From IMG/VR virus record IMGVR_UViG_3300033562_002694: DNA of 64,000 nt. The stretch is one strand, 5' to 3'. This DNA comes from a virus. The notes beneath the pieces were generated by a model, which saw only the letters and a list, made by a program, of their open reading frames with translations, was not told where the DNA came from and ran no database searches. Numbering within the stretch: position 1 is the stretch's first letter; the number at the start of each line of letters is the position of its first letter. The position numbers were made by a program, and so were the translations under genes. Shown piece after piece: positions 1 to 64,000 of this stretch.

Positions 1-1
1 A

Positions 2-2473
2 GTTGCACAATTAGGACGAAGAGGAGCATTAATGCTTACTTTGAATATGCGACATCCTGATTCACTTGAATTTATTACATCAAAACAAGATTTAACAAAA
101 ATCACAGGAGCAAATATTTCCATGTTGATTGATGATGATTTTATGGAAGCAGTTGTAAATAATTCCGATTATTTACTAACTTTTCCTATTGATATGCGAA
201 TTGAAAATTATGACATTAAACCTGAACTTTTTGGATATGATAAATTAATCTTTATTGAAGAAGGTGTTTATGTTAAGAAAATTCGTGCAATTGATTATTG
301 GAATGTTTTGATTGATTGTGCATGGAAAACTGCTGAACCTGGAATTATTTTTACAGGAAATTGGAGAAAAGGTGGAACTGATTGGGTTTATAAACAATAT
401 CGTCCAGTTTCGACAAATCCCTGTTTTACAGGCGAAATGGAAATTCTTACCGATGATGGTGAAGTTGATTTCGCAACACTTGAACAATTATGTTTGCCAA
501 AATGTGGAGTAAATTTCCCTTTAACTTTGATTAACAAATATGGGGAAGAAGTTCCTGGTAGAGTTTGGCGAACTGGAGTTAAAAAAATTATAACTTTGGT
601 TTTGGAAGATGGAACAGAAATTCGAGTCACTCCAAATCATATGTTTGAAACAATTGAAGAAGTTGAAATTCAAGCAAAAGATTCACACGGAAAATTTTTG
701 AATAATTTTGAAGGCGATGGTTTGGAAGTTGTGAAAATTATTGACAATGATGAATATACAGAAGTTTATGATTTTGAATTGAAAGATGAATGTCATTGGG
801 GTATTGTTCAAGGCGTTATTGCACATAATTGTTCCGAAATTCCAATGGAACCGTATAATGCATGTCGATTACTTGCGGTAAATTTATTCAAATTGATTGA
901 TCGACCATTTTTAACACAACAATCAAATGATTTTCAAAATTTATTTGAAAAAGCATATAATATTTTTTATGAACAAATAGTAGTTGGTGATTTATTGGTT
1001 GATTTGGAATTAGATTATATTGATAGAATTATTGGTAAGATTAATTCCGATAATTCTCCTCAAAATTTGAAAGATTCAGAAATATTAATTTGGCAAAAAA
1101 TCAATCGAGTAACCGTAAATTCTCGACGTATTGGTGCTGGATTTTCTGGATTAGGAGATTTATTAGCGGGTTTGAATTTGCCTTATTATTCTCCAGAATT
1201 TATTGCTAAGTTATTCAAAGTAAAACTAAAAGCTGAACTTGATGCAACAACTGATTTAGCGATTCTTTATGGAGCTTTTTCCGGATTTGATCCTGAATTG
1301 GAAAAAATGTCAATTTACATGCATGATGTTATTTCTATTGAATTTCCTGAACAATATCAAAAAATGTTGAAATACGGGCGAAGAAATGTTTCTTGGTCAA
1401 CTGCGGCTCCTAATGGTTCAGGAGGTATTGTTGCTCAAATAACGTCAGGAATTGAACCGATTTTCAAAGCTTTTTACAAAAGAAGAAAAAAATGTATTAC
1501 TGAAACTGATCGTATAGATTATATTGATCCAGCGGATAATCAAAAATTTTCCGAATATTTTGTTTTACACCCAAAATTCATTGAATGGTATAAAATCAAA
1601 TATTCAAATGAATGTAGTATTGAAGAAGTAAAAAATATACTTGAGAATTTGGATGAAAAATCTTTGATTTCAAGATTTGAATCAAGTCCGTGGTATAAAA
1701 ATACTGCTGATGATTTGGATTGGAAACAAAGAGTTGAAATTCAATCAGTTGTACAAAGATATACTACTCATGCGATTTCTTCAACAATAAATTTACCAAC
1801 AGATATTGAAAAATCAGTTATTGGTAATATTTATATGGAATCATGGAAAAAAGGATTGAAAGGAAATACTGTTTATCGTGATGGTTCAAGAAGTGGTATT
1901 TTGGTAAGTTCTGATAAATATAAAGAAAAATTAGAAGAATTTGCGAAATCATTTATTCCGTTAAAATCTGTAAAACGTCCTAACTCTCTTTTAGCACATT
2001 ATCATACTTTACCATATAAAAGTCAAATTTATTCGATCATTATTGGATTTTTAGATAATCGTCCTTATGAATTATTCATTATTTCTGGTGTTGCGAACTT
2101 ACCCCAAGTAATTGGAGATTCACATGAATTTATTGAAGGAGAAATTATCAAAGAATCTAAAAATTGGTATAATTTTGTTTCCGATACTTTTATTGTTAAA
2201 GAAATTACTGATGTTGAACATGATGAAAAAATGTTGTCAATTTTAGTTTCAGGATTAATGAGTCATCGGACTCCAATGCCAACAATTATTAAAATTCTTG
2301 ATAAAACAAAACCAATTGCAGGTAGTTTTACACACAGATTGATAAAAATTCTTAACAATTATATTGTTGATACTGAAGTTACAACAAAAGAACTTTGTCA
2401 AGTTTGTGGTAGTGAATTAACACATAAAGAAGGTTGTGTAATATGTGAAGTTTGTGGTTGGGAAAAATGTTAA
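2..2473 (+). CDS. nrdJ: Class II (B12-dependent) ribonucleotide reductase, 5'-truncated by window edge, intein-containing
   Basis: Frame is open from the window start (VAQLGRRGALMLTL). Motifs AEPG, TNP/CSE, RRIGAGFSG, STAAPNG, SGIEP, ISSTINLP, KGNTVYRDGSR, and a C-terminal CxxC..CxxC Zn ribbon. Confidence 0.93.
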   Translation, partial: VAQLGRRGALMLTLNMRHPDSLEFITSKQDLTKITGANISMLIDDDFMEAVVNNSDYLLTFPIDMRIENYDIKPELFGYDKLIFIEEGVYVKKIRAIDYWNVLIDCAWKTAEPGIIFTGNWRKGGTDWVYKQYRPVSTNPCFTGEMEILTDDGEVDFATLEQLCLPKCGVNFPLTLINKYGEEVPGRVWRTGVKKIITLVLEDGTEIRVTPNHMFETIEEVEIQAKDSHGKFLNNFEGDGLEVVKIIDNDEYTEVYDFELKDECHWGIVQGVIAHNCSEIPMEPYNACRLLAVNLFKLIDRPFLTQQSNDFQNLFEKAYNIFYEQIVVGDLLVDLELDYIDRIIGKINSDNSPQNLKDSEILIWQKINRVTVNSRRIGAGFSGLGDLLAGLNLPYYSPEFIAKLFKVKLKAELDATTDLAILYGAFSGFDPELEKMSIYMHDVISIEFPEQYQKMLKYGRRNVSWSTAAPNGSGGIVAQITSGIEPIFKAFYKRRKKCITETDRIDYIDPADNQKFSEYFVLHPKFIEWYKIKYSNECSIEEVKNILENLDEKSLISRFESSPWYKNTADDLDWKQRVEIQSVVQRYTTHAISSTINLPTDIEKSVIGNIYMESWKKGLKGNTVYRDGSRSGILVSSDKYKEKLEEFAKSFIPLKSVKRPNSLLAHYHTLPYKSQIYSIIIGFLDNRPYELFIISGVANLPQVIGDSHEFIEGEIIKESKNWYNFVSDTFIVKEITDVEHDEKMLSILVSGLMSHRTPMPTIIKILDKTKPIAGSFTHRLIKILNNYIVDTEVTTKELCQVCGSELTHKEGCVICEVCGWEKC
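422..829 (+). mobile_element. Mini-intein (136 aa, no homing endonuclease) in NrdJ
   Basis: Begins CFTGEMEILT (block A), has RVTPNH (block B TxxH), ends VYDFEL...GVIAHN followed by +1 Cys. Removal restores STNP-CSE. Confidence 0.92.
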
Positions 2474-2491
2474 ATCTTAAGAAAAAGAAAA

Positions 2492-3013
2492 ATGAAATAT
2501 CCAATATCACCAAATGAATTTTTTTTAATCGGATTGGTAATTCTTTCGATAATTATTCAAATAATTTTAGCAATAATTGTTGTTAAATTTTTTGTTGAAA
2601 AACACAAAAAGTATTTGAATTCTCTTTCTTCGATCAAAATAAATGAATTAAAATCAGATGTTGGACGACTTCAACGTTATTCGTTAATTAAAAACTTAAA
2701 CCTTATGAAAAAATTTGTTGGCTGGTCAATTCTTTTAATTATTATTGCGATAATTGGAATTGCCACAGTTATTGTGATTGATTCACGAGAATATTTTACT
2801 GATTATTTTGAAGTTCAACGAAAAGAATTAAATCTTCGTTCTGAAGCTTCTGTTGATTCTCTTCAACTCATCATTAGTAAACAAATGAAAACTACTGATA
2901 GTTTGAAAATTGTTAATATTGGAATAAATCAGTTAAATGAAATGTTACAAAGGAATTTAACAGATATGAAAAAAGAAATTCAACTTTTAAATGAACAAAA
3001 AATAAAACAATAA
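2492..3013 (+). CDS. Membrane protein (2 hydrophobic segments, coiled-coil C-terminus); possible lysis accessory
   Basis: Two ~22-aa hydrophobic stretches; directly upstream of a transglycosylase. Confidence 0.5.
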   Translation: MKYPISPNEFFLIGLVILSIIIQIILAIIVVKFFVEKHKKYLNSLSSIKINELKSDVGRLQRYSLIKNLNLMKKFVGWSILLIIIAIIGIATVIVIDSREYFTDYFEVQRKELNLRSEASVDSLQLIISKQMKTTDSLKIVNIGINQLNEMLQRNLTDMKKEIQLLNEQKIKQ

Positions 3014-3034
3014 TAAATTAATTGATTTTATCAA

Positions 3035-3064
3035 AAACCCCGGAAATAAAAATTTCTGGGGTTT
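3035..3064 (+). terminator. Rho-independent terminator-like hairpin
   Basis: aaaccccggaaat-aaaa-atttctggggttt followed by a T-rich tract. Confidence 0.6.
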
Positions 3065-3088
3065 ATTGTTTTACTTAAATTTACACTA

Positions 3089-3553
3089 ATGAAACAAGAA
3101 AAACTCAAAATATTATTGGTTTTATTATTTTTAATAATTGGTGTTAATTATTTCCCTAACGAAATAAATAAACTTCAATTAAAAACTAATGATGAACTAA
3201 TCGAAATTGAAAAAGAAAAAGAATGGAATTATTTGATATTGTCAATAATCCATATTGAATCAAAGGGGGATAATTTTGCTATTGGGCAATTAAATTCTAT
3301 TGGTTGTTTACAAATAACACCAATTTATGTAAAAGAAGTCAATCGAATTTTAAAAAATAATGAAATTTATAAAAAATATGAATTAATTGATCGATTATCA
3401 AGAAAAAAATCTATCGAAATGTTCAATATTATGAATAATCATTATAATCCGAATAAAAATATTAACAAAGCAATAAAAATGCATAATCCTCGTGCTCCAA
3501 AATCATATCGAAATAAAATCCTGATCCATATGACAAATTTATACAATCTATAA
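3089..3553 (+). CDS. SLT-like lytic transglycosylase with N-terminal membrane anchor
   Basis: IIHIESKG (catalytic Glu) and SIGCLQIT motifs; hydrophobic N-terminus. Confidence 0.75.
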   Translation: MKQEKLKILLVLLFLIIGVNYFPNEINKLQLKTNDELIEIEKEKEWNYLILSIIHIESKGDNFAIGQLNSIGCLQITPIYVKEVNRILKNNEIYKKYELIDRLSRKKSIEMFNIMNNHYNPNKNINKAIKMHNPRAPKSYRNKILIHMTNLYNL

Positions 3554-3574
3554 ATTAGTATTTTTATGGATATA
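3547..3574 (+). promoter_or_regulatory. Phage bipartite promoter-like motif
   Basis: TCTATA-N15-GGATATA upstream of ORF 3594. Confidence 0.6.
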
Positions 3575-3593
3575 TTAATAAAATTAAGAACAT

Positions 3594-3950
3594 ATGAATT
3601 TAGCAATAATTGGTTCACGAGATTTTAATGATTATTCATTACTTAAAAGAAAAGTAGATGAAATAATTCATGAAAAAAATTTTATTGTTAAAAAAATAAT
3701 TTCGGGTGGTGCTCGAGGAGCTGATACTTTGGCTGAAAGATATGCGAGAGAAAATTCAATTCCAATTGAAATTATTAAACCTGATTGGAGTAAACTTGGC
3801 AAAAAAGCTGGAATTTTGAGAAATACGGCAATCATAGAAAAAAGTGATATTGTTATTGCTTTTCATGATGGTCAAAGTCCAGGAACTGCCGATTCAATTA
3901 AAAAAAGTATTAAAAACAATAAACAATTATTTGTAATCCGATGGAACTGA
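3594..3950 (+). CDS. SLOG-superfamily protein (DUF2493/YspA-like)
   Basis: LAIIGSRDF, ISGGARGADTLAE, GILRN, IAFHDGQSPGT motifs. Confidence 0.85.
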   Translation: MNLAIIGSRDFNDYSLLKRKVDEIIHEKNFIVKKIISGGARGADTLAERYARENSIPIEIIKPDWSKLGKKAGILRNTAIIEKSDIVIAFHDGQSPGTADSIKKSIKNNKQLFVIRWN

Positions 3951-4450
3951 TGCAACAAAAATTTGATGTGAAAATGTTAAAAATTGCTTTTGAATCAGCA
4001 CAAGAATCAAAAGCAGAAAAAAGACAAGTAGGAGCTATTGTTGTTGATATGGCAACTTTATTACCTATAAGTTACGGACATAATAAAATGTATCACGAAT
4101 TACGTGAGAAAAATTGTGAAAATGAATTCGGTGAAACATATGAATGTGTTTTGCATGGTGAAGAAGTGGCTATTTTTAATATGATAAAATTACCCAATTA
4201 TTCCAAAGAAATTTCAAAACATCAGAAAACATTATATTGCACTTACAGTCCTTGTATGAATTGTTGTAAATTGATTGTGAATGCTGGAATAAAAAGATTG
4301 GTTTATTGTGATGAACATAAATCTAATTTCGTAACTTCAGAAATAATTAACGGTTATAGTCCGAAAGATTTTCTTGAAGAAATGGGTGTTAGTATCACAA
4401 GAATTAATAAAGCAACTGTTTTTGGTAATACACATAAATTTAGAAAATGA
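3941..4450 (+). CDS. dCMP deaminase / cytidine deaminase family
   Basis: RQVGAIVV, HGEE and SPCMNC Zn-binding motifs. Confidence 0.88.
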   Translation: MELMQQKFDVKMLKIAFESAQESKAEKRQVGAIVVDMATLLPISYGHNKMYHELREKNCENEFGETYECVLHGEEVAIFNMIKLPNYSKEISKHQKTLYCTYSPCMNCCKLIVNAGIKRLVYCDEHKSNFVTSEIINGYSPKDFLEEMGVSITRINKATVFGNTHKFRK

Positions 4451-5493
4451 AAAATACAATTCCAAAAAAATTAGCACTTATTCATCATATTGATAATGAT
4501 GGATTAATGTCAGGATATTTATTATCTCTGTATTATCAACAAGAAATTCAAAAAGGTTCAGCTGTTTTAATTCCATATAATTATACAGTTTATGAATCTT
4601 GGATGATTGATGATTCTTTTACAGAATATGTTTTTGTTGATATTACACCGCCTTTGGATTGGATAAAATCAAGAAAAAAAGAAATTCTTAAAGGAAAAAT
4701 TAATGTAAGTATTTACGATCATCATTTGGCCAAATATCAAGAAATTGAAAAATTGTTGTTATCAAAAGGTTGGGAAAAACTAAACAGTTTTGTTTTCAAA
4801 TACATATTTGATGAAACAAAATCAGGTTGTAAAATACTTGCTTTGTCGCTTGGGTTCAAAAATGTAAATGGCTTTTCTTTTGAAGAACAGGAAAACATTG
4901 AAAAATTAAAATTGTTAATCGATATAATTTCCGATTATGATACATGGGTTTTTACTTCGAATGAATATGTAGGTCGAAAGTTTAATGAAAATGATACATA
5001 TATGGGAATTGTAAAAGATGATATTCTTGCAATCAATACACATATGATGGATTTTAAAGATTTGACAAGTTTTTCAAAATTGATTAATTCAATAATTGAC
5101 AAATCTTTTTTTCAAAATGCAATATTTGAATTGATTTACGAAGGAAAACAAAAAATTAATCAAATCATAATTGAAAACGAAGCAAAAATTCGAAAAGGAT
5201 ATTATTCGCAAGAAAAGAAAATATTTATTTTTGAAGGTTATCCAAATTATTGGATTAGAAAACAAATTGAATCAAAATATCCTAATTGTATTTATTGGAT
5301 TGGTTATATAATCGATTTAGCAAAACCTCTAATCAAATTTAGTATTCGTAGTGAAAAAGCAAATGATTGTGTTGAAATTGCAAAATTTTTTGATGTAAAC
5401 GGTGGTGGACATTCAAAAGCAAGCAGTTTTACTTTGTCATTGTCTAATGGATTTAATTTTTTGTGTTGTCCCGAAATTTTTTTCAAAGTATAA
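4447..5493 (+). CDS. DHH/DHHA1-family phosphoesterase
   Basis: HHIDNDG, FVDI, YDHH, DYDTW, FSIRS and GGGH motifs. Confidence 0.85.
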   Translation: MKNTIPKKLALIHHIDNDGLMSGYLLSLYYQQEIQKGSAVLIPYNYTVYESWMIDDSFTEYVFVDITPPLDWIKSRKKEILKGKINVSIYDHHLAKYQEIEKLLLSKGWEKLNSFVFKYIFDETKSGCKILALSLGFKNVNGFSFEEQENIEKLKLLIDIISDYDTWVFTSNEYVGRKFNENDTYMGIVKDDILAINTHMMDFKDLTSFSKLINSIIDKSFFQNAIFELIYEGKQKINQIIIENEAKIRKGYYSQEKKIFIFEGYPNYWIRKQIESKYPNCIYWIGYIIDLAKPLIKFSIRSEKANDCVEIAKFFDVNGGGHSKASSFTLSLSNGFNFLCCPEIFFKV

Positions 5494-5519
5494 AAATAAA
5501 ATTATTTTTTGATTGAAAG

Positions 5520-5547
5520 CCTATATTGTATAATATTATGGGATATA
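5520..5547 (+). promoter_or_regulatory. Phage bipartite promoter-like motif
   Basis: CCTATA-N15-GGATATA. Confidence 0.7.
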
Positions 5548-5601
5548 TTATAGGTAAACATAAACAATCCATAATTTTCTAATTCAAATTTCTAAACAAT
5601 T

Positions 5602-6438
5602 ATGATTAATCCAAAAACAGATGTTTATTCGACTAACGTTGAAAAACCAGTAATCAAAGAAAAACCTGCTCCAGTTTTCCAAAAAATTTCTGAAGAAACT
5701 CTTGCTTATTCTTTTCTTGAAAATTTACCGGAAAAAACCAAAATTTGGGAAACAGACCCAAAAATCGTTCAACTCGCATATGATAAAATTATTGTTTTGT
5801 GGAACAAAGATCAAAAATCAAGAAATTTTTTGAAACATTTGATCGCTGCTTTTTTGCCTTATGACCCAATGAGTAGAATGATGAATCTTGGAGGAAAAGA
5901 CATTTTTTGTGCGATTACAAATTTGAAAATGACTGGTATTCGTGAAGTTAGTGAACATTATGGAGTTCTTTCAGTCAAAAATTTGATGTTGAATGCAAAT
6001 CGAATAGTTACAGGAGAAAATCCTACTTCAGAATCTGAAGAAAAAATTAAAGAAATTTCAGCTGAAATAAAATCAAAAATTTCAGATATGCCTGAATCTG
6101 TCCGAGAAGTTCGTATTGCTGTTGGATCAGATAATTCCGATAAAATGTTGATTGTTGAAACAATTATGGCATTACTTCATTTTTCCCAAAATTTAATTTT
6201 GCAAGGAAATAAAGAATTAAATTTTTTGTTGAAAAAATCAATGCTAAACAGATTTCAGGAAGAAAAACAACAACCAGAAGAAGAAAAGTTAACTCCTGCT
6301 GAAGTAAACAAATTAGCTGGAATGACTGTTTATGGAATTCACACTATTATTCCTGAAAAAACAATGTCAGCGCTTGAAAAGTTGAAAAAACAAATGGAAA
6401 CTGAAGAAGAAAAACAATTAAAACAAAGCCTTAAATAA
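5602..6438 (+). CDS. Hypothetical protein
   Basis: 278-aa ORF with genome-typical codon usage, downstream of a promoter motif. Confidence 0.75.
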   Translation: MINPKTDVYSTNVEKPVIKEKPAPVFQKISEETLAYSFLENLPEKTKIWETDPKIVQLAYDKIIVLWNKDQKSRNFLKHLIAAFLPYDPMSRMMNLGGKDIFCAITNLKMTGIREVSEHYGVLSVKNLMLNANRIVTGENPTSESEEKIKEISAEIKSKISDMPESVREVRIAVGSDNSDKMLIVETIMALLHFSQNLILQGNKELNFLLKKSMLNRFQEEKQQPEEEKLTPAEVNKLAGMTVYGIHTIIPEKTMSALEKLKKQMETEEEKQLKQSLK

Positions 6439-6455
6439 AAAATAAAATAAACTCA

Positions 6456-8294
6456 ATGAATAAAGAAAATATTATTTCTCGGTTCAGTAAAGTTTTAACT
6501 TCCGGCCAATTGTCGGAAGTTATTCTTTATTTTGAAGCATCTGAAGCTTATTATGGCAAAGATATTGAAAAAGAAGTTTTTATGTCTGATTCTGAATTTG
6601 ACGAATTAGCAGAAAAATTATTAAAGTACAATATTCCGGAAGTAACTCGTATCATCAAAAAAACCATTTATCGTGGAGATTCTGGACTTACAGAAGTTAC
6701 AGAATATACGCAAGAAATGATTAGTTTGGAAAAACTAAAATATAAAGATCGTTCATCAATTTCAGAAATAAAAAAATATTTTCCAATTGATAAAATATTA
6801 AGTCGCGCTCCTAAATTTGATGGGGCAGCTTTGAAGATTATTTGGAATTTTTCTGATGAATCAAATCCGGTTATTCAACAAATACTTAGTCGTGGTGGAT
6901 TAGATGTAACAGATTTATTTAAAAATCATTCAGATATTCTCAGAACAAAAAAATACCGCAAAAAAATAATTGCGGGTGAATTAGTTATTGCGAAAAAAAC
7001 TTTTTTAAATAAATATTCAACAGATGCTGGAGGAGATTATGAAAATCCTCGTAATTTTGTTGGGGCTTTAATTAAACAGAAAGAAATTAAAAAAGAAATT
7101 TTAAATGATTTGAATTTTATTGAATGTACCGATGGAATTAATCAATTACCTAACAATATTTGGGAAAAAATAACTAATCAGGATTTTTATAATCTTGAAA
7201 AATTAATTGCTTTTTATAAATCAGAAGATTTCCCTTATTTGTGTGATGGAATTGTTTTAGCTTATATTGAAGAAGGAGAACGAAAAGTTAAAAATAATTA
7301 TCCTTTGAATATGTTGGCTATTAAATTTCCAGCAACAAGAGCAAAAACAATTGTAACTGGTTTTGAATGGACACAAAAAAAATCAGGTAATTTGACTCCA
7401 AAAGTAATGGTAAAACATGTAAAACTTGATGGTTCTACAATTACTTGCGCAAATGGGTATAATTATCAAAATTTGATCGATAAACATTTAGGAATTGGTT
7501 CTGAAATTGAAATTGAAAAAAGTGGAGATATAATTCCTGTTGTTGTTAAAGTTCTTACTCGTTCAAATAATATTTCTCTTCCTGATTGTGAATATCGCAA
7601 AGAAGGAAAACATTTGAAAGCAATGGATATGGAGGAATCAAGAAAATATCGTTTTATTCTTGGTTTGAAAATCCTTCAATTAGATGGAATTGGAGAAACT
7701 CTTGCAGAAAAAATTGGAGCAGAAGTTGATTATGAAATATTGGATTTATTCAATAAATCAAACAAACCAAAAATTTGCGATATTCTTGGAGGTGGTGTAA
7801 ATTGGCAAAAATTTTCTCGAATTTATGAAATTAACACATTGCACCTCGACACATTAATTTCTATTCTTCAATTCAATCGTGTTGGAATTGTTATTGCTAA
7901 AAAAATCGCAATGATAATAACAAAAAAATCTCAAGATACTTCAAATATTTCTATTGAAATTTTAAATAATGTTTGTCGTGGAGAAGGATTCAAAAGAATT
8001 ACAGATGCAATATATTTCTTAAAAACACATAATGTTAAGGTACTTGCACCTGTTGAAATTAATGAAGAAAGTGTTACGTTTGAAATGACACAAGATCCTG
8101 TTGGAATGACGAAAGCAGTATTTGAGAAAAAATTTAAAGAATTATTTCCAAATTCGATTCATACAACATTAACAAAAGATACAAAATATTTGTTCTGTTC
8201 AGATATAAGTATCAATACGGGAAAATTAAATAAAGCACGAAAATATAATATCAAAATTGTTACTTATTTGGATGCTTTGGAAGGAAAACTTTAA
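6456..8294 (+). CDS. ligA: NAD-dependent DNA ligase
   Basis: SDSEFDEL, MISLEK, PKFDG adenylation motif, YENPRNFVG, CDGIV, AIKF, KSGDIIP, C-terminal BRCT-like segment. Confidence 0.92.
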   Translation: MNKENIISRFSKVLTSGQLSEVILYFEASEAYYGKDIEKEVFMSDSEFDELAEKLLKYNIPEVTRIIKKTIYRGDSGLTEVTEYTQEMISLEKLKYKDRSSISEIKKYFPIDKILSRAPKFDGAALKIIWNFSDESNPVIQQILSRGGLDVTDLFKNHSDILRTKKYRKKIIAGELVIAKKTFLNKYSTDAGGDYENPRNFVGALIKQKEIKKEILNDLNFIECTDGINQLPNNIWEKITNQDFYNLEKLIAFYKSEDFPYLCDGIVLAYIEEGERKVKNNYPLNMLAIKFPATRAKTIVTGFEWTQKKSGNLTPKVMVKHVKLDGSTITCANGYNYQNLIDKHLGIGSEIEIEKSGDIIPVVVKVLTRSNNISLPDCEYRKEGKHLKAMDMEESRKYRFILGLKILQLDGIGETLAEKIGAEVDYEILDLFNKSNKPKICDILGGGVNWQKFSRIYEINTLHLDTLISILQFNRVGIVIAKKIAMIITKKSQDTSNISIEILNNVCRGEGFKRITDAIYFLKTHNVKVLAPVEINEESVTFEMTQDPVGMTKAVFEKKFKELFPNSIHTTLTKDTKYLFCSDISINTGKLNKARKYNIKIVTYLDALEGKL

Positions 8295-8306
8295 AACTTA
8301 AATCTT

Positions 8307-8468
8307 ATGAACAAGATTAGTAATTTTTTTTCTGTCATATTAATAATAATTGCTTTTATTGGTTATGAACTAAAATCCATTTTTAGTGATTGGTTTTTTT
8401 GGGGTTTATTGTTTTTAATGTTTTTCTTTTTAATAGCGATTTTTACATTTTTTATTTATACGATTTAA
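8307..8468 (+). CDS. Small hydrophobic membrane protein (53 aa, not in ORF track)
   Basis: Manual translation MNKISNFFSVILIIIAFIG...; ends at TAA immediately before a terminator hairpin. Confidence 0.5.
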   Translation: MNKISNFFSVILIIIAFIGYELKSIFSDWFFWGLLFLMFFFLIAIFTFFIYTI

Positions 8469-8507
8469 AGAAAAATCCAGAGTTATTCAAAACTCTGGAT
8501 TTTTCTT
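8468..8507 (+). terminator. Terminator hairpin
   Basis: aagaaaaatccagagtt-attca-aactctggatttttctt-type inverted repeat followed by T-run. Confidence 0.65.
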
Positions 8508-8586
8508 TTTATTTGAATTTTTTCAGATTTAGTTTTTCAATTATATTGATTTTAAATAAACAAAATTTATTATTTTGGTCTGAATG

Positions 8587-8614
8587 CTTATATTTTAAAA
8601 AAAAAGTGGATATA
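8587..8614 (+). promoter_or_regulatory. Phage bipartite promoter-like motif
   Basis: CTTATA-N15-GGATATA preceded by TTTTGGTCTGAATG. Confidence 0.7.
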
Positions 8615-8670
8615 ATTAAAGATAAGAACAAAACTATTTAATTTTCTAACTTAAAATTCTACGCCTAACA

Positions 8671-9612
8671 ATGGAAGTACTAAATTTCTCTAACTTGGAA
8701 AGTCAAGTTTTAACAGCTTTTAATCAACAAAAACGAACCTTTGAGTCTTTACTTGATTCAGTTTCACTTAATGAAAAAAGTTTAACAAGTATATTGGAAG
8801 GATTAATATCCAAAAATATATTGAATTTTAACACTGTAACAAGAGAGTATAATTATCAAACCAAAGTAAATGGAGAAATTGTTATTCTTGATGGTAATTT
8901 ATTATTACCAACAACAATAATAAAAATGAAAAATAAAATGTATGTTACAAGAGGAGAATGGTATGAATTTCCACTTGATTTTGACATTCGCAGAATAATT
9001 TGGAATGTTAAATTAGAATCAAAAACAAATTCAACATTAGTGGATTTGATTCGAACATCTGTTTTAAAAGAGAAAAAATCAAAATTGGTACAATTACCCG
9101 AATATCAAAATTTAGTTGGAAAAATAGTACCATATTCATCCAAAATAGGACTATTAATAAATTGCATTGGAGAAGAAATAACCGATATATCAATAATTTT
9201 TAAAATTAAAATCGGAACAGATATTTCTATTGAACACCGAGGATTTACTGTTCGTACTGAAATTTTAACATCAGAATTAATAAGTCAATTAAAAATGCCA
9301 ATGGCTGAAAGAAATTTCAGTAGTGGAATTAAATTGAATCAAATTTTTAATTTTTCTGATTTTATTTTTTCTAAAAATGAAATTCCTGTTTCAATAACAG
9401 AAAACGAATTAAATTTCATAAAAATAACGGGTATCAAAAAATCATTTGAATTAACTTATTTCAAAATTGATATTACTGGAAATGTTAAAAAAATAGATGT
9501 TGAAACATTTGAAGATTCTGGAGAAGGAATTGATAAACTGCGTGATATTTTTAGAGGTTTACCAACATTAATTTTATCTGAAAGTAATTTTTTGTCAGAA
9601 ATGGCAGAATAA
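8671..9612 (+). CDS. Hypothetical protein, possible N-terminal winged helix
   Basis: N-terminal ~60 aa pattern (RTFESLLDSVSLNEKSLTSILEGLISKNIL) resembles wHTH; unverified. Confidence 0.6.
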   Translation: MEVLNFSNLESQVLTAFNQQKRTFESLLDSVSLNEKSLTSILEGLISKNILNFNTVTREYNYQTKVNGEIVILDGNLLLPTTIIKMKNKMYVTRGEWYEFPLDFDIRRIIWNVKLESKTNSTLVDLIRTSVLKEKKSKLVQLPEYQNLVGKIVPYSSKIGLLINCIGEEITDISIIFKIKIGTDISIEHRGFTVRTEILTSELISQLKMPMAERNFSSGIKLNQIFNFSDFIFSKNEIPVSITENELNFIKITGIKKSFELTYFKIDITGNVKKIDVETFEDSGEGIDKLRDIFRGLPTLILSESNFLSEMAE

Positions 9613-9654
9613 TTTTGAAATAAATTAATAGTTAACATTAAAATTTTTGATCAA

Positions 9655-10371
9655 ATGATAGTATTATCCCCGGGAACAGGAAAAACTATTGAAAGTCCGT
9701 TATCGGCTTTTAATAATTTATTATTACAAATTTCTGATAAACTTGAAGAAATTTATTTACCAAATCAAAAAAAATGTAATTCAAAAAATATTGCGTTTAT
9801 TAATCTTTTATTATTTGAAGAAAAATCAATAACTATTTCAGGTAACATAAAATTGGTTTACCAAAATAATGAAATTGGTATTAAATTTACTGGAACTTTT
9901 AATGATATGAGTTTTATTCAAAAAACAATTGATAATCAAATCGAATTATATCAGATATTTCAAAATTATCTGTATATTGTAGATTCAATGTCAACTAATT
10001 TGGATAATACAATTTCACAAAAACATGTTCAAAGTTTATTTGATCAAATAATTTCCAGAAAAATAGATCCAAACCAATATTTTATTTTGCCTTACAAAAA
10101 TAAAATTAATCATTTGTACGATTCATCAAAAAATGATAAAACTTTGGAAGCGATTTTTAATCGTTATAGTTATGTGATACAATTCAGTACAGAAAATTCA
10201 CAAACATTTCAATACAAATTTTGCCGTGTACTTTCAACAAATCTTAACGAATCAAATTCAATAGAAAATATTAGATTTGATGAAATTGAATTATTGAAAA
10301 AAGATATTATTTCTTTGAGTAAATTACAACATTTTCTTGTTGAACTTTTTTACTATGGTAATCTAAACTAA
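9655..10371 (+). CDS. Hypothetical protein
   Basis: 238-aa ORF in operon. Confidence 0.7.
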   Translation: MIVLSPGTGKTIESPLSAFNNLLLQISDKLEEIYLPNQKKCNSKNIAFINLLLFEEKSITISGNIKLVYQNNEIGIKFTGTFNDMSFIQKTIDNQIELYQIFQNYLYIVDSMSTNLDNTISQKHVQSLFDQIISRKIDPNQYFILPYKNKINHLYDSSKNDKTLEAIFNRYSYVIQFSTENSQTFQYKFCRVLSTNLNESNSIENIRFDEIELLKKDIISLSKLQHFLVELFYYGNLN

Positions 10372-10400
10372 AACTCAATTCACTAAAACTCAAATTAATA

Positions 10401-12290
10401 ATGAAAAATGAAGAAACATATGCGAATTATGCGCCTGAAGAATTAATTGAAACCGAAATAAATGAAATAATTACCGAAGCTGATATAGTTGAAGCCATAA
10501 AAGCTTGTTTGAAAATATCACCATTAATTAATCCAACAAAATCTCTTGTAAATTCAGTTTATGCTGTTGTAAAATCTTTATTTGTTGAAGATAAAAAATA
10601 TGCAATTATTGAAGCTCCGACAGGTTCTGGTAAAACCATAATAGGTTTTATGATTTTTTTCGTAGTTAAATATATTTACGAGAAAAAACAAATAGTTACT
10701 GCTGAAAATACCCAACAACTCGCTTATTCTTTAACATCAGCAAAAATGTTACAAGAACAAATTGATCAGGATTTGGATAGATTTAAATTTCGTGATTCAA
10801 TAACAATGTTGAAAGGAACTGCGAATTATAATTGTATTCCGGAAACAGAAAAATTGAAAAAAAATCCAATAAAGGATGATAATGGAGTTTATCTTAAAAG
10901 AATTTCTTACACTGATAGACCTTGTAAAGGAACAAAGAAAGGTGAACGAGAATCAATATATGCGGATTGTGACCCTATTTGTCCATATCAATTAGCAAGA
11001 TTTGAAGCATCTGAAAAAGCATGTAGTGTTTTGAATTATGCTTATTTTTTGAATATTCGAAGATCATCATTTAATCCATTTTTTGGAACTCGTTTGTTAA
11101 CAATTGGAGATGAAGGACATTTAATTCCTGAAATTGTATGCAATACATTTAATTTTGAATTTAATCAATTTTTATCAAATCAACTTTGGAAACTTATTTC
11201 TGAATTGGAATTAAATTTTGGTTCAAAAGACAATGTGAATGAAGTTAAAGAATTAATTGCGAAAAATTTTAAATTTTTCGCAAAAGAATTGAAAAACCCC
11301 GAAACATTATTCGAATATATTCAAAATTCGGAAACAATTCTTTCTTTCTTGCAAATAATGAAAAAGAATATAAAGTTTCATAATTACCAAACACAAATAA
11401 CGAAAAATATTGGTAGAATTGAAGAAATTTTACAAACTGAAGAAGCTTTTAAAACATTAATTTTGGAAAGACCAGAAGATATTTATTTTGAATCTCTTTT
11501 GATTGCTCATGACAAATTAACAGATTCAAAGGTATTTAAACATATTATTCGTGATTTGTCTGAAGCTCAAATGGTAAGAACTCATTTTTTATCAAAAATA
11601 AATAAAGGGGTTTTTATGTCCGCAACTTTTGGTGATATTGACGAATATGCGATAATGATGGGTATGAAAAAAGAAGAATATATCGCACTTCGATTACCTT
11701 CATTATTTGATTTTGAAAAATCTCCGATTTATCTTTGTAAAAGTGCATATTTGAATTATGCTAATTTTGATAAAAATATTGATAAAGCATTGATGGATAC
11801 TATTAAAATTTGTAACGATTATCATCCAAAAGAAAAAGGAATAATTCATACATCAACATTTAAAATTTGCAATTTGTTAAAAGAAAAAATTAATCTTGGA
11901 CTTGTTTCAGATAAAACAAGATTTTTATTTTATCAAAATGCAGAAGAAAAAGAAAAACTTGTTGATTTAATGAAAAATTCATTAAAACCTTACGTAATTG
12001 TTGGCCCAAGTTTGTACGAAGGACTTGATTTAAAAGATGAACAAGGCCGTTTCAATATTTTAATAAAAGTTCCTTATGCTGGAATGGATGCTTATATCAA
12101 AAAGAAAATAGAAAGATTTCCTTTTTGGTATGAACGAAATACAAAAGAAAAAATTGTTCAAGCAATTGGTAGAACAAATCGACATACATTTGATTATTCA
12201 ACCATATATTTGATTGACAGTGGATTTGATAAGTTAATATATGGAACAAATGAATCCATTATTTCCAGATTAAAAACATTTTTCATTTAA
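10401..12290 (+). CDS. DinG/XPD-family SF2 helicase with Fe-S cluster
   Basis: EAPTGSGKT (Walker A), KGTANYNC..C..C..CPY, LNYAYF, GDEGH, MSATF, QAIGRTNRH. Confidence 0.88.
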   Translation: MKNEETYANYAPEELIETEINEIITEADIVEAIKACLKISPLINPTKSLVNSVYAVVKSLFVEDKKYAIIEAPTGSGKTIIGFMIFFVVKYIYEKKQIVTAENTQQLAYSLTSAKMLQEQIDQDLDRFKFRDSITMLKGTANYNCIPETEKLKKNPIKDDNGVYLKRISYTDRPCKGTKKGERESIYADCDPICPYQLARFEASEKACSVLNYAYFLNIRRSSFNPFFGTRLLTIGDEGHLIPEIVCNTFNFEFNQFLSNQLWKLISELELNFGSKDNVNEVKELIAKNFKFFAKELKNPETLFEYIQNSETILSFLQIMKKNIKFHNYQTQITKNIGRIEEILQTEEAFKTLILERPEDIYFESLLIAHDKLTDSKVFKHIIRDLSEAQMVRTHFLSKINKGVFMSATFGDIDEYAIMMGMKKEEYIALRLPSLFDFEKSPIYLCKSAYLNYANFDKNIDKALMDTIKICNDYHPKEKGIIHTSTFKICNLLKEKINLGLVSDKTRFLFYQNAEEKEKLVDLMKNSLKPYVIVGPSLYEGLDLKDEQGRFNILIKVPYAGMDAYIKKKIERFPFWYERNTKEKIVQAIGRTNRHTFDYSTIYLIDSGFDKLIYGTNESIISRLKTFFI

Positions 12291-12331
12291 ATTGAAAAAG
12301 CCTCAAACAATTTGTTTGAGGCTTTTTCAAT
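12291..12331. terminator. Long perfect terminator hairpin
   Basis: attgaaaaagcctcaaacaa-t-ttgtttgaggctttttcaat. Confidence 0.75.
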
Positions 12332-12364
12332 CTCCGAATTATTAATAATTTTTTTATTTGATTG

Positions 12365-12392
12365 CCTATAACGATTTTAAATAATGGATATA
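12365..12392 (+). promoter_or_regulatory. Phage bipartite promoter-like motif
   Basis: CCTATA-N15-GGATATA. Confidence 0.7.
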
Positions 12393-12423
12393 TAATAAAA
12401 TAATGAAAATTTAAACTATTTTT

Positions 12424-12996
12424 ATGTACACATTTAAAGAAAATGCAATAATATTTTCACTTTTGGAAAATTTAACAATATTTCCAATTGAAAATAAAAA
12501 TTGTCTTCCTGGAACTGATTTGAAAAACGGATTTCATTTAATTCCAATTGATGAAGAAAATAATCAAAACAACTATTCACATCTTTATCGAAATAATCAA
12601 AAAATTTCTGATCTTATTTTCAGGAAAGGTGGAATGTCTATTGGATTTAAAAATGGTTTTTGTATGTTAATTGTTTACAATAAAATTAAAAAAACAAAAA
12701 CAAATCAAACAGGATATGATCAGGGTAATTTCGTAATCATTAATGAAAAAGTTGAAATTTTATTGCAATCAGGAAATAAATTAACCGAATATCCAACTTA
12801 TGTGGATGGAATTATTGCTCACATGAACGATACATTTTATAATCTTTTAACAAAAGAAATAATTTGTGTTGGAAATTCAAAAATCAGAACAGAAGAAAAT
12901 TTGTTTGTTGAAATATATGGAAACAGAGAAAATAATTATAAAACTACTGTTTGCCAAATTTGTTTAAAAACTGGAGAAACAATTTACCATAATTAA
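12424..12996 (+). CDS. Hypothetical protein
   Basis: 190-aa ORF after a promoter motif. Confidence 0.7.
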   Translation: MYTFKENAIIFSLLENLTIFPIENKNCLPGTDLKNGFHLIPIDEENNQNNYSHLYRNNQKISDLIFRKGGMSIGFKNGFCMLIVYNKIKKTKTNQTGYDQGNFVIINEKVEILLQSGNKLTEYPTYVDGIIAHMNDTFYNLLTKEIICVGNSKIRTEENLFVEIYGNRENNYKTTVCQICLKTGETIYHN

Positions 12997-13056
12997 CAAT
13001 AATTATAAACCTTTAAATTTCGCCTACTGAATGAATACAAGTTAAAAAACAACAAC

Positions 13057-13752
13057 ATGAAAAACACAAAAATTCAACGCAAGTTTATTGAAGAAATGAT
13101 GAGGTTAAAAAGAAACCAAATTATTTTGGATAAACAAAAAAGCAAAATCAATATATTTTTGAAATTTAATGAATCCAATTTTATTGGTTATTCACTTATC
13201 ACAAAAAAGTGGACAATAATTTCCGATAAGATTACAACTGATAATTGGAATCCAAAAATTTCGGAAATATTGGATTTCCTTGATAATTACACCCCTTGGG
13301 AAATAAATAATACTATTTTGGAATTTGAAAAAACAAATCAAATATTATTTGGTGAGTTTAATTCAATATTATTACAAAACAAATTTGAATTATTAATGAG
13401 TTTAATGTCTCTTGAAGAAAATCAAATTCAACCATTACTCAAAATAGTTTTAAATGTAAAATTATTGAAAACAGCAGAAAATGTTATTTATGAAATTGCA
13501 TATGTTGAAAAGAAATTTGTTTTCAGCATTGAATTTCCTGATGCTGAGGTTTCAACAAATTGGAATAATTTTACCGAAAAAGATTTGAAAAAAATACTAC
13601 TCGAAGTCAAATATAATGATGCGACAATTTCACTAAACCAAACATTCTCACAATTGAGAATAAAAAAACTACCTAAAAATGAAATTTATTCCTTCGGAAC
13701 CAATTTTGATACCTCAAAATGCGATACCAATCAAAAACAAACCAATTGTTAG
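13057..13752 (+). CDS. Hypothetical protein
   Basis: 231-aa ORF. Confidence 0.65.
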   Translation: MKNTKIQRKFIEEMMRLKRNQIILDKQKSKINIFLKFNESNFIGYSLITKKWTIISDKITTDNWNPKISEILDFLDNYTPWEINNTILEFEKTNQILFGEFNSILLQNKFELLMSLMSLEENQIQPLLKIVLNVKLLKTAENVIYEIAYVEKKFVFSIEFPDAEVSTNWNNFTEKDLKKILLEVKYNDATISLNQTFSQLRIKKLPKNEIYSFGTNFDTSKCDTNQKQTNC

Positions 13753-14497
13753 TTACTGGCAATCAGGTGATCCATGTTTAAAAATTAATGTTTGGAGAAA
13801 TAAACTCACAGATATCAACATATTCAACACGAAATCTTTAAGTGATGAATTTATTGATATCTGTGTGGTTGAAAAACATCGAATTTTTTTACATGTTGTT
13901 ATTACCGGAATGGGTAAAACCTTGTTAGAACCAAAAATAGTTTCTGTAAAAGAAAATTTCAATCAATTAAGAAAACTAATTGCAAAAGGATTTCCACAAA
14001 AACAGATTTTAGTTGTAATTAACCCAATCCTTCCAAACGATAATGGATTAAATGCGTTAAAACTCTTGCTTAGAGTTTTTACGGAGTTTAAACCGTTAAG
14101 ACTTCGTTTTGTTAGGTTTGGGTTATTGCATTATCGTGAAGTTGAAGATAATCCTAATAAGTTTGTAGTTGCCAATTATAATCTTTTGAAACGAGATTCA
14201 ACAAAAATGATTATGCCATATCTTGTTAAAAACGGTAGTTTTTTTAAAGATTATTCGAATTTAATTGACAGTTATGCCCCAATTATTTCAGTGGATAAAG
14301 GAGAAGAACCTTTAATCGGAATACGTGAATTATTACCATTTGGTTATAAAAACGAATGGATAAATATTGACGGAGTTCGAGAAAAAATAATTTATTACGA
14401 AAAAAATAATCGTTTCAAACCAATTGTAAATTTATTATCAGAAAATAATCCTGTTAGATGTGCGAATAGATGTCTTTTATGTTCGTGGAAATATTAA
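13679..14497 (+). CDS. DUF1848-like / radical-SAM-related protein
   Basis: FLHVVITGMGKTLLEP..LRKL..INPI pattern and terminal CANRCLLC (CX3CX2C). Confidence 0.55.
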   Translation: MKFIPSEPILIPQNAIPIKNKPIVSYWQSGDPCLKINVWRNKLTDINIFNTKSLSDEFIDICVVEKHRIFLHVVITGMGKTLLEPKIVSVKENFNQLRKLIAKGFPQKQILVVINPILPNDNGLNALKLLLRVFTEFKPLRLRFVRFGLLHYREVEDNPNKFVVANYNLLKRDSTKMIMPYLVKNGSFFKDYSNLIDSYAPIISVDKGEEPLIGIRELLPFGYKNEWINIDGVREKIIYYEKNNRFKPIVNLLSENNPVRCANRCLLCSWKY

Positions 14498-14535
14498 TTC
14501 TCAAGAAAAATAAAAAAATAAAAAAATATTTCGAA

Positions 14536-14563
14536 CCTATATTATGTTTTTTAAAAGGATATA
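14536..14563 (+). promoter_or_regulatory. Phage bipartite promoter-like motif
   Basis: CCTATA-N15-GGATATA. Confidence 0.7.
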
Positions 14564-14614
14564 TATTATGTGAGTAACATATTAATATGGATATTCAAAT
14601 TAAAAACAAAAATC

Positions 14615-14905
14615 ATGAGTGAACAAAAGATTGAATTAGATTTATCTGCTATTGATTGGAATAAATTATCTATTGCAGATTTCATTCTTTTGGAAAAAGA
14701 TTTGCAAAACAAACATACTTTGATTAAAGCTTCTCAACCAAAAGAAAGAAAATTAATTGGATTTGATTTAATTAAAGTTAAAGGAAAAGTTTATCGGGTT
14801 AAAAAAACAACAATTGACCGTTTGAAAAAAATGAAATCTGATAAATCAAGAGAAAAATTGATTGAAGAAATCATATCAACTCATAACCCTATTGAAACTT
14901 TGTAA
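14615..14905 (+). CDS. Hypothetical basic protein (weak similarity to C-terminus of 14970 and 23398 proteins)
   Basis: Start re-assigned to ATG 14615 because the upstream ATG falls immediately after the promoter motif. Confidence 0.65.
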   Translation: MSEQKIELDLSAIDWNKLSIADFILLEKDLQNKHTLIKASQPKERKLIGFDLIKVKGKVYRVKKTTIDRLKKMKSDKSREKLIEEIISTHNPIETL

Positions 14906-14969
14906 GAAAATTTTAATACCTCAAATAATTATCAATTATTAATTTCAATTACTTTTAAAACAATTTATT

Positions 14970-15533
14970 ATGTCAAAAGAAAAAAATGAACTGACCGAAG
15001 GTCTTGAAGAATCAACATTAAGCGAAGTTACTGAAACAACTGAAACCGCTCAGGAATCAAAACGTAAAGTACAAACTCCTGAAGAACGTGAAACACTTGT
15101 AGCCGGTGCTGAACAATTGAGATCAATTGGTATTTCAGACCGTTTAAGCAAAGTATTGGTACTTGCTGTTGATTGGAACACTCCAAAGGAAACTGTTCAG
15201 CCTGCAAAAGAAGCTCTTATTAAAGAGTTTGGAACATCTGATGCTCTGAAGGATTACGTTGATACCGATTTCCAGAAAGAATTACAACCATTTGCTGGTA
15301 TTGCAAAACTTCTCCCTGTTTTGAATAACATTAAATCTTTTTACGCTCGTCGTGAAAATACCAGTGTTTCAAAGAAGGTTAAATATGTTCAGGCCTCTAT
15401 TTCCGGAACCATTTACAATGTCAATGCCGCTTATATGGCTGAAATTGCAAATCTGCCGAATGCTGAAAAGAAACAACTTCTTCTTGCTCACCCTGATACC
15501 AATTCGGTTGAAGTAATTGAAGAAATTCTTTAA
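14970..15533 (+). CDS. Hypothetical protein, paralog of 23398..24075
   Basis: Acidic N-terminus, shared C-terminal pattern ending IEEIL; codon usage resembles the capsid gene. Confidence 0.8.
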   Translation: MSKEKNELTEGLEESTLSEVTETTETAQESKRKVQTPEERETLVAGAEQLRSIGISDRLSKVLVLAVDWNTPKETVQPAKEALIKEFGTSDALKDYVDTDFQKELQPFAGIAKLLPVLNNIKSFYARRENTSVSKKVKYVQASISGTIYNVNAAYMAEIANLPNAEKKQLLLAHPDTNSVEVIEEIL

Positions 15534-15549
15534 ATCATTAAAATCATTG

Positions 15550-16011
15550 ATTTCCGGCCGCGCCGCAGTCAAATTTATTGTTGATAAATTGTCGCCGATA
15601 TTCGTATCGGCGGCAGTTTAACCAACAAAATTTAGACAGCAATATTTCGGAAATCAATTGCCAACCGTTCAGTTGCTCGGTAATATCCGTGCGAAGATCT
15701 GACGGTTTCTACCAGACCGCTTGGTATTTACGAAATATCCATGCGAAAATCTGGCGCCCGATGGAGTTATTCGAACAAAAGAGCAAATAGTTCGGATTTT
15801 TGTGAAAACAAAAGCTCCACTAAATGCTTGCTCGCAAGTCAATAAAACTTGATTTGTTCTTGTGCTGAGATACTACGCATTTAAGCGTTTATAATAGCAT
15901 AACTAAAATTAATGATTTTCGGATATCAACTGGCCCCGTACTATATCCGGCGCCAGTACCAGCCGCGGTTTTCGCCAATAGGCGGTTATATATACCATAT
16001 CGGCACGAAAT
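15550..16011 (+). ncRNA. Putative large structured non-coding RNA (unassigned)
   Basis: GC-enriched non-coding tract with multiple hairpins (UUCG and GAAA loops), pairing 5'/3' ends and an H-type pseudoknot. Strand inferred from tetraloops and flanking genes. Confidence 0.65.
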
Positions 16012-16306
16012 AATTCGAAAACTTAATTTAAAAATTTAACCCATGTTTTGTTTGGTTTTACCATTCGGGGTAAATTTTTTTAAAAATATTGGTTGATAAA
16101 TTGATTTTTTTGTTCAAAGTATGGAATTTATTCCAAGTAAAAATCGATTCGTTCATATTTTGCTATTTTTGCTAAAATTTTAATTTCCAACCGAAACGTG
16201 AGGAGTCGAAAATGTGGACTGGTTCCGAGTCTCGTCAATGGAAGAATGCGGACAATCAAGAAAAATCTTCCGTGATTGGAGAAAAGTTAAATTTTCTCCA
16301 TTCTAC

Positions 16307-16379
16307 TGTCTGATAGTGTAATCGGTAACACGTCTGATTTTGGTTCAGAAGAGTTCAGGTTCGAGCCCTGATCGGACAA
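16307..16379 (+). tRNA. trnQ: tRNA-Gln (anticodon TTG)
   Basis: Acceptor TGTCTGA/TCGGACA, D arm GTGT/ACAC, anticodon arm TCTGA-TTTTGGT-TCAGA, T arm TCAGG-TTCGAGC-CCTGA; no encoded CCA. Confidence 0.93.
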
Positions 16380-16500
16380 CAAATTTAAATTTGTGCTGAA
16401 TTTGAATTTTTATTGATTATTTGTTTTGTTCTTACTTGAAAGAAAGGGGGTTGTTAATTCAATCCCCTTTTGTTGGTTTAAAAATTTTTTTGTCCGAATG

Positions 16501-16528
16501 CCTATTTTTTAAAAAAATAGTGGATATA
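16501..16528 (+). promoter_or_regulatory. Phage bipartite promoter-like motif
   Basis: CCTATT-N15-GGATATA. Confidence 0.7.
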
Positions 16529-16561
16529 TTATTTATTAATGATATTTAAAATCAACAGATT

Positions 16562-16969
16562 ATGATTAAATTTTACTATGCTATTCAGCCCCAAAAATTG
16601 ATGGATGAATATCTTTTAAAAGAACATTTATATTTATCCATATTGATTGAAAAATTTCAAACCAACAATAATGATTTATCCAAAGAGGAAATATTTTTAC
16701 TTAATCGTCCTTTTTTTACGTTAAAAAGATATTTGCTTTTGTATGAAGAATGTAGGTTAAGGAATTATAGTATATCAAATTATTCTTTAAATTGGAATGT
16801 TTATTCTTCATTTACAAATGAAAATAATTATTTTCCAACAAAAAAAGAATATATTGATCAAATTGAAAAAATAAAAACTTTAATTATTAAATCTGAAAAA
16901 GAATATTTCCTTTATTATAAAGTAACTTTTTCAAAACCCAAAGTACTTGAACTTTTAAATTTCGAATAA
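16562..16969 (+). CDS. Hypothetical protein
   Basis: 135-aa ORF after a promoter motif. Confidence 0.65.
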   Translation: MIKFYYAIQPQKLMDEYLLKEHLYLSILIEKFQTNNNDLSKEEIFLLNRPFFTLKRYLLLYEECRLRNYSISNYSLNWNVYSSFTNENNYFPTKKEYIDQIEKIKTLIIKSEKEYFLYYKVTFSKPKVLELLNFE

Positions 16970-16971
16970 AA

Positions 16972-17241
16972 ATGAAAAAAATATTTTATTTTATTATTCC
17001 ATTTCTATTTATTGGTGCAATATTTCTTAAACCAAAAAAAGAAATATATTACATTAATATTGCAAAAAATAATAATTTCGCAAAAGTATTGATTGTTAAT
17101 ACACAAAATATTGTGATTGAAGAAATTGATTTAATAATTAATGATACTTTACAAATAAAAAAATTGCAAAGTTTATATGAAACCCAGATTGGTTCTGAAA
17201 ACAAAAAACATTTGATTGAAACTTACAAATCTTTAAAATAA
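16972..17241 (+). CDS. Hypothetical protein with N-terminal hydrophobic anchor
   Basis: MKKIFYFIIPFLFIGAIFL signal-like start. Confidence 0.6.
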   Translation: MKKIFYFIIPFLFIGAIFLKPKKEIYYINIAKNNNFAKVLIVNTQNIVIEEIDLIINDTLQIKKLQSLYETQIGSENKKHLIETYKSLK

Positions 17242-17432
17242 GGAATATGGAAATTTCAAATGAATTTTATTCAATTCTTTCCAAATATAAATTTGGAAAA
17301 AATCTTAAAGAATTGAATGGACAAAATTGCTTATGTCTGAATGGGATAAAGACGAACGAGAATATAGGAAATATGCTGAACAAGAAAGAAGAACTGGTGC
17401 TTAAAAATTTTTAAATTCAAATAAACTGAAAA

Positions 17433-17843
17433 ATGGAACATATTGTTGTTAAAATGTTTGAGAAAGAACTGGAAATTGATGTAATTCAGTCAGAAAAAGT
17501 AGGTGAATATATTAGTAATTGGAAAAAATACTTTCCATCGGTTCAATTGAGAATTGATGGTTTTGTTGTTTATTCACCATTTCCTCAAATAAATGTGGAA
17601 AATATTATTCACACGACTATTGGTTTATATAATAGTGGTTCTTTCCTTGTTAATGGTGTTTCATCAATAAATCTTAGTTCACATATTCATTACAATATAA
17701 AAAATAGATTTGGAAGAGCTTTGTTTGTAGACGGTGTTTGTGTTTATGAAGGGAATTTATCAAAAAAAGCTATTGATGATTTTATCAAAAACAAATTACC
17801 AACAATTCCCTTAAAGGAAAAAGATACTCAACCATACAACTAA
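17433..17843 (+). CDS. Hypothetical protein
   Basis: 136-aa ORF. Confidence 0.7.
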   Translation: MEHIVVKMFEKELEIDVIQSEKVGEYISNWKKYFPSVQLRIDGFVVYSPFPQINVENIIHTTIGLYNSGSFLVNGVSSINLSSHIHYNIKNRFGRALFVDGVCVYEGNLSKKAIDDFIKNKLPTIPLKEKDTQPYN

Positions 17844-17880
17844 ATTTTTTGTCAAAACTTACTAACTTCAAATAAAAAAT

Positions 17881-18198
17881 ATGAACACAAAACAATCTGA
17901 ATTTAATTTAGTTATGAGTGCTAATGAAAAATTAATTGATATGTCAAATCAATTAAAAAAAATTGATTCCGTATCCATAAATTTTCAAATGTATGTCCAA
18001 CAATTAAATTTATTATGTGACAGATATGATCCAAACAATCATATATTGGCAATTAATACTGCACAAACAATTTTGTTTAGTTTACTTATTAAATTGAAAA
18101 CAATTAAACATATTGAACAAGTAGACATTAATCGATTCAAAGAAGAATTTTATTATATCAGGGAACAAATTTTAAAATCTTTGGAAAAATATTTGTAA
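17881..18198 (+). CDS. Hypothetical protein
   Basis: 105-aa ORF. Confidence 0.65.
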   Translation: MNTKQSEFNLVMSANEKLIDMSNQLKKIDSVSINFQMYVQQLNLLCDRYDPNNHILAINTAQTILFSLLIKLKTIKHIEQVDINRFKEEFYYIREQILKSLEKYL

Positions 18199-18219
18199 AT
18201 TACTATTGAATAAAATAAT

Positions 18220-18290
18220 TTCAGGCCAAAAATTATTTTTAATTTTTGGCCTGAATGCTTATATTTCCTAAAATTAGTGGATATATTATA
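18220..18290 (+). promoter_or_regulatory. Stem-loop plus promoter module, copy 1
   Basis: Hairpin ttcaggccaaaaatt...aatttttggcctgaa abutting CTTATA-N15-GGATATA (18258..18285). Confidence 0.7.
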
Positions 18291-18302
18291 AAAATAAGAA
18301 AC

Positions 18303-18506
18303 ATGGAAAACACAATAATTCTTCAATTTGTAAAAGAACTACAATCATTTCGGCAGTTCAATCCCGAAGTAATAAAAAAAGCCGAAATATCGAACATTAA
18401 TAATAAATCATCAGAGGAATTTTCTTCCTTAGTTCAAGGATGTTTAGATGGTTCATATGCTGAAGATATTGATTTATTGATTGACGAAACAATTAATCTT
18501 TTGTAA
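18303..18506 (+). CDS. Hypothetical protein
   Basis: Start re-assigned to ATG 18303, downstream of the promoter motif. Confidence 0.6.
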   Translation: MENTIILQFVKELQSFRQFNPEVIKKAEISNINNKSSEEFSSLVQGCLDGSYAEDIDLLIDETINLL

Positions 18507-18509
18507 AAT

Positions 18510-18692
18510 ATGACACACACAGAAGAATCAGCTGAAAAATTAGCGAAATATTATTGTGCTCGTTTTTCTACATTTAAAGAATTACGAAATGCGGCTTTAA
18601 AGAATTTGGTTAATTCGCCTTATGGTCGAATATCAAATGATTATATTAATGCGTTTTGGAATTATGTTCATAATAAACATTTTAAATCTTAA
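18510..18692 (+). CDS. Hypothetical protein
   Basis: 60-aa ORF in tight operon. Confidence 0.55.
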   Translation: MTHTEESAEKLAKYYCARFSTFKELRNAALKNLVNSPYGRISNDYINAFWNYVHNKHFKS

Positions 18693-18704
18693 ACCTTAAA
18701 CTTT

Positions 18705-19283
18705 TTGAAAATGGGTACAATCGAATTAAGAATGAAAATCAAGAATTTTCTGATTGAATTACATTCGCAATCAGATAATAAAATGGTTTCTGTACGAGAA
18801 ATGTCTTTTGGTGAAATGTTTAAAAATGCTGGTGTTCCAGTAGCTTATCGACAAACTATTCTCGAAATATTAGCACTTGAACATTTATTGATTATTGAAG
18901 GTGAAAGATCATTAACAAAATACAAGTGGGTTTCTTCCGTTTACAATATGGATACACTTTTGGACAAAATTTTTGGACAAATCGAAAAAAACAAAAGTTT
19001 GCCCAAAATCAAAATAGTAAAAGATTTTCCAAAAATAGTAAAACCCAAAGTTATCAAAAAAGAAATTATTAAAAATCGATTCGGTCTTGATGATTTTGGA
19101 TTTTTTATGTTTGAAAATAAAATCGTAAAAGTAAACATATTAGGGATGTGGTTTAATCACGATAAAACAAAAACAACATACCGCGTTACAGACGAAAAAG
19201 AATTAATTGAAGAAATTGAAGGGAATAAATTATTTCATTCCATAACAGATTTGATAGATAATCTCAAAACAACAATGCATTAA
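18705..19283 (+). CDS. Hypothetical protein
   Basis: 192-aa ORF. Confidence 0.7.
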   Translation: MKMGTIELRMKIKNFLIELHSQSDNKMVSVREMSFGEMFKNAGVPVAYRQTILEILALEHLLIIEGERSLTKYKWVSSVYNMDTLLDKIFGQIEKNKSLPKIKIVKDFPKIVKPKVIKKEIIKNRFGLDDFGFFMFENKIVKVNILGMWFNHDKTKTTYRVTDEKELIEEIEGNKLFHSITDLIDNLKTTMH

Positions 19284-19285
19284 AA

Positions 19286-19356
19286 TTCAGACCAAAAATT
19301 ATTTTTAATTTTTGGTCTGAATACTTATATTTTCTTAAAATAGTGGATATATTATA
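19286..19356 (+). promoter_or_regulatory. Stem-loop plus promoter module, copy 2
   Basis: Near-identical to 18220..18290 with a compensatory G-C to A-T stem change; promoter motif 19324..19351. Confidence 0.7.
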
Positions 19357-19391
19357 ATAAAGAATAAATTAACAATTTAAAATTTTTCAGA

Positions 19392-19565
19392 ATGAACAAG
19401 TTAATGTATCTCAAACAGGAATTGACCAAATTACATCCAAATAATGAATTTTATGTTGGAATGCAATGTGGGTTAGTTGAAGCAGGTTATACTGGTAAGA
19501 AATTATCTGACAATACTTGTGCAATAATCACAACTGATGAATATCGTAGATTGTCAAACGATTAA
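19392..19565 (+). CDS. Small hypothetical protein (57 aa, not in ORF track)
   Basis: Manual translation MNKLMYLKQELTKLHP...; first ORF after the promoter. Confidence 0.5.
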   Translation: MNKLMYLKQELTKLHPNNEFYVGMQCGLVEAGYTGKKLSDNTCAIITTDEYRRLSND

Positions 19566-19568
19566 AAT

Positions 19569-20090
19569 ATGAAATACACCCCCCGAATAACTCGAATGAC
19601 TCGCAAAACTCCAAACGATTTTTCAGGTAAAAAATACGAAATCACAGAAATTCAAAATATCTTTAATTTTGTTTTTGCTGGACATGCTATTTTTAGTATT
19701 AAATCACAAGTAACTGAAAAATATTATACTTTCAAAGTTAGTAAAGCGAAAGATAAATCAAATTTCTTTTTTGTTAAGTTACTGACTGGAAGTGATAATA
19801 CGAGTTCATACACTTATATGGGAAAAATCTCAAACGGTGTTTTTTCGTTAACAAGTGCATCACATTACAAAAGCGATAGTATTCCGGTTTTGGCTTTTGA
19901 GATTTTTTTGAAAAATCTTGTTAAGTTGGAAATTCATCCTCAAATGACATTTTATCATATGGGGATATGTGGTAAATGTGGTAGACCTTTGACTGTTCCC
20001 GAATCAATTGAAAGAGGAATTGGCCCTATATGCGTCACAATTCAGACAAAAACATTACACAAAAAATATGAACATTTTAATTTTGATTAA
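19569..20090 (+). CDS. DUF6011-like Zn-finger protein
   Basis: CGKCGRPLTVPESIERGIGPIC motif. Confidence 0.75.
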   Translation: MKYTPRITRMTRKTPNDFSGKKYEITEIQNIFNFVFAGHAIFSIKSQVTEKYYTFKVSKAKDKSNFFFVKLLTGSDNTSSYTYMGKISNGVFSLTSASHYKSDSIPVLAFEIFLKNLVKLEIHPQMTFYHMGICGKCGRPLTVPESIERGIGPICVTIQTKTLHKKYEHFNFD

Positions 20091-20092
20091 TA

Positions 20093-20332
20093 ATGAGAAA
20101 AAAACTTAACAAACCTGAAATGGAATGTCCTTTAATTCCGAAATCTTTTATTCCGAGACAATTAAAAGAGGGAAAAAAATATCAATGGAATATGGGGGCA
20201 GAACCTCTTGAATGTACATATTTACGAAAAGAAGAAACACCCCGATTGTGTTTTGTATTTCAATTGGACAAAAGCACACATAAACTTTCTGTCAAAGATG
20301 TCAAAGATTGGATTTCAGAATTAGAAGGTTAG
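20093..20332 (+). CDS. Hypothetical protein
   Basis: 79-aa ORF. Confidence 0.6.
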   Translation: MRKKLNKPEMECPLIPKSFIPRQLKEGKKYQWNMGAEPLECTYLRKEETPRLCFVFQLDKSTHKLSVKDVKDWISELEG

Positions 20333-20392
20333 ATTAAATTTTGACAAACAGGGAAACGAACCAAAAATATTTAATATTTTTTGGCTTGTTTC

Positions 20393-20420
20393 CCTATATT
20401 TTTTGAAAAAAGTGGATATA
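20393..20420 (+). promoter_or_regulatory. Phage bipartite promoter-like motif
   Basis: CCTATA-N15-GGATATA overlapping the 3' arm of a hairpin (20351..20394). Confidence 0.7.
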
Positions 20421-20470
20421 TAATATATTAAGAATTATTTGATTTAACACTAAAATTAAAAATAACTTGT

Positions 20471-20905
20471 ATGGAATTTACAAAAGAAACGTGTTCTCCT
20501 TGGAAACATGATATTGAGGAAGCATTGAAACTGGTCGCTCAAAAATATGGTTGTTCAATTCATATGGGTGGTGTAAGATATTCCAATGATTCTTTGGAAG
20601 TAAAACTCACATTTAACAAAACAAACAATGCAAACAAAGTGGGAGTTGTTGACAATACTGCGATTTTTACATCAGCATTGAAAAAAGTAGGTTTCCAATA
20701 TGATACAGGAATTGAAGATTTGGGCATAGTTAATCTGGACAATAATTATCGTTTTGTTGGAATTGCTACCAGTCGCTCAAAGTTTCCTTATGCTTTTCAA
20801 AAACCTGACAAAAGTATTACTCTTTATACTTATGAAGGATTTGAACAGATAAGAAAAAAATATCGCGCAATGATTGAGAATAAATCAAAAATCGAAACTC
20901 TCTAA
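20471..20905 (+). CDS. Hypothetical protein
   Basis: 144-aa ORF after a promoter motif. Confidence 0.7.
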   Translation: MEFTKETCSPWKHDIEEALKLVAQKYGCSIHMGGVRYSNDSLEVKLTFNKTNNANKVGVVDNTAIFTSALKKVGFQYDTGIEDLGIVNLDNNYRFVGIATSRSKFPYAFQKPDKSITLYTYEGFEQIRKKYRAMIENKSKIETL

Positions 20906-20959
20906 CTTCAAATAATCGCAATATGTCTGAAAAAAAAAATATTAAAAATTAAATTTGAA

Positions 20960-21157
20960 ATGGGAGAAATGAAAATATTTCCCGATCACGAAATGGTGGA
21001 AAACTGGTTGTTTACTGAAAAAACAGAAGACGAAGCTGGATTGGCATATTACATGGCAAAAATAGCGGAAAAATCGGGAATGGGTGCAAATGATTTGCAA
21101 CATATTTTTCCTGCTGTGCTTCGGATGTTGAAAAACGATTCAAACTGGTCAAAGTAA
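20960..21157 (+). CDS. Hypothetical protein
   Basis: 65-aa ORF. Confidence 0.55.
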   Translation: MGEMKIFPDHEMVENWLFTEKTEDEAGLAYYMAKIAEKSGMGANDLQHIFPAVLRMLKNDSNWSK

Positions 21158-21169
21158 ATCTTATCGAAA

Positions 21170-21583
21170 ATGAAGAAACTAATTGATTTTCAGATTCTTT
21201 CAAAAACAGATATTGATGTTATTTTGAAAAAAGTTCAAAAAGACATTGATTATATTGTTTCAGGCGAAAGAGATAAAGATCGTTTCAAAGAAGAATTAAG
21301 ACTTTCGCTTGGAACGTGGGGACTTGCATTCAAAAAGCAATTGAAAGAAATTGGAATACAATACAAAAACACAAATTTTGCAAGTTGGGAGTTGGGAAAT
21401 CATTTATTCACAATTGAAGTGCCTTATAGTCTTCCACATTTCAATTTCAAGTCAATTGATGATTTTTGTGTTTTTGTTACTGATTTGCAAAAATTTCCTT
21501 TCAGCAAAGTAGGTGATTTTCATTCAATTGAAGAAGTTCTAAAATTTATTGAAACTGAATTTAATTACAAACCAGCCAAATAA
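21170..21583 (+). CDS. Hypothetical protein
   Basis: 137-aa ORF. Confidence 0.7.
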   Translation: MKKLIDFQILSKTDIDVILKKVQKDIDYIVSGERDKDRFKEELRLSLGTWGLAFKKQLKEIGIQYKNTNFASWELGNHLFTIEVPYSLPHFNFKSIDDFCVFVTDLQKFPFSKVGDFHSIEEVLKFIETEFNYKPAK

Positions 21584-21753
21584 TGAAAACTTTTCTAAAA
21601 AAAATCAACAATAAATTATTTCATTGGTTCAATAATGGAGTAGATTATTTCTTTTCTTTTGATGGAAACACAAAACTCTGTTGGATTGTGATTATTATAT
21701 GTTTGATAATTATTGTTTTAATGGTGATTCGATCAATATTTTGGAAAAATTGA
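21583..21753 (+). CDS. Small membrane protein (56 aa, not in ORF track)
   Basis: TAATG overlap with the upstream stop; hydrophobic LCWIVIIICLIIIVLMVI segment. Confidence 0.55.
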   Translation: MKTFLKKINNKLFHWFNNGVDYFFSFDGNTKLCWIVIIICLIIIVLMVIRSIFWKN

Positions 21754-21779
21754 ACAAAACTGAGCAGAAAAAATAAAAA

Positions 21780-21827
21780 TTCAGTCCCAAAACGATATTT
21801 TTTACCGTTTTGGGACTGAATTTTTTT
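21780..21827 (+). terminator. Terminator hairpin before repeat cluster A
   Basis: ttcagtcccaaaacg...cgttttgggactgaa plus T7. Confidence 0.75.
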
Positions 21828-21841
21828 CAAATTTCACTTTT

Positions 21842-22226
21842 ACGCACCAGTAAAATCATCCAATATGTTTGATATATTTGTTTTATAAGGCATATGTCTT
21901 GTCAATTATCGAATATTAATGTTTTACAGGTGCGTTATGACCCTCTGTCGGAGCTTTACGCACCTGTAAAATCATCCCATATGCTTGATATATTTGTTTT
22001 ATAAGGCATATGACTTGACAATTGACGAATGAAAAAGTTTTACTGGTGCGTATTGATAACGTAAGTGATTGGTATTTAGATAGTTATGAAAATTTTATCA
22101 TAACGCACCAGTATGTTAACATATAACAACAATACGCACCAGTAAAAAAGCCTACATACTCTCTTAAATCGGAATGTCAAGACATATGTCTTATCGATTC
22201 GATAATGTTTAAATATACTGGTGCGT
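21842..22226. repeat. Repeat cluster A: three 93-94 bp inverted-repeat units
   Basis: Units 21842-21935, 21958-22051, 22134-22226 bounded by ACGCACC(A/T)GT...AC(A/T)GGTGCGT with internal AAG(A/G)CATATG(T/A)CTT; solo box at 22103. Confidence 0.9.
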
Positions 22227-22293
22227 CAAATTGAAATGACAAAAAAAAAAATCCAAACCAAAATGGTTTGGATTTTTAAGCGTACCAGCAAGA

Positions 22294-22698
22294 TTACTTA
22301 CTTACTTTGGTGTAAATTATGTCCTTAACATTGACATCAATCGGCGCACCGGCGAAGTATTTTGCCAACTGCAGAGTGAAGTCTTTTGGTGAATTGGATT
22401 CAATGGTTGTCAACAGTCGGTAATTGGTCTTGGTTGTGCTGGTGCGGGAAACTTCCTGTGTGCCATTAAATTGGGTATTGAACACTTCAGGGGTTACAAT
22501 TTTGCCGTCCATTTTCAAAACAACAACATTTGTTTTTGTAACATGCACAATGTTCGTGCGGGAAGCTTTATTTGATTTTGAATGTCTCCGCTTACGTTTT
22601 GCAGGTGCGAGGACTCCCATTACTGATTCAATTGACTGTACTTCTGTTGCAGGAACTTCGATCGAAGCTACAACTGCTGTTTTAGCATTTTTTGTCAT
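22294..22698 (-). CDS. Hypothetical protein with basic patch (PAKRKRRHSKSNK)
   Basis: 134-aa ORF with its own promoter motif and terminator. Confidence 0.75.
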   Translation of the reverse strand: MTKNAKTAVVASIEVPATEVQSIESVMGVLAPAKRKRRHSKSNKASRTNIVHVTKTNVVVLKMDGKIVTPEVFNTQFNGTQEVSRTSTTKTNYRLLTTIESNSPKDFTLQLAKYFAGAPIDVNVKDIIYTKVSK

Positions 22699-22761
22699 TG
22701 TTTGAATTGTTTGTTAATTTGTTAGTTTGTTTGTTGTCAGAATGTTGTTCCTGATGTTATA

Positions 22762-22789
22762 TATATCCACTTACTGGAATTAATATAGG
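22762..22789 (-). promoter_or_regulatory. Phage bipartite promoter-like motif (leftward)
   Basis: CCTATA-N15-GGATATA on the minus strand. Confidence 0.75.
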
Positions 22790-22814
22790 CAAATTCGAAA
22801 ATATTTTGAAAATA

Positions 22815-23263
22815 ACGTACCGGTAACATATTATAGTCTTATTTGAGCGTACCAGTAAAGTTATATGCGCACCGGTAAATATAAGTTATATACTTGATAT
22901 TTTAGTCTTGTCAAGACATTATGTTTGTATATTAAAAATATAAAAGGCAAATCCTGGTGCGTATTGTCTTGTTTTACTAACATTAAAGCGCACCAGTGAA
23001 TTTAATTGACAAATCAATGGTATATTGACATATTGGTATATTACTAATCAAATAAGGTATATAAATCATTACTGGTGCGTTAAGTCTTTATATATCAATT
23101 CTATATAATAATGATATAAAAATCCAGTTACATTAAAGCGCACCAGTAATATATTGATATACATCAATACGCACCGGTAATATCTATTCATATTTCTTAT
23201 ATATTATCATAACCTTAGCATATGCCTTAACATTTAGATATTTTATGTTGTTTACTGGTGCGT
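22815..23263. repeat. Repeat cluster B: three 93-96 bp inverted-repeat units
   Basis: Units 22867-22962, 22988-23080, 23169-23263; solo boxes at 22815, 22847, 23138. Confidence 0.88.
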
Positions 23264-23297
23264 TAACTCAAATCTTTTAAAAATAGTTTCCAATTAA

Positions 23298-23325
23298 CCT
23301 ATATATATTTTTAAAAGTGGATATA
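23298..23325 (+). promoter_or_regulatory. Phage bipartite promoter-like motif (rightward)
   Basis: CCTATA-N15-GGATATA. Confidence 0.75.
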
Positions 23326-23397
23326 TATAACATCAGGAACAACATACTTCTTGAGAACAAAACAATATTAATAATTTTAAAAAAACAAACAAACAAA

Positions 23398-24075
23398 ATG
23401 GGAAAAAACAAAGAGAATGTAAAAGGTACGGAACAGGAAAGTCTTGAAATGTCTGAAGGACAGGAAAGTACTGAAACTGGAACAGAAACCCAATTGGGTG
23501 ATGATCTGGAAACTTCCGAAGACGAAAGTGCCCCGGCGGTAATTTTACCGAAATATTCCGACAAAACTTACTTGGAAAGTCAGGAAGCAGAATTTCCTTC
23601 CGATTTGACAAGCAAAAAATTTGACGCCGAACGCGAACCAAAAGTTCAAAGTGGTCTTAAATCAATCGCAGAATTGATGCCTGAAAAAATTAATCCGCTT
23701 GTGCTTTTGCTTGGAAAATGGTGGGAAAACAAAGCAGCTCGTTCAGTTATAAAAGACATGATTGATGCTGAAGCAACTTCCAAAGGAATTGCATCTGACG
23801 TGTACCTCCAAGTTGAACTTCGCAAGAATGTTGACACTTTGTCGACTATCCAGCAGGCTGTTGATCGCATGAAATATGCAATCACTTACTTCAAACCCCG
23901 TGGCGGAATAAGCACAAAGGAAATTTACAAAGTGATGACTATCGACGGCAAAATGTTCAATGTGCCTATGTCAATCCTTGAATCAGCAAAATTGCAGTTT
24001 GGAGACAACAAAGTTGAACTTAAGGCTTTTGTAATTGCACATTCAACTGCAATGGAAATTGAGGAAATTCTCTAA
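23398..24075 (+). CDS. Hypothetical protein, paralog of 14970..15533
   Basis: Start re-assigned to ATG 23398 (the ORF-track start lies inside the promoter); acidic N-terminus, ends MEIEEIL. Confidence 0.8.
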   Translation: MGKNKENVKGTEQESLEMSEGQESTETGTETQLGDDLETSEDESAPAVILPKYSDKTYLESQEAEFPSDLTSKKFDAEREPKVQSGLKSIAELMPEKINPLVLLLGKWWENKAARSVIKDMIDAEATSKGIASDVYLQVELRKNVDTLSTIQQAVDRMKYAITYFKPRGGISTKEIYKVMTIDGKMFNVPMSILESAKLQFGDNKVELKAFVIAHSTAMEIEEIL

Positions 24076-24091
24076 CCTTCACCGGTACGCT

Positions 24092-24125
24092 AAAAATCCG
24101 GTCCATTTTGGACTGGATTTTTTTT
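24092..24125 (+). terminator. Terminator hairpin
   Basis: aaaaatccggtcc-atttt-ggactggattttt plus T-run. Confidence 0.75.
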
Positions 24126-24141
24126 GTCTTATTTCAATTTG

Positions 24142-24520
24142 ACGCACCAGAGATTTCTTCAATTAAATTCAAATTCAAATTAAACAAGACATATGTCTTA
24201 ACAAAGTGATATTTCAGTGTTTTTACTGGTGCGTCGATATATCCCTTTTCATTTCAAACTTGATTTATCTGATATTTCATTTTAACGCACCTGCAATATA
24301 CTCTATTACATCAATACGCACCGGTAAAAAGTCTTCAATTTTGTCTTTTATCAAGTATACAAGACATATGCCTTATATAACTTGAAAATATCTTTTATTT
24401 CTGGTGCGTAGTCTTCACATAGACCTTACGCACCAGTATTTTTCATATTATATTCAATATTTATTTTTAATAAGACAAGTGTCTTGATTATTTCGAAAAT
24501 ATCACCAATCACCGGTGCGT
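24142..24520. repeat. Repeat cluster C: three 93-94 bp inverted-repeat units
   Basis: Units 24142-24234, 24316-24409, 24428-24520; solo box at 24285. Confidence 0.9.
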
Positions 24521-24543
24521 TAATAAAAATATTTGTCAGATCG

Positions 24544-24570
24544 CCTATATTTTACGGTAAAAGTGGATAT
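24544..24570 (+). promoter_or_regulatory. Phage bipartite promoter-like motif
   Basis: CCTATA-N14-GGATATA. Confidence 0.65.
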
Positions 24571-24611
24571 ATATATTAAGAGTAAAATAATTTAATCTAA
24601 AATTTTCGATC

Positions 24612-24791
24612 ATGACAGAAAAAGAAAGTATTGCACGTAAAATTGTTGCCGATACAATTATGCACCATACTGTTCACAGTCAACTTGTGCGTGAAATTGG
24701 TAATGCTTTGAACAAAGGACATTTGAACACTTCATTTGATGAAGTTATCGAAATAGTTAAGAAAATTTCTGAACAACTCGCAAAAGGATAA
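24612..24791 (+). CDS. Small hypothetical protein (59 aa, not in ORF track)
   Basis: Manual translation MTEKESIARKIVADTIMHH... Confidence 0.55.
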   Translation: MTEKESIARKIVADTIMHHTVHSQLVREIGNALNKGHLNTSFDEVIEIVKKISEQLAKG

Positions 24792-24795
24792 AATC

Positions 24796-25020
24796 ATGAC
24801 AGCACAGGAAGCAATTCAAGCCATAGTCACATACCAGACATTGCCAGCACAAATCGACTATAGATTGCCTTGGAAGATTGAGGCAGTCAAAGCAATGGAA
24901 TTTTTAGACACTTTGTCCGATTCAGCTCAACATTTGGCTGAAATTGAATCAAAAGTTGATGCATATTATGCGCCAACAGCTTGTGGATATTCCACAGTTG
25001 AATTGAACGATATATTTTAA
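24796..25020 (+). CDS. Hypothetical protein
   Basis: 74-aa ORF. Confidence 0.6.
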   Translation: MTAQEAIQAIVTYQTLPAQIDYRLPWKIEAVKAMEFLDTLSDSAQHLAEIESKVDAYYAPTACGYSTVELNDIF

Positions 25021-25042
25021 AAATTCGAATTTTGTCCGATTA

Positions 25043-25070
25043 CCTATATTTTTCAGTAAAAGTGGATATA
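25043..25070 (+). promoter_or_regulatory. Phage bipartite promoter-like motif
   Basis: CCTATA-N15-GGATATA. Confidence 0.7.
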
Positions 25071-25121
25071 TGGTAATGAAAGGACATTTTAAAGTTCTGA
25101 AACAAATTTTAATTCAACATT

Positions 25122-25400
25122 ATGGAAAATTTTGAAAATTTTGAAAATTTCTTTGATCATTTTGATGTAAATGGTGATTGGAGTAATTGTAAATTTGATC
25201 CTATAAAAGCAAAAGCAGAACGAAATTCAAAATGTGAGTTAGTTTTATTTTTTCCTGATCCAAGCGATCAAATTATTGCTGATGGATTAATTACAAAAGC
25301 TCAAGAATGTGATATAGAAATTGATCGACTAAAAGCTGAACTTAAGGCAAAATTTCCTGATGTTTACGAACAAAATTTTGGGAAAAAACTTAAAAACTAA
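25122..25400 (+). CDS. Hypothetical protein
   Basis: 92-aa ORF. Confidence 0.65.
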   Translation: MENFENFENFFDHFDVNGDWSNCKFDPIKAKAERNSKCELVLFFPDPSDQIIADGLITKAQECDIEIDRLKAELKAKFPDVYEQNFGKKLKN

Positions 25401-25423
25401 CAAATCACTAAAAACTGAACAAA

Positions 25424-25717
25424 ATGAACTGTCCAACATGTAACGGAACTGGCAAAGTTGAAGTAAAATTTATTACACTTGGTTCAAAAAATCCTCCAGA
25501 ACTTTTCAAAATTAATTGTTCTGATTGTGACGGAAAGGGAGATGTTTCTGAATCCGAAGTGAAAAGAATAATTCGTTTCAAAAAAGCATATGACAATGCT
25601 TGGTGCAAATGTGGTAATCCTTCGAAAAAATCAACTTTTCATCCAAGAGGAACATCAACTTGTGCGAAACATTGTTATACTTGTGATGATTGTAAAAAAA
25701 TCACTCAAATCGGATAA
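25424..25717 (+). CDS. Cys-rich protein with DnaJ-type CxxCxGxG Zn fingers
   Basis: CPTCNGTG, CSDCDGKG and a further CxC..C..HC.TCDDC cluster. Confidence 0.7.
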   Translation: MNCPTCNGTGKVEVKFITLGSKNPPELFKINCSDCDGKGDVSESEVKRIIRFKKAYDNAWCKCGNPSKKSTFHPRGTSTCAKHCYTCDDCKKITQIG

Positions 25718-25720
25718 ATC

Positions 25721-26299
25721 ATGGAAACAAAAATAATTAATCCAATCACCCGAACTTTGGATTTTAATCAGAGAATAACAATTCCTTGTTGGTCTTGCAA
25801 AGATACTGGGAAAGAACTTCATTATACCGAAATTTGTCCTGTTTGTAAGGGCAAAAGAAAACAAATTGTAAATTTTCGTAATAAAAAATGTTCAAATTGC
25901 GAAGGAAAAGGTTATTTGTCTTTAATTGAACCGAAAATTGTTGGCGCGTGTAGAATGTGTGATGGTACTTTGCAAATAGATGTAAAATCAACAAACAATA
26001 TGTTGATTGAAGACAAACTTTGGTATTTTGAAAATTTATTCAATTTTACCGAAACTTACACTGGTAAACATAATGAATTTGCTGAAGAATATCTTGGTTT
26101 TCATATTGTTGCTGGAGTAACTGATTATGGTCGTTATCTCAAAATGACAGAAGATGAATTTCGAACTGAAGTAAAAGAAAATTTTGTTAATGGATTTTTA
26201 CAATATTGTTCAGCAACAAAAAACGGAAAATTACCAGAAAAAGTTTTGATTAGAAGAGGTTCGAATGGTTGGTTTGCTTATCCTATTTACAAACAATAA
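25721..26299 (+). CDS. Protein with DnaJ-type Zn-finger repeats
   Basis: CWSCKDTG, CPVCKGK, CSNCEGKG, CRMCDGT. Confidence 0.7.
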   Translation: METKIINPITRTLDFNQRITIPCWSCKDTGKELHYTEICPVCKGKRKQIVNFRNKKCSNCEGKGYLSLIEPKIVGACRMCDGTLQIDVKSTNNMLIEDKLWYFENLFNFTETYTGKHNEFAEEYLGFHIVAGVTDYGRYLKMTEDEFRTEVKENFVNGFLQYCSATKNGKLPEKVLIRRGSNGWFAYPIYKQ

Positions 26300-26658
26300 A
26301 AACTTAAAAAATGAAAACAACAATTTCGTTTACTTTTCTAGATGGTTTCTGGTTTTTGGTTGTGAAATTATAATTAACGGACAAAGACATTATTGGACAG
26401 AAATTCAAAGTAATAATGGAGTAATCAAAGAAGCTGAAAGATTTGGATTTGTGTTGCCCGAACCAATTAATTTTGTCAAAGTAGAAAAAACATTTATTAT
26501 TTTAAACGAAAAATAAATCGCAAAATGGGAAAATTCACTTTTTGGACTTTTAGTAACGGTCGACCAATAAAAGTTACTATACGGATGGAATTGGAAAATG
26601 CTCGGCAACTTATTAATGATGGTTTTGTATTTTCTGGAATCTGGGAATCTTTTACAAA

Positions 26659-27102
26659 TTGTATTTATCTTTAAAACTTTCAACCATGAAAAAAGTAAAA
26701 TTTGTTGAAGAAGTAAGTAAACCTGAAGGATTATTTGAATTTGTTGAAAAACATAAAATTCGAATGTTAAAAACAGGGAAAAAAGGTATAATGGGAGGAG
26801 ATGAATATGAATTTGTTGGTGACGAAAAATCAATCAAAAAAATGATTGATGAATTTTGGCAAGAACCAAATTTATACTTTTCAATTGAACCTTACGACCA
26901 ATTACCATATTTGGTAACAACAGGAAGAACCGCACATGAACTTCAAACGAAAGTCAATAAATACATAAATGAAGGGTATATCACTGTTGGTTCACATTAT
27001 GTAATAGTTTTGGATCAAACATATACTTATGCTGGAGCTCAACCAAGAACTGTTATTTCTGAAAGAGAATATTCACAAACCTTGATACTCAACTTCCCAT
27101 GA
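26659..27102 (+). CDS. Hypothetical protein (likely start ~26686)
   Basis: MKKVKFVEEV... coding-like segment. Confidence 0.6.
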   Translation: MYLSLKLSTMKKVKFVEEVSKPEGLFEFVEKHKIRMLKTGKKGIMGGDEYEFVGDEKSIKKMIDEFWQEPNLYFSIEPYDQLPYLVTTGRTAHELQTKVNKYINEGYITVGSHYVIVLDQTYTYAGAQPRTVISEREYSQTLILNFP

Positions 27103-27437
27103 TAATTCGATATATTGAAAAAGGAAATGAATGGCGATTTAGTGGCGGAAATGTAATGGATTTTGCTGGTAATTTCCAACACAAATTACATAATTCACTT
27201 TATGTTTTATTTGAGCTTGATGAATTTGATAAGAATTTTGTTGAAAATGTTAAGCTCAAACCAAACGAAAAAATCTTTCGTTTTGAAACTGAACGTGCAA
27301 AAACAGCAAGAATGAAACCATTGATTAAAATAAATCTTGTTAAGGGATTAGTTTATTTTTTGGAAGAAAAAGCTGAAACTCCGATTTTTGAAACTGTTGG
27401 ATTAAAAGTTAATTTTTTAAATCTGGTTCAAAAATAA
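27099..27437 (+). CDS. Hypothetical protein
   Basis: 112-aa ORF overlapping the upstream stop (ATGA). Confidence 0.7.
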   Translation: MIIRYIEKGNEWRFSGGNVMDFAGNFQHKLHNSLYVLFELDEFDKNFVENVKLKPNEKIFRFETERAKTARMKPLIKINLVKGLVYFLEEKAETPIFETVGLKVNFLNLVQK

Positions 27438-27443
27438 ATTGTT

Positions 27444-27644
27444 ATGGAAGATAAATTTGAATTTGATTTCATGGAAATAGTGAATATTGAATTTTGTGTT
27501 AAAACTACAATAAATACATATAACAAACAAATTGAAAAAGATCCAATACAATATGTTGGATTAATATCAGTTGTTGAAAATTTAACCAAAATTTCAAACA
27601 AATGTGAAAAATATATTGTTGATTTTTTAAAACTAAAACCTTAA
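27444..27644 (+). CDS. Hypothetical protein
   Basis: 66-aa ORF. Confidence 0.55.
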   Translation: MEDKFEFDFMEIVNIEFCVKTTINTYNKQIEKDPIQYVGLISVVENLTKISNKCEKYIVDFLKLKP

Positions 27645-27648
27645 AACT

Positions 27649-27852
27649 ATGGCTGTATCGTTAAGATGTCCGAATTGTCAAGACAATCTCGGAAAAGATG
27701 TTGAAAACACTGTTGATGCTTATTGCGGAAATTGTGGAACAGAATTTTATAATGAACGTGGTTATACTGATACTCCGGAACATTACGAACAATGTAAGAA
27801 AAAATTTCCTGGTAAAAGAATAAATAAACCACTTGTTCCATATGTGGATTAA
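27649..27852 (+). CDS. Small Zn-ribbon protein
   Basis: CPNC...CGNC. Confidence 0.65.
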   Translation: MAVSLRCPNCQDNLGKDVENTVDAYCGNCGTEFYNERGYTDTPEHYEQCKKKFPGKRINKPLVPYVD

Positions 27853-27870
27853 ATTTTCATAAAAAAGAGA

Positions 27871-27912
27871 AAAAAAATAGCACTCGAAATTAATTTCGAG
27901 TGCTATTTTTTT
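27871..27912. terminator. Bidirectional terminator at the convergent strand switch
   Basis: aaaaaaatagcactcgaaat-ta-atttcgagtgctatttttt; + genes end on the left, - genes end on the right. Confidence 0.85.
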
Positions 27913-27935
27913 GCTCAAAAATTTTTGAATATTAA

Positions 27936-28229
27936 TCAATCATCCTCAGTTAATAATAATTCCAATTCAATTTGTAATGGCTTTATTGATTCATATAACA
28001 GAGATTCTGAAATATCAACTCCAAGTATATTTTGATAATTCTCAAATACGACTTGAAATATATCTCCACGAGATTCAATATCGGGACATGTAACTTTTGA
28101 ACATGAACGAATCATTCGAACATATTCTTTATATTCTTTGATTTCTTCTGAAGGATTATCAGTCTCTCACAGAGACAGAATTTGATCAGTGATTTCAATG
28201 ATTTCTTTTTTCTTGTTTGGTTCAAACAT
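27936..28229 (-). pseudogene. 97-codon ORF interrupted by an in-frame TGA
   Basis: MFEPNKKKEIIEITDQILSL*ETDNPSEEIKEYKEYVRMIRSCSKVTCPDIESRGDIFQVVFENY...; TGA at 28167-28169. Confidence 0.55.
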
Positions 28230-28240
28230 GATAAGATTTT

Positions 28241-28498
28241 TTAAATTTTAAAACTTGTGATTGTTTGTTTTGGAATGAAATTTTTTTCGGAACAAAGTTT
28301 AAATGTTTTTTCTTCGTATATATTGGAAAAGTAATAAATTCTATAACTTTCCCAACCAAGAGCATCAAGTCTTTTTCGTGCACCCCTAATAGTTTTAAGA
28401 TCATGAAAAATTCTTTGTTTTTCAGTTCCACAAGGAGCTTGACTTAACTCCATTGTTCCTTGATGACAGTATAAATTCAAATAAGGTTTAGGTGACAT
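28241..28498 (-). CDS. Hypothetical protein
   Basis: 85-aa ORF. Confidence 0.6.
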   Translation of the reverse strand: MSPKPYLNLYCHQGTMELSQAPCGTEKQRIFHDLKTIRGARKRLDALGWESYRIYYFSNIYEEKTFKLCSEKNFIPKQTITSFKI

Positions 28499-28500
28499 AA

Positions 28501-28695
28501 CTACAAAAGTTTAATGTTTTCACTTTCAAACAAAATCATTATTTGATTCCAAACTTCTAAATAATCTTGTCCATCAGGAACCATAATTGTGCTCGGGGTT
28601 AACCAAGTATAATCATCAATGTCAATTTCTTCATTCAAAAGCATTAATTTGGTAGCTTTTGGAATGTCGATCGGATCAATTTTAATTAGTGGCAT
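28501..28695 (-). CDS. Hypothetical protein
   Basis: 64-aa ORF. Confidence 0.55.
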   Translation of the reverse strand: MPLIKIDPIDIPKATKLMLLNEEIDIDDYTWLTPSTIMVPDGQDYLEVWNQIMILFESENIKLL

Positions 28696-28990
28696 TTTCT
28701 GAAATTTTAGGGTGAATTAATTTTTTATCCAAATGTGATAATATTTTTGCTGAAAGTCTTTGAAATTCTTTTGGCCCAGTATAATTTTCACTCACATCAC
28801 GTACCATCCATTTTTCTGGATAATAATTATAATTAACTGGTTCAAAAGAAATAATAATTCTTTTTGTTTGAGAATCAACAATATCAAAACCTTTTCGTTT
28901 ACAATAAATTCCTTGTGCTTTGTATCGAATTGGAACAATATCAACATTATATTGGTTCGAAAAATTAATCAAACATTTAGGAATTTTCAT
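28682..28990 (-). CDS. Hypothetical protein
   Basis: 102-aa ORF. Confidence 0.6.
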   Translation of the reverse strand: MKIPKCLINFSNQYNVDIVPIRYKAQGIYCKRKGFDIVDSQTKRIIISFEPVNYNYYPEKWMVRDVSENYTGPKEFQRLSAKILSHLDKKLIHPKISENATN

Positions 28991-29120
28991 ACTTAATACG
29001 TTTTAGGTTTGATTTTCAAATCTGAATCAAAAATTATACGATATAAATATCGTATAATATAAAGAATCAAAAAAATCTTAATTGCTTTGATAAGTAAATT
29101 TTTCATAATCGAAAAATTAA

Positions 29121-29417
29121 TTATTGGTAATATTGATGCAAAAGCGTATTATCTCCGAAACGTTTTTCCGAATAAATAACGAAATTTTCATCTGAAAATT
29201 TTTCAAAGAATTTTTTTGCTTTTTTATTTGAAAACAATGGTTTAACAGCAAAAATATTAAATTCTTTGTAATGTTTCCGATATGAATTTTTTATTTTACC
29301 TTTACATCGAATAGTTTCAATTGGTCTATATGTGGTATAAGACCAACCGCCTTCTTCTGGTCCACCATATTTACGACCTTTTTTATAAGCTGTGAAATTA
29401 AATAGTTTTGGTTTCAT
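29121..29417 (-). CDS. Hypothetical phage protein (YGGPEEGGW motif)
   Basis: Distinctive KYGGPEEGGWSY motif. Confidence 0.65.
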   Translation of the reverse strand: MKPKLFNFTAYKKGRKYGGPEEGGWSYTTYRPIETIRCKGKIKNSYRKHYKEFNIFAVKPLFSNKKAKKFFEKFSDENFVIYSEKRFGDNTLLHQYYQ

Positions 29418-29650
29418 ACTGTCCGAATATGTTTTGGTTGCATTGGTGGAATGACATAATTTTCCATAATATCATTACCAATAATTTTGAGAATAAATTC
29501 TAAACGATTCAATGATTCAGGAGTGTAAAAATATCTTGCAAAATCAGCAATGAAACTTTTACTAAAACCGTATCTTTTTGGTAATGATTCCAAATAAGAT
29601 TTACGATTTTTAAATCCTTTGTTCAAATAAGGTTGATCTGGGTCTTTCAT
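29414..29650 (-). CDS. Hypothetical protein
   Basis: 78-aa ORF. Confidence 0.55.
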   Translation of the reverse strand: MKDPDQPYLNKGFKNRKSYLESLPKRYGFSKSFIADFARYFYTPESLNRLEFILKIIGNDIMENYVIPPMQPKHIRTV

Positions 29651-29796
29651 GATTTTGTGCTTTATGTTTAAATTGATTAATTTACAGATTCCATTTGTCA
29701 GTGTTTTTGTTCAAAAACCAAAAATAAAGAAACAAAACTAATCCACAAAAAAAGATTATTTTACCAATCAATTCAGCATTGTTTAAAGTCTCCATA

Positions 29797-30450
29797 TTAA
29801 ATTATTTTTATTTCAACGTTTTTGTGTAGAATATTTTTTTCGAAAAGAGTAGGAATTGCTTCTTGAAGGATTTTTTTATCTAACCCATAAGTATCAGACT
29901 TTCCAAATAAAAACAAAGTGTCTTTAAGTTCGGAATTAACACCAGTAAGATATCGAAATTCCATTTCTTTTGAAGGATTGATAATTTCTCGAGCATTTCC
30001 AATAACAAAATTATAAAATCCACCAGCAATACAATCACATGAAATTTGAGAATTTAATTTTTTAAATTCAGATTCTAATTTCGAATGTGATGTTGCTGAA
30101 TTTCCAAATGCCCAATGAAATTTATTATTATTAAATTCTCTCAAAATAATAAATCTTAAACTATTGATTGGTTCTTTTGAACAAACACTTGGAAGTGAAT
30201 CAATTTGCTTTTGAATTTTTATTTTGTGATAATATGATTTCAATAATAAGGTTTTTTCAACATTTTTCATGTGTAATTCCAAACGAAACCAACGATTAAA
30301 TACTTTACAAGGATAAAAAGTATCATCTGTAAAATAAATAGTAGTTTTGGTTATATTTCGAACATGAACTTCAACATCATCAATAATAAATTTATCATCT
30401 TGTGATGCTTTATTTTTTGATTTGTTTTTGATAATTTTGAATTTAATCAT
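29797..30450 (-). CDS. Hypothetical protein
   Basis: 217-aa ORF. Confidence 0.65.
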   Translation of the reverse strand: MIKFKIIKNKSKNKASQDDKFIIDDVEVHVRNITKTTIYFTDDTFYPCKVFNRWFRLELHMKNVEKTLLLKSYYHKIKIQKQIDSLPSVCSKEPINSLRFIILREFNNNKFHWAFGNSATSHSKLESEFKKLNSQISCDCIAGGFYNFVIGNAREIINPSKEMEFRYLTGVNSELKDTLFLFGKSDTYGLDKKILQEAIPTLFEKNILHKNVEIKII

Positions 30451-30651
30451 GTGATGGAAAATTTATTGATTTTAATAATTCTGTTTTTATTTTTGTTTTT
30501 TCTGATTTACTAAAATAACTTTTTTCAAGATAAGTCAAAAAATTAGTAATTCGTGAATTAAGTGTGTTTGCTTTTCTTAATCTTTTGTGAAATGATATTT
30601 TTCATTTCAGCATACGAACATTCGTCATAACCAAAAGGTACTTGCATATTT

Positions 30652-31104
30652 TTAGAATTGAGGTAATAATTCAACATTTAAGAGAAGATTACTTTCGTAA
30701 ACTTCTTTTGAATCAGTAAAATTCAAAACAATTAAATCACCTATTTTTATTAAAGGAATTACTTTTGTACAATCTTCAATATACGGATAAATTACTTTTT
30801 TTCCAATGATTTGTTTTTCATGGCCGATTATTTCACCAACTTCTTCATGAAAGAAATTTCCAGGATTTTTATCAATTCTTTCATATTTTTCAACTCCTGT
30901 ACATTTTTTAATCACACATTGTTCCGTGAAAAAATGGATCAATTTACCATTATTAGTTTTTCCTTCACAATAAAGATAAACTCCTTCAAAATTTATATGA
31001 GTTCTTTCAAATTTTTTTTCAATAAATGGTGGAATATTTGCCATGTTTGGACGAATTTCTAATTTTTCAATTAAAATTCGAATTATTTTTTTCTTTTCAT
31101 TCAT
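30652..31104 (-). CDS. Hypothetical protein
   Basis: 150-aa ORF after a promoter motif. Confidence 0.7.
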   Translation of the reverse strand: MNEKKKIIRILIEKLEIRPNMANIPPFIEKKFERTHINFEGVYLYCEGKTNNGKLIHFFTEQCVIKKCTGVEKYERIDKNPGNFFHEEVGEIIGHEKQIIGKKVIYPYIEDCTKVIPLIKIGDLIVLNFTDSKEVYESNLLLNVELLPQF

Positions 31105-31168
31105 AAAAATAAATTCTTTAAATGTTCTGATTCAAATAAATTAGGATATTTTTTACATTTCTATATTA

Positions 31169-31196
31169 TATATCCACATTTTTTTTACAATATAGG
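31169..31196 (-). promoter_or_regulatory. Phage bipartite promoter-like motif (leftward)
   Basis: CCTATA-N15-GGATATA on the minus strand. Confidence 0.7.
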
Positions 31197-31225
31197 CTTT
31201 CAAATTAAAAATTTATCTAAATGAA

Positions 31226-31256
31226 AAATCCCCTAACAATTAAGTTAAGGGGATTT
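31226..31256 (-). terminator. Terminator hairpin
   Basis: aaatcccctaac...gttaaggggattt. Confidence 0.6.
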
Positions 31257-31283
31257 AACGACACAGGGGGAAATCAAATAAAA

Positions 31284-31784
31284 TTAAATTATAAATACCT
31301 TGTAATTTCTCAAAAGACCATCAATGAAATGTAATTTTATTTTATTTTCTTTAGTTATTATTGTTGGATAAACAATAGTACCTAAATCATCTTTTATTTG
31401 AATAATCAAATTATCTGTAATCCATAATGGATCAGTAACATTTGATATTTCAACAATAAAATTATCCAATCTTTCAATTTTATATGTAACTCCATTAATT
31501 GGCGGATAATTAATTATTTCTCCGACATTCATTATTTTTGAAATTACAATTGAAATTTTATTGACTTGAAGATTATTTATTATCAATGTACCCAAATCAT
31601 TTTTAACAAGATTATTAAGTCTTAAAAGATAAGCTTTTAATTTACTTAAATAAACTGGAAGAATAAGAAAATTTCGAACCAAAAGGAAAATATTGGTTTT
31701 TATTGAAGCTTTTCCATCAATATCTTCAAAAGTTAAATCATCCTGGAGAATAAAATCATCCAGTTCTTGATCAGTATATGGCAT
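31284..31784 (-). CDS. Hypothetical protein (possibly structural)
   Basis: 166-aa ORF. Confidence 0.65.
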   Translation of the reverse strand: MPYTDQELDDFILQDDLTFEDIDGKASIKTNIFLLVRNFLILPVYLSKLKAYLLRLNNLVKNDLGTLIINNLQVNKISIVISKIMNVGEIINYPPINGVTYKIERLDNFIVEISNVTDPLWITDNLIIQIKDDLGTIVYPTIITKENKIKLHFIDGLLRNYKVFII

Positions 31785-31790
31785 ATTTTC

Positions 31791-32129
31791 TTATCCTTTC
31801 TTGGATTTAAGTTCAAATTGTTTTGCCAAATTTTTTCTATCAGTTTCTGTTAAACTGTTATCTGAAACAGCAATGAATTTTTCAACAGATGAAATAAATT
31901 CTTCAACTGAATTTGAATTATCGAAATGCCATTTTAACCCAAATCGAGTATTTAATGGTACATTAATATTTGCCATAATAATTTCACAATCAAATACGAA
32001 TTGTTTGGATTTTGTTTTTAAAACAATTTCCAACAAATCATTATTAAATTCTTGTGTGATTACTTTGTCAGCTTGTTGTTCTGATTCGTTAAGATTAGAT
32101 GCAACAGGTTTGTTTATTTTTATATTCAT
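31791..32129 (-). CDS. Hypothetical protein (LNES motif)
   Basis: 112-aa ORF. Confidence 0.65.
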   Translation of the reverse strand: MNIKINKPVASNLNESEQQADKVITQEFNNDLLEIVLKTKSKQFVFDCEIIMANINVPLNTRFGLKWHFDNSNSVEEFISSVEKFIAVSDNSLTETDRKNLAKQFELKSKKG

Positions 32130-32140
32130 AATTTTAATTT

Positions 32141-34198
32141 TTAGTAATTTCTAAATGCTTGTGAAATTTCATCATCAAGAGGATTTTCATCAGTCGAATT
32201 ATAAATGTCACTAAGACGTTTTCCATCCGATAATAATTTATTCATTTCTTTTTGATTATCTGAATAAATTTCAGAAAGTTCCACTCTTTCTTTTGAAATT
32301 TCTGCTTCTTCCCGTTTGTTAGATAATGTCTTAATTGTTGCAGAATGTGCTTCACAATAATACATTAATCTTTGAAAACCAGCTTTAATTGTTGGATTTT
32401 CTTCCATAATCATTTTCAATTTTTTATCTAAACGTAGTTTTCGATCAGCAATTGCTGGTTGTGAAAATGGTTTTTTGAAAATACCGTTAGCTTTGTAATA
32501 ATCTGCTAATATGATACCAATTTCTGTTTGGGAATAAGTATTATCAGCAACTGATTTGTTTGCATCTAATGATTCGCGTTTAAATTCTAAACCATATAAC
32601 AAACGAAATAATTTATAATCGTATTTGTCAAATATTTTAAATTGAGTAGTTACAGTTTCACCTGTTGTTATATCAACTTTAGTTTCAAACATATTGAACA
32701 ATGCTTTCAAAGATTTCAAAAGATGTTCATATTCGTTTTTAACTTCAGCAAATGTTTCATCATTAATATCTGATTTATGTGAATTTGCCCACATATCTGA
32801 ATCTCCTCCTTCATCTCCTCCGGTCATTCTATCAAGAATATCTGATTCAGAAGAAACTCCAGGAATAGGTTGAAATTTATCTTCTAACCCATCAATTAAT
32901 GATTCAATAATTTCTGTTGGTAAATCTTTTAATTCAGGATTTAATCCTAAAAATTGTTCAAAACGTTTCTTTCTGTAAAAAACCATGTTTGCCATCGAAT
33001 TTTCACTAATAATACCAACAGAACCAAGTTCATATAAACCTTTTTTGATACTATTAACAACATATTGATTTGCAAAACCTGTAAAAGATACAGGTGAATC
33101 TTTGATTTTTTGAATTTTATACCATGCGTTAATAGCAATTGATAATCCCATCAAACCATAAGCAATTGCATCATCTATGTTGCGAAGCATATTTAACTTC
33201 CTGCATGAATTATAAGCAATTGCTTTCACATATTCAACATTTGCAGCGGCAAGCATTTCTTTTGGTTGTTTTTCATCAACAATTTCGAAATCAAAAATTT
33301 CATACATAACTGTTGTTATGTCTTCATTTCCTTTAAGTTTGCTTATTTCTGTAGATGCTTGAAATTTTACTTCATCAAGTTCTCTTTTTATTTTGTAAAT
33401 GTCTTCTTCTTCAACTTCTTCTTTCAAAGTTTTCAAAATATTACTTAAATTCATATTTTGAATTTCTTTAATCGAAATATGTGCTAAATCGGAAATATGA
33501 CCACACAAATTATCATATTCTTGTTGAAATGAAAATGTTGAATCAGTATCCAAAATATCATCAATGTCTAAAACATCTTCGATATTCAAAACATCATCAT
33601 AATCAAATTTATCAGCTATGTTGAGAATTTCTCTAAGTTCCTTAACTTTTGAAACTAAAGAATGCGGGTTTATTAATTGATATTGTTTTTCAAGATCTTT
33701 TCGTTTTGCTTTTAATTCTTTTAAAAGTTCGGAATTTCCAATTTTATTAATTCGTTCTTCTTTTTCTTTTTTCCAATCTTTTGTTTTGTAAAGTTTAACG
33801 AATTTACTACGAGTTGCAGTCAATTCCTGAATCATTATTCTTGTTTTTTCAGCTAAATCTTTTTTACCAATTGCCTTATAATTTTTAAATTCGGCAAATA
33901 AAAGATCAATTTGAATTGTTAATGTTTTATACTGAGGTGATTTTTTCAGATAACTTTCTAATTTCTTTTTTGCATTACTTGTTAATGCGTCAGAAGCAGT
34001 AGGTAAAGTCCAATTTTTCATACTATTTTCAGGAGAAACCGGAGAGGTATCTTTCATCTGATTTTGAATAGCAAAAAATCTTTTTCTGCTTTTATCTTTT
34101 TTTTGTTGGTTTGAATCTTTTGATGCAAACAAATCATCATTTTCTTCAGGAAAATTTGCTCCATCAAGATAGTCATCCAAATCAAGGATATTTGCCAT
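32141..34198 (-). CDS. Large sigma-70-like transcription factor
   Basis: Region 2-like ANVEYVKAIAY...IDDAIAYGLMGLSIAINAW...SFTGFANQYVVNSIKKGL; region 4-like YKLFRLLYGL...YSQTEIG...FSQPAIADRKLRLDKKLK; acidic N-terminus. Confidence 0.7.
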   Translation of the reverse strand: MANILDLDDYLDGANFPEENDDLFASKDSNQQKKDKSRKRFFAIQNQMKDTSPVSPENSMKNWTLPTASDALTSNAKKKLESYLKKSPQYKTLTIQIDLLFAEFKNYKAIGKKDLAEKTRIMIQELTATRSKFVKLYKTKDWKKEKEERINKIGNSELLKELKAKRKDLEKQYQLINPHSLVSKVKELREILNIADKFDYDDVLNIEDVLDIDDILDTDSTFSFQQEYDNLCGHISDLAHISIKEIQNMNLSNILKTLKEEVEEEDIYKIKRELDEVKFQASTEISKLKGNEDITTVMYEIFDFEIVDEKQPKEMLAAANVEYVKAIAYNSCRKLNMLRNIDDAIAYGLMGLSIAINAWYKIQKIKDSPVSFTGFANQYVVNSIKKGLYELGSVGIISENSMANMVFYRKKRFEQFLGLNPELKDLPTEIIESLIDGLEDKFQPIPGVSSESDILDRMTGGDEGGDSDMWANSHKSDINDETFAEVKNEYEHLLKSLKALFNMFETKVDITTGETVTTQFKIFDKYDYKLFRLLYGLEFKRESLDANKSVADNTYSQTEIGIILADYYKANGIFKKPFSQPAIADRKLRLDKKLKMIMEENPTIKAGFQRLMYYCEAHSATIKTLSNKREEAEISKERVELSEIYSDNQKEMNKLLSDGKRLSDIYNSTDENPLDDEISQAFRNY

Positions 34199-34337
34199 AG
34201 TTTTTTGAATTTAATATTATTATTGATTTTGTTTTTGTTCGAAGAAAAATTACTTAATTAATTTGTGCTATTTAATTAAATAATTTGATATTTATTAATA
34301 CATGTTAATCAAAAAATTTACTTCTTTAATTACATGT

Positions 34338-34365
34338 TATTTCCTTTTTTTTCTTAAAATATAGG
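34338..34365 (-). promoter_or_regulatory. Variant promoter-like motif upstream of the sigma-like gene
   Basis: CCTATA-N15-GGAAATA on the minus strand. Confidence 0.5.
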
Positions 34366-34393
34366 TTGAAATACATTAATATTTAAAGAAAAA

Positions 34394-35974
34394 TTATGTA
34401 CGTAATCTTGGTGAAGTATTTTTATTGATTGTGTCGGTATTTTTGCTTGTGGGATTTTCTTCGTTTCCTCCCTGATTGATATTTGCTGGTGGTTCTACCG
34501 TTGTTGTTGTCACAGATTTTACTCCTTCAGCTATAAAATCATATGATTGATCCAAAGCATTATCGATTTCTTTTGCACTATAACCGAAAAAACTTCTTGC
34601 TGTATTTGAAACATTTTTTGCGTTTGAAGCAACATTGACTGTTTTTGGAGCATAATAAATACGATGTTTCCCCATATTAAACATCATTTCAACCCCTTCT
34701 CTGCCACGATTTTGTCCTGGTTTCAATTTTACTTTTACTTGCATAAGTGTTGGAAAATCACCATAACTTAAAGAATCCGTAGGGAAACTAAAATCAACAC
34801 CCATACAGATTAAATTTCCTAAAGTCATTGTTGGATTTAACGGATTACCAATAGTTAAATGCCAAAATCCTGTAGGTTCTCCACTTAAAAGACTATTCAT
34901 TGTCAAAATTCCTGGTCTTCCAACTTTGTCCAAAATTTTACCCAAAGCCATTGCAAATCCACCTGTCATTGCTGTTTTTAATGCATCAATTGCAGAACCT
35001 TTTTTCGCAAAAGTATTGATAAAACCTTTCAAACTATTAATACCCCCATCTAAAATTTTATCCATATCATCACTATTCAGATATTGATATTGTTTATAAA
35101 ATTTTGAAGGTCTTTCACCTATCCAATATCGAGCTCCTGGCCAAAATTTAGCATTATTGAAAGTAGTTGCCAAAATATTACCAATAAGGTCTTTCATTGC
35201 ATATTCGGGACTTCTACCATTTATGCTTCTCAATTCATAATCAAATGTTATTTCAAATTCTTTTGTAAATTCTAATCCAACATCACGAATATTTGTGTTT
35301 GTTATTGAATCAACAGGACCATAAACCTTATTTTGATCAGCTTTTGGGTCCAACATATTAGCATTATCACCTCGTAAAGTATTTTTATACAATTCAGGAT
35401 CGAAAAAACTACCAGCTTTTTTCATGAAACCAGACAATCCTGACTGTTCTCCTTGCATTGTTGCCTGTTCCATTTCAGCAGTTAATTCTTTCCATTTCAT
35501 TCCATAACTAAAGGAAAGTAATTCTTCAAGTTTATTTACTTCTTGTGAAGTATATGTGACCATTCTTGCGATATCAGGTTCTCCTTGAGCTTCTTTATCC
35601 CAAATATTATCTGTACAAGGAAATGGATATCTTCGTAATGTTATCAATCGATTGATTGGAAATCCAAGATTTTTACAATATAAAAAATCATCGGCATCAT
35701 ATTCCATGGCCAATGTGTCTAATTTGCAAAGATCTGAAAATGTTCTTACTTGAAATAATTCTTTTTTTGAAGGAATATCACTTTCCAAATAAGGAAAATC
35801 ATTAGCAAGTTTAATTAAATGTAACTTGTTAATGACTGAAGTTGTTATTTGACCTGAAGTAAGTTTTTCTTTTAAACCAGGTAAATCAGTTCCTTTTGGT
35901 ACGGCAATATTTGTTGCTTTCTCATAATTTCCTGGAATTACTTCATCATCAATATATTTGGTTGGAGTTGCCAT
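34394..35974 (-). CDS. Putative tail/baseplate structural protein
   Basis: WHLTIGNPLNP..GNLI..F.FP..GDFPT.MQVKVKLKPG pattern reminiscent of tube-fold proteins; position near the structural module. Confidence 0.45.
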   Translation of the reverse strand: MATPTKYIDDEVIPGNYEKATNIAVPKGTDLPGLKEKLTSGQITTSVINKLHLIKLANDFPYLESDIPSKKELFQVRTFSDLCKLDTLAMEYDADDFLYCKNLGFPINRLITLRRYPFPCTDNIWDKEAQGEPDIARMVTYTSQEVNKLEELLSFSYGMKWKELTAEMEQATMQGEQSGLSGFMKKAGSFFDPELYKNTLRGDNANMLDPKADQNKVYGPVDSITNTNIRDVGLEFTKEFEITFDYELRSINGRSPEYAMKDLIGNILATTFNNAKFWPGARYWIGERPSKFYKQYQYLNSDDMDKILDGGINSLKGFINTFAKKGSAIDALKTAMTGGFAMALGKILDKVGRPGILTMNSLLSGEPTGFWHLTIGNPLNPTMTLGNLICMGVDFSFPTDSLSYGDFPTLMQVKVKLKPGQNRGREGVEMMFNMGKHRIYYAPKTVNVASNAKNVSNTARSFFGYSAKEIDNALDQSYDFIAEGVKSVTTTTVEPPANINQGGNEENPTSKNTDTINKNTSPRLRT

Positions 35975-35983
35975 GTTTTATTT

Positions 35984-36457
35984 TTAAATTTCTTCAATTT
36001 CTTTCAATTGTTTCAAAATATCTTTTTTAATTTCTGCAACATAATCAATTCGTAAATCAACAGCTTTTTCGTAAGTATTTCTTACAAAAATTCCAGGAAG
36101 CCTTACAATATATTTTGATAAATCAATTCTTGGATTAACTTGAACATATCTTTTACTATATATAACATTATTTTCGATAGGGTAAAGAGTAAATGGATTT
36201 CCATAAACAAAATCTTTCAATATTTTGGGAGATTCCTGTATTTCCAATATTTTAATACCATATATTTTATTCATTCCATCAGCGAATTTATCTTCAACAA
36301 TTAATCCTTTTGTAATTAAAGGCCGATGATAACAAAGCGCATTTGTTAATAAAAAATAACAAATTTCCCCTTCATTCATTATTGGATTTTCTTGTGAATA
36401 TAAATTAATAAATTCAACCGTATTATGAATGGCTTCTACTACTCCAAAGTTTTCCAT
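35984..36457 (-). CDS. Hypothetical protein
   Basis: 157-aa ORF. Confidence 0.7.
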   Translation of the reverse strand: MENFGVVEAIHNTVEFINLYSQENPIMNEGEICYFLLTNALCYHRPLITKGLIVEDKFADGMNKIYGIKILEIQESPKILKDFVYGNPFTLYPIENNVIYSKRYVQVNPRIDLSKYIVRLPGIFVRNTYEKAVDLRIDYVAEIKKDILKQLKEIEEI

Positions 36458-36459
36458 GA

Positions 36460-37344
36460 TTATTTGTTTTTCGCAAGGTATTGGTCAATTTCCAAAATAC
36501 CTTTGTTGATTATTTCTTGTTGTTCTGTTAATTCTAGACTGATTTGTTTAAACGGAGTTTCCAAAATTTCATTTTTATCATGAATAATTATTTCATGATT
36601 TGTTTGGATATTTATTTCTTCAATTATTTCTTCATCTTCTGATAATAAAAAATTTTTCAATTTTGATTTAATTAGTGGTTTTATATTATCAATAGAAATT
36701 TGATCCACTAAAAAATCAAGTATTATGTTTTCGTCAAGTTCCAATAATTCTATGGTTTGTTTTAACTTTTTAATATCGTAATTAAATGTAATTGGTAAAA
36801 TAATTTCAATAATTGGTTTTCGATATTTTTCTATACCAAATTTATTCATCGATATTTTATTCAAATTATCAATATTTATTTTATTAATAATTGAAATATC
36901 AAATGGAATTTTTGGTTCAATTTTTTGCTGTTCAGTAAAAATATTTTTAATTGACGGAACTTGTATAAGTAATGGTTGTTCAGTATATTCTTTTGTCGGA
37001 ATATTACTTACTTCTTCAAGACCATCAAAAATATTTAATGGGGCTGATTTTTTTATATTTTCAGATATTGATGTTTCTAAAAATACATATTGTTCATCTA
37101 ATGCATATTCGGAAAATTTTTGTCCATCTTGACTTAACCAATATCCATCTCTTTTTGGATCTTCTCCAATTATTCGAATTATTGTAGGTTTTTCTGAACC
37201 AAGAGAATTTTTTTCTTGATAATGACCTAACCGAATTATTATACTCATATTATTTTGTTTATTATTGTTTTTAAATTTTACTTCAAAATATTGTTCAAAT
37301 AATGAAGTAATCTTTTGATTGAATCTTTGGAAATATTGTCGCAT
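36460..37344 (-). CDS. Hypothetical protein (likely start ~37248)
   Basis: 294-aa ORF; internal MSIIIRLG start avoids overlap with the neighbour. Confidence 0.65.
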   Translation of the reverse strand: MRQYFQRFNQKITSLFEQYFEVKFKNNNKQNNMSIIIRLGHYQEKNSLGSEKPTIIRIIGEDPKRDGYWLSQDGQKFSEYALDEQYVFLETSISENIKKSAPLNIFDGLEEVSNIPTKEYTEQPLLIQVPSIKNIFTEQQKIEPKIPFDISIINKINIDNLNKISMNKFGIEKYRKPIIEIILPITFNYDIKKLKQTIELLELDENIILDFLVDQISIDNIKPLIKSKLKNFLLSEDEEIIEEINIQTNHEIIIHDKNEILETPFKQISLELTEQQEIINKGILEIDQYLAKNK

Positions 37345-37697
37345 AATTCCTTATTATCTTCGATGTTTATTTTATCAAAATTATTTACAAAATTAATAAG
37401 AATGAATCTTAATAATTTTAAATTATCGATTTCTAATTCTCCAAAAATATCTGTTACTTCCGGTGTTAGAATATTTGTTTTTATTCTATTATAACAAACG
37501 TAAATATTTTTAATTACCTTTTTATTAAAATTAGGAATAAAAAAATTATTTTTTTGTTGAAAACAATAATTAAATAACGCAATAAATTCATTAATATCTG
37601 AACACGATAAATTTGAATCTTTTGGTAATTTGTTTTTTATTTTTCCTGTATAATCATTTAAGATTAATTTTTTTGTTAGGACCAATTTTTCTTCCAT
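37278..37697 (-). CDS. Hypothetical protein
   Basis: 139-aa ORF. Confidence 0.6.
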   Translation of the reverse strand: MEEKLVLTKKLILNDYTGKIKNKLPKDSNLSCSDINEFIALFNYCFQQKNNFFIPNFNKKVIKNIYVCYNRIKTNILTPEVTDIFGELEIDNLKLLRFILINFVNNFDKINIEDNKELCDNISKDSIKRLLHYLNNILK

Positions 37698-37727
37698 TAT
37701 TGTGTGTATTTTTATTTGATTTATTTA

Positions 37728-38042
37728 TTATTCTTTATTATTCTTTAAAATGTTGGTCATTCCACCCAAATAAACTTGTCCTTCCATTAACTGCATTTGA
37801 CAATTTTTTAATTTTCGTACATATTGATATTGGACAATTGTTGGACTTTTCCAATAAAGGGAATAACATTTATGGCAAAAAATAGATATTATCGCATGCT
37901 GATTGTAACCAAGATATAATACTTTACCGCAAGATAAACACCACCATTTATATTTTGCATAAAAATTGAATTTATTCCGAAATCTTTCTTGTTTACCATT
38001 GTTTATTAACATGGTAAATGTTTGAGTTTTTGTTAATTCCAT
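37728..38042 (-). CDS. Small Zn-binding protein
   Basis: CLSC...CHKC. Confidence 0.55.
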   Translation of the reverse strand: MELTKTQTFTMLINNGKQERFRNKFNFYAKYKWWCLSCGKVLYLGYNQHAIISIFCHKCYSLYWKSPTIVQYQYVRKLKNCQMQLMEGQVYLGGMTNILKNNKE

Positions 38043-38093
38043 AATTGGAAAATTATTTGGATTATTAATGATTTTTTGAATTTTGAAAATATT

Positions 38094-38786
38094 TTAACAT
38101 GGTGTTAAATCGAAAACTTTTAATTTTCCATTTAAATCATATCCAAAATTTCCTGAATGTACATCCAATTCTCGACCAATATTATTTATATTGAAATTAT
38201 CTTTGAACCATTTTTGAATATTTGAATATTCTTGTTTAAATATTTTGCAATCTTTTGATAATTTGAATTCAGGAAAATTCCTATTATGTGCGATTTGTTT
38301 ATGGTATTTTTCGAATAATTCGTAAAAATATTCTTTCACAATTAATTTTTCTTGAATAATAAATCCTTTTTTTTCAACAATATCAACAGAATAAATTTTA
38401 GCTATTGGTCCTTCCATTCCAATTAATTTTTTAGCAAATTTATATTCAGATTCACTAACAGTCATTTTTAATACTTTGTTATTTTGAATTTCATATGCTG
38501 AACCAGCTGCTCCGCTCCCAAGTTTTTTGATTATTTTAATTTTATGAATTTTTATATATTCATCAAAAATTTGATCATCAACACTTATTTGAATTAAATT
38601 TCTTTTTTTAACTTCCCATTCAAAATTTAAATATTTTTTCCAATATATTTGGATTTTTTCAATATTATAATTCATTTTTATTAATTCGTCACTTAAATAA
38701 TTTAATTTTTCAATCAATTCTTCATCAGAATCAACAATAATTATTTTTTCATATTTATCTACTTTAACAAGTAATTTTTCAAACAT
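38094..38786 (-). CDS. Protein-kinase-like fold enzyme
   Basis: LGSGAAG glycine loop, VLK lysine, SE helix-C Glu, DVHSGN catalytic loop, VFD. Confidence 0.8.
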   Translation of the reverse strand: MFEKLLVKVDKYEKIIIVDSDEELIEKLNYLSDELIKMNYNIEKIQIYWKKYLNFEWEVKKRNLIQISVDDQIFDEYIKIHKIKIIKKLGSGAAGSAYEIQNNKVLKMTVSESEYKFAKKLIGMEGPIAKIYSVDIVEKKGFIIQEKLIVKEYFYELFEKYHKQIAHNRNFPEFKLSKDCKIFKQEYSNIQKWFKDNFNINNIGRELDVHSGNFGYDLNGKLKVFDLTPC

Positions 38787-38832
38787 AATTTTTATTTTAA
38801 ATATTGTAAAATATTTGAATCACAAAAATATA

Positions 38833-38865
38833 AAAAAATCCCGGTTTAAAAATACCGGGATTTTT
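38833..38865 (-). terminator. Terminator after major capsid gene
   Basis: aaaaaatcccggt...accgggattttt. Confidence 0.75.
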
Positions 38866-38886
38866 CGTAAAGTAAGATTAAATTGA

Positions 38887-40719
38887 TTAACTCCAGTTGT
38901 ATTTGTTGATGAATACAGCAGTGTAATAATTTAATTCAGGATAGAATCCGATATCAGCAATTTGGAAACGTGACCAAACTCTGATCTTTTCAGCCATATT
39001 CTGTTCAGCAACAATCTGACGTGATGCTGCGAGGTCATATGCTAAGAATTTCGATCCAGGATCGTTATCATTACCACGACGACCAAATAAAATACGAGGA
39101 TCGTTAAAATCAATTTTCGGATTTTTGTAAACATTAACTGTTTCAAAAATGGTACCGGAATAATGGAGTTCAGGATTTGCACTGAAAGAAGTAGTAACCG
39201 GACAGGCACTGAAAGTAGATTGTTTCTTTAAAGTTGCAGCTAATGTTCCTCCAAGAACGATAAAGTCAGGAGTACCGATACGATTTTGTTGAGCAACAAA
39301 TTCGAGAATCAGAAGAATACGAGCATAAAGACGTTCACCGTGAGTCATTTGGTTCTCATAAGCTGCAGAAACAAGTGCATTTGTGAGATTGCCCATTTTT
39401 GAACGAACATCAGTTTTCGTCATATCTTCAAAAGTAACATCAACAGAACTCATTGCAAGAGTTGCGTTTGTAGGAGTATCAATGTATAATGAATAATTGG
39501 TTCCTTGTGATTCGTAAGCATTCACAGCATGTGTGACACCCATACGATAAAGGTGACTCAGAATTACTTCATCAAGTGATTGAACCAGTTGGTTTTGAAC
39601 ACCTGTGTAAAGATGGGAAATAACATTTACTCCCATTGCGGCCATATCCTTAATCTGGATATTTGAAGTATCAGCTTCAATTTCCAAACCAACCATTTCA
39701 AGTTGTTTATCCATTGCAATAACATTCAGTTTATGCTTTGGTCCTTTTTCATGTTGTGTACGGGTCATTCCACCAAGAGAATTGTTGTTTGAAGCAGCTT
39801 CTGCAATATTCTGACGAACAGCTGAAGCATAACCAACACCAATTAATTCAATAGCAGTTCCAGCAGTAGCATCGGTAGGAGTAGCAACATAAACTTTTGA
39901 AGCGGCAACATTTACGGCATCAACAACTTGTTTAACAGTTACTGAATTATTCCAAACATAAGTAATAACATCAAGAGCTTCAGTAGAAGTACCGGTTGCA
40001 AGAACTTCAACAGTTAAGGCAGCTTTTACAGTTGAACCAAGCATAAAGCGAACTTTTAATGCTTTTCCATCAGCAGCAACAATAATAACTTCAGTTGTTG
40101 CACGTTTCAGTGATTGTGCTTTAATCCAGGTACGGGTAAATACAGGAGAAGTTAACTCAACAAAAGTTGGCAGGTTTTCAGCATCGTCAAATGTACCACC
40201 ACCGTAAACAGTGTCAATATAAGTAACGAGAACTTTCGGGGTATCAACAGCAATTGTTGGCATAAGGTCAAAACCAATACAATTTAATGCAATGTGATTC
40301 TGAAGTCCGAATACATATGAAGGAACATCACCTGAACCAGGTTTGTAACCGGCATTCCAAATACCACCAGCAAGTCCACTTGACGAACCAGGATTTGTAA
40401 CATCTCCCATTCCGATAACATTACCTGGCGTTGAAACACTTTCAAATAAATTTTTCAAACTTGGGGCAATAGCTCCAAAAATTTGAGCATCTTCAAATAA
40501 TGGGGTATTTCCCATGTTGCGGGCAATACGAGCGCGATTAGCATATTGTTCTGTAACAAAACGGAGCCTTTCATCTTTAATTGACTTACGAGTTCCCTCA
40601 TATTTTGCAAATTCCTGTGCAAAAGCAGATTCCATAAGAGGTTTTAAAGCATCAGCTTCGCGTTGATCAAGTTCCGTATGCTTGTAAATACGTTGCCTTT
40701 TGATTTGTGTAATAGACAT
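38887..40719 (-). CDS. Major capsid protein (T4 gp23-like, HK97 fold)
   Basis: 610 aa, strong codon bias, directly after scaffold/protease; IGFDLMPTIAV, LEIEADTS..QIKDM, FIVLGG, YKNP, WSRFQIADIG patterns. Confidence 0.85.
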   Translation of the reverse strand: MSITQIKRQRIYKHTELDQREADALKPLMESAFAQEFAKYEGTRKSIKDERLRFVTEQYANRARIARNMGNTPLFEDAQIFGAIAPSLKNLFESVSTPGNVIGMGDVTNPGSSSGLAGGIWNAGYKPGSGDVPSYVFGLQNHIALNCIGFDLMPTIAVDTPKVLVTYIDTVYGGGTFDDAENLPTFVELTSPVFTRTWIKAQSLKRATTEVIIVAADGKALKVRFMLGSTVKAALTVEVLATGTSTEALDVITYVWNNSVTVKQVVDAVNVAASKVYVATPTDATAGTAIELIGVGYASAVRQNIAEAASNNNSLGGMTRTQHEKGPKHKLNVIAMDKQLEMVGLEIEADTSNIQIKDMAAMGVNVISHLYTGVQNQLVQSLDEVILSHLYRMGVTHAVNAYESQGTNYSLYIDTPTNATLAMSSVDVTFEDMTKTDVRSKMGNLTNALVSAAYENQMTHGERLYARILLILEFVAQQNRIGTPDFIVLGGTLAATLKKQSTFSACPVTTSFSANPELHYSGTIFETVNVYKNPKIDFNDPRILFGRRGNDNDPGSKFLAYDLAASRQIVAEQNMAEKIRVWSRFQIADIGFYPELNYYTAVFINKYNWS

Positions 40720-40779
40720 AATTTCTGATTTTTTTAAAATTTATAATTTTTTGGATTGAATAAAAATTTGATGGATAAA

Positions 40780-41550
40780 TTAGGAAATTCCCAAATAAAA
40801 TTCACGGACGGATTCGTTTAAATTTTTTTGTTTATCAGAAGAATCCTGTTGTTTTTCCTGTTGTTTTTCCTGTTGCTGTTTCAACTGTTGTTGTTGCTTA
40901 ACTTGTTGCTGTTTCAACTGTTGTTGTTGCTTAACTTGTTGCTGTTTCAACTCCTGTTGTTTAGCTTCCTGTTGTTGCTTCAATTGTTGTTGCTGTTTCT
41001 GCTGTTGAACCGGAGTTGCTTGTTGTTTCTGCTGTTGTTGCTTCAACTGCTGTTGTTGCTTCAACTGTTGTTGTTTCAACTCCAATTGTTCTTTTTCCTG
41101 TTGTTGCTTCAATTGTTGTTGCTGCTTCAACTGTTGTTGCTTCAACTGTTGTTGCTGCTTCAATTGCTGTTTTTGAACAGGTGTTTGTTGGTCTTCTTGG
41201 TCCTCTTTGTCCTGTTGTTCTTTTTCCTGCTGTTGTTTCAACTGTTGTTGCTTCTGTTGTTTTTGAGATTCAAATAACATTTCATCATCATCTTCTTCAA
41301 ACAACATTTCGTCATCATCTTCTTCAAACAACATTTCATCATCTTCTTCAAACAACATTTCATCATCATCTTCGAAAAGTGTTTCATCGACAAAATCTGG
41401 ATCATCATCAATATCAAATTGACTTTCATCTAAATCAGTATCGTCAAGAAAATTTTCTTGTGATTCGTTAAGTTCTTGCATGGTATCGAGTTCCATTTCT
41501 GCTTCGACCTGATCTATACCATCAATCAGGTGTTCAATAAATCCCTTCAT
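40780..41550 (-). CDS. Prohead core/scaffold-like protein with acidic and poly-Q repeats
   Basis: Position between protease and capsid; (D)DDEMLFEE tandem repeats and ~79 Gln in LKQQQQ repeats. Confidence 0.7.
   Translation of the reverse strand: MKGFIEHLIDGIDQVEAEMELDTMQELNESQENFLDDTDLDESQFDIDDDPDFVDETLFEDDDEMLFEEDDEMLFEEDDDEMLFEEDDDEMLFESQKQQKQQQLKQQQEKEQQDKEDQEDQQTPVQKQQLKQQQQLKQQQLKQQQQLKQQQEKEQLELKQQQLKQQQQLKQQQQKQQATPVQQQKQQQQLKQQQEAKQQELKQQQVKQQQQLKQQQVKQQQQLKQQQEKQQEKQQDSSDKQKNLNESVREFYLGIS
40850..41390 (-). repeat. Coding tandem repeats (CAA/CAG-rich and ~24-27 bp acidic repeat)
   Basis: Visible ttcaactgttgttgttgc and aacatttcatcatcatcttcttcaaac arrays. Confidence 0.9.
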
Positions 41551-41642
41551 AGATTTTTTTTTTAAATTGTTATTAATTGGTTTTTGTTAAAAAGTAAACT
41601 TTAATTTCTAATATTTATTGTTTGGTTTAAAATATGAAAATT

Positions 41643-42659
41643 TCAATATGTGAAACCATTGTTATCAATACCATTAAAAAAAGATTGTGTTTTAAATCCT
41701 GCACTACCTTGATAAAATGTATTACCTTGTTTTGCATGTTTTTTTAAAAGTTGTTGAGAAACAAGAACTTCTTCAAAAAATTTATCTTTTTGTTTTAAAT
41801 CTTTATCTGAAGCTTTTTTTAATTTGTTTTCGATTTTTTTCTCATCAGGAGATTCGTTAGTTTCTAATATTTTTTCATCTTTTTTATCCGTAGCTTTTTC
41901 TTCTTTGGAAACAGTTTTCTTTTTTGTTGATTCGTTTAAATCATTTAAAAACCATTCATAAAAACAAAACTGAGTTTCATTTAGTTGTGTGTATTCAGTA
42001 TATTTATCATCCAAACTTAAAAAGTCTTTTTCATAAATAATACCACTAAAACCTGTTTTATTTTTTGAAATTTCTTGAAGAAATTTTTGTGATTCATTTA
42101 ACTGTTTAAATTCCAAAAGAGCTTCTGCAAATCCAGGATGATAAACCAAATCAAATGTTGTTAATAATTTTACTTTACAATTGAATGTTCCATCAGAATT
42201 TTGTTTTTCTTCTCCAGCAGCTCTGGCAGAAACAGCTAATTGTCCACCCGATTTAACTATTTCTTGTGCAATTCGTCCTTTTTCAGTATCTAAAAGTATT
42301 AAAACACCAAAAACTTTCTTTTGCTTTTCATCATACCAAACATCAAGTATTTTATGCGATACATTATTGGAATTTATAGCATAACCTGAAGGATGTTCTA
42401 ATTCACCATAAACACCTTTTGAAGAAAATATTTGTTTTTTCAGTATTTGTAACATTTCCAAATAAGTTGGAACGTCATAATACCTTTTGTTATTATTTGG
42501 GGTAATATTTGATAAATCGGCAAAACAGCCTTGTAAAACAATCCCCTTATACAATGAACCAGTTGTTGGATCCATCATATTTGCTTTCAAATCTCCATCT
42601 TCTACTTGAATTAATGGAATTTGACTGGATTCAATATATAAAAACTTGGAATCTATCAT
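41643..42659 (-). CDS. Prohead protease (T4 gp21-like)
   Basis: NKRYY, GELEHP, NVSHKI, AVSARAAG, TFDLVYHPGF motifs. Confidence 0.9.
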   Translation of the reverse strand: MIDSKFLYIESSQIPLIQVEDGDLKANMMDPTTGSLYKGIVLQGCFADLSNITPNNNKRYYDVPTYLEMLQILKKQIFSSKGVYGELEHPSGYAINSNNVSHKILDVWYDEKQKKVFGVLILLDTEKGRIAQEIVKSGGQLAVSARAAGEEKQNSDGTFNCKVKLLTTFDLVYHPGFAEALLEFKQLNESQKFLQEISKNKTGFSGIIYEKDFLSLDDKYTEYTQLNETQFCFYEWFLNDLNESTKKKTVSKEEKATDKKDEKILETNESPDEKKIENKLKKASDKDLKQKDKFFEEVLVSQQLLKKHAKQGNTFYQGSAGFKTQSFFNGIDNNGFTY

Positions 42660-42718
42660 CGATTTGGATTTTTGTGCTTAATTGAACTATATTTATTAAT
42701 TCTTGTTTTTTAAAAAAA

Positions 42719-42931
42719 TTATTTTAAACGTTTTTCAAGAAATTCCATTGCCACTTGAACTTTTGGAATAGATACTTCATCTCCAGTAACAAGGTCTTCA
42801 AGTGTTGGAATAATATCTTGATAATCTTGTCTCATGTATACATTCGTAAAAAATTTCAAAGCTTTAGGATATTTGTTAATATCTGGTAATTCATGAATAT
42901 CTCTAATTGTATCAAGTTTTGATTCATTCAA
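42719..42931 (-). CDS. Small head-module protein (frame extends upstream to ~43000 without ATG)
   Basis: Upstream in-frame KIGGFLNLNESFEEVFDSNDKNLNES; start codon uncertain. Confidence 0.5.
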   Translation of the reverse strand: MNESKLDTIRDIHELPDINKYPKALKFFTNVYMRQDYQDIIPTLEDLVTGDEVSIPKVQVAMEFLEKRLK

Positions 42932-43011
42932 ATTTTTATCATTTGAATCAAAAACTTCTTCAAATGATTCATTCAGGTTTAAGAAACCACCTATTTTTTG
43001 ATTTTTAATTT

Positions 43012-43419
43012 TTATTTAATCGACATACAATGAAGTAAAATTTCTTTCGCATATTTGTCGATAATTTTTTTTAAAAGTATTTTTGTTACTTTATCAGAAA
43101 TACTTTCCGTAAAAAGTTCGAAAATCATTACACCAGGAGCTTCGTCATATTGTTTAATAACGGCCGAATAAAATTCGTTTTTATTTTGTTCTGTTTCCAT
43201 TAATTCATAAAAATAATCACTAAATGCTGTACAAACAGCTCTTTCGAGAATTTGACTTAAATTTTCATCATCCCCTATGTGATTAAAAAACATTTCAATA
43301 TTGTCTTTTACATCTTGTAAATTGAAATTTGACAAATATTTTTTGCCAATTTCTGACAATAATTTTTTTTCATTAATCTTGAATTTTTTAACTAAATTTC
43401 TGTATGCTGGTTCGTTCAT
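43012..43419 (-). CDS. Hypothetical protein
   Basis: 135-aa ORF between portal and protease. Confidence 0.7.
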   Translation of the reverse strand: MNEPAYRNLVKKFKINEKKLLSEIGKKYLSNFNLQDVKDNIEMFFNHIGDDENLSQILERAVCTAFSDYFYELMETEQNKNEFYSAVIKQYDEAPGVMIFELFTESISDKVTKILLKKIIDKYAKEILLHCMSIK

Positions 43420-43431
43420 GATTTTTTTGTT

Positions 43432-45075
43432 TTAAAAGTTTTTGTCATCTGTTTTCGTGATATTTTCTTCTTCGATAATTTCTTCTTCAACAATTTCTTC
43501 TTCATCTTTAGTTTCTTCAATTAAAACTGTTTCGTCTGCAAATCCCAACATTTTGTTTTGAATTTTTCTTTCTTCTTCCATTGAATCCAATTGTTCTTTA
43601 GTAAAATCAAGATAATTTTTGACAATCCAACCAATTGGTACTGCTTTTCTTGCAACTCCATTAACATCTTCAAGTTCACCAAATTCAGCAATACTTGTTG
43701 CTAATTCGATTTTCTTTTGCATTACTTCAATTTCGGCAAGTTTATCATATTCGTTAAATGCAAGCCATTGCATTTTAATTGAATCAAGCAAAGAAAGATC
43801 AATACCAATTTCAATTTCCTTTAAAGTTAATTGAATAATAATTGGTTTCATAAACATCTGATTCAATAATTTACGAATCATGTTTATGAATTTAGCGAAA
43901 TTTACTTCAATTTTTCGTAAACTTGAAACATCAGTAAACCCCCAGGAATCACTCGAATTAGGGTCAATTCTATCGTAAGGAATATCAGTATCTTTCCAAA
44001 ATAATTTTTCCCAATATTGTAATGAATCAACTTCTGTTAAATCTGGACCGTTTGAATTTATTTCTTCGATTTCAGGACTTCCAGAAGCAACAGTTTCAGC
44101 AGTAAAAAATTCCCTATAACCACTATTATTTGGTTGATTATTAAATTTGACAACTCCATCATCTCCAAAAGTGAAATGATTTATATATTGATTTTTTGAT
44201 TCCGTAAGTTTTTGGACAGCTTCTGTTCTTGCAACATCTCCCATCGCAAGTTTAATATGCATTCTTACTTGAGATTTCGCAGCAAACCAAAGAATTTTTG
44301 ATGTTTGCATCGAACGCATAATATTAAATGACATTCGAAGTTTATCAACATAACTTATATAACCATAATCAAATTTATTCCATTCAAGCAATATGATTTG
44401 ATTTTCATTTAAAATTCTTTGTTTTCCATTATTATCTGTTAAGGATTTTTGTACAAAATATACATAATCTCCTTCTTTGAATTTCTGAATAGATGAAGGA
44501 TCAATTGGAATTACTCCAATTATATCTTTGGGATTTTTTAGATTATCGTAAATAAGTTCAAATGCTAATTTACCTGTTATAATAAATTCTTTAACCGTAT
44601 CAATTAATCCATCTTCCTTTAGTTGATAAAATTGATATAATTGCGGAAAAAATACTTGGTTCAAATATTCATCAATTGCTTTTGCAATTTCTTGTTTATC
44701 AGGAGGAACTAAAGTAAAATTTATTTTTGGAAATACTGGATATTTGTTTGTTTCAGCATCTATAATAACTGTTTCATTTGCTAATATATTTACAGCTTTT
44801 TTAATTTCATTATTTTCTGCAAATAAAAGTAAATCATTTCGATAATTAATATTTGTTAATGGAGAAAATGCGAAAGTATTCCGATAACGAATATCAGGAT
44901 TAAACAATAAAGTATTTCCATTTGTGAAATATATTGGATCCGATGCAGAACCAACCGCATTTTTTTGAGCTTTTTTGTCAATTTTATCAGAAGTATTGGC
45001 AAGCAATATCTTTTTAGATATTGTTTTTTCAATATTCCGAGCTCCCAATATGTTGATTCCGTTAGTTAATTTCAT
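43432..45075 (-). CDS. Portal protein (T4 gp20-like)
   Basis: EIKKAVNILANE, GKLAFE, IPIDP, YVDKL..FNIMRSMQ, LYWEKLF...IPYDRI, IEVNFAKFI..IR. Confidence 0.85.
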   Translation of the reverse strand: MKLTNGINILGARNIEKTISKKILLANTSDKIDKKAQKNAVGSASDPIYFTNGNTLLFNPDIRYRNTFAFSPLTNINYRNDLLLFAENNEIKKAVNILANETVIIDAETNKYPVFPKINFTLVPPDKQEIAKAIDEYLNQVFFPQLYQFYQLKEDGLIDTVKEFIITGKLAFELIYDNLKNPKDIIGVIPIDPSSIQKFKEGDYVYFVQKSLTDNNGKQRILNENQIILLEWNKFDYGYISYVDKLRMSFNIMRSMQTSKILWFAAKSQVRMHIKLAMGDVARTEAVQKLTESKNQYINHFTFGDDGVVKFNNQPNNSGYREFFTAETVASGSPEIEEINSNGPDLTEVDSLQYWEKLFWKDTDIPYDRIDPNSSDSWGFTDVSSLRKIEVNFAKFINMIRKLLNQMFMKPIIIQLTLKEIEIGIDLSLLDSIKMQWLAFNEYDKLAEIEVMQKKIELATSIAEFGELEDVNGVARKAVPIGWIVKNYLDFTKEQLDSMEEERKIQNKMLGFADETVLIEETKDEEEIVEEEIIEEENITKTDDKNF

Positions 45076-45083
45076 ATTTTGTT

Positions 45084-45974
45084 TTATTTTTTAATTACAG
45101 ATGTTTGGGTCTTTTGTGCTTCAAAAGCTTTTATCCGCGCATTGTCGTAATATAAATTATCTGTTAATTCAAACTTAAATTCTTCAACATTCACATATAT
45201 ATCTATTAATGAATTGTTAATTAATTCGCGTAAAATTTCCAAATAAGTTTTAATAGTTAATGACTTATTTGGTATTGATTCATCTTTGTTGACAATATTA
45301 TAATTGTCCAAAACATCTGTTTCTAAATCGTAACAAATAATTGAACCCGTAGTATTGGTTACAAATAATAATTGTTTATTTGATTTATCGAAACAAATGG
45401 CAAGTATTTTTTGATTTGTTAATCCAAATCTTTCAAATAATTCTTTTTTCAAAGATAAATTATTACAAATATCAAACCCATTTATAATTATAGGTTTTTT
45501 TGCTAAAATTTTAATTTTTTGAATTTCTTTAGATATATTTTTTAAATCATTTCTTTTGGATAATTCAAGTATGATATTTTTTAAATCATTCTTGAACGAC
45601 ATAATATCTATTTGTGAATTTGATTGAGACATATCATTACTGACATTTAAACTTTCGTTCAATGTTCTTTGTAAATTTATCTCATAACCATCAAGAAATT
45701 CATAAACTTTTTGAAAATATGCGTAATAATTTCCTCTTGTGTTTTTAACAAAAATTGATTCTTCTGGTATTTTTGAAATTATTTGTGAATTACCAGTATT
45801 TTCAAATAAAGGATTTATTTCTTGAAATAATTGTATCATATTAAAATGATACAAATTATTTTTTGATAAATTATTTTCATTGAGGGACGGCATTAATTTG
45901 GAAATTTTTTTAATTTCCTCATTACATGTCAATATTGTTCCAACAATTAATTGTTCTTTTTCTTGTGTGTTCAT
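45084..45974 (-). CDS. Hypothetical protein (LNE motifs)
   Basis: 296-aa ORF. Confidence 0.7.
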   Translation of the reverse strand: MNTQEKEQLIVGTILTCNEEIKKISKLMPSLNENNLSKNNLYHFNMIQLFQEINPLFENTGNSQIISKIPEESIFVKNTRGNYYAYFQKVYEFLDGYEINLQRTLNESLNVSNDMSQSNSQIDIMSFKNDLKNIILELSKRNDLKNISKEIQKIKILAKKPIIINGFDICNNLSLKKELFERFGLTNQKILAICFDKSNKQLLFVTNTTGSIICYDLETDVLDNYNIVNKDESIPNKSLTIKTYLEILRELINNSLIDIYVNVEEFKFELTDNLYYDNARIKAFEAQKTQTSVIKK

Positions 45975-46126
45975 ATTTGGCTATTCAAAGTATTATCCAT
46001 TTTTTTCTTGAATATTTTAAGTTTTTCCGATATTACATAAATAACCGTTGAAACTATTTCATTTTCAAGTATTTTGTTTGGAAAAAGTTTTGCAAAAAAG
46101 ATAGTTATTTTGGAATTTATCATGAA

Positions 46127-46429
46127 TTATTCTCCCTCCAATACGGTTAATCTACTGTTTATTTCTGCAATTTTTTCATCTATTATTTGATTTACATTTA
46201 TTGTAATCACTTTCAAATTAATAAAAGCAAAATTTTCAGCATATCTCAATGATTCATTATCATGCGTAGGATCATTTTTTTTAATTGGAAAAATTTCCAA
46301 CATACTGTTTCTTAACGTTTCAAAAATCATTTTTTCTTGATTGGTTAATGTACCATATTTTACAGTATCAATTATTGATGGTGTATAAGTTGGTTTATCA
46401 GTTATTGTTGTGTCAAATAAAGTTTCCAT
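46127..46429 (-). CDS. Hypothetical protein
   Basis: 100-aa ORF. Confidence 0.65.
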   Translation of the reverse strand: METLFDTTITDKPTYTPSIIDTVKYGTLTNQEKMIFETLRNSMLEIFPIKKNDPTHDNESLRYAENFAFINLKVITINVNQIIDEKIAEINSRLTVLEGE

Positions 46430-46433
46430 TATT

Positions 46434-47240
46434 TTAAATTAATGATTTCCAATTAATATTTTCAGATGATGGGTGTGAATTATTTCGACAATATGTTTTC
46501 CAAGCATTTATTAATTTAGTCGCACGTATTCCATCATATCCTCTTGACGGAATAAAAATAGCTTTATGCCAATCTTTTATCGGGAAAAAAACTATTTGAT
46601 TCATTCTACTTGGAATATACATACGGACAGAAAATTTTATACCGTACATATCTAAAGCTTTAATTATCTGTTTGTAATGAATTTGAACAGGTTTTTGTTG
46701 TTTGAAAAATATTTGGTATCGATAAAGTTTTTTATATAATTCAAATATTCTACAAATTGCAACTATTCTGATTTTTGGTGGTAATAAATGAAGATTAAAT
46801 CCAAGGTTTCTGATTCCTTTTTTCGTAACAACTGGTCCAAGACTAATCACTAAAGGATATTTATCGAACCATAAAAGTTGTGGAGTATGTTTATATTTGG
46901 GATTTTTATATTCGAATGCAAAAAATCCACCAGCGTAAATAAATCTTTTTCTATATTGATATTCGCTTGGATTTTTGAAAACATATTTAAACAACCAAGA
47001 TATAGCTTTACTTGCTGGTGCTGAATTTACCCAAGGATTTTTTATTATTCTTGTTTTGAGCGAATAATTTCCAGTCCGTAATTTTAATTTTTCAATCTGA
47101 TCTTCTTCATCTTTATTCGCTTTTGCTTTGGCCAAAGAAGTTTTGTATTTTTCTGAAAGACGTAATTTTTCAAGAGAAGGATTTTTTTGCTTCTCTAAAT
47201 ATTCATCAATACTAAGAATTTTTTTCTTCCTTCCTTGCAT
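46434..47240 (-). CDS. DNA end-protector protein (T4 gp2-like)
   Basis: FDKYPLVI...LGFNLHLLPPKIR motif. Confidence 0.75.
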   Translation of the reverse strand: MQGRKKKILSIDEYLEKQKNPSLEKLRLSEKYKTSLAKAKANKDEEDQIEKLKLRTGNYSLKTRIIKNPWVNSAPASKAISWLFKYVFKNPSEYQYRKRFIYAGGFFAFEYKNPKYKHTPQLLWFDKYPLVISLGPVVTKKGIRNLGFNLHLLPPKIRIVAICRIFELYKKLYRYQIFFKQQKPVQIHYKQIIKALDMYGIKFSVRMYIPSRMNQIVFFPIKDWHKAIFIPSRGYDGIRATKLINAWKTYCRNNSHPSSENINWKSLI

Positions 47241-47242
47241 TT

Positions 47243-47773
47243 TTAATTACAAATTAATTCTTCAATGCTTTGTGTTTGTCCGTAAAGTAATACTGGACCA
47301 TCTTTTGTAAATGCCAATATACTATTATTGTCTTCAAAATAATAAAGTTTGTCAGAAAGACCTTCAGATGTTTTTTTATTGATTATTGAATATACATGAT
47401 TTTGTAAATTATAATCAATCATCATACAGGAACCAATTAATTCTTTTTTAAGATCACCAAGCATTAATAACAATGGTTCTTTTAACTGAAAATCCTGTTT
47501 TTTCATAACAACTGTTAATGGACCATCAGCTAAGTTTGATGTTATCATCGCAATTAATATATCATATCCAATTACTTCATTTTCTCCATCATTAAAAATA
47601 ACGGATATGAAATTAATTCCGTTATTTTCCAACCGATTGAATAAATCAATAGATTTACCTGTATCTCCGAAATTGAAGCGACAAGGAATATTAATTTTCA
47701 ATAAAGCAAGGATTTCATTATCTTTGAGTTCAACAATATTTACAAATGCCCCGTTTTTTACAAATTTCGCCAT
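47243..47773 (-). CDS. Hypothetical protein
   Basis: 176-aa ORF. Confidence 0.7.
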   Translation of the reverse strand: MAKFVKNGAFVNIVELKDNEILALLKINIPCRFNFGDTGKSIDLFNRLENNGINFISVIFNDGENEVIGYDILIAMITSNLADGPLTVVMKKQDFQLKEPLLLMLGDLKKELIGSCMMIDYNLQNHVYSIINKKTSEGLSDKLYYFEDNNSILAFTKDGPVLLYGQTQSIEELICN

Positions 47774-47788
47774 GATTTTTTATTGTTT

Positions 47789-48259
47789 TTAATTGAAAAC
47801 TTTTGTTTTAAGATGTTGTTCATTGATTATTTTGAAAGTATAACCATTTGCTTTACACCAACTAATTGCAGCACGCCATTTACAGGCATTTTTATACATT
47901 GTGAAATTTGTTCGTAAATCTGACTCATTCAGTGGTGTTAATCCTCTTGGTTTTACTTCTATTATATATTTTTCACCACTTTTCATAAAAACAGTAAAAT
48001 CAGTATTGTAATTATGTCGTTTTGTAACAAATTTTCCGTTAACTTTTTCTTGCATTGTATAGGGAACAACTATTTGTTCAGAACTCCATTGCTCAACAGA
48101 AGAATTTGCTTCCATTTTTCGCATAAAAAGTAATTCAAGACTCGACCTATAAATAATAGGTCGAGGTCCGAAATATTTTTGTGGATTATATTGATCAAAA
48201 GTTCCCTGTTTGTAACGAGATTTTTTGTTCGGTTTTAATTGTTTTATATTGAAAGACAT
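47789..48259 (-). CDS. Head completion nuclease (T4 gp4-like, TnsA-N fold)
   Basis: YRSSLE, WSSE, YNTDF, IEVKP, KWRAA motifs. Confidence 0.85.
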   Translation of the reverse strand: MSFNIKQLKPNKKSRYKQGTFDQYNPQKYFGPRPIIYRSSLELLFMRKMEANSSVEQWSSEQIVVPYTMQEKVNGKFVTKRHNYNTDFTVFMKSGEKYIIEVKPRGLTPLNESDLRTNFTMYKNACKWRAAISWCKANGYTFKIINEQHLKTKVFN

Positions 48260-48269
48260 AATATTTTTA

Positions 48270-48881
48270 TTAGATATATTCCACCCATACCATTCCTAAA
48301 GAAATATCATAATAATTTTCTCCATTCATGATTATTGGTTCAATTATTTCGTCAGGATTTCCTTCATTTTTTGATTTTATTATCACAGGTTCACCTGCTT
48401 CAGTAACTTCAAAAAATGCATCATAAAGATTATCGTTCAATTCATTAAATCTTAATAATTGATCAAATTTTACCAAAGGCGTTTCAAATCCATTCCATTC
48501 TCCATCACAAATTCCTTCAACATAACCAGACCAACCAGGCAAACAAACTCTTTTGTAAGAATGTACTTCAGGCATATTCTCATCAAAACGAGATTCATTA
48601 GTGCCGTCTAAATGCAATTTAACTAAATTATCATTTGGAACATATGAAAAATCATTAAATAATTTTTGAAATGATTTTTCAATATCGAAATAAAAAATAC
48701 CTATATTTGGACCTTTAAAAAGTTTACTTATTAAAATATATCGAATATTAATTCCATATTCGTCAAATGAAAGAATCATTTTATCGATATAATTTTGAAT
48801 TTGTTCTTTAGTTTCCAGAACATTTTCAATATTTTTTGTGTAAAATTTGTTATTAATGACAAAACTTAATTTGTATTTCAT
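48270..48881 (-). CDS. Hypothetical protein
   Basis: 203-aa ORF. Confidence 0.7.
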   Translation of the reverse strand: MKYKLSFVINNKFYTKNIENVLETKEQIQNYIDKMILSFDEYGINIRYILISKLFKGPNIGIFYFDIEKSFQKLFNDFSYVPNDNLVKLHLDGTNESRFDENMPEVHSYKRVCLPGWSGYVEGICDGEWNGFETPLVKFDQLLRFNELNDNLYDAFFEVTEAGEPVIIKSKNEGNPDEIIEPIIMNGENYYDISLGMVWVEYI

Positions 48882-48893
48882 AATTTTTTCGAT

Positions 48894-50048
48894 TTAGTTT
48901 GAACATTTAATCCAAATACTGTTTGTTTTTTTCTGAATATTACCAACTGAAATCGGTAAAAGTTGTCCGCCATTGAAAATGTCTTTGTTCGGATCAATTG
49001 TCAGTTTGATGCCATATGGGATGCAAATTGCAGTTAAATCACTAATAAAATCAACTTCAATTCCGTTAACATTATCAAATTCAAATACAACATAAGTTTG
49101 AGCTTTTCCATTTTCATCATTAATATTTTGCATATTAATGCCACTATATTGACATGAATCTTCGATTGACTTTGAAAGAATCATAAATTGTTGTAAAATG
49201 AAATTATTATTTGATAAATTTTCGATGAAATTTAACGCTGCCTGTTTGTTATTAAATTCCAATACGGAATATAACTTTTGAGTTGTTTTGAAATTTAGAT
49301 TTTTTAATAATTTGTTGATATTATCAAGATATTTGTAATCAAATTTATTGATATTCCCCAAAATTAATTTTGTATTCAAAATTTCAATATTGTTTAAGAA
49401 AAAATCAGTAATCATTTTTCTTTCTCCATCGGTAATTGTTGTAATTGAATGCAAACGATTTTCAATTTGCATTACATCGATATCGCTTGTTTTTACCATA
49501 TTTTGAATAGGTAAAAAATTCAAAACATTTTGTTCAAAATCTGTAATAACATGTTTATCAACTGGAGAACGGAATGTTTGTTCCCATGTCTGAAAATCCC
49601 AAATATCTTTATCTTGGAACATATTACCAAATTGTCTGCAAGTCAAGTCAATAATGAAATTTTGTCCATTGTCCTTAACTAAAAGTGCTGAATGCCATTT
49701 GTTTTGACTACCATTGTAAACATTTCCATAATATTGTTCCTTAATGTCAATAGAGACAATTTTCGCAACAGCACCACGATCTTTCAATAAAATTTGAAAT
49801 ATTTTATCAAATAATAATGCTTGTGAAGCACTAACACAAAAACCTGTTGTGGATAAACCAAATCCTATTGATTTTGGCCAATTTTCCAACTTTAATTCCC
49901 CATCTAAAGATTGATTTTCATGATAACCAATAGCTTTGCCATTTTGAACATCAGCACGTTTTTTAAATGCGGCGATTACAGGTAAATAAGCTTTTACAAG
50001 TTCGTTAGGATTTATTAATTCCATAATTTTAAATTTATATGAGGTCAA
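48894..50048 (-). CDS. Protein with papain/transglutaminase-like Cys-His-Asp pattern
   Basis: GFCVSAS ... WHSALL ... IIDLTCRQF. Confidence 0.55.
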   Translation of the reverse strand: MTSYKFKIMELINPNELVKAYLPVIAAFKKRADVQNGKAIGYHENQSLDGELKLENWPKSIGFGLSTTGFCVSASQALLFDKIFQILLKDRGAVAKIVSIDIKEQYYGNVYNGSQNKWHSALLVKDNGQNFIIDLTCRQFGNMFQDKDIWDFQTWEQTFRSPVDKHVITDFEQNVLNFLPIQNMVKTSDIDVMQIENRLHSITTITDGERKMITDFFLNNIEILNTKLILGNINKFDYKYLDNINKLLKNLNFKTTQKLYSVLEFNNKQAALNFIENLSNNNFILQQFMILSKSIEDSCQYSGINMQNINDENGKAQTYVVFEFDNVNGIEVDFISDLTAICIPYGIKLTIDPNKDIFNGGQLLPISVGNIQKKTNSIWIKCSN

Positions 50049-51228
50049 TTGTTTGTGTTAATTTATTTTGTTCAGTATTTTTCTTTTTGTAGTCAATACT
50101 GTAAGAAATTACGATTTTTTTCCCTGAATGTTCTTCGTCAAGTCTTATTTCTTTTCCATTTGTAAATGGTAAATATATTTCAACTCCAACGATACTTAAC
50201 GGTGTCAATTCAAAAATTATGTTATTTGTGCTTAATTGTATAAAATTTCCACCTATTAATTTATTTATTCGGTCATTATAATAAGGAAATTTATGTGTTT
50301 TAAATCCAAAGAATGTATTTGTTTTATTAGAACCAATTCCTAATGTTTCTTTTGAAGTTAAAATTTCTTCTCCATTTCCTCCAAATCCAACAGCATATGA
50401 ACTATAAGTTTCTTTATGTATTTCACCAAAATTTGTATTGACAGAATTTAAGTTAATTGGAATTTTATATTCTTTTTCGTCTGGATCTTCATTTTCAACT
50501 TCCCGTTTAATTGTTTTAAAAAGTATATCTTGTTCGGGAATTGATTCTCCTGTACTCCAATCTAAAGAATATTTATCATATGGTTGACTACGCAAAGTAT
50601 CAATATCACCAATATGAATAAACGAATTACAATCAATTGAAAATAGATTTGTTGTATAATTTTTTATTATGAATTTTAAATAATCAATATATCTTGTACC
50701 AGTCATTAAACTATAATCCAAAACAACATTCAATTCGGGATTATCATATGTGAAAAGACCCATTGAAGTTTTTTCCGCAATATCTTTTAATATATCTGAA
50801 ACAGTTTTATCTTTGTATGAAAATTGTTGTCCTTCAAATAATTTAGGATTATAATATTCACCACTTAATCTTAAAATTGAACCGCCTAATGTTGAAAAAG
50901 TTTTATCGATTATACCATTGAATTTCAAATACCAATCTTTGTAACCAATAAAAATTATACATTTGTCAATATCGTTTTTCAACATTTCTCGAATTTGATG
51001 TTGTTCGTCATCAACAACCATTGTAAATCGAGGTAAATAATTTAAGGCAATCTTTAGAGAAAATTCTCTTAGATCGCCAATATTTAAAACATAATCTCCA
51101 ATCTTAATTATTGGAATATTTCTTCCCCATTCGTCTATAATTCTTTCAGCAAATTTGGATGAATTTTCATCCATCTCAATTTGTATATCTTCAACAACTA
51201 TATTTGGTTTAACCAGAATTTCACCCAT
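50035..51228 (-). CDS. Putative baseplate hub / tail protein (gp27-like)
   Basis: Size, synteny with gp53-like and tube genes, HSGKKIVISYSIDY..TQTIDL end. Confidence 0.55.
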   Translation of the reverse strand: MGEILVKPNIVVEDIQIEMDENSSKFAERIIDEWGRNIPIIKIGDYVLNIGDLREFSLKIALNYLPRFTMVVDDEQHQIREMLKNDIDKCIIFIGYKDWYLKFNGIIDKTFSTLGGSILRLSGEYYNPKLFEGQQFSYKDKTVSDILKDIAEKTSMGLFTYDNPELNVVLDYSLMTGTRYIDYLKFIIKNYTTNLFSIDCNSFIHIGDIDTLRSQPYDKYSLDWSTGESIPEQDILFKTIKREVENEDPDEKEYKIPINLNSVNTNFGEIHKETYSSYAVGFGGNGEEILTSKETLGIGSNKTNTFFGFKTHKFPYYNDRINKLIGGNFIQLSTNNIIFELTPLSIVGVEIYLPFTNGKEIRLDEEHSGKKIVISYSIDYKKKNTEQNKLTQTIDLI

Positions 51229-51232
51229 AATA

Positions 51233-51673
51233 TTAATAAGATATTATTCCTGTCTCTTTATCATAAGTAACTTTTTTTAACGATATTTTTAACTTTGGAC
51301 TTGCAACTGTTTTCCCTGAAGCTTTATTTTTAATAAAATTTATTTCCGTATTATCCATTGATTTTGAAATACCAGGAATAATATTTTCATCTAATATGTT
51401 GTTTACTTCTAATTGAGAAAGTAAATAATTTATATCGGGAATTTCAAAATTCATTCCTAATTTCATTTCAACCGCATCAGAAATTTTATTAAAACTTAAT
51501 AATAATGGCAAATATGCCATATTACCATAGTAATAACGATTTATAAATATATCCACTCGACCATAATTGCTATTGTTTATTTTTACATTAGCAATTATAG
51601 GAATATTATCATATGGAATAGTATTTAAAAGTGTTTCTATTCCATTATTTAATAAAACAGAATTATTTATCAT
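51233..51673 (-). CDS. Baseplate wedge protein (gp53/LysM-like)
   Basis: YGRVDIFINRYYYG...LLLSFNKI...LGMNFEIP. Confidence 0.65.
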   Translation of the reverse strand: MINNSVLLNNGIETLLNTIPYDNIPIIANVKINNSNYGRVDIFINRYYYGNMAYLPLLLSFNKISDAVEMKLGMNFEIPDINYLLSQLEVNNILDENIIPGISKSMDNTEINFIKNKASGKTVASPKLKISLKKVTYDKETGIISY

Positions 51674-52285
51674 TTATGGGAGTGTAACTTGTTTCAAATC
51701 AAATCCTGGAATTAAAAACTGAACATCAAATTTATTGAAAGTAAATGAAAGATCGAAAGTTTTACTTTCCGAAAATGATTGTATATAAGAAAAAGTTAAA
51801 CCTGGCATTGTTGATATATAACAATCTCCCATAGTAAATTTAATCATATCAATTTCAGCAGAATCTTTCATAATCAATTGAATATAAAAATCACTTATTG
51901 ATCTTGTGCGATCATAATAGCGATACATTACTTCATAAGCATACATCCAATTAAGTAATGTATTCCTAAAAGTAATGTTTACAACAACTCCATCAATTAT
52001 TTCATTTATTGAAGAAGTTCCCGGATAACTTCTATTTACTGTTGAATGAGGAAAATTTAAAGATGATGGATTAAAACCCGTATTATTTAATCCATTGGCA
52101 ACAATTGAATTTAAGTTAACTCCAGGCATAACAAGTTCCTGTATTGTTTCATAAAAATAATCCTTAAGTGTTTTAAAAGGATAATTTTTATGAAACAAAA
52201 AATCATTATATTTTTTAGTAATAGTATCTGGGAAAAAAGATTCTCCAAATTCAATCCTAAAATTTGATAATACAGGATTAATCAT
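51674..52285 (-). CDS. Tail tube / tube-initiator family protein
   Basis: IQELVMPG, VNITFR, WMYAY, MPGLTF..FDLSFTFN patterns. Confidence 0.6.
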   Translation of the reverse strand: MINPVLSNFRIEFGESFFPDTITKKYNDFLFHKNYPFKTLKDYFYETIQELVMPGVNLNSIVANGLNNTGFNPSSLNFPHSTVNRSYPGTSSINEIIDGVVVNITFRNTLLNWMYAYEVMYRYYDRTRSISDFYIQLIMKDSAEIDMIKFTMGDCYISTMPGLTFSYIQSFSESKTFDLSFTFNKFDVQFLIPGFDLKQVTLP

Positions 52286-52288
52286 ATG

Positions 52289-52654
52289 TTAATTTTTATC
52301 ATTTGAAAATAAAACTTCAATTGAAATTTGTTTATTTTTTCCTCTTGTGATGAAATTAAAATGGATTCGTAAATCATTTGAAATCATAGTGGTATAAAAG
52401 GAAAAAACATTATCACTAACAGCAGGATTAAATTTATCCCATTTGCGCCAAGCTTCTGAAACTGCGTAATTAACACAAGCATTCAAATCGCATGTATTTT
52501 TATAATTAAATGTAGTGGCAAAATGTTTTGCAATTTTAGTAAATAAAACAACCAATTTTTCTGTCGGTTTACCATTTTCAATTGACGTATTATATTCGGC
52601 GAATAATTCTTTTGGTGTTACGTATATTTTGGATTTGACAGATTTTTCGATCAT
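52289..52654 (-). CDS. Late sigma factor-like protein (T4 gp55-like)
   Basis: DLNACVNYAVSEAWRKWDKFNP...NVFSFYTTMISN (sigma region 2 only). Confidence 0.7.
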   Translation of the reverse strand: MIEKSVKSKIYVTPKELFAEYNTSIENGKPTEKLVVLFTKIAKHFATTFNYKNTCDLNACVNYAVSEAWRKWDKFNPAVSDNVFSFYTTMISNDLRIHFNFITRGKNKQISIEVLFSNDKN

Positions 52655-52655
52655 T

Positions 52656-54044
52656 TTAATGCAATTTAAACTCGTTTTTACATAAATTCATTTCACCCAA
52701 ATTTTCATTCAATTTTTGCATTAAAAGAGATTCTTGACCGGTTAATTTTTCCATTGCTGGAGAATTTTCTTCTGCAATAATTTTAAGTTTACGAACTTTG
52801 TCAATTGCGATGTTTAAATCTTTTTGTTCTTCGTTAAGATTTACGATTTTTTGATTTCTTTCTGAAATTTTGGTATTTTCATCAATTATTTGAGATTCAA
52901 ACATTTTTGTGATATTACTTGAAAGAGTTGTATTAATATCAACAACCATTTCCATGTATGACTCAAATAATTTATTTGATATTCCTGAACTTGATAAAAG
53001 AATTTCTGGTTTGTTATTTTGTGATTGTAAAATTACATAACTATTTTCATTCAAATTTTTGATAACTTGCAAATTATCTAATCTGATCAAATGCGATGCA
53101 TTTTCCATTAATTTAATGAAATTATCAGCATCATGTAAATATTTCAATTTATTAAAATTAGTTACACGTGTTGGATCATTCATGTAAATTTTAACAGATT
53201 CCAAAAGTAATGTTTTAACTTTTTCTTTTGGAATATTTTTCCCGTTTACTGAAATATTTCCATCAGGATTTAATAATAATTCAAAATCCCAATTTTCATT
53301 CAAACTAAAAGTATTATTTTCCGGAGAATAAGCACATTCATTGATTGCATGCATTAAATGTTTATGTTCTTGTGGAACATTAACATTTTCATTCAGATTT
53401 GAAAATATTTTGGTTGCTCTGTCAAAAACGAAAATACCGGATTCGGTTAACATTAATAAACGATTATTATCAACATCTTCCAATTTAATTCCAATCGGAG
53501 AATATTTAACAAGATTTTCATTAAACATAGCGTTTGATTCATTCAATTTCGTTATGTCTTTTTTAACATTTAGATCGGATTTTATTTTATTTAAAAGTTT
53601 CGATTGTAAACCGTCAAAAAGTCCAGCTTTTATTCCTTCTTCAATAACACTTCCAGGTTTTGAAAATTGATCTTCAATATCTTTAATTGTTGATTGTGGT
53701 GAAGGATGATTTAATCGAGACATTTCAGCAAAATGTTCTTCTTTAACAAGATTGATAAGAAAATTTAAATCGGCATTTCCCGTTATTTTCTTTTTCAAAA
53801 AATTAACTAAATCAACTAATTTCACATCATCACCGGCAATTTTTTCAGCTCCTGTTATAAATGGTTTCAACGTCAATAAAGGAGTTATTGATTCATTCAA
53901 TTTTGAATAAACTTCTTTAAGAAGTTCAGAACCTACCAAAGTATCAGCTTCGGCTTTTTGAATTTTTTCAACAATTTCTTTCACAATTGCTGAATATGAA
54001 TTAGTACCCAATAAATCGATAGTTTCGTCGTTAGTAAGTTTCAT
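52656..54044 (-). CDS. Hypothetical (probable internal head) protein with many LNE/FE motifs
   Basis: 462 aa; repeated LNES/LNEN/FES motifs, coiled-coil C-terminus. Confidence 0.65.
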   Translation of the reverse strand: MKLTNDETIDLLGTNSYSAIVKEIVEKIQKAEADTLVGSELLKEVYSKLNESITPLLTLKPFITGAEKIAGDDVKLVDLVNFLKKKITGNADLNFLINLVKEEHFAEMSRLNHPSPQSTIKDIEDQFSKPGSVIEEGIKAGLFDGLQSKLLNKIKSDLNVKKDITKLNESNAMFNENLVKYSPIGIKLEDVDNNRLLMLTESGIFVFDRATKIFSNLNENVNVPQEHKHLMHAINECAYSPENNTFSLNENWDFELLLNPDGNISVNGKNIPKEKVKTLLLESVKIYMNDPTRVTNFNKLKYLHDADNFIKLMENASHLIRLDNLQVIKNLNENSYVILQSQNNKPEILLSSSGISNKLFESYMEMVVDINTTLSSNITKMFESQIIDENTKISERNQKIVNLNEEQKDLNIAIDKVRKLKIIAEENSPAMEKLTGQESLLMQKLNENLGEMNLCKNEFKLH

Positions 54045-54113
54045 GATTTTTATTTTTACTGTTAATTTCTTTATTTTAAATTTATTTATTGTGAATAAGA
54101 AATTTAAAAAATT

Positions 54114-55391
54114 TCAAATTGATTTACTCATATTAATTTGTTTTACTCCTAATAAGAAATGTTCAATATCTGTATCATCAATTAAATCTTTTTCGTATGA
54201 ATATCTCAATAAAGGTTTAATTAATGTTGCATTTATCATTCTATTCCAATCGGGTTCAGGTAAATTTTTTACTGTATTTATATCTAAATCGTCAGGAATA
54301 CCAATAACCTTATATTTAGAATTTTCATTACAATAATAATAATTCATTTTTTGTCCATCAAATGCTGGTTTATAATCATTATGAAGTTTATTTTCTTCAA
54401 TAAAATTTAACCAAGAAATTGCAATCTGCATTTGTATATGGTTTTTGTCGGACGACCATATATTTGTTTCTGGATCTTTTGTAATTGATTTTAATCCACT
54501 TACTGAAGTAATTAAATAAATAAAATCTTTTTCTTTTCGTTGTTTAATATAAGCGATAAGTTTTAGACATTCACCTCGTAACATTGGTAAATCATATTTT
54601 TCTAATAAATATTTATCAACCAATTTACTTAATATTTTTTTTGCTCTTGGAGCAGAACTTCCTCGTCTTAATTCAACACCTTTAAATTTTATTTTGGGTT
54701 TGTCAAGTAATAATCCATCTTCCCAAATAGATGTCATTATATATTTTTTCTTTTTGATAAATGCACATTTACGAGTTGTTACTTCGTGAACCATACGTAA
54801 ATGTCCTATTTTTCCATTTCGAAAAATACAATCATTTTCAATTGTTGTTTTTATTATATTATTTATAAATTTCGATACAATAAAAGTTCCAAATTCAGCT
54901 AATTCTTTGTCAGAATCTGGAATACTAACAGTAGTTTTTTCGTCTATTTCAAGGAAAGAATAAATTTTGCCTAAATCAATATATCGAGAATCAGTATCAC
55001 CATAAACACATAAATCGAATGAAGTATCTGGAACATAATTGGTGAATTTTCTGAGTTTTGTAACGGTTGGATAAAATTCCTGTATTATTGATAATTCTTT
55101 TTCTCCCCAGTTTACAAAAAACTTATTTATTGCACGATCAACTATAACTCCAAAATGTTTTCCAGTAGCACAAATATCTTCCGCAATATCAACATCGTGT
55201 AATGAATAATAAATTGATGCTGAAACTCCATATAATGAATTAGCATCAGCTTTCACAACAAGTTGTAAATTTTTGTATTGTTTTTGTATATCTTCTGCCT
55301 TTAGGATTAATGACCGAATCTCATCATCAGAATATTTGGATAAATCGATTGTTTCATTATATAATTCATTAAAATTGTCAGAAAAATCCAT
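54114..55391 (-). CDS. Family B DNA polymerase, C-terminal subunit
   Basis: KADANSLYG (motif B), YGDTDS (motif C), KKKY, FKGVE. Confidence 0.9.
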   Translation of the reverse strand: MDFSDNFNELYNETIDLSKYSDDEIRSLILKAEDIQKQYKNLQLVVKADANSLYGVSASIYYSLHDVDIAEDICATGKHFGVIVDRAINKFFVNWGEKELSIIQEFYPTVTKLRKFTNYVPDTSFDLCVYGDTDSRYIDLGKIYSFLEIDEKTTVSIPDSDKELAEFGTFIVSKFINNIIKTTIENDCIFRNGKIGHLRMVHEVTTRKCAFIKKKKYIMTSIWEDGLLLDKPKIKFKGVELRRGSSAPRAKKILSKLVDKYLLEKYDLPMLRGECLKLIAYIKQRKEKDFIYLITSVSGLKSITKDPETNIWSSDKNHIQMQIAISWLNFIEENKLHNDYKPAFDGQKMNYYYCNENSKYKVIGIPDDLDINTVKNLPEPDWNRMINATLIKPLLRYSYEKDLIDDTDIEHFLLGVKQINMSKSI

Positions 55392-55422
55392 TTGATTATT
55401 TTTGATTATTTTTATTATGCAA

Positions 55423-55451
55423 GGAAAACCGAATTAAATTCGGTTTTCCTT
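55423..55451 (-). terminator. Terminator hairpin inside the polymerase gap
   Basis: aaggaaaaccgaa-tta-aattcggttttcctt inverted repeat. Confidence 0.6.
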
Positions 55452-56383
55452 TAATTATCTCCGATATATTCGCTTATATCAAGCGAATCAATGACATGAT
55501 CCATTGCTGAATCATCAATATTTATTGAATTTTCATTTATTTTTGAAGACAAACACCAAATAATTGAACCAGCGAATTTTGTACCTAAAATAACTTTCTG
55601 TTCATTTTCGTTTGTGTAAATACTGAAAGTGTGATTTCCAGTCATTACAAAATCAGATTTTAAAATATTGAAAGAAATATTTTCGGTAATTGAAAGTTTT
55701 TGTGTCAGAAGAAAACTAACATTAAAAACCTTATCATTAACGATTATTTTATTTTGTTCAATATCTACGGTAAATGTTAAAAAAGCAGTATTATTTGCGG
55801 TTGATTTATGAAGTTTTTTGATTAATCTTTTAATTTCCTGAATTTGTGTATCAGTCAGAATGAATTCTTCCATATTTGGTAATGGAGTACATTCTTTAAT
55901 TATTTGAGAATAATCATCAATTTTGTTTGATATTAATTCTTCTGTTGTTAATGTAAAAGTTGTTGTCAATGGTGAATTACCTTCTGATTTTCCAGATATT
56001 GTAATATTTGCCGCTTGATATTTGTTGTTTACATTTTGGAGAATAAATTCCAAATCAACCATATCAGTATTATGTACTGATAGATATTTATGAAATAATT
56101 CTCCTTTCAAAATGTAAAAATTAAAGACAGGAAAATTAAGCGCTTGTTTTGGAATTACATCAAGTTCAATTACATCAGTAGAATCTTTATCATTCAATAA
56201 ATTATTGAGAGGAATCGACCATAATTTCATAAATGATCTTGTAGAAGAAAATGAACATGCTCTGATTATTGTATCACTAAATTCCAACATTAATTGATTA
56301 TCCACAATTAACGATTGTTCAAGTAATTTTCTGAAAACGTTCAACCGAAAATTTGAAATTTTTATTGTTTTTATTTCATCCAT
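55451..56383 (-). CDS. Putative sliding clamp (gp45/PCNA-like)
   Basis: 310 aa, two-domain alpha/beta pattern, adjacent to polymerase; motif support weak. Confidence 0.45.
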   Translation of the reverse strand: MDEIKTIKISNFRLNVFRKLLEQSLIVDNQLMLEFSDTIIRACSFSSTRSFMKLWSIPLNNLLNDKDSTDVIELDVIPKQALNFPVFNFYILKGELFHKYLSVHNTDMVDLEFILQNVNNKYQAANITISGKSEGNSPLTTTFTLTTEELISNKIDDYSQIIKECTPLPNMEEFILTDTQIQEIKRLIKKLHKSTANNTAFLTFTVDIEQNKIIVNDKVFNVSFLLTQKLSITENISFNILKSDFVMTGNHTFSIYTNENEQKVILGTKFAGSIIWCLSSKINENSINIDDSAMDHVIDSLDISEYIGDN

Positions 56384-56444
56384 TAGAATTGTGATTTATT
56401 ATTTGAGTATTTTGTTTATTATGAGAATTATTTTTCAACAAATT

Positions 56445-57020
56445 TTATCCAAATAATTTCTTTAACAAAATTAAAACATCACTATCAAGTTTTGTAGATA
56501 TTCCGTATGAAATAAATTCATCATAAAAAAGATGTAATGTTTGTGGATTAATTTCTCCTTTTAAATGACGACCACAACTCAAAAACGAATAATTATTATT
56601 TGATTTAAGAAGAGCTTTTAATTCATCAATAAGTTCTTCATTTGTTTCTTCGTACTCTTCAGTATTGGCTTCGTTTTCTTCTGCGATTCTTGCTTCTTCT
56701 GCGATTCTTGCTTCTTCTGCGATTCTTGTTTCTTCTGCGATTCTTGCTTCTTCTGCGATTCTTGCTTCTTCCTCAAGTTTTGCTTCTTCTTCTGCAATTT
56801 TTAATTTTTCTTCGTCAATTATTAATTCAGTAACAACTGGAGTTTCTTCAACTGGAGTTTCTTCAACTGGAGTTTCTTCAACTGGAGTTTCTTCAACTGA
56901 AGTTTCTTCAACTGGAGTTTCAACTATTTTTTGCATTGTATCAAAAGTTTCTTCAATTTTTGTTTCTGTTTTTTTGAGAGCTTGTTTTGCCATTGTGTTT
57001 GTTTTTAAATTAATGAACAA
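56445..57020 (-). CDS. Acidic repeat protein (VEETP x5, AEEARI x~6)
   Basis: Tandem 15-bp and 18-bp coding repeats. Confidence 0.7.
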   Translation of the reverse strand: MFINLKTNTMAKQALKKTETKIEETFDTMQKIVETPVEETSVEETPVEETPVEETPVEETPVVTELIIDEEKLKIAEEEAKLEEEARIAEEARIAEETRIAEEARIAEEARIAEENEANTEEYEETNEELIDELKALLKSNNNYSFLSCGRHLKGEINPQTLHLFYDEFISYGISTKLDSDVLILLKKLFG

Positions 57021-57075
57021 AAATATTTTATATTATATTTATCCTTTTTTCATAGGGAAAATAAGCTGAGTTATT

Positions 57076-57693
57076 TTAAAATTTTCCTGAACTTCCAAGT
57101 CCACCAATTCTATTTACTCGACGATTTATTATTTCCGGATTAATATCCCACATTTCTTCAGATATTTCTTCCATTTCTTCAATGAATTGACCTTTAATCA
57201 GAATTATTTGAGCTGTTTTTTCATTTGGTTCCAAAGTAATTGGTTTATCACTTAAAAGATGAATTTGAATGGTCATTCCATAAGTGAAATTTTCATCAAT
57301 TAAACCTTTAATCGAAGTAAATCTGTTGTTAAAATTAGAACTTTTTGAACGTAAATCAACATAATATCCTTCAGGAATTAAAATACCAATACCGGAAGGA
57401 ATATTAATATCATTATAAATTCGATATTTATTATTGAAATAACTTAAAATTTCAATACCATTTAAAAATATTGTAAATTCGGCAATCAAAGATTTCGTAT
57501 TAATATCTTCAATACCAGTTCTTGCAATTGTTCCTGGATTTTTTTCTAATAATGCATTAATAAATTCTCTTGTTGGTAGTGGCATATAAACATCAACACC
57601 AATACTGTGATAAAGAGCATTTTTTTCTTTTTCGTTCTGATTAAGTCCCAATGGTTCTTTAACAGGAAAAAATTTACGAAATTGTAATTTCAT
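57076..57693 (-). CDS. dut: dUTPase (trimeric type)
   Basis: GVDV, IPSGI, RSKSS, GLIDENF, AQII, RIGGLGSSG motifs. Confidence 0.88.
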   Translation of the reverse strand: MKLQFRKFFPVKEPLGLNQNEKEKNALYHSIGVDVYMPLPTREFINALLEKNPGTIARTGIEDINTKSLIAEFTIFLNGIEILSYFNNKYRIYNDINIPSGIGILIPEGYYVDLRSKSSNFNNRFTSIKGLIDENFTYGMTIQIHLLSDKPITLEPNEKTAQIILIKGQFIEEMEEISEEMWDINPEIINRRVNRIGGLGSSGKF

Positions 57694-57726
57694 GATGGTT
57701 TTGATTATTAATTATTAATTATTGGA

Positions 57727-59247
57727 TTAATTATTTGAAATTCTTTTGTTTAACTCATTTTTCAATTTCGGCAAAATATTCAAATAAATATCATTTGCAT
57801 GTCCTTGAAATATATTTCTTTGTGACAAAAGTTTCTTTTCGATTCGAGTATATAATGAGTCTGTTGTTACATCATAAATTCGACCTGTTGGAGCTAAAGC
57901 ATACCCCATTTTTTTGTATTTTAACCATTTTTGATTTTCTTCTTCGTTTATTGGAATACCATCATTATTGGTTTTTATTAAATCTATTTTTGCTTCAGGA
58001 CTTAATCCCATTGTAATCATTGCGTTTGGATAAAGTGCTTTATAATCTTCACCAATAACAGATTCAACAATCTTTTTTAATGGAGGTTTTACATAACCAC
58101 CAGCATACTTTCTTGCAACATTTTTTGTTTTTTCAGATGCTAACAAAAACCGATTATTACTTCTTAACTCTTGATAAACAAGTGCTTCGGAAATACTATT
58201 TTGTGATAATTTCAAATAAGGTACTCCAGTATAAAAAGACTGAAAAAAGTCAACAGTAAGTAAATTGGTTATTTTATGAATTAACATAACCAAAATCGTA
58301 TCTATGAAAGAATAACCAATAAATTTAAGATAATTTTCAACATATAATGTTCTCAAATTACCATCGTATTTTACTTTATGTAGTTTCAAAATTAGTTCCG
58401 CAATATTATCAAGCGAATAAGAACCAAGATTATTATAAATAAGTGAATTTTGAAACAAAAACATGTAATCTGCAATAACACGATGACTCGGAAGTTTTAA
58501 TTCTATTTTCGTGCTATCATTAATATCAATTGATTTATTTGTTAATTTTCTTGTTGGAGATGCTTTTTTAACATCGATACCTATTTTTTGACAACGATTG
58601 AAAATATATTGCCAATCATAAATTAAAAAATTCCACCCTATTGTTAAATGAAAATAATTATTGATACATTCAAGAAATACATTAAGCATTTCACTTTCAG
58701 TATCAAATATTCGAATATTATAATTATATTCATGTAAAACATAATGTTGTTTCAAAGAATCTTTGATAATACTATCAATATATCCTTTGTCTATATCATT
58801 TATTTCTGGATGAAGTGGATTTTTTACTATAAAGAGAATAGAATTTAATTCTTTATCGGTTATACATATCGATGTTATTGGATTTTCAGCTTTTTCTTGA
58901 TCAGAATATCCAAATTCATCTGTTGGCATAACTTCAATATCAACCGAAAATGGATTTGGTTCAGAAATTTTAGAAACTTTTTCATGAAAATCCGGATAAT
59001 TGGTTGGTATTTCATGCATGAAAAATTCATTCACATTATGGTGTGAAAAATATTTTGCACTTTCTGCTTTTATCGGACTGTTTTTAAAACTTCTTAAATC
59101 AGGTATTTTATTTGGGTCATATTCATCACATTCAACATATGAATAATATCCTTTTTTTAAGATTAGTTCTTCAACAGTTATTTGATTTTTATTGTCAACA
59201 TATGAAATATCGATTGCGTCTTTTTTCTGAGTGAATTCAATTATCAT
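57727..59247 (-). CDS. Family B DNA polymerase, N-terminal subunit (3'-5' exonuclease plus motif A)
   Basis: VDIEV (ExoI), GWNFLIYDWQYI (ExoII), YSLDNIA, YSFIDT (ExoIII), YAGGYV, DYKALYPNAM (motif A). Confidence 0.9.
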   Translation of the reverse strand: MIIEFTQKKDAIDISYVDNKNQITVEELILKKGYYSYVECDEYDPNKIPDLRSFKNSPIKAESAKYFSHHNVNEFFMHEIPTNYPDFHEKVSKISEPNPFSVDIEVMPTDEFGYSDQEKAENPITSICITDKELNSILFIVKNPLHPEINDIDKGYIDSIIKDSLKQHYVLHEYNYNIRIFDTESEMLNVFLECINNYFHLTIGWNFLIYDWQYIFNRCQKIGIDVKKASPTRKLTNKSIDINDSTKIELKLPSHRVIADYMFLFQNSLIYNNLGSYSLDNIAELILKLHKVKYDGNLRTLYVENYLKFIGYSFIDTILVMLIHKITNLLTVDFFQSFYTGVPYLKLSQNSISEALVYQELRSNNRFLLASEKTKNVARKYAGGYVKPPLKKIVESVIGEDYKALYPNAMITMGLSPEAKIDLIKTNNDGIPINEEENQKWLKYKKMGYALAPTGRIYDVTTDSLYTRIEKKLLSQRNIFQGHANDIYLNILPKLKNELNKRISNN

Positions 59248-59416
59248 TATTGAAAATTATTGGTGAAAAAATTATTTTTTTTCTGCGATCATTTTTTCAT
59301 AAGAATCATGATCGTGTTTGTGTTTATTCATGTCTTCAAAAAGATTTGTAATAATAGGTTCCTGTTTTTTTTCTTCTGGAACTATTTTTTTATCAATTTG
59401 TTCTTGATTTTCCATT

Positions 59417-60214
59417 TTATAAAATTTTATTTGCTTGAATTAAAATATCGGCAGTAACATTATCGAACGAACACAGAACATCTATATTCATCGAATCAAC
59501 AATTTCAAAAGGAGTTGGAATTATTTTATTATTAGATTCTTGTGGATTGATTATATCATATATCCTCATAAAACTAAAAATATAAGTTGAAGAAAATTGA
59601 TGGTTTATTCGATTTTTACCTTTCATTAAATTTACAGTAAAAATATTAAAACGATTAGACAAAACTAATGATAATGTCAAATCCAAATTAATAATTTTTT
59701 CTATAAAACTAACTGTACCAATTTTTACAATTTCTCCGGGTTCTTTCAAATTATTTGGCAATGAAATAAAATTATCATCAGTTGCAACCAAATATTTTCC
59801 AGCAAAATATTTCCAATTAAGTCCATCAAAAATAAATGTAATATCTAATGGTTTAACAGTAACAATATTTCCAGCAACTGAATTAGTTGCATTTAGAATA
59901 TTGTTTAAATTACCATAATTTATTTCTAAAACAGTTACTTGTTGAACTATTCCAGCAATTATAGCTTGTAATAAAGGAATTGGAGTTGTTAAATCTTTTC
60001 CAAAATAATAATGATTACCTATATTACCATTTATTTCTGATTCTTCAACAAAAAATATTAAACCATCATATCTTATTGATAAAGGCAATTCAGTATTTAT
60101 TGTCAATAAACTATTAACAATAAAACGTGAATCAATTGGTATATTTTTTGAAATACGAAAATTATTGAAAATTTCTCGTTCGGTTTTTCTATTTTCTATT
60201 GCAGATGTTTCCAT
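59417..60214 (-). CDS. Putative tail/virion structural protein
   Basis: 265-aa beta-rich ORF in a cluster with similar genes. Confidence 0.5.
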   Translation of the reverse strand: METSAIENRKTEREIFNNFRISKNIPIDSRFIVNSLLTINTELPLSIRYDGLIFFVEESEINGNIGNHYYFGKDLTTPIPLLQAIIAGIVQQVTVLEINYGNLNNILNATNSVAGNIVTVKPLDITFIFDGLNWKYFAGKYLVATDDNFISLPNNLKEPGEIVKIGTVSFIEKIINLDLTLSLVLSNRFNIFTVNLMKGKNRINHQFSSTYIFSFMRIYDIINPQESNNKIIPTPFEIVDSMNIDVLCSFDNVTADILIQANKIL

Positions 60215-60226
60215 TGTCAGAATATT

Positions 60227-61285
60227 TTATTTTTCAAAAGATAATTTGAAACGCATATTTTGTTCGAATATTCCTAAATTTATTTGATATTTAAAATATT
60301 CAATATCATTTAGGATAATAATTTCATTGTTTGTATAAACAATTAACCAATCAATAATTAATTGAGTTTTTGAATAACAGGTTAATTCCTCAATCCCATT
60401 ATTTTCAATACTAAGAAATAATTCCAAATATATATTGTAATTTTTAATTTCATTCGTATTTGCAATATATTCTTTAGGAATTAATATATCAAAAATTCCT
60501 TCAATTCCGTTAGGAATTAATTTTGTATTTATATATTCGAAATCAGTAATAAAATCAATTTCATCAACATTTGTTTCAACAACATATGTTGGTATTCCTT
60601 CTTCTTCACGTATTGTTGAAATAATTGGACTTGGTAAACAATTAAAAAAATTATTGAAATTTTGTGTTATATCCACTATTAAATTATATAATAATCCGAA
60701 ACCATTTTCAATATAATAATCCCCATATGAATCTTGTTTCGCAATTGTGATTGGATTATATAATTTTTCAAAAGAAAATACCATATTTGGTACTAAAACA
60801 AAAGTTAGTAATTGTTTTGTCCCCGAAAGTATGCTACTTGTTACTACATTAGTTATTGGATTTAATACTTTTATGATATAATCATTTGTTGAAGTTCTAT
60901 CATTATCTAATGTTTCACAATCAAAAAGTAATTGAATTTCCTGATCATAAAAAACATTATGTTTGCCATTAATAAATGATAAATTTTTATTTGAAACAAT
61001 ATCACAATTTTTTAATATTGGATTTGTATATAATGGCAATATTCTCGGGAAAAACAAATCATCAAATAATTGTTTGAATGTTTTTTCGAACGTATTTAAT
61101 ATTAATGGAAATTGAAAAGGATTTTGATAAGTGTTTGCTTTTTCAGTATCATATTTCCCTGTATTATCAACATATTCTTTATTTGCGATATGTTTTAAAT
61201 CTTCAGGTGTATCAACTTTTGCATTTATGATTTTGTTATTACGAAAATCAAATGAACGAAATATTTTTAGAATTTTTTTATCCAT
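60227..61285 (-). CDS. Putative tail-fibre-associated protein
   Basis: N-terminal NKIINAKVDTPEDLKHIANKEYVD resembles a common tail-fibre repeat. Confidence 0.5.
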   Translation of the reverse strand: MDKKILKIFRSFDFRNNKIINAKVDTPEDLKHIANKEYVDNTGKYDTEKANTYQNPFQFPLILNTFEKTFKQLFDDLFFPRILPLYTNPILKNCDIVSNKNLSFINGKHNVFYDQEIQLLFDCETLDNDRTSTNDYIIKVLNPITNVVTSSILSGTKQLLTFVLVPNMVFSFEKLYNPITIAKQDSYGDYYIENGFGLLYNLIVDITQNFNNFFNCLPSPIISTIREEEGIPTYVVETNVDEIDFITDFEYINTKLIPNGIEGIFDILIPKEYIANTNEIKNYNIYLELFLSIENNGIEELTCYSKTQLIIDWLIVYTNNEIIILNDIEYFKYQINLGIFEQNMRFKLSFEK

Positions 61286-61295
61286 GATTAGAAAT

Positions 61296-61973
61296 TTATT
61301 TAATGTTTATACAACCTGAAACTTGGACAGATAATTCATCATTTTCAAAAAAGCTTATTTCGTATGCTATTCCATTATTTGCAGGTAAATCTTCTCTTTT
61401 GATAACAGAAACATCAACAACTTCCATATTTATCAATTGAGCCAAATTTGTTACAGGGTCTATAACAATAGCTCCAAGTCCATCATACACAAAATCACCT
61501 AAAATTACTTCAAATTTAGGATTTCGCATTTCAGTATAAATAATTATAGATGAAATATTTGAAAATAAATATCGATATGTTTCTGTTTCTCCACTAATAC
61601 ATAACCAATATTCTTCATAATCTGATGGATTAAATTCTAATGGGACTGGTACTTTGGCAGCATAAAGTTTGCCATTTTGATAAATACAATCACCTGGTTG
61701 ATATGTATTTTCAGGTATATATGGTGTAATTACAATTCTTGCTGATTCTTTTTTCCAATTAATTAATTCTGTTCCTGTGCCATTATCTAAATAATAATTA
61801 CATTTATCCGATTTAACCCAAACACGTTTATGATTGAAATGATATTGTGAATCAAGTAAAATTAAATCCGAAACAAATTCAACCATTGATCCTTTTTCAA
61901 GAGGACCTTTAAATATACACTCTAATTGGGTGAGCTGTGGTTGCGGAACAGATAATGTGGTTATTTCAGCCAT
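61296..61973 (-). CDS. Putative virion protein with CBM5/12-like segment
   Basis: YQPGDCIYQNGKLYAAK...P..YW pattern. Confidence 0.5.
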   Translation of the reverse strand: MAEITTLSVPQPQLTQLECIFKGPLEKGSMVEFVSDLILLDSQYHFNHKRVWVKSDKCNYYLDNGTGTELINWKKESARIVITPYIPENTYQPGDCIYQNGKLYAAKVPVPLEFNPSDYEEYWLCISGETETYRYLFSNISSIIIYTEMRNPKFEVILGDFVYDGLGAIVIDPVTNLAQLINMEVVDVSVIKREDLPANNGIAYEISFFENDELSVQVSGCINIK

Positions 61974-62085
61974 GATTTGGTTTATTTAAAAATTCTAAAT
62001 AATTAGGAATTTTGATATAGTTGAATTATATATTATGAACGAAAAAATCTAAAATTAATCAGATTTTTTCGTTCATAAATTAAAT

Positions 62086-62679
62086 TTAATTATCCCAATA
62101 ATCGAAAAAATCTTGAGTTGAATAATCACTAATAGAAAGATGTGTGTTATTTATAAAAAGTTCATCACATAACCATTTGCTAATGTCTGAAATTTTTGGT
62201 AAACGAGAAGGAGTATATTCAAAACAATTTTCATAAATAAATTCATAATTTTTCTCAACCCATTCTATTATTTCTGGAGTTGATCTCCTATCGACTCTTC
62301 CTTTTTTTCCCTTTATGCTCATATTATTATCATCAACATCAGGAATAAGTGCTGGAGTAAGATTGTATTTTATTTGATCATTTTTTACAAGCGCATCAAC
62401 AACATTATTTATCATAATTTTACGAACTTGTCCAATAATGTTATTAAGATCTTGACGAGTATAATTCAATACTTTTGTCCTTGCATAAAGTTCAATACGA
62501 TAAAGTAATTCGGTATAAACACCTCTCCAATTTTCTTTAGCTAAATTTTCAAATAATTTTTTTTTGCCAGGAGAAGTTATTTGTTTAATTCGGGATATAA
62601 ATTCATCTTTATTATCCCTAACGTTTGATATTTTTATTGAAGTTGCCATAGTTTTTATGTTTTTATTTGTTCGTTTCAA
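62086..62679 (-). CDS. Hypothetical protein
   Basis: 197-aa ORF followed by a hairpin at ~62034-62076. Confidence 0.7.
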   Translation of the reverse strand: MKRTNKNIKTMATSIKISNVRDNKDEFISRIKQITSPGKKKLFENLAKENWRGVYTELLYRIELYARTKVLNYTRQDLNNIIGQVRKIMINNVVDALVKNDQIKYNLTPALIPDVDDNNMSIKGKKGRVDRRSTPEIIEWVEKNYEFIYENCFEYTPSRLPKISDISKWLCDELFINNTHLSISDYSTQDFFDYWDN

Positions 62680-62753
62680 TTTTAAATAAATTAAGAATCA
62701 ACGAGAATAAATCCCGTTGATTCTTAATTTTTACTAACATCGGATTTTAAACA

Positions 62754-63986
62754 TTAAAGAGTTGCCATCAAGGCCTTAATGTCATAGTTAGCACTCAGGG
62801 AAGTTGCAGGAAGTTCTTGTTCAATAAATTCCTGTTCAGCACCAAAATTCTGCTGAATTGTTTGTTGTACAGCAAATTGCATGGGAGTTCCAGAAGCAAC
62901 TTGTTCCATAATTTGTTGCTTAATGATTTCCTGTTGCATAGGTTTGATTGCAAGACCAGATACGGCACTGTTTAATGCTTCGCTGATATTCATTCCCTTA
63001 GCAATATTTGCTTCAATAGCTGCATGTGTTTTGCTAAGTAACAGTGCTTTTTTGTTAATAGCTGTTGAACTTAAATTATCATAAGTACCAAGCCTTGCGC
63101 GTAATTCCTTAATTTTTGCGCTATTCTTTGAAATCATAGAACGCAAAGATAATTTCTTTCCTTGATCAGTTGTTTTTGAAAGATTTGCAAGATAAATACC
63201 ATTTTTTGATGAAAGAGTTCTGATAGCATCTTCAAGTTTAGCTTTTCTTTCACGAATAATTGCATTATTTTCTTTACCACCTTTTGAAATTCCACCCATT
63301 TCCTTATATTGGTTTAATTCCATTGATGTTGTAAAAGCAGTATCTTCAAGTTCTCTGCGTTCAGTTTTTAACTTATTCAGTTTCTTGTTTGCTTTTGATT
63401 TTAATTCACCAAGAATTTTAGCAGGTGTACGGCGAATCTGTTTTTTCTTGTTTACTTTTTCCTTACGTTCAGCTGTTTTTTCTTCAACAGGACGAGCGGC
63501 ACTAGCACCAAGCATTACAGTAATATACATACCTCCACCAAGTTTGTATTCTTTACGAACGGCAGTATCAAAAGTAAGAGCAACCGATTTACCGGAAACA
63601 ATTTCATTTGTTGTTCCTTCTTCACCAGTACTTGTTTCCTGTGGTAAAAGTAAAATTGTTAAAATATTGTCAGCATTTGTGAAAGAGGCACCATCTTCAG
63701 GAGATAAACCACCAACAAAAGTTTCAACATCTTCACGGGCTTTTAAATTAAAATCGGCAAAGTTTTTGTAACCGGAAATTTTGAAATTTGCGGCTTTTTT
63801 CAAACCTTTTGCACCTTTTTTTGCATATACTGTTGAATACAATACAGTTGCAAGTTTCGACATTACATCGGGGCGTCCAATAATTGTTTGTAATACAGCG
63901 GCTTGAATACCGTGTCCAGCGAGAACTGCTCTTGGGTTCTCTTTGATTTCCTCAACAACGTTGAGAACGAATTCTTTTCTTGTCAT
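62754..63986 (-). CDS. Hypothetical Lys/Ala-rich, probably highly expressed protein
   Basis: 410 aa, capsid-like codon bias, own terminator at ~62694-62726. Confidence 0.75.
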   Translation of the reverse strand: MTRKEFVLNVVEEIKENPRAVLAGHGIQAAVLQTIIGRPDVMSKLATVLYSTVYAKKGAKGLKKAANFKISGYKNFADFNLKAREDVETFVGGLSPEDGASFTNADNILTILLLPQETSTGEEGTTNEIVSGKSVALTFDTAVRKEYKLGGGMYITVMLGASAARPVEEKTAERKEKVNKKKQIRRTPAKILGELKSKANKKLNKLKTERRELEDTAFTTSMELNQYKEMGGISKGGKENNAIIRERKAKLEDAIRTLSSKNGIYLANLSKTTDQGKKLSLRSMISKNSAKIKELRARLGTYDNLSSTAINKKALLLSKTHAAIEANIAKGMNISEALNSAVSGLAIKPMQQEIIKQQIMEQVASGTPMQFAVQQTIQQNFGAEQEFIEQELPATSLSANYDIKALMATL

Positions 63987-64000
63987 TTTGTTTTTGGATT

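Follow-up and report, generated by a model that had tools for sequence, protein, structure and literature searches.

A conserved hairpin within a GC-rich, stably folding non-coding tract of a phage RNA-gene island

The locus and its coding status

The window is the whole stretch of viral DNA analysed here, 64,000 nucleotides from IMG/VR record IMGVR_UViG_3300033562_002694. At the locus considered, the flanking genes (a helicase, several unknowns and a conserved gene encoding a 187-aa protein) all lie on the + strand. The tRNA-Gln gene is also on this strand, 296 nt downstream of the tract under study (15546-16011), confirming the predicted tRNA neighbour (Table 1). The tract has a GC content of 41.6% against a window mean of 27.5%, and a scan of the whole window shows that just 0.16% of 466-nt windows equal or exceed this value. 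The remaining GC-rich windows are coding: they correspond to the 187-aa gene itself (37.4% GC), to a paralog of this gene at about 23.4 kb and to a presumably coding stretch at 39-40 kb. As a guess from its raised GC, the 187-aa gene is probably highly expressed. Its product has no Pfam or PHROG match, and its AlphaFold model, mainly helical (pLDDT 74), found no match at E≤0.001 in a fold search against PDB and BFVD.

In line with the original prediction, made from the letters and open reading frames, the tract is rich in GC, folds stably and is non-coding. No credible gene is present between 15534 and 16561. All tblastx matches between the tract and 43 related loci, fetched around homologs of the 187-aa protein and numbered L below, had E>0.5, and no frame was kept. 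The 70-aa TTG ORF (15578..15790), named in the prediction as the coding alternative, shows no protein-level conservation among the 43 loci and has no Pfam or PHROG match; relatives sharing the core described below lack a corresponding reading frame in three-frame translation. Blastn searches of GenBank phages with the tract returned tRNA-Gln matches only, and blastn and tblastx against the fetched loci and the window gave nothing significant except the tract's own inverted repeat. A MITE or other repeat element was considered and rejected, since the tract is single-copy in the window.

Rfam models were scanned at gathering score, with a permissive pass at E≤10 over 15300-16500. Together with ARAGORN, these scans identified tRNA-Gln alone in this region, the permissive pass adding noise; a faint RNaseP_bact_b trace (13.2 bits, threshold 97) lies on the - strand at 16032-16080, beyond the tract. 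As anticipated, the tract itself matches no family at either setting, including tmRNA, RNase P, group I intron, GOLLD and ROOL. Other Rfam ribozymes likewise gave no covariance-model match in the tract, and the proposal of a ribozyme is not upheld, there being no sign of catalysis. The possibility of a degenerate tmRNA was rejected: ARAGORN called none anywhere in the window, where tRNA-Gln was its sole find, no T-arm was seen on reading 15534-16200, three-frame translation of the tract contains no tag reading frame with a hydrophobic or Ala-rich end, and the conserved hairpin A (below) coexists with an intact tmRNA.

Table 1. Positions of features, folded segments and conserved motifs in the window and in related loci (L)
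Feature	Position	Strand	Evidence or description
187-aa gene, conserved	14970..15533	+	37 homologs
Long near-perfect hairpin, 113 nt	15546-15658	+	MFE -47.6 kcal/mol, z -7.9, high pairing probability
Tandem hairpin modules, alike in design	15663-15707 and 15712-15754 (region 15663..15757)	+	z -2.4
GGAG/CUCC-closed region with candidate hairpin U and GAAA-capped hairpin (15797-15814)	15763..15818	+	Fold
Hairpin A, 9-bp stem, loop UAAAAC	15834..15857	+	High pairing probability, conserved core
Hairpin S, 3 bp (CUU GUGCU GAG)	15859..15869	+	Aligned with small hairpins of L005 and L040
3' domain: hairpins 15929-15957 and 15973-15984, candidate pseudoknot words	15913..16012	+	Fold
Weak hairpin followed by seven-U run	16039..16078	+	z -0.7
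D motif, small conserved RNA directly upstream of tRNA	16198..16275 (~45-nt core 16198-16240)	+	Sequence conservation, covariation
tRNA-Gln (UUG)	16307..16380	+	ARAGORN, Rfam
Intrinsic terminator of D motif/tRNA unit	16442..16471	+	Terminator scan
Folded segment	15540-15665	+	z -7.9
Folded segment	15659-15762	+	z -2.4
Folded segment	15760-15860	+	z -3.2
Folded segment	15832-16014	+	z -3.3
Folded segment	15905-16015	+	z -1.1, alone not significant
Tract minus first hairpin	15659-16012	+	z -4.9
tmRNAs of relatives	L006 3645-4097; L008 3656-4101; L009 3634-4084; L011 3646-4094; L017 2607-3019; L020 3636-4046; L025 3854-4330; L041 943-1348; L024 4360-4818
D motif copies	L002 4130-4200; L004 988-1060; L005 1551-1625; L006 4721 and 4939; L008 4753; L009 4685; L011 4645; L017 3835; L020 4749; L042 4650
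AGGAAGAAC-type motif	L002 ~4245-4258; L004 ~1168-1182; L005 ~1718-1730; L042 ~4818-4830
GATAGCTTCTAAACTAC block	L002 3960-3985; L005 1470-1490; L040 1788-1803

Folding of the tract and its parts

The whole tract folds on the + strand with an MFE of -155.9 kcal/mol and a z of -7.4 relative to shuffles, in agreement with its predicted structured character; the - strand gives a fold z of -5.1. Much of the whole-tract value is owed to the first hairpin alone (z -7.9). Coding control windows as long as the tract minus its first hairpin (n=8) were mostly at z ~0, but two of them, window 30000-30353 and 45000-45353, reached -2.6 and -3.8, respectively.

The first hairpin begins 13 nt past the stop codon of the 187-aa gene and appears in blastn as a self reverse-complement match. 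Its tip is the UUCG-looped stem of the original prediction, present with high pairing probability and 16 bp long (15585-15600/15605-15620) rather than 11. Its base is a perfect 12-bp helix (15546-57/15647-58, probability 0.92). This local helix competes with the proposed pairing of the two ends of the tract (15550-60 with 16001-11), which are complementary at only 9 of 11 positions. The tract is composite; a single RNA closed through end-pairing is not supported, and the new ~460-nt ncRNA proposed earlier is borne out in part, for a small conserved core. The hairpin lacks a terminator U-tract, being followed by GUUUAACC, and the terminator scan omits it. Shorter hairpins occupy the same post-stop place in relatives (L040 1372-1401, L041 ~903-930), and an exact IMG/VR scan for the UUCG stem gave 0 matches. 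An independent Logan contig (L039 3565-3642) is identical to window 15534-15611 and stops right where the long hairpin has its tip, as is typical of assembly breaks at inverted repeats.

Downstream lie two tandem hairpin modules, the first of which had been predicted and has high pairing probability. They contain a 23-nt direct repeat (15682-15704 and 15734-15756, 87% identical). In the following region, previously read as a multiway junction, the GAAA-capped arm is highly probable and the junction is unsupported. Candidate hairpin U (15770-15776/15790-15796), with an A-rich 13-nt loop, belongs to a fold lying 1.6 kcal/mol above the MFE. No U-tract comes after hairpin A, and hairpin S competes with a longer hairpin of the MFE structure (15860-15902) that has high pairing probability. 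The weak hairpin with its seven-U run further downstream is possibly the 3' end of the transcript; in L008 the corresponding place is taken by a clear terminator.

Several long-range pairings of the original prediction involve words that are indeed present and complementary: taaatgc/gcattta, gaccgc/gcggtt and the two 6-bp stems of the candidate pseudoknot. Among these only the 15929/15952 stem of the pseudoknot belongs to the MFE fold, within hairpin 15929-15957, which has high pairing probability, and none has comparative support; by our own rough estimate, about 25 complementary words of 6-7 nt are expected by chance per 460 nt.

Recurrence of the hairpin core in related phages

A long non-coding island follows the 187-aa gene in nearly all fetched loci. 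A canonical tmRNA gene lies in this slot, 73-300 nt past the stop codon, in L006, L008, L009, L011, L017, L020, L025 and L041, and L024 carries one farther downstream. These nine tmRNAs score 47.5-82.2 bits in Rfam (threshold 47); their tags, as called by ARAGORN, end in ...LAMAV, ...LAFAA or ...IAA and their T-arms read GGUUCGA. One to six tRNAs come after, tRNA-Gln being the last. In the protein tree, the window groups with L004, L002, L005, L040 and L042 in one clade (99/99 support), and no tmRNA was detected in any of these six. The tract has no similarity to the tmRNAs of relatives. The gene downstream of the tract, tried as a second anchor, gave no homologs.

Two further observations concern the RNA genes of these islands. 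L018 carries, at ~833-858 just past the gene, a lone T-arm-like hairpin (GUGUGG UUCGAUU CCACAC), where neither a full tmRNA nor a tRNA is called; possible readings are a remnant and a mini tRNA-like-domain form of the kind reported for a mycobacteriophage (PMC11915505). Within a six-tRNA array of L012 (4171-4264) and L013 (4199-4292), ARAGORN reports a tRNA of 94 nt whose anticodon has four bases (UUAA), possibly a suppressor, frameshift or intron-bearing tRNA.

Significant sequence similarity to the tract was found in L005 alone (window 15821-15857 against L005 1251-1286, z 5.3, with 0/200 shuffles as high), and L040 has the same block. The three sequences share hairpin A, whose 9-bp stem closes a UAAA(A/G)C loop, and after it a hairpin of 3-4 bp. 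They were used to build a 45-nt covariance model (R1), with which 223 kb were searched. The best matches outside the training set were L011 4327-4367 (E 0.29) and L008 4428-4470 (E 0.32), a non-syntenic match within the window (30135-30195, E 0.3) ranking between the two, followed by L009 4232-4273 (E 3.5). The matches in L011, L008 and L009 are all syntenic, between the tmRNA and the next tRNA; with filters off, L002, L006 and L042 score within the noise (E 1-2).

Hairpins with a U-R-A-A-R-C loop on a stem of 7 bp or more were also sought, over 210 kb that did not include L011. Nine were found, against an average of 0.84 and a maximum of 4 in shuffles. Eight lie in the slot or past the tmRNA (window, L005, L040, L002, two in L006, L008 and L009); the ninth is at window 52302-52321. 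According to a looser listing, L011 also has the hairpin in its post-tmRNA stretch, and look-alikes with a deviant loop in L042 and L018 are possibly further recurrences. IMG/VR was also searched with a degenerate hairpin A pattern, and none of the 43 matches was related. Where a tmRNA is present, hairpin A is located 115-335 nt downstream of it, and in L008 a clean terminator follows ~170 nt beyond. This arrangement of a canonical tmRNA in the slot of sister phages, with the conserved hairpin downstream, is new relative to the original prediction. The coexistence of hairpin A with a tmRNA upstream of it indicates that the conserved piece belongs to a separate element, termed X here: a candidate family with a covarying stem of 7-10 bp and a U-R-A-A-R-C loop in the RNA island that lies downstream of the 187-aa gene and, where there is one, of the tmRNA; it is represented in the window by 15834-15857.

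Covariation among homologs was found for hairpin A. In a gap-free alignment of nine hairpins, 91% of the cells are paired and seven of the nine pairs have changed on both sides, a count that is partly ascertained because three of the hairpins (L002, L006, L042) came from a search demanding a hairpin. No shuffle out of 500 reaches the alignment value, and slid controls stay at or below 41%. The + strand is favoured as the RNA strand of the tract, since G-U pairs in the stem of hairpin A would turn into A-C mismatches if the opposite strand were the RNA and since the neighbouring genes and the tRNA all lie on +. These features bear on the possibility that the tract acts as DNA rather than RNA, for example in starting replication, as a site of packaging or recombination, or as a palindrome bound by a protein. 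The long inverted repeat and the break of the independent contig L039 inside it would fit such an element. However, the stems covary with an asymmetric loop kept, the G-U pairs exist on the + strand only, there are neither iterons nor an AT-rich unwinding tract, and the surroundings are RNA genes, so that a DNA-level role appears highly improbable.

The wider architecture of element X was not recovered: alignment of the divergent elements with MAFFT and RNAalifold gave unusable alignments. By eye, GAGU and a hairpin with a 13-15-nt A-rich loop (AAAAG..AUA) precede hairpin A in L006, L009, L008 and L017, and the window is able to form a similar hairpin at 15770-15796. A model seeded on hairpins U and A of L006 (R2) finds L009 (E 0.027) and not the window. 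Also by eye, the window resembles L005 and L040 in its 3' domain, each showing a stem that closes the domain, a pair of hairpins and an AUAUAU stretch; a model from the L040 3' domain (R3) finds neither of the other two. Both R2 and R3 are single-sequence models of little power. One local alignment equating the 3' half of the window tract with the region past tRNA-Glu of L004 (z 2.8) was not convincing and was set aside. Solid comparative support is limited to only 24-45 nt, and the portion conserved in structure, judged from compensatory changes, is a stretch around 15764-15869 that measures ~45 nt and no more than 110 nt. Lineage-specific parts are the long first hairpin, the duplicated modules and the 3' domain with its pseudoknot region, and about three quarters of the tract is confined to the lineage of the window.

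This patchy conservation could reflect decay, with the tract lying in a hypervariable island, composed of duplicated hairpins and of pieces of a former tmRNA or tRNAs, and devoid of present function. The ancestral slot had a tmRNA that was lost in the clade of the window, most of the tract has no relatives, the isolated T-arm-like hairpin of L018 stands right behind the gene, and the internal 23-nt duplication suggests sloppy rearrangement. Yet residual similarity to the tmRNAs of relatives is absent, neither Rfam at E≤10 nor ARAGORN detects anything, and hairpin A coexists with intact tmRNAs and hence is not derived from them. Moreover, unselected DNA in a 27% GC genome should not hold 42% GC and a fold z of -4.9. 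A decaying remnant is accordingly considered decidedly unlikely. In the clade of the window the tmRNA has been lost and X kept. X is dispensable, as the slot of L004, the closest relative (79% aa identity), measures only ~120 nt.

A second conserved RNA, the D motif, is separate from the tract. Its P1 stem is of the GAGAG/CUCUC type and its P2 hairpin carries a CUGG-type loop; it also has an invariant GUCGAAAAUG-like strand, and is followed by a further hairpin with a GCAAUCAAGAAA-type loop. Twelve copies, located by sequence rather than structure, occur in 11 loci, with 94% of the cells paired and six of nine pairs changed on both sides; the two copies of L006 flank tRNA-Glu. The D motif has no Rfam match. 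Its covariation is cleaner than that of the tract core and it may be the more tractable discovery. Two sequence motifs recur in its vicinity. One, AGGAAGAAC(U/A)(A/U)AG-like, is found past the tRNA or tRNA-like unit after the D motif and before tRNA-Gln. The other is a conserved block, GATAGCTTCTAAACTAC, just upstream of the AAATTTTTTAAAATATTTTTTG promoter-like stretch preceding the D motif; the window differs from this block at the corresponding place (16039-16103).

Proposed function and comparison with known systems

The tract is probably an RNA made in a phage tRNA/tmRNA island. The reading we prefer, to which we give about even chances, is that of a + strand RNA forming part of this island and made up of two pieces, the post-stop hairpin and element X. 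The 113-nt hairpin is likely to be an mRNA 3' stabiliser, a processing site or a terminator-like element, and its most probable role is in protecting or processing the mRNA of the 187-aa gene at its 3' end. Element X would be a structured RNA of ~350 nt (15659-16012). Its core would comprise hairpin A with its U-R-A-A-R-C loop, the small hairpin after it and perhaps the GAGU-flanked hairpin before it. This core seems to have been kept across related phages while peripheral hairpins were remade in each lineage. In sister phages X has the tmRNA on one side and a terminator on the other, and precedes the tRNA unit, a position which suggests an RNA gene or domain of its own.

A promoter belonging to element X was not found; a promoter-box likeness between 15571-15591 and 16083-16103 (8 matches against 4 expected) was discarded as not significant. 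There is no promoter room between the post-stop hairpins and the tmRNA of relatives, which suggests that X is transcribed by read-through from the gene and tmRNA before it, processing then probably setting it free. That X is transcribed, processed and active in trans is what we infer. As a guess by analogy, X could be a stable RNA with a part in translation, in tRNA biology or in taking over the host. Such roles are suspected for other RNAs of phage tRNA islands.

The tract could instead work purely in cis, with no RNA acting in trans. It would then be a structured spacer or long 3' UTR with a part in terminating, stabilising or directing the processing of the mRNA and of the tmRNA/tRNA precursor. 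No promoter of its own was found, the strongest structure starts 13 nt past a stop codon, relatives also have a hairpin straight after the stop, and the element is variable and can be missing, as in L004. Against this, in the tmRNA-bearing relatives a whole tmRNA gene parts the conserved hairpin from the protein gene, the conserved asymmetric loop on a covarying stem exceeds the needs of a terminator, and hairpin A has no following U-tract. A purely cis-acting tract is thus thought somewhat unlikely. If it were merely a 3' UTR or spacer, the finding would be an ordinary one.

Returning to element X as an RNA in its own right, it is plausible that it represents a new, narrowly distributed phage RNA element. 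A more far-reaching version would make it a new class of large structured RNA working with the phage tmRNA and tRNAs, either as a ROOL/GOLLD-like RNA-only assembly or scaffold, or as a decoy or regulator of the host translation or tRNA-targeting machinery, the U-R-A-A-R-C hairpin being the key contact; this we regard as unlikely. Phage tRNA islands keep giving large RNAs of unknown role, such as GOLLD and ROOL, to which the present locus contributes a candidate family, found in a low-GC group of uncultured phages from lakes, bogs and guts. Since X lies next to the tmRNA in some members and survives tmRNA loss in others, this natural presence/absence series of X and tmRNA could be used to probe the role of such RNAs in phage translation.

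Among known systems, tmRNA shares features of position and size with the tract. Phage tmRNAs, truncated forms included, are documented (PMC11915505), and those of the relatives are 410-480 nt long, similar to the tract, occupy the same slot straight after the same gene and have tRNA genes alongside; the tract could possibly also have pseudoknot-like complementarities. It differs in having no tRNA-like domain and no tag frame, and Rfam and ARAGORN are silent on it whereas the tmRNAs of relatives score 47-82 bits. Post-stop stem-loops, such as terminators, RNase III sites and mRNA 3' stabilisers, are comparable to 15546-15658 only, a stable hairpin with a UUCG tetraloop. This hairpin is far longer (113 nt), has no U-tract, and is followed by structure that continues downstream.

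Element X belongs to none of the large or small non-coding RNAs associated with phage tRNA clusters, namely GOLLD, ROOL and the RNAs of the T4 cluster, although it resembles each in part. In the T4 tRNA cluster, the small stable RNAs rnaC and rnaD, of about 120-140 nt, have no known function. They are phage RNAs lying within, and co-transcribed with, a tRNA cluster, a likeness drawn by description only, and the tract is longer than these RNAs. GOLLD and ROOL are large structured ncRNAs of phages and prophages found beside tRNA islands, also of unknown function, many GOLLD members exceeding 800 nt (PMC12286853). The tract is unmatched by either Rfam model at E≤10, is, at about 350-460 nt, smaller than those GOLLD members, has a conserved core of a few small hairpins, and contains an element so far present in one group of uncultured phages only. 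Like GOLLD and ROOL, it is large, GC-enriched, strongly structured, non-coding and next to a tRNA and, as in GOLLD, one part of it is conserved and another poorly conserved.

Follow-up and report, generated by a model that had tools for sequence, protein, structure and literature searches.

We found that a 64-kb virus window (the whole stretch of DNA analysed, 64,000 nucleotides) carries arrays of paired boxes in three neighbouring intergenic gaps, with three units in each gap and nine box>-N74-<box units in total. The arrays keep a constant orientation and helical phase relative to promoters of a distinct subclass, a link that an earlier sequence-only reading of this DNA had missed. We propose that they are wrapped nucleoprotein modules controlling these class-2 promoters, an explanation to which we give an even chance of being right.

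The box, CGCACCNGT, has 17 exact matches in the window, all within 21842-24520, against an expectation of 0.01, and a count of 17 for RCGCACCDGT was reached in none of 100 shuffles. With one mismatch allowed there were 31 matches, 27 of them in 21843-24519 and 4 elsewhere, where 4.2 would be expected in the whole window. These counts agree with the earlier estimate of about 25 boxes. The fuller box is 13 bp long (ACGCACCNGTAAA) and occurs as one convergent pair per unit. The last base is off-consensus in three outer boxes (B1 right, C1 left and C2 right), and the solo box at 24285 has C as its final base instead of T. Several boxes had escaped the earlier description: CGTACC-type boxes at 22281, 22816, 22848 and 24081, and near-boxes at 22345 (+), 22438 (-) and 22601 (-) within the minus-strand gene P0001. 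A GTCTT half-site immediately outside the boxes showed modest enrichment (6% vs 1.6%) and is not a general array feature. A literature search with the box sequence matched unrelated primers only.

All nine units were found at the starts first reported, each 93-96 bp long, and each of the three solo boxes (22103, 23138 and 24285) precedes the left box of a unit by exactly 31 bp (Table 1). Near the centre of the units is a palindrome, AAG-N8-CTT. At two or fewer mismatches its form AAGACATATGTCTT was found in six units and nowhere outside the array in the 64-kb window; it is weaker in B1 and B3 and absent in B2. The earlier count of eight palindromic units therefore holds for six good and two weak copies and was slightly generous, because B2 has none. 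From the palindrome centre it is ~50 bp to the left box and ~40 bp to the right one. This displacement of half a helical turn points the same way in every unit, which confirms that the units share one orientation, as had been claimed. Unit A2 is 86% identical to A1 and is probably its recent tandem duplicate.

Table 1. Features of the array locus, in positions of the 64-kb window.
Feature	Position	Strand	Details
Intrinsic terminator hairpin, upstream plus-strand operon	21775-21825	+	23-nt arms, 96% complementary
Unit A1	21842-21935	+	box> 21842-21851, palindrome 21887-21900, <box 21926-21935
Unit A2	21958-22051	+	palindrome 22003-22016
Solo box	22103-22112	+	31 bp upstream of A3 left box
Unit A3	22134-22226	+	perfect palindrome 22179-22192
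Terminator hairpin downstream of P0001	22247-22277	-	
Gene P0001	22294-22698	-	134 aa, basic KRKRRH patch
P0001 promoter and 5' leader	22739-22812	-	GTGGATATATATA at 22758-22770, minus strand
Two degenerate CGTACC-type solo boxes	22815-22856	+	at 22816 and 22848
Unit B1	22867-22962	+	right box ends in G; weak palindrome
Unit B2	22988-23080	+	without clear central palindrome
Solo box	23138-23147	+	31 bp upstream of B3
Unit B3	23169-23263	+	right box 65 bp upstream of P0002 promoter GGATATA
P0002 promoter and 5' leader	23275-23348	+	CCTATA-N15-GGATATATATA at 23298-23329
Gene P0002	23398-24075	+	225 aa
Terminator hairpin after P0002	24092-24122	+	
Unit C1	24142-24234	+	perfect palindrome 24186-24199
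Solo box, terminal C	24285-24294	+	31 bp upstream of C2
Unit C2	24316-24409	+	palindrome 24361-24374
Unit C3	24428-24520	+	palindrome variant 24472-24485; right box 54 bp upstream of next GGATATA
Class-2 promoter	24544-24575	+	small-gene operon from 24612

The same architecture was present in at least 10 further AT-rich phage contigs of 53-177 kb. In all array-bearing contigs examined the arrays surround a homolog of P0002, the sole gene that adjoins arrays in every one of them, although this linked protein is only 45-70% identical among the contigs. In seven phages the convergent box starts were 82-84 bp apart in 51 of 54 units, and a solo box stood at exactly 31 bp in 18 cases; the spacings seen in the window are conserved in ten other phage contigs. 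The arrays take up 3-6 successive intergenic regions, each flanked by a terminator and a promoter; the units abut one another with no open reading frames between them, and their orientation is identical in nearly all arrays. Degenerate unit-pattern scans of genome, metagenome and viral collections were dominated by chance matches in G+C-rich DNA; after filtering for A+T-rich multi-box loci, only P0002-linked phage loci remained among the matches listed. Two loci that had looked box-rich at first sight proved to be an unrelated palindrome array (L161) and a coding Ala-Pro-Val repeat (L312). A distant DNA search with the locus and tblastn with P0002 gave no match in 50,697 deposited phage genomes. 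By portal protein the nearest isolates are Sphingomonas phage PAU and Tenacibaculum phage PTm1, at 26-29% identity, and the phage is distantly T4-like. A search of sequencing runs found this DNA in DNA runs of one microbial-mat study only and in no RNA run.

Inside the units, sequence is free. Interior identity between phages was 0.37 vs 0.33 by chance, while the length of the interior is fixed. Placement of G/C within the interiors was strongly periodic, at ~9.75-10 bp (z=17 vs shuffles) and three times as strong as in control windows taken from these loci (Mann-Whitney p=2e-18). The periodicity survived masking of the palindrome and was seen in 7 of 7 phages. It was also phase-locked to the box with a coherence of R=0.83, a phase statistic that is not fully independent because homologous positions of related phages are counted. 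AA/TT dinucleotides showed only weak periodicity (z up to 3.5); it is G/C placement that carries the clear signal. This box-locked ~10-bp periodicity is a sequence signature of tightly bent or wrapped DNA; what it shows is anisotropic bendability, as distinct from binding itself. The general idea ranked first by the sequence-only reading, a helically phased protein-wrapping array, is thus strongly supported by the conserved spacings and the G/C periodicity.

The arrays start ~15 nt past terminators, and their last box stands 45, 55 or 65 bp before the -10-like element of promoters of the subclass GGATATATAT. Array A begins ~15 nt past the T-run of the 21775-21825 terminator and is enclosed by two convergent terminators, with no promoter following it, a point against the promoter reading; array C begins ~16 nt past the T-run of the 24092-24122 terminator. 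The class-2 promoter is bipartite, CYTATA-N15-GGATATATAT (CYTATA-N15-GGATATA), and does not follow the sigma70 consensus. A box was found 45-88 bp upstream, in constant orientation, in 20 of 30 class-2 promoters and in none of 12 ordinary (class-1) promoters. The box-to-promoter distances clustered at 45, 54-58 and 63-67 bp, with a common helical phase (R=0.67, p~1e-4), though here too homologous positions of related phages are counted and independence is incomplete. On the minus strand, the GGATATA of the P0001 promoter follows the box at 22816 at a distance of 56 bp. In array B unit orientation is independent of the nearest promoter, which also counts against promoter control. The leader regions of the two divergent genes, 22739-22812 and 23275-23348, are the arms of a 74-nt inverted repeat (82%).

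Neither of these genes resembled a described family. P0001 had no Pfam or PHROG match, and its homologs were found at the equivalent position in contigs L009 and L006. P0002 starts with a disordered acidic stretch, continues as a helical core and ends in a small domain of one beta-hairpin and two helices; it is acidic overall (net charge -12, core +1). Neither as a whole nor by its C-terminal domain alone did it have a family in Pfam or PHROGs or a sequence relative via PDB sequence profiles, and fold searches returned nothing in Foldseek against PDB, AlphaFold-DB clusters and BFVD, nor in the ESM Atlas. With VIA-align wide the whole protein reached a best Z of 4.8, and its C-terminal domain, folded separately, a best Z of 2.9, neither being a fold match. 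A suspected likeness of that domain to DNA-binding domains of the Bro-N/Rha/KilA-N type found no support and was dropped. For the only universally linked gene, the acidic charge and the missing family and fold count against the wrapping reading.

From the observed anatomy, conservation, bendability code and promoter linkage of the units, and from the absence of stem covariation described below, we infer protein binding, wrapping and an effect on transcription. A sequence-specific DNA-binding protein, probably encoded by the phage, would bend or wrap the DNA of each unit. The two 13-bp boxes face each other 83 +/- 1 bp apart, or eight helical turns, so that both would lie on one face of the helix. 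Between them the DNA, free in sequence and fixed in length, switches between G/C-containing and A/T-only positions at a ~10-bp period, in step with the boxes, and would therefore bend preferentially one way, with the near-central palindrome as a candidate dyad site for a dimer. Since ~80 bp makes one tight superhelical turn, two box-bound subunits could meet, and the third (solo) box, three turns upstream, would extend the complex. With two or three modules per gap in several consecutive intergenic regions, and a class-2 -10-like element downstream, such complexes may be cis-regulatory assemblies that activate or switch class-2 promoters; the linked promoters would drive P0002, the divergent small basic protein (P0001) and the next small operons. 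A comparable arrangement is the phi29 p4/p6 switch, in which several inverted-repeat sites lie between divergent promoters and DNA bending by a regulator together with an architectural protein yields a compact complex that switches the promoters. However, its motifs, spacings, proteins and phage lineage are unrelated to those of the arrays, and its sites are few and are not 94-bp repeated units.

A related reading, which we hold only tentatively, is that each unit forms a positioned nucleosome-like particle of one ~83-bp superhelical turn, and that the arrays make up a short stretch of "phage chromatin", either a hub of transcription control or the place where replication starts; the wrapper, which would recognise both the convergent boxes and the central dyad, might be the P0002 family together with the small basic product of the divergent gene. 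Nucleosome-positioning DNA and strong gyrase sites show a ~10-bp W/S periodicity on wrapped DNA, of which ~80 bp makes one superhelical turn, and the phage units resemble them: along ~80 bp, A/T-only positions take turns with G/C-containing ones at ~10-bp intervals. The phage code differs in being framed by invariant 9-13-bp specific boxes, and it occurs in a phage of bacteria, no histone-like or gyrase link being apparent.

We consider it unlikely that the locus is a replication origin or a centromere-like partition site with iteron- or parS-like boxes and with P0002 as initiator or segregation protein. Protein genes flanked by their own sites are familiar from P1 RepA/incA and F sopC. Centromere and iteron arrays, including R1 parC and lambda ori, have short specific sites at whole-turn spacing; a dedicated protein wraps or bends them, and the system's own gene or promoter is flanked by the arrays. 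F sopC consists of 43-bp repeats, each with a short inverted repeat, and P1 parS has its boxes on the two arms around an IHF bend. Such a role would suit a single locus per genome, one gene always embedded between arrays, DNA phased for wrapping, the very AT-rich spacers that separate the first unit from the solo box, and strong nearby promoters that could activate an origin. However, family and fold searches with P0002 brought up nothing of initiator, winged-helix, AAA+ or ParB-like type. Pfam listings for 5 kb on either side of the locus in five relatives contained no initiator/Rep, ParA, ParB/ParR-type or terminase gene, and a Pfam scan of ten window ORFs gave no ParA/ParB/ParR-type family. 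The phage units are far longer than centromere or iteron repeats, their specific sites forming convergent pairs 83 bp apart around a central dyad, unlike direct 17-22-bp iterons. The boxes keep constant phase and orientation to promoters, and the arrays, unlike those of centromeres and iterons, extend upstream of unrelated small operons. Because they occupy 3-6 successive intergenic regions, promoter-associated modules fit better than a single origin. Cumulative GC skew, suggested earlier as a check, turns at ~28 kb, at a switch of gene orientation and away from the array.

PeSLs (promoter-early stem-loops) of T4-type phages combine a sigma70-type promoter with a G/C-stem hairpin and are scattered through hyperplastic regions (PMC2839356, PMC4122927). 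The arrays might be mobile regulatory cassettes of this kind, in which patches of homology shuffle small ORFs with no dedicated wrapping protein, but we regard this as improbable. Like PeSLs, they involve a repeated intergenic composite of a terminator stem-loop with a strong promoter whose upstream part is AT-rich; they also lie beside small orphan genes of a T4-like genome, differ in number between relatives and bear signs of duplication or recombination (PMC2839356, PMC4122927). The window's arrays are framed by terminators (21775-21825, 22247-22277 and 24092-24122) and promoters (22758-22770 on the minus strand, 23298-23329 and 24544-24575), the number of such composites varies among relatives from 3 to about 6, and some units have been duplicated recently, with identities of up to 100% inside one phage. 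PeSLs, however, lack 94-bp units, invariant convergent boxes, the 83- and 31-bp spacing rules and a phased interior (PMC2839356, PMC4122927); here the promoter is not of sigma70 consensus and the box cassettes are confined to one locus. Recombination homology would explain neither the 9 invariant bases of a box amid sequence that is otherwise at chance level nor the limit of +/-1 bp on length, the solo box at 31 bp or a box-locked 10-bp G/C code kept across phages.

It is quite improbable that the locus is a DNA-entry or packaging signal (injection-stop, pause or pac-like) gripped by a virion or host protein. The locus is single, highly structured and made of bent DNA, and in a 177-kb relative one assembly (L007) breaks ~150 bp before the array; another assembly of that phage (L006) has the locus mid-contig, however, which makes a repeat the likelier cause of the break. 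In the window the locus adjoins neither the portal nor other head genes, and no link was found between locus and genome termini. Nothing we found supports the origin iterons, centromere or T5-like injection stop suggested earlier.

Highly improbable is that the units act as hairpins, whether as ~94-nt RNAs, cruciforms, attC-like single-strand recombination sites or MITEs. A 13-bp stem could form from the convergent boxes with their TAAA/TTTA, and the palindrome could fold into a second hairpin, but left and right boxes did not covary at variable positions (within-phage permutation, all P>0.05), with no excess of pairable combinations there, and complementarity dropped to chance past box+TAAA. 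Rfam at a permissive threshold gave sub-threshold chance matches and no family, none of the 54 units had a target-site duplication of 4 bp or more, and interiors were unconserved, with no dispersed copies elsewhere in the 64 kb. The lack of covariation, duplications and Rfam matches argues against RNA, cruciform and MITE; with the location between terminators and promoters, it disfavours the hairpin RNAs of the earlier reading. Its cassette recombination sites also lack support, since the five relatives' Pfam listings held no integrase, recombinase or transposase, the units have no duplications, and no ORF cassettes lie between them. The boxes resemble terminal inverted repeats, but in the features just listed the units differ from a MITE or IS remnant, and the statement that no described phage system has this architecture stands as far as checked.

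The preferred reading, wrapped modules at class-2 promoters, can be addressed directly in vitro, since a module is small enough for synthesis. Specific sites framing 83 bp that are free in sequence, fixed in length and coded for bending would be a rare clean natural example of DNA designed for wrapping. Conservation across 53-177 kb phages, together with a linked protein that is a fold orphan, suggests that a DNA-organising protein and also a layer of promoter control (or an origin function) have yet to be described in an uncultured lineage. If confirmed, the modules would provide a new toolkit for bending DNA and a way to mark regulatory hubs when metagenomic phage genomes are annotated; and if the units do form phage chromatin, they would constitute a sequence-programmed control hub in a widespread, uncultured phage lineage of Bacteroidota type.

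Exact copies of the 10-bp box RCGCACCDGT number 17 across the 64 kb of the window, where 0.01 would be expected, and every one lies within 21842-24520. When the whole window was scanned for the 9-bp core CGCACCNGT with one mismatch permitted, 27 of the 31 matches fell in 21843-24519, and the 4 elsewhere are at chance level (4.2 expected). The box had gone unnoticed outside this region in a sequence-only reading, which these counts bear out, and direct reading of the region confirmed the positions of the nine units proposed there. All nine have the layout box>-N74-<box and measure 93-96 bp; three of them, A3, B3 and C2 (numbered within arrays A, B and C), each have a solo box exactly 31 bp upstream. 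Six units carry the palindrome AAGACATATGTCTT with no more than two mismatches, a stringency at which the rest of the window has no match. The earlier count of eight stands only with the weaker versions in B1 and B3; B2 lacks the palindrome. Its centre is ~50 bp from the start of the left box and ~40 bp from the end of the right one, 5 bp off the unit centre and in the same direction in every window unit, so the units share one orientation. Three one-mismatch boxes were also seen inside the coding sequence of P0001 (22345-22353(+), 22438-22446(-) and 22601-22609(-)), more than chance predicts for 400 bp, and two of them are convergent and 93 bp apart.

The window is a piece of an A+T-rich phage genome (about 27% G+C) from a microbial-mat metagenome, with genes that include ribonucleotide reductase, NAD-ligase, helicase, DNA polymerase and portal. 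By portal protein its nearest isolates are T4-like phages, only 26-29% identical. Start codons in the array region are not preceded by Shine-Dalgarno sequences and one relative encodes a gene with a type-9-secretion sorting domain, which together suggest a Bacteroidota host. The arrays occupy three consecutive intergenic regions, and the first unit of an array starts ~15 nt past a terminator T-run. The promoters and 5' leaders of P0001 and P0002 (22739-22812 and 23275-23348) form a 74-nt, 82% mirror repeat with GTGGATATATATAACATCAGGAACAACAT on both sides. An equivalent mirror design with its own sequence was seen in a 177-kb relative (array locus L006, 4490-4550 / 4925-4990), where tandem ~22-bp repeats (GGGCCTTTTTGAAGCCTTTTCA-like) at 3440-3630 and 6160-6300 also bracket the whole array/P0002 cassette on both sides.

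Coordinates of the arrays and associated genes (window positions, or positions in relatives' array loci L005 and L008)
Feature	Position	Strand	Setting
Array A	21842-22226		Between terminator 21775-21825 and P0001 terminator 22247-22277
P0001	22294-22698	-	Its terminator 22247-22277 borders array A
Array B	22867-23263		Between divergent promoters of P0001 and P0002
CGTACC-type boxes of array B	22816 and 22848		
P0002 gene	23398-24075		Between arrays B and C
Array C	24142-24520		Between P0002 terminator 24092-24122 and promoter 24544-24575 of the next small operon
Tandem-domain divergent gene	L005 4826-5311	-	
Tandem-domain divergent gene	L008 3851-4342	-	

An exact-pattern scan of viral contigs, together with a protein-guided search, showed that two IMG/VR phages, of 68 and 88 kb, carry the boxes too. 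The 42 homologs of P0002 all come from metagenomes and none has a functional name, and no isolate in the phage collection carries a homolog. The DNA around four of these homologs (contigs of 53, 60, 66 and 177 kb) has arrays flanking the gene on both sides in every case. Degenerate pattern scans of large collections gave mostly chance matches in G+C-rich DNA; among the matches listed, the only A+T-rich multi-box loci were on three metagenome fragments and one 161-kb viral contig, and in all four a P0002 homolog adjoins the units. Counting the window, eleven independent contigs bear the arrays, each with a P0002 gene. One further metagenome contig was rejected as a relative, having no proteins in common with the phage (L161, ERZ767114 NODE-2982, 53% G+C). 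In it, a 16-bp palindrome, ATCGCACCGGTGCGAT, is repeated about 20 times along a ~750-bp non-coding tract (1660-2370), with many copies spaced at 33 bp; its half-site is CGCACC, as in the phage box. The ORFs flanking the tract had no Pfam match.

Across the 54 units defined in seven phages, the convergent boxes start 82 bp apart in 19 units, 83 bp in 19, 84 bp in 13 and 85-86 bp in 3, so the conservation of unit length first noted in the window holds at 82-84 bp in 51 of 54. In 18 cases the left box is preceded at exactly 31 bp by a solo box on the same strand, and in five more the distance is 27-32 bp. The spacer from the first unit to the solo box, measured from box coordinates, is 60-94 bp, very A+T-rich and variable. 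As a consensus, the box reads W-W-W-R-CGCACC-(A/G/T)-GT-AAA-W, with an occasional T at the third position of the core. The leftmost array of L005 is inverted as a block, with the palindrome at the mirrored offset and solo boxes on the opposite strand, indicating that orientation belongs to the module and not to the genome.

The interior of the units had been described as variable, and its identity between phages is indeed near chance (37% versus 33% expected from composition; mean 41% within a phage, with a few recent duplicates), but it is not free. Spectral power of the G/C indicator, calculated per sequence, peaks at 9.75-10 bp (z=17 versus shuffles); 1,543 control windows taken from these loci have one third of that power (Mann-Whitney p=2e-18). 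The rhythm is present in 7/7 phages, is undiminished when the central 19 bp are masked, and keeps a fixed phase relative to the box (R=0.83, Rayleigh p~6e-17). Counted from the box, positions at about 9-13, 20-23, 29-32, 49-51, 60-62, 69-71 and 78-81 are purely A/T, and those containing G/C lie in between. Such a pattern would be expected of DNA that has to bend one way over its full length, as on a protein surface; combined with the spacings of 83 bp (eight turns) and 31 bp (three turns), it sets every box on the same face of the helix.

We found that partner boxes of a unit agree at variable positions no more than randomly re-paired boxes from the same phage (all P>0.05), and that complementarity beyond box+TAAA is at chance level. 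An Rfam search of the array returned nothing. The idea that the units are remnants of a known MITE or IS failed, since no unit has a flanking duplication of at least 4 bp and the box is found nowhere else in the window. These results point to boxes that behave as independent copies of a putative protein recognition site.

Many genes are preceded by a bipartite motif, CYTATA-N15-GGATATA, in two forms, hinting at two temporal or regulatory promoter classes. Class 1 reads GGATATA(T/A)AA, often after TCTGAA-GCC (window 12386, 20414 and 31175), and class 2 reads GGATATATAT..., often after TTTTGCCC (window 22768, 23319 and 24565). In eleven loci, a box lies 45-88 bp upstream of GGATATA at 20 of 30 class-2 and 0 of 12 class-1 promoters, counts that take in homologous positions of related phages and are not fully independent. 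The ten box-less class-2 promoters are mostly second in tandem behind another or at locus ends. Relative to its promoter, the proximal box points the same way in every case, and its distances group at 45, 54-58 and 63-67 bp, one helical turn apart (R=0.67, p~1e-4). The arrangement also holds in the 177-kb relative, where the -10-like element is GTATATATATAACAT. That locus encodes, ~3 kb from its arrays (L006 1-788), a full sigma-70-family gene (regions 1.2, 2, 3 and 4; Pfam), whose product is a candidate reader of the phage promoters. In L005, the minus strand between two units (4465-4580) has a class-2 promoter with a strong terminator only ~70-100 nt beyond it, a candidate small RNA or micro-ORF transcript.

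P0002 is the only gene whose presence tracks the arrays, and so ranks first among candidate partners of the DNA modules; its sequence and model gave no sign of DNA binding. The model has an acidic disordered N-terminus, a confident helical core and a small beta-hairpin/two-helix C-terminal domain; most of residues 50-225 have pLDDT >90. The protein carries a net charge of -12 (tail -11, core +1). Whole or as the isolated C-terminal domain, it matched no family, solved structure or predicted-structure cluster. The N-terminal region (window 23398-23550) is acidic and unconserved apart from (E)GLE(S/D), kept in nearly all 23 aligned homologs. In two relatives (E 7e-14 and 9e-13) the divergent minus-strand gene contains two tandem copies of the ~45-aa C-terminal domain (IDGxxYNV...L..AK..F), to which two window ORFs, 14555-14902 and 14943-15530, also show weak matches (E 4e-3 and 5e-4); from these matches it appears to be a small phage-specific domain family. 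Of seven phages, three have a P0001-like divergent gene with a KRKRRH patch, two have the tandem-domain type, one has a DUF6011 gene in its place and one has no divergent gene.

We propose that a sequence-specific protein would bind the boxes as an assembly, perhaps with a dimer at the palindrome, and would wrap or loop each 83-bp segment. The invariant asymmetric boxes, whole-turn spacings within +/-1 bp, box-locked bendability code and central dyad make this quite probable. The favoured function is regulation of class-2 promoters by the wrapped complexes, a combined statement to which we give an even chance. It draws on the proximal box with its fixed orientation and helical phase, the exclusive association of boxes with one promoter subclass, and modules across several successive promoter-upstream regions. 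A replication origin or centromere would fit a single locus with an embedded conserved gene; however, Pfam annotation of the flanks (+/-5 kb) in five relatives showed no initiator or partition gene, and the cumulative GC skew, proposed as a check, turns at 28 kb, away from the arrays, so we consider this unlikely.

Other readings are less likely. PeSL cassettes of T4-type phages are terminator-promoter elements (PMC2839356, PMC4122927). They are the closest described elements, with a composite intergenic layout and small orphan genes nearby in common, but contain nothing resembling the 94-bp units, and PeSL-like recombination patches lacking a dedicated protein are a poor prospect. DNA entry or packaging signals are poorer still, and hairpin, RNA or MITE elements the least credible.

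In functional terms the arrays are reminiscent of the phi29 p4/p6 switch, of centromere and iteron arrays, and of wrapped DNA of the nucleosome or gyrase type. In the literature, we found no description of this array architecture. Read from sequence, the locus would belong to a known kind, phased arrays of protein-binding sites that form a wrapped regulatory complex, and there is a genuine chance that its protein partner represents a new type.

Follow-up and report, generated by a model that had tools for sequence, protein, structure and literature searches.

The window analysed here is a 64,000-nucleotide stretch of viral DNA (IMG/VR virus record IMGVR_UViG_3300033562_002694). Its minus strand carries P0001, a sigma-like gene for 685 residues with an ATG start codon that is backed by an N-terminal motif kept in homologues. 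The 685-aa open reading frame of an earlier, sequence-only reading of this DNA is thereby confirmed. The gene, its downstream partners and a second sigma-like gene are:

32141..34198 (-), sigma-like gene P0001, 685 aa, stop codon included
31791..32129 (-), 112-aa gene without a family match; in relatives it invariably follows the sigma gene directly
31284..31784 (-), 166-aa gene without a family match, the second of the partners conserved downstream of the sigma gene
31230..31251 (-), terminator-like hairpin at the end of the unit formed by the sigma, 112-aa and 166-aa genes
52289..52654 (-), gp55-like minimal late sigma, 121 aa (phrog_234, E 2e-6; phrog_12791, E 1e-5)

Members of the P0001 family share 35-70% identity across 32 clusters, and the family is detectable in 102 representative clusters. 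A 2-kb open reading frame with such conservation in 27% G+C DNA is far beyond chance. The family (~100 clusters) was found only on viral or metagenome contigs of uncultured phages: no relatives of P0001 were found in 185,579 prokaryote genomes, and a tblastn search with P0001 and two distant members returned no match among 50,697 phage records.

In the relatives compared, the sigma gene invariably comes last among the large genes of the head-gene module. The phage encodes T4-type portal, prohead protease, head closure and gp2-like genes, a gp23-type capsid and a family B polymerase, and is without an RNA polymerase of its own. The gp55-like factor expected from the sequence-only reading is present, and phrog_234, which it matches, is annotated as 'late sigma transcription factor'. 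PDB sequence searches with the 112-aa, 166-aa and gp55-like proteins gave chance-level matches only. By portal, the nearest cultured phage is Sphingomonas phage PAU (29% identity), in which no gene comparable to P0001 was found after the capsid module. The host probably belongs to the Bacteroidota, the likeliest group because of the nearest cultured relatives and a near absence of Shine-Dalgarno sequences (PMC6847099).

Domain layout and likeness to sigma factors

From the N-terminus to the C-terminus, the following segments were distinguished in P0001:

34124..34198 (-), residues 1-25, acidic N-terminus bearing a motif of the D-L-D-D-Y-L type that is conserved in the family
33869..34006 (-), residues 65-110, tentative region 1.2-like helix, superposing on sigma70 region 1.2
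33299..33868 (-), residues 111-300, charged helical insert, placed where group 1 sigmas have their non-conserved region
33014..33286 (-), residues 305-395, sigma2 domain (regions 2.1-2.4), by hhalign and SigE-NTD fold match
32894..33013 (-), residues 396-435, tentative sigma3-like segment, small and helical, by superposition on sigma28 1rp3_C
32762..32893 (-), residues 436-479, acidic linker at the position of region 3.2, low-confidence model
32348..32761 (-), residues 480-617, sigma4 domain with a beta-hairpin insert, model pLDDT 87.5
32144..32347 (-), residues 618-685, charged tail ending in the conserved acidic motif N-P-L-D-D-E-I..F

The acidic N-terminus and the long charged insert had both been read from the letters, and both hold: residues 1-25 contain eight D/E and zero K/R, and 39% of residues 111-300 are charged. 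The insert showed no match to the non-conserved region of E. coli. A folded region 1.1 is not predicted, residues 1-61 being disordered in the model (pLDDT under 50) and free of a Pfam match. Further on, model residues 65..392 superpose on residues 97..451 of chain 7xya_F (Z 11.0, rmsd 3.2, 101 aligned).

Direct searches with P0001 returned no match in Pfam at E up to 1 or in PHROGs at E up to 0.1, and PDB sequence searches with P0001 and then with the family profile found nothing. Profile comparison gave a clear signal over region 2. The family profile aligned by hhalign to one FliA-type sigma (probability 96.3%, E 1.6e-9) and to an alignment of 22 FliA-type sigmas (probability 95.9%, E 5e-9, 75 region 2 columns). 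At the fold level, residues 307-392 superpose on SigE-NTD with Z 11.1 and an rmsd of 2.4 Å (78/78 residues, 23% identity), and on sigma28 with Z 11.3 and rmsd 2.4. Model residues 304..433 pair with residues 2..152 of the sigma28 chain 1rp3_C, and helices 399-434 match the beginning of sigma3 in sigma28/WhiG. The AlphaFold model of the whole protein is of low confidence (pLDDT 66); in a Foldseek search with it, nearly all top matches were sigma chains.

The C-terminal domain model was compared with 48,161 chains without use of Foldseek, and sigma4 domains occupied seven of the eight top ranks. The best match was sigma4 of Taq sigmaA (Z 7.3, rmsd 2.6, 86 aligned), a Z that is middling for a helical domain; the recognition helix begins near Q580-P581. 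Foldseek on this domain gave no significant match, nor did the C-terminal profiles reach significance when aligned locally to FliA region 4 by hhalign (E 0.1). Distant family members bear Pfam Sigma70_r2/r4 matches and phrog_351 'RNA polymerase sigma factor' matches at corresponding positions, and a profile search reaches a 242-aa protein carrying Pfam Sigma70_r2 and r4. The Atlas feature neighbours of P0001 include viral sigma clusters.

On its predicted structure, P0001 is a member of the sigma70 family in the broad sense, with sigma2 identified by profile and fold and sigma4 by fold only. Both folds are present in the model, so that the region 2-like and region 4 HTH-like segments of the sequence-only reading stand, the first at ~305-395 by profile and fold comparison and the second at ~480-617 at the fold level, where the sequence profile is not significant. 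The earlier description as 'RpoD-sized' is right for size but not for kinship. P0001 is not an RpoD orthologue and does not classify as a group 1 primary sigma (RpoD/SigA), which would call for a folded region 1.1 and for Pfam Sigma70_r2, r3 and r4 matches.

A complex of residues 290-440 with residues 200-360 of E. coli beta', a stand-in for the host subunit, was also predicted. The score of 0.49, against 0.01 for the best control, is weak support and may mirror likeness to solved sigma-beta' complexes; contact agreement between runs was at least 59% and partner pLDDT at least 59. Among reference cases, 58 of 80 solved complexes and 2 of 110 mismatched pairs attained the mark applied to such predictions, and a pass at 0.60 or under was taken as weak, seven of the 80 solved complexes and both passing mismatches having scored that low.

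The bipartite promoter motif and the sigma4 helix

The motif CYTATA-N15-GGATATA has 15 copies in the window, and one variant lies upstream of the sigma gene:

3547..3574 (+), promoter motif TCTATA-N15-GGATATA
5520..5547 (+), promoter motif copy
8587..8614 (+), promoter motif copy
12365..12392 (+), promoter motif copy
14536..14563 (+), promoter motif copy
16501..16528 (+), promoter motif copy
18258..18285 (+), promoter motif copy
19324..19351 (+), promoter motif copy
20393..20420 (+), promoter motif copy
23298..23325 (+), promoter motif copy
24544..24571 (+), promoter motif copy
25043..25070 (+), promoter motif copy
22762..22789 (-), promoter motif copy
31169..31196 (-), promoter motif copy, just past the terminator of the sigma unit
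59559..59586 (-), promoter motif copy within the open reading frame 59417-60214, 318 nt upstream of the PolB N-terminal gene
34338..34365 (-), variant motif CCTATA-N15-GGAAATA, 140 nt before the sigma gene ATG

The 15 copies keep a rigid 15-bp gap, are intergenic or gene-proximal and have the same orientation as the downstream gene; in the window this class precedes ~15 transcription units of non-structural genes. The copy at 59559..59586 was absent from the list in the sequence-only reading. That reading had noted the variant upstream of the sigma gene, which is indeed there and departs from the motif at a single position, in the downstream box that is invariant elsewhere.

The bipartite motif is the sole G/C-containing word enriched in the intergenic DNA of the window, where no second enriched motif was found. 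The T4 late box TATAAATA and AATAAATA showed no enrichment, and no convincing late box was shared upstream of the capsid gene across relatives. Around the sigma gene, sigma70 consensus sites were no more frequent than in shuffles. A collection scan with a 14-base form of the motif gave single, chance-like occurrences only, among the matches listed. The geometry would fit a sigma70-type holoenzyme if the TATAWW in GGATATAWW is the -10 hexamer, with a spacer of 17-18 bp.

Relatives carry 26, 18 and 15 motif copies per contig and 0 copies of the reversed pattern. Every lineage retains sigma2 and the GGATAT box, while the form of the upstream box is specific to the lineage. In the four lineages whose sigma4 helix starts with S-Q-P-A, position 3 of this box is T in 50/50 sites, and in the six with a Q-S-A/S helix start it is C in 42/55 sites; S-type lineages use both C and T. 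Both helix/box states occur on either side of the deepest split in the sigma tree. A relative of 43% G+C differs from P0001 at nearly every residue of the recognition helix. Its 162 kb contain no CYYATA form and instead carry 13 copies of GGGT-N14-16-GGATA[TC], nine of which have N15, where shuffles predict 1.5. The GGGT stands where YATA does, with the register unchanged.

Across 11 lineages, these sequences support an upstream box that varies in step with the start of the sigma4 recognition helix; the lineages are related, and the starred branches of their weakly resolved tree force only one change. The earlier proposal that P0001 is the reader of the bipartite motif gains support because of this apparent covariation and the constancy of sigma2 and GGATAT(A).

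Candidate readers of the motif

We consider it probable, with moderate confidence, that P0001 is a highly divergent phage sigma70-family factor that steers host polymerase to CYYATA-N15-GGATATA promoters. P0001 would bind host core RNA polymerase, most likely through sigma2, and direct it to this phage promoter class. The invariant GGATAT(A) box would be read by sigma2, perhaps with the sigma3-like helix; the box lying 21 bp upstream of GGATAT(A) would be read by the recognition helix of sigma4. Late genes would then depend on the gp55-like factor, giving a two-sigma programme. Core binding, the assignment of domains to boxes and the timing are what we infer; of the two-sigma cascade suggested earlier, the two sigma-like factors are encoded and the order is the presumed part.

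The motif may alternatively be read by a host sigma with unusual specificity, or through a separate phage activator on the upstream box. An unlikely rival reading is this: P0001 would be a true sigma serving another promoter class, for instance of middle or late genes, and the motif would be read by the host housekeeping sigma, possibly with a MotA-like activator on the upstream box. The abundant early promoters of T4, read by host sigma70, are a precedent, and the TATAWW of the downstream box looks like a -10 hexamer. The position of the sigma gene in a late-looking head module, and a different conserved box before it in 5-6 relatives, also fit. However, a separate class for P0001 finds no counterpart in a second enriched intergenic motif or in enriched T4-type late boxes. 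The upstream box drifts with the phage sigma4 helix, including the complete switch to GGGT, which is unexpected of a host -35 element. The motif is also unlike the Bacteroidota sigmaA box, TAnnTTTG (PMC9723704), a comparison that holds for the likeliest host group only.

It is quite improbable that P0001 is sigma-like in fold but non-initiating, either shutting off the host as a decoy or inhibitor that binds core polymerase, or regulating the motif by binding DNA. Its strong divergence, with no Pfam or PHROG match, its long extra segments and its conserved terminal motifs without an assigned role would suit such a protein, and the tryptophan pair typical of primary sigmas in region 2.3, as in E. 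coli, is not evident in the aligned segment. Yet both promoter-reading domains and a linker of typical length are conserved in ~100 clusters, the two motif boxes lie at sigma-type spacing, and the covariation involves the sigma4 helix. Hardly credible is a chance resemblance to sigmas in some helical protein of the phage, possibly part of the virion: the missing direct match in Pfam, PHROGs or PDB, the head-gene location and the whole-protein pLDDT of 66 would allow it, but the hhalign E of 5e-9 to genuine sigmas, the profile link to the 242-aa Sigma70_r2 and r4 protein and two independent domain-level fold matches, both to sigma factors, argue against it.

Known systems and expression of the sigma gene

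Phage sigma factors have already been described, among them the RpoD-like sigmas of T4-like 'group 2' jumbo phages, which phages share with the P0001 phage a gp23-type capsid, a family B polymerase and the absence of their own RNA polymerase (PMC7824862). Like those sigmas, P0001 has sigma2 and sigma4 and coexists with a minimal gp55-type sigma. Unlike them, it carries 190 extra residues ahead of sigma2, a hairpin inserted into sigma4 and acidic termini that are conserved; its gene invariably closes the head-gene module, and no relative of it was found in cultured phages (50,697 phage records). The distant members P0120, P0112 and P0113 match the large phage sigma families phrog_351 / phrog_1740 (E 3e-7 to 4e-4), P0120 aligning to phrog_351 from sigma2 to sigma4, whereas P0001 itself matches no PHROG or Pfam model, the gp55 families phrog_234 / phrog_12791 included. 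For region 2, the closest partners by profile and by fold are group 3 sigmas (FliA/sigma28, WhiG), but at ~240 aa they are without the N-terminal 300 residues or the tail of P0001, and their likeness in region 4 is undetectable by sequence. A clamp-binding-like tail common to P0001 and the polymerase or gp55-like protein was sought, with nothing convincing found.

T4 uses gp55/gp33/gp45 for its late genes and MotA/AsiA for its middle genes. The P0001 phage resembles it in its T4-type head genes and gp55-like factor; T4, however, remodels host sigma70 and has no sigma with a sigma4 domain, whereas the P0001 phage encodes a complete two-domain sigma. The closest functional analogue is the sigma cascade of SPO1, which is not T4-like and whose sigmas are small (about 200-220 aa); no sequence relationship between these and P0001 was found. 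SPO1 gp28 and gp33/34 take the place of host sigma on the core polymerase of the host and recognise two-box promoters specific to the phage, in a cascade ordered in time (PMC13401047). A cascade like that of SPO1, not T4-style remodelling of host sigma, may operate in T4-like phages outside the cultured groups.

Redirection of host RNA polymerase by phage sigmas is classic biology, with a known promoter in few cases. The P0001 family offers an unannotated full-length sigma paired with a sharply defined promoter class, and its natural variants link residues at the sigma4 helix start to bases of the -35-like box, a testable sigma-promoter recognition code. It is also a possible source of orthogonal sigma/promoter pairs, perhaps for Bacteroidota, where such tools are scarce.

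The autoregulation proposed earlier has weak support. A motif variant does precede the sigma gene, but it is degenerate in this phage and the upstream motif is not conserved, being present in ~3/11 lineages. In 5-6 relatives, a different conserved box containing TAnnTTTG precedes the gene. Where the promoter is of the self-read class, as in three lineages, there is a bootstrapping problem, and the origin of the first sigma molecules is puzzling for a gene at the end of the head module, here behind a degenerate motif of its own.

One solution, which we regard as rather unlikely, is that the sigma is made late with the head proteins, packed in the virion and injected with the DNA, starting the phage programme without host sigma. 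The constant place of the gene as the last large one of the head module and the self-class promoter in three lineages speak for this. A phage with early promoters unlike those of its (probably Bacteroidota) host would then need no host sigma, and the sigma4 helix and -35-like box could co-evolve freely in each lineage, because both are phage-encoded. Against packaging, no prohead-protease cut motif ([AGS]xE or [LI]xE) follows the N-terminal motif of P0001, and family-wide such motifs are not enriched (13/28 versus 9.9 +/- 2.3 in shuffles). The TAnnTTTG box, for its part, fits ordinary host-driven early expression.

A sigma-like gene closing the head module

The window comes from an uncultured T4-like phage of 27% G+C, sampled in a microbial-mat metagenome. 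By portal sequence, the closest cultured phage is Sphingomonas phage PAU (29% identity), followed by Tenacibaculum, Chryseobacterium and Prevotella (Lak) phages. Besides a head-closure gene, a gp2-like end protector, an NAD ligase and a helicase, the window contains the following features:

32-2473, (+), ribonucleotide reductase large subunit with an apparent intein-like insertion (weak Intein_splicing match, E 5e-5, residues 174-217)
16307-16380, (+), tRNA-Gln, anticodon TTG, among early-type genes
31284-31784, (-), 166-aa protein
32141-34198, (-), P0001, the sigma-like protein
34394-35974, (-), 526-aa protein
41643-42659, prohead protease
43432-45075, T4-type portal
52289-52654, gp55-like protein, 121 aa
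57727-59247 and 54114-55391, (-), family B DNA polymerase, two genes

Three small genes (55451-56383, 56445-57020 and 57076-57693) lie between the halves of the split DNA polymerase.

As the sequence-only reading had described, P0001 is a 685-aa protein with an acidic N-terminus (eight D/E and no K/R in residues 1-25) and a long insert (190 residues, 39% charged). Sequence searches of Pfam, PHROGs and the PDB gave no match, with the family profile included, and no relatives are encoded by cultured phages or by the 185,579 prokaryote genomes searched. Homologues form 31 clusters at 35-70% identity, and a family profile search of 1.84 billion representatives yielded 102 clusters, mostly of 600-850 aa.

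Sixteen related loci, some of them one contig from two collections, represent ten distinct relatives. All ten share a fixed gene order: portal, protease, scaffold, capsid, small genes, 526-aa protein, sigma, 112-aa protein and 166-aa protein. In the window, a terminator follows the 166-aa gene; none separates the sigma gene from the head module. The sigma evolves fast compared with the capsid protein (37-49% against 63-86% identity among relatives). The 526-aa protein encoded directly upstream is 59-72% identical in all relatives, far above the sigma, and matched no family in Pfam, PHROGs or elsewhere. The 166-aa protein, whose gene always lies second after the sigma gene, has an acidic D-rich start with weak dockerin-like (calcium-binding repeat) matches (E 0.002); it might be a partner of the sigma.

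The family shares two conserved short motifs of acidic-hydrophobic character, an N-terminal D-L-D-D-Y-L type (34124-34198, -) and a C-terminal N-P-L-D-D-E-I..F (32144-32200, -); possible roles are docking of a partner, targeting to the capsid or a function like that of region 1.1. That this sigma is packaged in the virion and injected is a less likely possibility; a protease cut motif is absent after the N-terminal motif of P0001, and no enrichment for such a motif was seen family-wide.

Relationship of P0001 to the sigma70 family

Among the weakest matches of the family profile is a 242-aa protein carrying genuine Sigma70_r2 and r4 domains of Pfam. Larger distant members have weak r2 or r4 matches at corresponding positions, and for one of them the alignment with phrog_351 ('RNA polymerase sigma factor') extends from sigma2 through sigma4. 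In profile-profile comparisons, the P0001 family matched the 242-aa sigma (96.3% probability, E 1.6e-9) and an alignment of 22 FliA-type sigmas (95.9%, E 5e-9), both over 74-75 columns of region 2.

In an AlphaFold model of P0001 (pLDDT 66), residues 307-392 superposed on a complete sigma2 domain, that of SigE-NTD (Z 11.1, rmsd 2.4 Å, 78/78 residues), and on sigma28 (Z 11.3). Residues 65-110 superposed tentatively on sigma70 region 1.2, and no folded region 1.1 was predicted. The C-terminal 146 residues, modelled alone with 75 sequences, reached a pLDDT of 87.5. A Foldseek-independent fold search of 48,161 chains with this domain placed sigma4 domains at seven of the eight top ranks (Taq sigmaA, HrdB, Caulobacter sigma73, SigB, SigL, SigH and CnrH), the best sigma4 match having Z 7.3 and rmsd 2.6 over 86 aligned residues. 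Region 4 was not significant at the sequence level and Foldseek found no match for the C-terminal domain, so the sigma4 assignment rests on fold and context. Both folds anticipated from the region 2-like and region 4 HTH-like segments were found in the predicted models.

Co-folding of residues 290-440 with the E. coli beta' segment that holds the clamp helices gave weak support, with a score of 0.49 against 0.01 for the best control; passes of up to 0.60 count as weak, a range that held 7 of 80 solved complexes and both passing mismatches. The runs agreed in at least 59% of contacts with a partner pLDDT of at least 59. Of 80 solved complexes, 58 passed at this level overall, as did 2 of 110 mismatched pairs. 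The score may also stem from likeness to solved sigma-beta' complexes.

Because of the region 2 homology and the sigma2 and sigma4 fold matches, we assign P0001, on sequence and predicted structure, to the sigma70 family in the broad sense. Its placement as an RpoD orthologue or a gp55 relative was rejected. The gp55-like second factor of the sequence-only reading is present as the separate 121-aa gene.

A candidate two-box promoter class covarying with the sigma4 helix

GGATATA occurs 21 times in the window (7.8 expected), and 15 of these are preceded by C/T-Y-T-A-T-A/T, whose first base lies exactly 21 bp upstream. These two-box copies are intergenic or near gene starts and oriented as the downstream gene; one copy, at 59559-59586, lies within the ORF preceding the split DNA polymerase. 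A 16th, the variant noticed earlier, precedes the sigma gene by 140 nt and has GGAAATA as its downstream box. The motif is the only enriched G/C-containing word in intergenic DNA of the window. If TATAWW within the downstream box is taken as the -10 hexamer, the spacer separating it from the upstream box would be 17-18 bp with G-G-A at the extended -10 place, the geometry expected of a two-domain sigma.

On three whole contigs of relatives the motif occurs 26, 18 and 15 times (reversed-pattern control, 0). GGATATA is invariant across relatives, and the upstream box is lineage-specific. Where the sigma4 helix starts S-Q-P-A (the window and loci L004, L012 and L014), upstream-box position 3 is T in 50/50 sites; where it starts Q-S-A/S (six lineages), it is C in 42/55. 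L014 has G instead of C at position 1. Both helix/box states occur on each side of the deepest split of the sigma tree (support 93/94), a weakly resolved tree whose well-supported branches force one change only.

Covariation is strongest in the relative of 43% G+C, a 162-kb contig (G004, carrying L003) in which sigma2 is conserved but almost every residue of the sigma4 recognition helix has been exchanged. No CYYATA form occurs on this contig; instead it carries GGGT-N14-16-GGATA[TC] 13 times, in nine cases with N15 (shuffles: mean 1.5, maximum 5; reversed: 0). They lie upstream of genes and keep the 21-bp register. Just upstream of the GGGT box (e.g. at 104578, 135278, 149386 and 154450) is a conserved (T)CATGA(T/A)AC, which may be the counterpart of the TTTTGGYCTGAATG segment that precedes the upstream box in the window.

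If P0001 reads both boxes, the box paired with the conserved sigma2 should stay constant and the one paired with the changing sigma4 helix should vary, as observed. The covariation argues against a host sigma as reader of the upstream box, and P0001 as the sigma reading the two-box motif, as first proposed, is supported in silico.

The L004 contig, G001, is an apparently complete relative (160,875 bp, direct terminal repeats) with 24 of its 26 motif copies on one strand at 57-158 kb; from this clustering, the motif would drive most of one replication/early arm.

Known phage sigmas, host and expression of the sigma gene

SPO1 provides the textbook phage sigma cascade. PHROGs includes large phage sigma families, and Iyer and colleagues state that every T4-like 'group 2' jumbo phage has two types of sigma, a minimal one and another close to cellular RpoD, together with gp33 (PMC7824862). 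A phage sigma of this kind is therefore already known. New here are a family of sigmas that standard models miss and its architecture, with an insert preceding sigma2, a hairpin within sigma4 and acidic termini that are conserved. New too are the gene's fixed place at the head-module end and a candidate promoter class, clearly assigned, whose box covaries naturally with the helix.

Of 59 genes in the window, only 3 have a Shine-Dalgarno core (-22 to -4), and leaders are A-rich, as in Bacteroidota. Shine-Dalgarno sequences are scarce in Bacteroidota genes (PMC6847099), and the nearest cultured relatives by portal mostly infect this phylum; together these hint at a Bacteroidota host. The two-box motif does not resemble TAnnTTTG, the sigmaA box of Bacteroidota (PMC9723704).

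Autoregulation, raised by the sequence-only reading, fits the window (degenerate copy), L008 and L014, where a motif of the sigma's own class stands before the gene; it is not a conserved feature, since other lineages have another box there. This box, GTAYATTTGTAYWGRGAAA, is absent from the window and lies upstream of the sigma gene at L002:9826, L004:9715, L006:2508, L010:9709 and L015:9526, with a degenerate form in L012. The box occurs at no other place in those loci. Within it lies TAnnTTTG (the -7 box of Bacteroidota sigmaA), and it may be a host-read promoter of the sigma gene, fitting host-driven early expression.
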